Shown here one piece after another: positions 1-10,851 of a DNA stretch of 10,851 bases; positions within the stretch are counted from its first letter, which is position 1; every line of letters starts with the position of its first letter. The stretch covers positions 1 to 10,851 of the forward strand of contig JAWCFL010000053.1 in NCBI GenBank assembly GCA_038858525.1, written 5' to 3'. The stretch is from Candidatus Jordarchaeales archaeon (GTDB lineage Archaea; Asgardarchaeota; Jordiarchaeia; Jordiarchaeales; Freyrarchaeaceae). The translations under genes and the position numbers were made by a program. Below the pieces are notes generated by a model that saw nothing but the letters and a program-made list of their open reading frames with translations, searched no databases and was not told where the DNA came from.

Positions 1-5915: not shown

Positions 5916-7562
5916 CTACATGTTTTTCCTTCTTTTAAGTGAAGCTTCTATGAAGGCTTTATAGACCGGGCTAGGTTTGTCCGGCCTACTTTTGAACTCC
6001 GGGTGGAACTGCACACCGACGAGCCAACCTTCCTCGAGCTCTATAGCGTTTATTATTTTGCCTGTTGCATCGTAAGCTGAAACTCTTAGCCCGGCATTCT
6101 CGGCCTTTCTGGCGTAATCTGGCATTATGTGGTACCTGTGTCTAAAGCGTTCGACGACGACATCTTGCTTGTAAGCATCCCATAGCTTACTGCCCCTAAC
6201 TATGTGAACTTCATGCCCGCCTAGGCGCATTGTTCCACCCTTATCCTTAAAGTTTCTTTGTTCAGGTAGGAGGTCAACTACAGGGTAGGGAGTATCTGGA
6301 TCGACCTCTGAGCTGTTGGCAACCTTCATTCCTAGGACGACTCTACAGAACGCTATGAAAAGTATCTGGCCCCCGAAGCATATTCCAAGGTATGGCAACT
6401 TTCTCTCTATGGCGTATTCTGCCGCAAGGATCATTCCTTCAACTCCTCTGACCCCGAAACCAGGGGTCAAGAGAACGCCATCAAACGAGTCGAGGATCTC
6501 CAATTTTCCGGGGTCCTCTTCGAAAGTGGATGTGTCTATCCATTCTATGTGGGGCCTCACTCCAAAGGCGGCTGCAGCATGCCTTATTGCCTCGTTAATG
6601 CTTATGTAGCTGTCCACTATTTGCGTGTACTTTCCGGGCATGGCTATTCTAACGGTTCCCGTCGCGTTCTCGTAAAGCGAAACCAGCTTTCTCCATCCTT
6701 CTAAGTCAGGGGACCTTGAGGGGAGAGATAGGATGTTGCAGAGGTAGTCTCCCAACTTTTGTTCTTCGAAAAGCAGAGGAAGCTTGTACACGACTTCGAG
6801 GTCTGGGTTTGATATTACGGCTTCGGGCGGCACGTTGCAGTAGAGGCTGAGTTTCCTCTTAATGTCATCAGACAAAGGCTCCTCGGACCTGCACACTATG
6901 ACATCCGGCTGAAGACCCATCCCCTGAAGTGTTCTGACACTGTGCTGGGTAGGCTTCGACTTTTGCTGCTGGACGGTCTCGAGGAAGGGGACATATGTTA
7001 CGTGTACTAGGGCAGTGTTTCCCTTCCCCTCCTCCAGCCTGAACTGCCTTATGGCCTCTAGGTAAGGCATCGCTTCTATGTCACCAACTGTCCCCCCGAC
7101 TTCTATGAGAAGAATGTCGGGCTTCTTTTTCTCGGCCACTGTTCTTATTCGTCTCTTGATCTCGTCGGTTATGTGGGGGATTATCTGGATTGTCTTGCCG
7201 AGGAATTCCCCACGTCTCTCTTGAAGGATTACCGTCAAGTAGACTTGGCCTGAAGTTATGTTTTGTTCTGGTGAAATAACCTTGCCCAAGAAGCGCTCAT
7301 ATGTGCCGAAATCCTGGTCTATTTCGGATATGGTGAGCTTAAATCCCTCAACTGGCTTAAACTCCCAGACCTCCTCGGTTATGTAAACTTCTCCGTGCTC
7401 TACTGGGTTAAGAGTACCTGGATCAACGTTAAGGTAAGGATCGATCTTGATCACGTCGACGTCGTAGTTTCTAAACTGGAAAAGTTTGCCTATGGAAGCT
7501 GTCGTAACGCCTTTCCCTATGCCCGACATTACTCCCCCAGTGACCATAATGTACTTCGTCAT
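5916..7562 (-). CDS. pyrG: CTP synthase, 548 aa
   Basis: [52 protein letters not shown], the glutaminase nucleophile GICFG and QFHPEF. GGAGG lies upstream of the ATG. Confidence 0.97.
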
Positions 7563-7617
7563 CCGAGTTGCCCTCCGATGGGAAGACTAAAACAATGGGA
7601 AACCCCTCCACCCAACC

Positions 7618-7623
7618 TTTAAA
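7618..7623 (-). promoter_or_regulatory. Putative BRE-TATA of pyrG
   Basis: The minus strand reads GACAAA-TTTAAAG, predicting a ~30-nt leader that contains GGAGG. Confidence 0.5.
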
Positions 7624-7771
7624 TTTGTCGCTACACCTTCTTAAACACTTTCATCTGCAGGAAATAGCGGAGCGAAATTGGAGCTCAGAATCCTTTTAAG
7701 TCAAAAGTAGGAAGATCTTAATGATGAAAAGAGGAACGGAAAAATAGGCCTCCTGCGGAGGAGAGGTTTCC

Positions 7772-7840
7772 GTTGCGAATGATGACTACGACGGTCTTCC
7801 GAGCTACGGCTGTGAGGAGCTAAAAATGAGGACTGACAAC
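7772..7840 (+). ncRNA. Candidate C/D-box 2'-O-methylation guide sRNA (sRNA-A)
   Basis: C box AUGAUGA 7779-7785, guide 7786-7798, D' CCGA 7799-7802, GC-UACG-GC hairpin, C' UGUGA 7811-7815, D box CUGA 7833-7836, and flanking GUUG/CAAC. The D' guide is complementary to the conserved LSU rRNA segment AGACCGUCGUG (sequence recalled from memory). Confidence 0.75.
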
Positions 7841-7854
7841 TTAAGAGGGAGAGC

Positions 7855-7923
7855 GGTGGGGGCGTCATTCAAATGCCTTCTCGTCACAGCATCAGACTCT
7901 CTTTTAAATCATCGCCACCCACC
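7855..7923 (-). ncRNA. Candidate C/D-box 2'-O-methylation guide sRNA (sRNA-B), double guide
   Basis: Terminal stem GGUGGG(U)GGCG/CGCCCCCACC, variant C box (AUGAUUU 7912-7906 or GCGAUGA 7915-7909), D' CUGA 7895-7892, C' UGUGA 7888-7884 and D AUGA 7868-7865. The guides pair with ACUCUCUU and CAAAUGCCUU, two neighbouring LSU rRNA segments (from memory). AAAAAA-TATTTAG at 7959-7947 predicts a start near 7923. Confidence 0.78.
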
Positions 7924-8093
7924 ATGAATAATTCGCGTGGTTACAGCTAAATATTTTTTGAGATTAACGTGAAACAACAAGACTCCTATTTTTTCTTTGA
8001 GAAGTTTAGGCTTGTTGGGAGGCGAACCATTTTTAAGGTTGCTGGTTGTTTTTGAGTTGGAATTATAACTAATAACTGTGAAGGGTGGTCTTG

Positions 8094-9113
8094 TTGGCGT
8101 GTTACATTGTTGTGGGAGGATTTTTTGGTGATGAGGGCAAGGGTAAAATTGTGTCTTACTTGGCCTTGAAGGACAGGGTTGCCGTGGCTGCTAGGGGTGG
8201 TTGTGGGACCAACGCGGGGCACACCGTCGAGTTTGGTGGTCGGAAGTTTAAGCTTAGACAGATTCCGAGCGGCTTCGTCTTTGAGGGGGCGCGCGTCCTT
8301 ATAGGGGCGGGAGTCCTTGTAGATCCGAGAATATTCTTTGAGGAGGTCAACGCTACTGGCGTTGAGAGGAGAGTTGGTGTGGATTATAACTGCGCGGTAA
8401 TAGAGCAAAGGCATATAGAGCAGGATAGGGGTTCCAGTTACCTTTCAGGAAAAATTGGGAGTACTGGCACTGGTTGTGGCCCATGTAATGCTGAGAGAGC
8501 TATGAGGACAGTTAAACTGGCTAGGGATGTTGAGGAATTGAAGCCTTATCTTGCGGATGTCTCCTTTGAGGTTAATGAAGCTATCGATAAGGGGGAAAAC
8601 GTCATAATAGAGGGGACTCAGGGAACTTTCCTGTCGCTTTATCATGGCACCTATCCCTACGTGACGAGTAAGGATACCACGGCTTCGCAGGCATGCGCCG
8701 ACGTTGGTGTTGGACCAACCAAGATAGACGAAGTTCTAGTCGTCTTCAAGGCTTACGTCACGAGAGTTGGTGGAGGACCGTTGCCGGGAGAGTTAAGCGA
8801 GGAGGAAGCAGCTAAGAGAGGATGGCTTGAGGTGGCGACGGTTACCGGAAGGAAGAGGAGGGCTGCACCATTCAACTTCGAGCTAGCTGAAAAAGCCGTG
8901 AGGCTGAACGGTGCCACACAGATAGCTATAACGAAGCTTGACGTGGTTTACCCTGAGTGCAGAGGGGCAACAAGCTTTAGCGAGCTTCCAAGAAGCGCCG
9001 TTGAGTTCATAGAGCAAGTGGAGAGCCGCCTTAAGAAGCCTGTGACGATAATAGGAACAGGAGCTGATGCGAAAGAGGTAATAGACAGGAGAAGGGAGCT
9101 TGGTCTAGTCTAG
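8094..9113 (+). CDS. purA: Adenylosuccinate synthetase, short archaeal type, ~339 aa
   Basis: GDEGKGK, NAGHT, IGSTGTGCGP, EGTQG...GTYPYVTS, TVTGRKRR and TKLDV. The start is probably TTG 8094 (GGGTGG upstream), with GTG 8085 and TTG 8091 as alternatives. Confidence 0.97.
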   Translation: MACYIVVGGFFGDEGKGKIVSYLALKDRVAVAARGGCGTNAGHTVEFGGRKFKLRQIPSGFVFEGARVLIGAGVLVDPRIFFEEVNATGVERRVGVDYNCAVIEQRHIEQDRGSSYLSGKIGSTGTGCGPCNAERAMRTVKLARDVEELKPYLADVSFEVNEAIDKGENVIIEGTQGTFLSLYHGTYPYVTSKDTTASQACADVGVGPTKIDEVLVVFKAYVTRVGGGPLPGELSEEEAAKRGWLEVATVTGRKRRAAPFNFELAEKAVRLNGATQIAITKLDVVYPECRGATSFSELPRSAVEFIEQVESRLKKPVTIIGTGADAKEVIDRRRELGLV

Positions 9114-9180
9114 AGTAGCATGAACGCTATTCAAGACCCTTTATAAGGGTGATGAAGGCCGCATTGAAGCGGAAGAGATT

Positions 9181-9924
9181 TTAAATTATTTGGTGTTGCA
9201 TGAATTCCCTGAGGGCTTTCACCAAGTTTTTCACGTCTTTTATTGTGGAGGCAGCGAGGAGGATGCGTTCGCTCTCCGCTATCTTGAGGGCGAGCGGGTC
9301 TAGTTTTTTTAGTCCGTGAAGGATTACCGCTGCTGGTTTGACGTTTGAGAGGGCGATCTGGCTTGTCTTTATGGCGACCATCGATGACCTCCCACTTGTG
9401 ACGTTGGCGAATATCGCCGCTCTCTGAGGCGTTGCGCCGTAAAGCAACACCAATTGTTCGGATGAGAGTTTCAGTATCGCGTTTACGACGTCTATCGCCG
9501 TGTATCCGTAGATTGGCTGCTCGAGCAGGTCTTCGTTAGCCAATATTTCGCATTTAAGATGATTGCACAGAGATTCAGCTTTGACGGGGTATGAAAACTC
9601 CTTTATGTCTAGTATGACGTCTGATGGTATGTCGTTGCCCATCATTCTCATAAGACCATTGACCACAGTTCCTCCTCTAGCTTCATCAAGCTCTACGAGG
9701 CACTTAACAAACTTCTGAACAGTGTCTATCCTAGGGGACAGACGCCTTCCACTCTCGTAATCGCTAATAACTGAGGGCGATACACCGAGAGCAATTGCAA
9801 TCTCTTTCTGCGAAACTTGGAAGCGTTCACGCCACATCCTCATAGATACACCCGGATCCTCTGAAAGAGTTATCTCGCCAGCAATCATCCGGCAAAGACT
9901 CTTTTTCAGGTCACTGTAATCCAA
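9181..9924 (-). CDS. Archaea-specific XRE-family HTH transcriptional regulator (COG1709-like)
   Basis: IAGEITLSEDPG...MRMWRERFQVSQKEIA...VSPSVISDYESGRR is an XRE HTH, followed by a DRTGG/HPr-kinase-N-like alpha/beta domain. TTG 9924 (GGTGA 5 nt upstream) or ATG 9939 is more plausible than 9999. Confidence 0.85.
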   Translation of the reverse strand: MDYSDLKKSLCRMIAGEITLSEDPGVSMRMWRERFQVSQKEIAIALGVSPSVISDYESGRRLSPRIDTVQKFVKCLVELDEARGGTVVNGLMRMMGNDIPSDVILDIKEFSYPVKAESLCNHLKCEILANEDLLEQPIYGYTAIDVVNAILKLSSEQLVLLYGATPQRAAIFANVTSGRSSMVAIKTSQIALSNVKPAAVILHGLKKLDPLALKIAESERILLAASTIKDVKNLVKALREFMQHQII

Positions 9925-10160
9925 TAAGGTCACCACCATCCAAGCATAAAGTGACTTAAAGGACAATTTACTGGAAGAAACGAAGCGAGTCTGAAGCATC
10001 AGGGAGATGTTAAGCCTTGAACATTTTGAATTAGATAAAAGTTAAAAACATTTTTATATTTAACCTTTCAAATTTTTTCATAGAAAAATTCTTTAGAAGC
10101 TGAAAGTTTCAATGTGAAGGCTGCTACGAGCTACTTTGCTCCCCAAATGGATGGGTTAAG

Positions 10161-10726
10161 TTGCCCTACGTCGCCCTCAAAGATTGTGTGGCGCTGTTCT
10201 TTGAGGTCTACAGGGACGGGTTTCCTCTAATGACGAGGGAGGGATGGTGGGTCCCCCGCTGAGCCTGGTTTAAGCAGCTTCGGGCATTTCCAACCAAATA
10301 CTCTTGCGTCGTTTTCGACAATAGGAATGTTGGCCTGAGCGACAAACCCGATGAGCCCTACAGCATCAACTTTTTCGTCGAGGATTAGGGAACTACTCGG
10401 ATTTCTCGAGGCCGAAAAACCCATATTCTAGGATTCTCCATGGGAGGCTTAGTCGCTCAAGAATTCGCTTTGAAGTATCCGGGAAGAGTGGCGGGCCTCG
10501 TCCTCGTCTCCACGCACCCAGGAGGAGAAAGAGCATTACAAATACCTGAGAACATTGCAAATGCTATTCTAAGTGATTGAGAGAATGAGTTAGGCGTTGA
10601 AGAAGCCTTAACGAAAAAGCTTTCCCTCATGTTCAACCCAGAGTAAATGGAGGAGCACCCTGAAGAGATAAGCAGATAAACTTCTGGATAACTGAGGAGG
10701 TTATTCCAAAGGTACGCTCTCACTAG
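10161..10726 (+). pseudogene. Alpha/beta-hydrolase (enol-lactonase/esterase-like), multiply inactivated and 3'-truncated
   Basis: One frame gives LPYVALKD...FEVY...FDNRNVGLSDKPDEPYS...HILGFSMGGLVAQEFALKYPGRVAGLVLVST (GxSxG elbow at 10431-10445). Stops occur at 10260, 10386, 10578, 10644 and 10677, with compensating frameshifts around 10386-10419. No catalytic Asp/His region is visible. The end coordinate is approximate. Confidence 0.88.
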
Positions 10727-10851
10727 GGTTCTGAGCTACGTAGTCTTTTATAGACATACATAGCTCTTCCCCCTCGATTAGCTCATTGGGGGCTCTTTGG
10801 GGGAACCCGGCTCCCCGCATCTGAAGGTTCAATACAGCTGTAGCGTCTCTA
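10701..10851 (-). mobile_element. tnpB: 3' end of an IS200/IS605-family tnpB (RuvC-III end) and presumed right end / omegaRNA region; runs off the window
   Basis: The minus frame from 10850 reads RDATAVLNLQMRGAGFPQRAPNELIEGEELCMSIKDYVAQNPSESVPLE* (TAA 10703-10701). RDxxAxxNL matches the TnpB RuvC-III motif, and the QMRGxGFP tail resembles archaeal TnpB C-termini. It includes a GGGGAGC-CGG-GTTCCCC hairpin. Confidence 0.7.

What the first reader, a model, noticed from the sequence alone, without database searches (positions are those of the whole stretch)
7772..7840. Hidden C/D sRNA predicted to methylate the LSU rRNA cytidine equivalent to yeast Cm2959
Seen: a full C-D'-C'-D layout with a C(UACG)G tetraloop hairpin between D' and C'. 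The D' guide UACGACGGUCU pairs over 11 nt (one G-U) with AGACCGUCGUG, which I recall as conserved in archaeal and eukaryotic LSU rRNA just 3' of the U2585 region. The fifth-nucleotide rule gives the C at E. coli position 2590, which corresponds to yeast C2959, methylated via snR73 (established, from memory). I could not assign a target to the D guide (7816-7832), so it may be an orphan guide.
Basis: partly seen in the sequence, partly recalled or inferred. Interest (0 to 1): 0.7.

Follow-up and report, generated by a model that had tools for sequence, protein, structure and literature searches.

The report
Asgard rRNA-methylation guide RNA (C2590)
This is a genuine but ordinary small guide RNA of an Asgard archaeon that most likely directs sugar methylation of one cytidine in the catalytic centre of the large ribosomal RNA, the same position that yeast and humans methylate with snR73/U35.

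Summary
Window 7779-7836 (+) carries a complete box C/D layout: C AUGAUGA, a 13-nt spacer, D' CCGA, a short hairpin, C' GUGAGGA, a 14-nt spacer and D CUGA. A strict four-box pattern hits only this locus in the 2.09-Mb genome and none of six control sequences.

Orthologues lie next to purA in all four other genomes of the family (pyrG also present in two). Boxes and the D' guide core ACGACGGUCU are invariant, while the D guide and flanks drift. Five Heimdallarchaeial genomes carry a guide RNA with the same D' guide, 13-nt spacer and CCGA box.

The D' guide forms 10 Watson-Crick pairs plus one G-U with 23S AGACCGUCGUG of same-genus and same-family relatives. The host's own 23S is not assembled. 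The +5 rule selects the C at E. coli position 2590, which is yeast Cm2959 (snR73) and human Cm4506 (U35).

Published guide RNAs of Ignicoccus (sR27, sR124) and Pyrobaculum (sR30) are predicted to target the same site. This is therefore a new member of a known kind. The D guide has no rRNA target above chance (orphan).

The scan's first readers noted similar guides on other DNA.

The parts
7779..7785 (+). C box AUGAUGA
   Evidence: UGAUGA is invariant in all 10 aligned homologues.
7786..7798 (+). D' guide spacer (13 nt). Positions 7787-7797 (UACGACGGUCU) pair with 23S AGACCGUCGUG. G7794 is the +5 nucleotide.
   Evidence: 10 Watson-Crick pairs plus 1 G-U with the 23S of G002 and G004, a unique best hit. 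The core ACGACGGUCU is invariant in 10 homologues. Shuffle P about 0.016.
7799..7802 (+). D' box CCGA (variant of CUGA)
   Evidence: The same column reads CUGA in the G004 orthologue and CCGA in the other nine. CCGA D' boxes are common among the RNA-seq-identified guide RNAs in the Dennis 2015 supplement.
7803..7811 (+). D'-C' linker with a short hairpin (G7803-C7810, C7804-G7809, loop UACG)
   Evidence: In all 10 homologues the linker ends are self-complementary on inspection, with different sequences. RNAfold draws a stem for 8 of the 10. Stems run from 2-3 bp in Jordarchaeial copies to 4-5 bp and long nested hairpins in Heimdallarchaeial copies.
7812..7818 (+). C' box GUGAGGA (variant of RUGAUGA)
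   Evidence: The UGA-GA columns are invariant in 10 homologues.
7819..7832 (+). D guide spacer (14 nt), orphan
   Evidence: The best rRNA run is 7, below the shuffle median of 8. Sequence and length (12-14 nt) vary among the five family orthologues.
7833..7836 (+). D box CUGA
   Evidence: Invariant in 10 homologues.
7772..7775 (+). 5' half of a possible terminal stem (GUUG), pairing with CAAC at 7837-7840
   Evidence: Complementary in the window. Broken in L138 and G003 (CAUC) and positioned differently in other orthologues. Weak support.
7837..7840 (+). 3' half of the possible terminal stem (CAAC)
   Evidence: Same as the 5' half.
7741..7748 (+). A/T-rich TATA-like element about 27 nt upstream of 7772 (inferred promoter)
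   Evidence: Sequence only. A/T-rich stretches lie 30-40 nt upstream of the C box in most orthologues. Not tested.

Best explanation
Window 7772-7840 (+) encodes a box C/D guide RNA of about 60-70 nt in an Asgard archaeon.

Inferred from the well-established archaeal mechanism: L7Ae binds the kink-turns formed by the C/D and C'/D' box pairs, and Nop5 and fibrillarin then assemble on them. The 13-nt spacer upstream of D' base-pairs with nascent 23S rRNA at AGACCGUCGUG (E. coli 2587-2597, between helices 92 and 93 next to U2585 of the peptidyl-transferase centre). Fibrillarin then methylates the 2'-OH of the cytidine paired to the fifth guide nucleotide upstream of D'. That cytidine is the E. 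coli 2590 equivalent, which is yeast Cm2959 and human Cm4506.

The second (D) guide has no detectable rRNA target and evolves freely. It is most likely an empty guide that only supplies the second half of the symmetric particle.

Shown here: the boxes, their conservation, the guide-target complementarity and its register, and the presence of the enzyme genes. Inferred: transcription, particle assembly and the methylation itself.
For: - All four boxes are present with archaeal spacing. This is the only match to a strict four-box pattern in the genome, with 0 matches in six controls.
- Orthologues occur in all four other genomes of the family. They sit between pyrG and purA in G002 and G003, and next to purA in G001 and G004, where the contigs end before pyrG.
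- Alignment A1 of 10 homologues has invariant UGAUGA, ACGACGGUCU, C-GA, UGA-GA and CUGA columns, while flanks and the D guide vary and carry 1- and 2-nt indels.
- The D' box reads canonical CUGA at the same column in G004, which fixes the +5 register.
- The D' guide forms 10 consecutive Watson-Crick pairs plus a G-U with a single 23S site in same-genus and same-family rRNA. This meets the criterion of at least 9 consecutive Watson-Crick pairs used by Dennis et al. 2015. Shuffle P is 0.016.
- The same site is targeted in the same register by the RNA-seq-identified guide RNA IHOsR27. IHOsR124 also targets it, as does Pyrobaculum sR30 through its D' guide (alignment C2864 = E. coli 2590).
- Eukaryotes methylate this cytidine via snR73/U35. 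The Rfam SNORD35 consensus has the same ..GGUCUU|CaGA D' register.
- The genome encodes an adjacent Nop5-fibrillarin pair and L7Ae.
Against: - The host's own 23S is not in the assembly, so the target is inferred from relatives, although the stretch is near-universal.
- No Rfam family reaches its gathering score. The best hit is sR11 at 18.1 bits against 39.
- The D' box is non-canonical (CCGA), and the spacers are 13 and 14 nt rather than the typical 12.
- The terminal stem is weak and not conserved.
- The guide was not found in the six genomes of the sister family, even allowing up to 3 mismatches.
Confidence: 0.85

Rival explanations
1. It is a real box C/D RNA that pairs with the 23S site but acts mainly as a folding chaperone. 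In this reading it does not methylate C2590, or methylates a neighbouring nucleotide, because of the variant D' box and the 13-nt spacer.
For: The D' box is CCGA and the spacer is 13 nt in all ten homologues. Dennis et al. 2015 propose chaperone roles for some guide RNAs and describe non-productive guides. Position +1 (U7798) faces a U in the target.
Against: The +5 pair is a Watson-Crick G-C inside a 10-bp perfect helix. CCGA D' boxes are frequent in catalogued archaeal guides that are predicted to be active. The eukaryotic guide with the same register (CaGA D' box in the Rfam consensus) belongs to a family whose target site is methylated to about 93-96% in yeast.
Confidence: 0.08
2. It is a chance arrangement of short motifs, or a decayed relic that is no longer transcribed.
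For: There is no expression evidence. The fold energy does not differ from shuffles (z = 0.36). No Rfam hit reaches threshold.
Against: Boxes and the D' guide are invariant across five family genomes and five Heimdallarchaeial genomes, while neighbouring bases vary. The strict pattern matches 0 times in six control sequences. A lack of stable folding is expected for guide RNAs.
Confidence: 0.04
3. The conservation reflects a small protein gene, the 55-codon minus-strand ORF at 7701-7868, or a regulatory element of pyrG or purA.
For: An ATG-started 55-aa ORF overlaps the region on the minus strand. The locus lies in the pyrG-purA intergenic gap.
Against: The ORF has no Pfam match. The orthologues differ by 1- and 2-nt indels inside it. 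Conservation is concentrated exactly in the box motifs and in the rRNA-complementary guide, not in codon-like periodicity. The Heimdallarchaeial homologues sit in an unrelated gene context.
Confidence: 0.01

Closest known systems
Ignicoccus hospitalis IHOsR27 (and IHOsR124), RNA-seq-identified C/D box sRNAs (Dennis et al. 2015, PMC4644070, Additional files)
   Same: The D' guide contains ..AACGACGGUCUC directly before the D' box. The +5 nucleotide is therefore the same G, pairing with the same 23S cytidine (E. coli 2590 equivalent). The paper's alignment marks I124/I27 in this stretch of the 23S; column positions are lost in the stored text, and my own pairing puts both guides at C2590.
   Different: It comes from a different phylum (Thermoproteota). 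It has a canonical CUGA D' box, a different D guide and different C-box spacing. Outside the guide and boxes there is no sequence similarity, so common descent cannot be told from convergence.
Pyrobaculum calidifontis sR30 (Dennis et al. 2015)
   Same: Its D' guide is predicted to methylate alignment position C2864. This is E. coli 2590, because alignment position 2880 equals E. coli 2606.
   Different: It is a double guide whose D guide targets C2880 (E. coli 2606), 16 nt away. The window's D guide has no rRNA target. I could not retrieve the sR30 sequence for a direct comparison.
Eukaryotic snR73 / U35 (SNORD35, Rfam RF00211) / AtU35
   Same: It guides methylation of the homologous cytidine: yeast Cm2959, human Cm4506, Arabidopsis Cm2949. 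In the Rfam consensus the guide also lies next to the D' box in the same register (..ACGAUGGUCUU|CaGA), with a non-canonical D' box.
   Different: The eukaryotic RNAs are longer (the model has 88 positions). The window scores 13.7 bits against a gathering score of 36. The proteins differ (Nop56/Nop58/Snu13 in eukaryotes against Nop5/L7Ae in archaea). Homology by descent is not shown.
Heimdallarchaeial homologues found here (genus g36, including record CP070695.1; loci L143-L147)
   Same: They share the same phylum, the same 13-nt D' spacer with the ACGACGGUCU core, the same CCGA D' box and a hairpin between D' and C'.
   Different: Their D guide is conserved ((G/A)AGUUGCACUU) and pairs over 10 bp with domain II of their own 23S. 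Three of the five carry a 33-36-nt D'-C' linker that folds into a nested hairpin. The gene context is different.

Membership tests
Archaeal box C/D sRNA (2'-O-methylation guide) | C box RUGAUGA near the 5' end and D box CUGA near the 3' end | tested here: met
   AUGAUGA at 7779-7785 and CUGA at 7833-7836. Both are invariant in 10 homologues.
Archaeal box C/D sRNA (2'-O-methylation guide) | Internal D' and C' boxes giving a symmetric C-D'-C'-D layout, total length about 50-70 nt | tested here: met
   D' is CCGA (CUGA in G004) and C' is GUGAGGA. The C-to-D span is 58 nt.
Archaeal box C/D sRNA (2'-O-methylation guide) | Guide spacers of about 12 nt | tested here: inconclusive
   Spacers are 13 nt (D', in all 10 homologues) and 12-14 nt (D). 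This is one to two nucleotides longer than the canonical 12. I did not test whether that is tolerated.
Archaeal box C/D sRNA (2'-O-methylation guide) | At least 9 consecutive Watson-Crick pairs with rRNA or tRNA spanning the +5 position (criterion of Dennis et al. 2015) | tested here: met
   The D' guide forms 10 Watson-Crick pairs plus 1 G-U, with +5 as a G-C pair, against relatives' 23S. The D guide does not meet the criterion.
Archaeal box C/D sRNA (2'-O-methylation guide) | L7Ae, Nop5 and fibrillarin encoded by the host | tested here: met
   Nop5 and fibrillarin are adjacent at C17:33266-34718, and L7Ae is at C2:66442-66714.
Archaeal box C/D sRNA (2'-O-methylation guide) | Expressed as a discrete small RNA, with methylation at the predicted nucleotide | not testable with these tools
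No modification data are available for this lineage.
Rfam archaeal sR families (Pyrococcus sR1-sR60) and SNORD35 (RF00211) | Covariance-model score at or above the family's gathering score | tested here: not met
   There are no gathering-level hits. The best scores are sR11 at 18.1 of 39 bits and SNORD35 at 13.7 of 36 bits. I do not file it in any Rfam family.
Functional group of guides to the 23S/25S C2590-equivalent (IHOsR27/124, Pca sR30, snR73/U35) | Guide register that puts the +5 nucleotide opposite the first C of UUUAGACCGUCG | tested here: met
   By direct comparison, the window and IHOsR27 share ..CGACGGUCUN followed by the box, and the SNORD35 consensus has the same register with one guide difference (..CGAUGGUCUU|CaGA). 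Position numbering comes from the E. coli-numbered alignment.

The most novel reading that the evidence does not exclude
The Jordarchaeial and Heimdallarchaeial guide RNAs and eukaryotic U35/snR73 are one vertically inherited gene. In this reading a D'-position guide for the peptidyl-transferase-centre cytidine was already present in the Asgard ancestor of eukaryotes. It would be a traceable archaeal orthologue of a specific eukaryotic snoRNA. The alternative is repeated convergence on a favoured site.
Probability: 0.15. Interest if true: 0.55.

Novelty: new member of a known kind. Interest (0 to 1): 0.3.

Why it matters
It adds a well-supported, unannotated guide RNA to the annotation of a little-studied hot-spring Asgard lineage. 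My paper searches found no published C/D sRNA catalogue for Asgard archaea.

It also shows that a ribose methylation in the catalytic centre of the large subunit has guides in Thermoproteota, in two Asgard classes and in eukaryotes. The guide lies next to the D' box in every guide whose placement I could read: IHOsR27, IHOsR124, Pca sR30, the ten Asgard copies and the SNORD35 consensus. That is a modest but concrete data point for how far the eukaryotic rRNA modification pattern predates eukaryotes. It does not reveal a new mechanism.

Tried and rejected
- Rfam at gathering and at permissive thresholds gave only sub-threshold C/D-type hits.
It returned almost only chance matches inside bacterial coding genes. 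The single useful hit was the Heimdallarchaeota record CP070695.1.
No expression test was possible.
- The host 23S was not found by Rfam model or blastn. Contig C11 starts at the last ~90 nt of the gene, so it sits at an assembly break.
- D-guide target search: no rRNA site beats shuffles. aragorn found only 11 tRNAs. The genome also holds 43 withheld N-runs of about 97 nt, so tRNA targets remain untested.
- Two 13-nt perfect complements to the D guide elsewhere in the genome (C16:40995, C14:12131) lie in no sense-strand ORF. I treat them as chance.
- The single-sequence fold has z = 0.36, which is uninformative, as expected for guide RNAs.
- The upstream AUGAUGA at 7721-7727 (weak sR20 hit) is not conserved in orthologues. 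I rejected it as a box.
I replaced it with a Python regular expression.
- A relaxed search (up to 3 mismatches) found no copy in the six genomes of the sister family.

Full report
**What is in the sequence**

The + strand of window 7772-7840 reads as follows:
- GUUG at 7772-7775, then CGA.
- C box AUGAUGA at 7779-7785.
- A 13-nt spacer CUACGACGGUCUU at 7786-7798.
- D' box CCGA at 7799-7802.
- A linker GCUACGGCU at 7803-7811, with G-C and C-G pairs closing a UACG loop.
- C' box GUGAGGA at 7812-7818.
- A 14-nt spacer at 7819-7832.
- D box CUGA at 7833-7836, then CAAC at 7837-7840.

A strict regular expression for the four boxes with archaeal spacing matches exactly once in the 2.09-Mb genome, at this locus. 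It matches 0 times in the reversed genome and 0 times in five block-shuffled genomes.

**Organism and machinery**

The window is contig C53 of a 63-contig assembly with 47% G+C.

The genome search places it in the same phylum as genome G098. G098 is sequence-identical at the hit to the record CP070695.1, 'Candidatus Heimdallarchaeota archaeon'. The host is therefore an Asgard archaeon. Ubiquitin-type E1 and E2 genes in the window fit that placement.

Earlier notes of this scan call the genome Candidatus Jordarchaeum (Jordarchaeia). I did not verify the class.

The genome encodes an adjacent Nop5-fibrillarin pair and L7Ae.

**Conservation**

A blastn-type search found the region in all four other genomes of the family: three of the same genus and one of a second genus.
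- In G003 and G002 the locus lies between pyrG and purA, as in the window.
- In G001 and G004 purA is adjacent, and the contigs end before pyrG.
- Six assemblies of the same species carry it unchanged, apart from one base in the 3' flank of one of them.

In the five family orthologues the C box, the guide UACGACGGUCU, the C' core and the D box are identical. The D' box is CCGA in four and canonical CUGA in G004, at the same column. The D guide differs in sequence and length (12-14 nt), and the flanks diverge with 1- and 2-nt indels. That pattern fits a guide RNA with one selected guide. It does not fit a coding frame, so the 55-codon minus-strand ORF, which has no Pfam match, is rejected.

A pattern search of 400 Asgard genomes for the guide core plus box found real copies only in two groups: this family (5 of 5) and one Heimdallarchaeial genus (5 of 22). 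The other five forward hits lie in coding-like sequence without boxes. That number is in line with the 10 hits of the reversed-pattern control. The six genomes of the sister family lack it even at up to 3 mismatches.

The Heimdallarchaeial copies share the 13-nt D' spacer, the CCGA box and a hairpin between D' and C'. They have their own conserved D guide, which pairs over 10 bp with domain II of their own 23S.

In all ten sequences the ends of the D'-C' linker are self-complementary on inspection, although the linker sequences differ, and RNAfold draws a stem for eight of them. This suggests a closed C'/D' kink-turn.

**Target**

The host assembly has no 23S. The gene sits at a contig break: C11 begins with its last ~90 nt. 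I therefore used the 23S of G002 (same genus) and G004 (same family).

The D' guide has one best site in each, UAGACCGUCGUGA. It forms 10 consecutive Watson-Crick pairs plus a terminal G-U, and the +5 guide nucleotide G7794 lies opposite the first C of ACCG. This meets the published criterion of at least 9 consecutive Watson-Crick pairs spanning +5. Of 2000 shuffled guides, 1.55% do as well anywhere in 16S plus 23S.

In the E. coli-numbered archaeal alignment of Dennis et al. 2015 this C is position 2590, which is an A in E. coli.

Yeast Cm2959 is guided by snR73 and is 93-96% modified (PMC5199042). The same site is human Cm4506 (U35A/B), Arabidopsis Cm2949 (AtU35) and Dictyostelium Cm3292 (PMC8817022). 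The equivalence of 2959 and 2590 follows from Um2921/Gm2922 = U2552/G2553 and from the absence of indels in this stretch. That step rests on established knowledge and my own count.

**What is already known about this site in archaea**

Three catalogued archaeal guides point to the same cytidine:
- The supplement of Dennis et al. lists IHOsR27, whose D' guide ends ..AACGACGGUCUC|CUGA. This is the same register as here.
- IHOsR124 forms 8 bp with +5 on the same C. The paper's alignment marks 'I124/I27' in this stretch of the 23S; column positions are lost in the stored text, and my own pairing puts both on C2590.
- The main text states that Pyrobaculum calidifontis sR30 uses its D' guide for alignment position C2864. 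Alignment position 2880 is E. coli 2606, so C2864 is E. coli 2590.

The Rfam SNORD35 consensus also carries the guide next to D' in the same register (..ACGAUGGUCUU|CaGA). The window scores only 13.7 bits against a gathering score of 36, so it is not a member of that family.

The RNA is thus a new member of a known functional group, not a new kind of element.

**The D guide**

The D guide's best complementarity to 16S or 23S is a run of 7, below the shuffle median of 8.

The tRNA search is incomplete. aragorn finds 11 tRNAs, and the genome holds 43 withheld N-runs of about 97 nt.

Two 13-nt perfect complements elsewhere in the genome are not in sense-strand ORFs, and I treat them as chance.

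Together with its rapid divergence among orthologues, I read the D guide as an empty or decaying guide. Such guides are common: about one third of the catalogued guide RNAs lack rRNA targets.

**Mechanism and limits**

The most likely function is fibrillarin-catalysed 2'-O-methylation of the 23S C2590 equivalent, directed by the D' guide. The modified nucleotide would lie between helices 92 and 93, next to U2585 of the peptidyl-transferase centre. Dennis et al. describe this region (helices 90-93) as an archaeal methylation hotspot.

Shown here: the boxes, conservation, complementarity, register and enzyme genes. Not shown: the transcript, its ends, particle assembly and methylation.

Deviations to keep in mind are the CCGA D' box, the 13- and 14-nt spacers, and a weak, non-conserved terminal stem.

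**Verdict**

This is an ordinary, well-conserved archaeal box C/D guide RNA in an Asgard lineage for which I found no published catalogue.

First readers of this scan noted guides to the same site on other DNA (e1-5423989, e1-5395136, e1-5424827). I did not check those.

The most novel reading still open is vertical descent linking the Asgard guides to eukaryotic U35/snR73. Shared D' placement and register are compatible with it. However, guides in Thermoproteota target the same site, and convergence among archaeal guides is frequent. I give this reading about 15%.

Noticed in passing
window 7856-7923, minus strand: A second, convergent C/D-type guide RNA lies 16 nt from the first, tail to tail. 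Its boxes are variants: C GCGAUGA, D' CUGA, C' GUGACGA, D AUGA. It has a G/C-rich terminal stem and is conserved in all five family genomes. Its D guide pairs with CAAAUGCCUU of the G002 23S, and its D' guide partly pairs with the nearby ACUCUCUU. Another follow-up has already covered it (e1-5425502).
   Followed up: partly
window 247-1703, plus strand: Adjacent, overlapping genes encode a ubiquitin-conjugating E2 (UQ_con, 247-708) and a ThiF/E1-like enzyme (684-1703). This is a eukaryote-like ubiquitin-type modifier pair, typical of Asgard archaea.
   Followed up: no
window 7735-7774, plus strand: A nested hairpin (AACGGAAA...UUUCCGUU enclosing CCUCC-UGCG-GGAGG) lies immediately upstream of the guide RNA, with z = -2.9 against shuffles. 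G004 has a hairpin of different sequence (z = -1.9). The other three orthologues are not significant. It could be a processing or promoter-proximal structure, or chance.
   Followed up: partly
L143, L146, L147 (Heimdallarchaeial genomes G098, G107, G108), about 1516-1551: Three of the five Heimdallarchaeial homologues carry a 33-36-nt D'-C' linker that folds into a nested hairpin, unusually long for an archaeal C/D guide RNA. Their conserved D guide pairs over 10 bp with 23S domain II (G101:C9:71240).
   Followed up: partly
genome G000, 43 sites (for example C20:1504-1599, C22:4325-4422): The genome holds 43 runs of N, each about 92-100 bases. These appear to be withheld stretches. aragorn finds only 11 tRNAs, so tRNA-directed guide targets cannot be assessed here.
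   Followed up: no
G000:C11:1-90: Contig C11 begins with the last ~90 nt of the 23S rRNA gene and its downstream region. The rest of the gene is missing from the assembly, while the 16S is intact on C12:4061-5556.
   Followed up: partly
G000:C16:40995 and C14:12131: Two 13-nt perfect complements to the orphan D guide. Neither lies in a sense-strand ORF of 60 or more codons. They are probably chance, given the AT-rich, start-codon-like composition of the guide.
   Followed up: partly

Follow-up and report, generated by a model that had tools for sequence, protein, structure and literature searches.

The window analyzed here, 10,851 nucleotides of DNA from an Asgard archaeon, very likely contains on its minus strand (7923-7855) a separately transcribed gene encoding an archaeal box C/D sRNA of 69 nt that would operate within a standard double-guide sRNP. 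In all likelihood the element is a genuine C/D sRNA guiding Am1938 of 23S rRNA (E. coli numbering), and we lean slightly toward the reading that its D' guide also methylates U1923. The sRNA is a previously unannotated member of a guide family known from Sulfolobus and Ignicoccus and introduces no new mechanism; since catalogues already list this guide as Sac-sR125 and IHOsR109, it is not as novel as a first-pass annotation of this DNA had implied. Its transcription, its assembly into an RNP and the methylation of its targets are what we infer from sequence.

Results

Architecture of the sRNA and its locus

The sRNA occupies part of a 520-nt gap between pyrG (CTP synthase, 5916-7562, minus strand) and purA (adenylosuccinate synthetase, 8085-9113, plus strand), and is laid out in the order stem, box C, D' guide, D', loop, C', D guide, box D and stem (Table 1). 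The first-pass annotation had placed a box C/D sRNA on the minus strand, and the stem, boxes and guides it described are all present in the sequence. The terminal stem is formed by 10 bp with a single bulged U, and the predicted fold of the whole RNA (-24.6 kcal/mol, z = -4.24) was equalled in stability by none of 200 shuffled sequences. The residues needed for a K-turn, U2, G3 and A4 of box C together with G3 and A4 of box D, are kept. A terminal stem, two sheared G.A pairs and the box C uridine are the three requirements described for L7Ae (PMC7994747), and all are found in the sRNA; the D and D' spacers of 12 and 10 nt lie within the archaeal guide lengths of 10-12 nt given by the same source, the D' spacer at the bottom of that range.

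The K-loop originally proposed survives in part, as the CUGA box D' stands while the "UGC-UGUGA" parse gives way to a box C' of GUGACGA following a four-nucleotide UGCU loop. We prefer this parse because the D spacer then takes the canonical length of 12 nt and because GUGACGA, unlike the loop, does not vary within the genus. An A/T box corresponding to the TATA-like element of the first-pass annotation is equally placed in all five distinct sequences of the family set described below, and presumably acts as the promoter.

Rfam holds few lineage-specific archaeal sRNA families, and a cmscan of the window at E values up to 10 returned no model at the sRNA locus. An open reading frame at 7701-7868 (minus strand, 55 aa) was considered as coding sequence and rejected, since box D supplies its ATG and no more than 14 nt of the sRNA fall within it; it runs antisense through the partner sRNA described below and looks spurious. 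So does a frame at 7986-8414 (minus strand, 142 aa), which is antisense to purA where the two overlap and is without a match in Pfam.

Table 1. Features of the sRNA, its convergent partner and the f15 pyrG insert; strand is given for features of the window.
Feature	Position	Strand	Basis or remark
TATA-like A/T-rich putative promoter box AAAAAATATTTA	7948..7959	minus	24-36 nt upstream of first stem base; read from sequence
Terminal stem, 5' half GGUGGGUGGCG	7913..7923	minus	pairs with 7864-7855 in minimum-free-energy fold
Box C AUGAUUU, variant (consensus RUGAUGA)	7906..7912	minus	sequence and homologues
D' guide AAAAGAGAGU, 10-nt spacer	7896..7905	minus	pairs with 23S ACUCUCUU; predicted target U1923 (E. 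coli)
Box D' CUGA	7892..7895	minus	read from sequence
K-loop spacer UGCU	7888..7891	minus	read from sequence; varies among homologues
Box C' GUGACGA	7881..7887	minus	6/7 match to RUGAUGA
D guide GAAGGCAUUUGA, 12-nt spacer	7869..7880	minus	pairs with 23S CAAAUGCCUU; predicted target A1938 (E. coli)
Box D AUGA, variant (consensus CUGA)	7865..7868	minus	sequence and homologues
Terminal stem, 3' half CGCCCCCACC	7855..7864	minus	pairs with 7923-7913
Convergent partner box C/D sRNA (AUGAUGA...CCGA...GUGAGGA...CUGA)	~7772..7840	plus	read from sequence; ends 14 nt from sRNA 3' end
f15 pyrG insert	L081:1971-2001; also L082, L083, L084		genomes G042, G036, G026, G043

Conservation within the genus and family

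A BLAST search of 40 relatives recovered the sRNA in all three other genomes of the genus (G001, G002 and G003; 89-91% identity) and in one from the family's other genus (G004; 79%), and it is unchanged in four further assemblies of the same species. The window and G001-G004 constitute the five distinct sequences on which conservation was assessed. Box D is AUGA in every member of the family and box C is AUGAUUU in four of the five, G003 having AUGACUU, while the inner boxes are constant throughout the genus (CUGA for D', GUGACGA for C') and read CAGA and AUGGUGA, respectively, in G004. The D guide, AAGGCAUUUGA, is fixed in the family and recurs in many sRNAs of the Thermoproteota, and the D'-C' loop is different in each of the five sequences (4-8 nt), as expected if it is unconstrained. 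The terminal stem is maintained among homologues with changes from G-C to G.U and a different sequence in G004, and stems of differing sequence also flank the boxes of homologues from other lineages.

The D' guide core AAGAGAG is present in four of the five sequences. Its duplex with the rRNA is reduced to 7 bp in G002, G003 and G004, where position 1 is unpaired, and G001 carries a C.U mismatch adjoining the target nucleotide that leaves only shorter runs. The short spacer, the duplex of 7-8 bp and the one mismatched relative render the function of D' less certain than that of D.

Strict covariation between the outer boxes

In the non-canonical stem of a C/D K-turn, the U.U pair is followed by a Watson-Crick pair between box C position 6 and box D position 1. 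The sRNA has U-A here, which had been called compensatory-looking on first inspection, and comparison across homologues bears this out as strict covariation. Among 30 distinct homologues the combination is U-A in 14, G-C in 16 and mixed in none, a count that tests only whether box C position 6 follows, as the search pattern restricted box D position 1 to A or C. Box C was located through its RUGA motif and the flanking stem and not through position 6. The U-A pair is held by the window's family, by f15 (a second family of the phylum), by SCGC AAA471-B05 and by metagenome-assembled genomes (MAGs) of Sulfolobales and Desulfurococcales, and the G-C pair by Nitrososphaeria, Ignisphaera, two other families of the phylum and others.

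Two adjacent predicted targets in 23S rRNA

The assembly (63 contigs, 92.7% complete) includes a 16S gene; as its own 23S gene was not found in it, targets were read from the 23S sequences of the congeneric G002 and of the family relative G004, both of which read GACTCTCTTAAGGTAGCCAAATGCCTTGCC. Two other CAAATGCCTT sites in the genome, tried as candidate 23S, are not rRNA. In these congeneric and family sequences the H69-H71 target reads GACUCUCUUAAGGUAGCCAAAUGCCUUG, that is, the eukaryote/crenarchaeote type on which the original prediction depended, and not the bacterial/Thermococcales type. Both target strings, CTCTCTTAAGG and CAAATGCCTTG, are kept in the 23S of the other intron-free relatives that were read (L001, L005, L007 and L008), and in L002, L006, L009 and L010 CAAATGCCTTG is kept with other sequence at the D' target.

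Those last four loci (23S of G011, G026, G008 and G021) have unrelated sequence directly 5' of AAGGTAGCCAAATGCC, where other relatives read ...ACTCTCTT, and at least three of them are over-long 23S genes of 3.3-3.9 kb. An rRNA intron at the junction of H69 and H70 is the probable explanation, and the insertion point would fall precisely within the D' target of the sRNA family.

Each guide was searched against the G002 23S and the host's own 16S with Watson-Crick pairing required through the fifth guide nucleotide. Each has a single match, of 8 bp at position 2049 of the G002 23S for D' and of 10 bp at position 2064 for D, and both duplexes span guide position 5. The two sites, ACUCUCUU and CAAAUGCCUU, are thus matched at exactly the lengths first reported and lie 15 nt apart, and direct alignment to rrlH agrees with the assignment of their targets to U1923 and A1938 in E. 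coli numbering. The latter corresponds, as the third A of GCCAAAUGCC, to yeast A2281, where snR13 guides the formation of Am2281 (PMC4174444).

Shuffled guides equalled the observed match length anywhere in the rRNAs in 3.7% of cases for D' and 0.34% for D. The suggestion that two neighboring sites are unlikely to arise by chance is upheld by the paired test, in which 1 of 5000 shuffled guide pairs matched two sites within 50 nt; 0.76% of shuffled D' guides matched within 55 nt of the D target. A strict full-architecture scan of the whole genome yielded two candidates, of which only the sRNA at 7923-7855 has rRNA matches, and no matches arose against reversed or antisense rRNA controls. A half-unit scan (a C'-like box, 11-13 nt and NUGA, with at least 10 bp to rRNA) gave 18 matches to real rRNA against 9-15 with reversed or antisense rRNA and so has no discriminating power. 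It follows that the D guide match alone is unconvincing and that architecture and conservation carry the case; the half-unit scan is equally silent on how frequent AUGA D boxes are in the genome. Neither guide matches at 7 bp or more among the 11 tRNA genes that could be parsed from aragorn output, a weak negative, and the window itself has no tRNA.

Synteny and a convergent partner

The purA-pyrG gap holds the sRNA in genomes of the same genus and in four genomes of f15, whose pyrG is 70-73% identical to that of the window. The f15 sRNA is composed of AUGAUUG, a 12-nt D' guide, CUGA, GUGAUGA, CAAGGCAUUUGG and AUGA, and its D guide matches 23S at 12 of 12 positions. Sharing of both the gap and the neighboring partner supports orthology of the sRNA within the phylum.

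The partner is a second box C/D sRNA on the plus strand, converging on the first (Table 1). GTCAG, the antisense of its box D, is conserved downstream of every homologue in the genus, and its f15 counterpart lies at L081:1625-1698 on the minus strand, such that the tail-to-tail pair is conserved in the genus and in f15. The f15 partner has boxes AUGAUUA/AUGA and a related D' guide (AACGACGGUCUC versus CUACGACGGUCUU). Possible terminator T-runs of each sRNA sit inside the other gene, and the primary transcripts therefore probably overlap. On the plus strand just upstream of the partner's box C, positions 7720-7777 contain a second AAUGAUGA (7720-7727) followed by a nested hairpin, AACGGAAA ... 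CCUCC UGCG GAGG ... UUUCCGUU, which might be a leader or a third small RNA, or might belong to a longer form of the partner.

A separate observation concerns pyrG in f15. In all four genomes an insert of 31-32 nt separates the ..IDP(Y) codons from those of LNVDPGT and throws the gene out of frame, while the pyrG of the window is uninterrupted at this point. This insert folds into a hairpin of 9 bp, bulged by 3 nt where the 5' cut is predicted and showing a single G.U-compatible change. We regard it as a candidate mini-intron of the bulge-helix-bulge type within a protein-coding gene.

Protein machinery of the host

Adjacent genes for fibrillarin (PF01269, 2.7e-97) and Nop5 (PF01798, 3.0e-66) are located on contig C17, and the genome encodes two members of the L7Ae family (PF01248, 7.3e-30 and 1.6e-21). 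It also has Ras-family GTPase genes, with six strong matches, and a ubiquitin operon. The public title of the family relative's contig that bears the sRNA (JAPDJY010000036.1; L037, G004:C16) is 'Thermoproteota archaeon', a label that may be outdated.

A wider guide family

The string formed by the end of C', the D guide and box D occurs at 41 loci in a scan of 185,579 species genomes, roughly half of them bacterial and seemingly random; the archaeal remainder are C/D-shaped RNAs from Sulfolobales, Desulfurococcales, Ignisphaera, Nitrososphaeria and others. A looser pattern applied to 400 genomes of the phylum matched 21, the window's included. Among A/T-rich members of the phylum, L092 and L093 (G153 and G156) have AUGAUGA, AAAGGCAUUUGG and CUGA or AUGA, with no recognizable upstream box C/D'; the matches may be due to chance or may mark single-guide 'half' sRNAs that use this guide.

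Two members of the family are RNA-seq-verified C/D box sRNAs, Sac-sR125 of S. acidocaldarius and IHOsR109 of I. hospitalis (Dennis et al. 2015, PMC4644070, Additional file 1). They share with the window sRNA the layout of C, D' guide, D', C', D guide and D, and a D guide core, AAGGCAUUUG, beside box D whose fifth nucleotide falls on the third A of CAAAUGCC, which is A1938; in both, the second guide is likewise aimed at the neighboring H68-H69 region. They differ in their outer boxes, which are of the G-C type (AUGAAGA/CAGA and GUGAAGA/CUGA) and not the U-A type of AUGAUUU/AUGA, and in their D' guides, AUUACCCCCGAAC and GUACUCCCGGAG, which pair further 5' than the 10-nt AAAAGAGAGU directed to U1923 (the pairing of the IHOsR109 D' guide was read by eye against the G002 23S, not that of Ignicoccus). 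Their hosts, moreover, belong to a different phylum from the Asgard host of the window.

Closer in their boxes are unannotated homologues in MAGs of Sulfolobales and Desulfurococcales, in SCGC AAA471-B05 and in f15 (L036, L042, L050, L039, L066, L034 and L081-L084), which have the D guide and AUGAUUx/AUGA boxes as in the window, but D' spacers of 12 nt with other sequences (AUACCUCCGGAA, AUGCUUCCGGCA) where the window has 10 nt. The D' guides differ by lineage yet point into H68-H69, as judged by eye on the 23S of relatives and not on each lineage's own. In Nitrososphaeria, for instance, the D' guide AGAGUUAUA is complementary to the loop of H69; guides of the CCGGGAG type, from Ignicoccus and Sulfolobales, have their pairing sites further 5'.

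Discussion

The features described above can be assembled into a conventional mechanism. Boxes C and D (AUGAUUU/AUGA) would form a K-turn above the 10-bp terminal stem, and D' and C' (CUGA/GUGACGA) a K-loop, each predicted to retain the tandem sheared G.A pairs and the box C uridine, with U-A in place of the usual G-C adjoining the U.U pair of the outer motif. L7Ae would bind both the K-turn and the K-loop, after which Nop5 and fibrillarin would join. Pairing of the D guide with CAAAUGCCUU (H70/H71) should place fibrillarin at the A opposite the fifth guide nucleotide, A1938, while the D' guide probably pairs with ACUCUCUU on the 3' strand of H69, 15 nt upstream, where it would methylate U1923. 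Simultaneous pairing with two adjacent segments of 23S may in addition aid local folding.

The principal question is whether the D' arm directs methylation. There is a substantial chance, which we put a little below that of an active D' guide, that only the D guide is active and that the D' spacer is decaying, structural or a pairing-only 'chaperone' arm, leaving U1923 unmethylated. The 10-nt spacer is 2 nt under the 12 nt of the Sulfolobales and f15 homologues, its duplex is just 7-8 bp and A-U-rich, the mismatch in G001 adjoins the target, and across the wider family D' guides aim at different nucleotides, which marks the arm as evolutionarily fluid; Dennis et al. (PMC4644070) also describe double guides in which one arm pairs and does not methylate. 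Set against this, AAGAGAG persists in four of five homologues despite the scrambled loop beside it, the sole rRNA match of the D' guide falls 15 nt from the D target (reached within 55 nt by 0.76% of shuffles), and guides of 10 nt are inside the reported archaeal range (PMC7994747).

Two readings would deny the element its standing as a free guide RNA. It lies about 290 nt upstream of pyrG in the same orientation, the linkage to pyrG is kept in two families, and L7Ae is described as binding K-turns in mRNA leaders (PMC5539422), so that the K-turn might act in cis within the pyrG 5' leader, perhaps as a regulatory element bound by L7Ae. We consider this very improbable, given that the element has its own conserved TATA-like box, a complete C-D'-C'-D layout and two rRNA-complementary spacers, that its guide is common to homologues in Sulfolobales and Nitrososphaeria (linkage to pyrG having been read within the phylum), and that in this genus a convergent sRNA gene intervenes between it and pyrG; co-transcription with pyrG would in any case be compatible with processing into a guide RNA. 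Less probable still, to the point of being negligible, is a chance intergenic resemblance or a portion of the 55-aa frame at 7701-7868, with no functional RNA at all. The silence of Rfam at the locus and the overlap of that frame with the 3' stem speak for it, but conservation of 79-91% has the character of RNA, with fixed boxes and guide and with loop indels that are not multiples of three, the ATG of the frame is box D itself with 14 nt of the element covered, and the covariation, synteny and shuffle statistics all speak against chance.

A double-guide sRNA of this kind fits published observations on archaea, in which H68-H71 is a hotspot of methylation, roughly half of the sRNAs are double guides whose two sites fall within 100 nt of each other, and guides are seen both to drift and to converge (PMC4644070). 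Support for common descent between phyla, as against convergence on a conserved target, is confined to the shared module, the shared box variant and the direction of the second guide to a neighboring region. Yeast snR13 belongs to the same class of guide RNP and, by alignment of GCCAAAUGCC, shares the target nucleotide. It guides 25S Am2280 and Am2281 in H70/H71, A2281 being the third A after m5C2278 (PMC4174444), and differs from the window sRNA as a much longer eukaryotic snoRNA with one guide for two adjacent A residues. Common descent of the two is unsupported at the level of sequence, as no Rfam snoRNA model matches the locus at E values up to 10.

We also entertain, as an unlikely though consequential scenario, that the D guide and the U-A K-turn variant have been kept as one ancient gene since before the split of Asgard archaea and Thermoproteota, a gene that within Asgard would have retained even its purA-pyrG address and convergent partner, and that would be the archaeal ancestor of the snR13/U15-type Am2281 snoRNA. 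If this were true, the sRNA would join a small number of guide RNAs whose history can be followed from archaea into eukaryotes.

At the level of the organism, the element adds an unannotated guide RNA to an Asgard archaeon, a group whose sRNA repertoire is hardly described. The natural covariation between G-C and U-A at a K-turn pair should be useful to sRNA gene finders, which usually insist on CUGA. Finally, the D guide leads us to expect RNA-guided formation, in this lineage too, of the Am known from yeast 25S A2281 in the region of bridge B3 and H70-H71.
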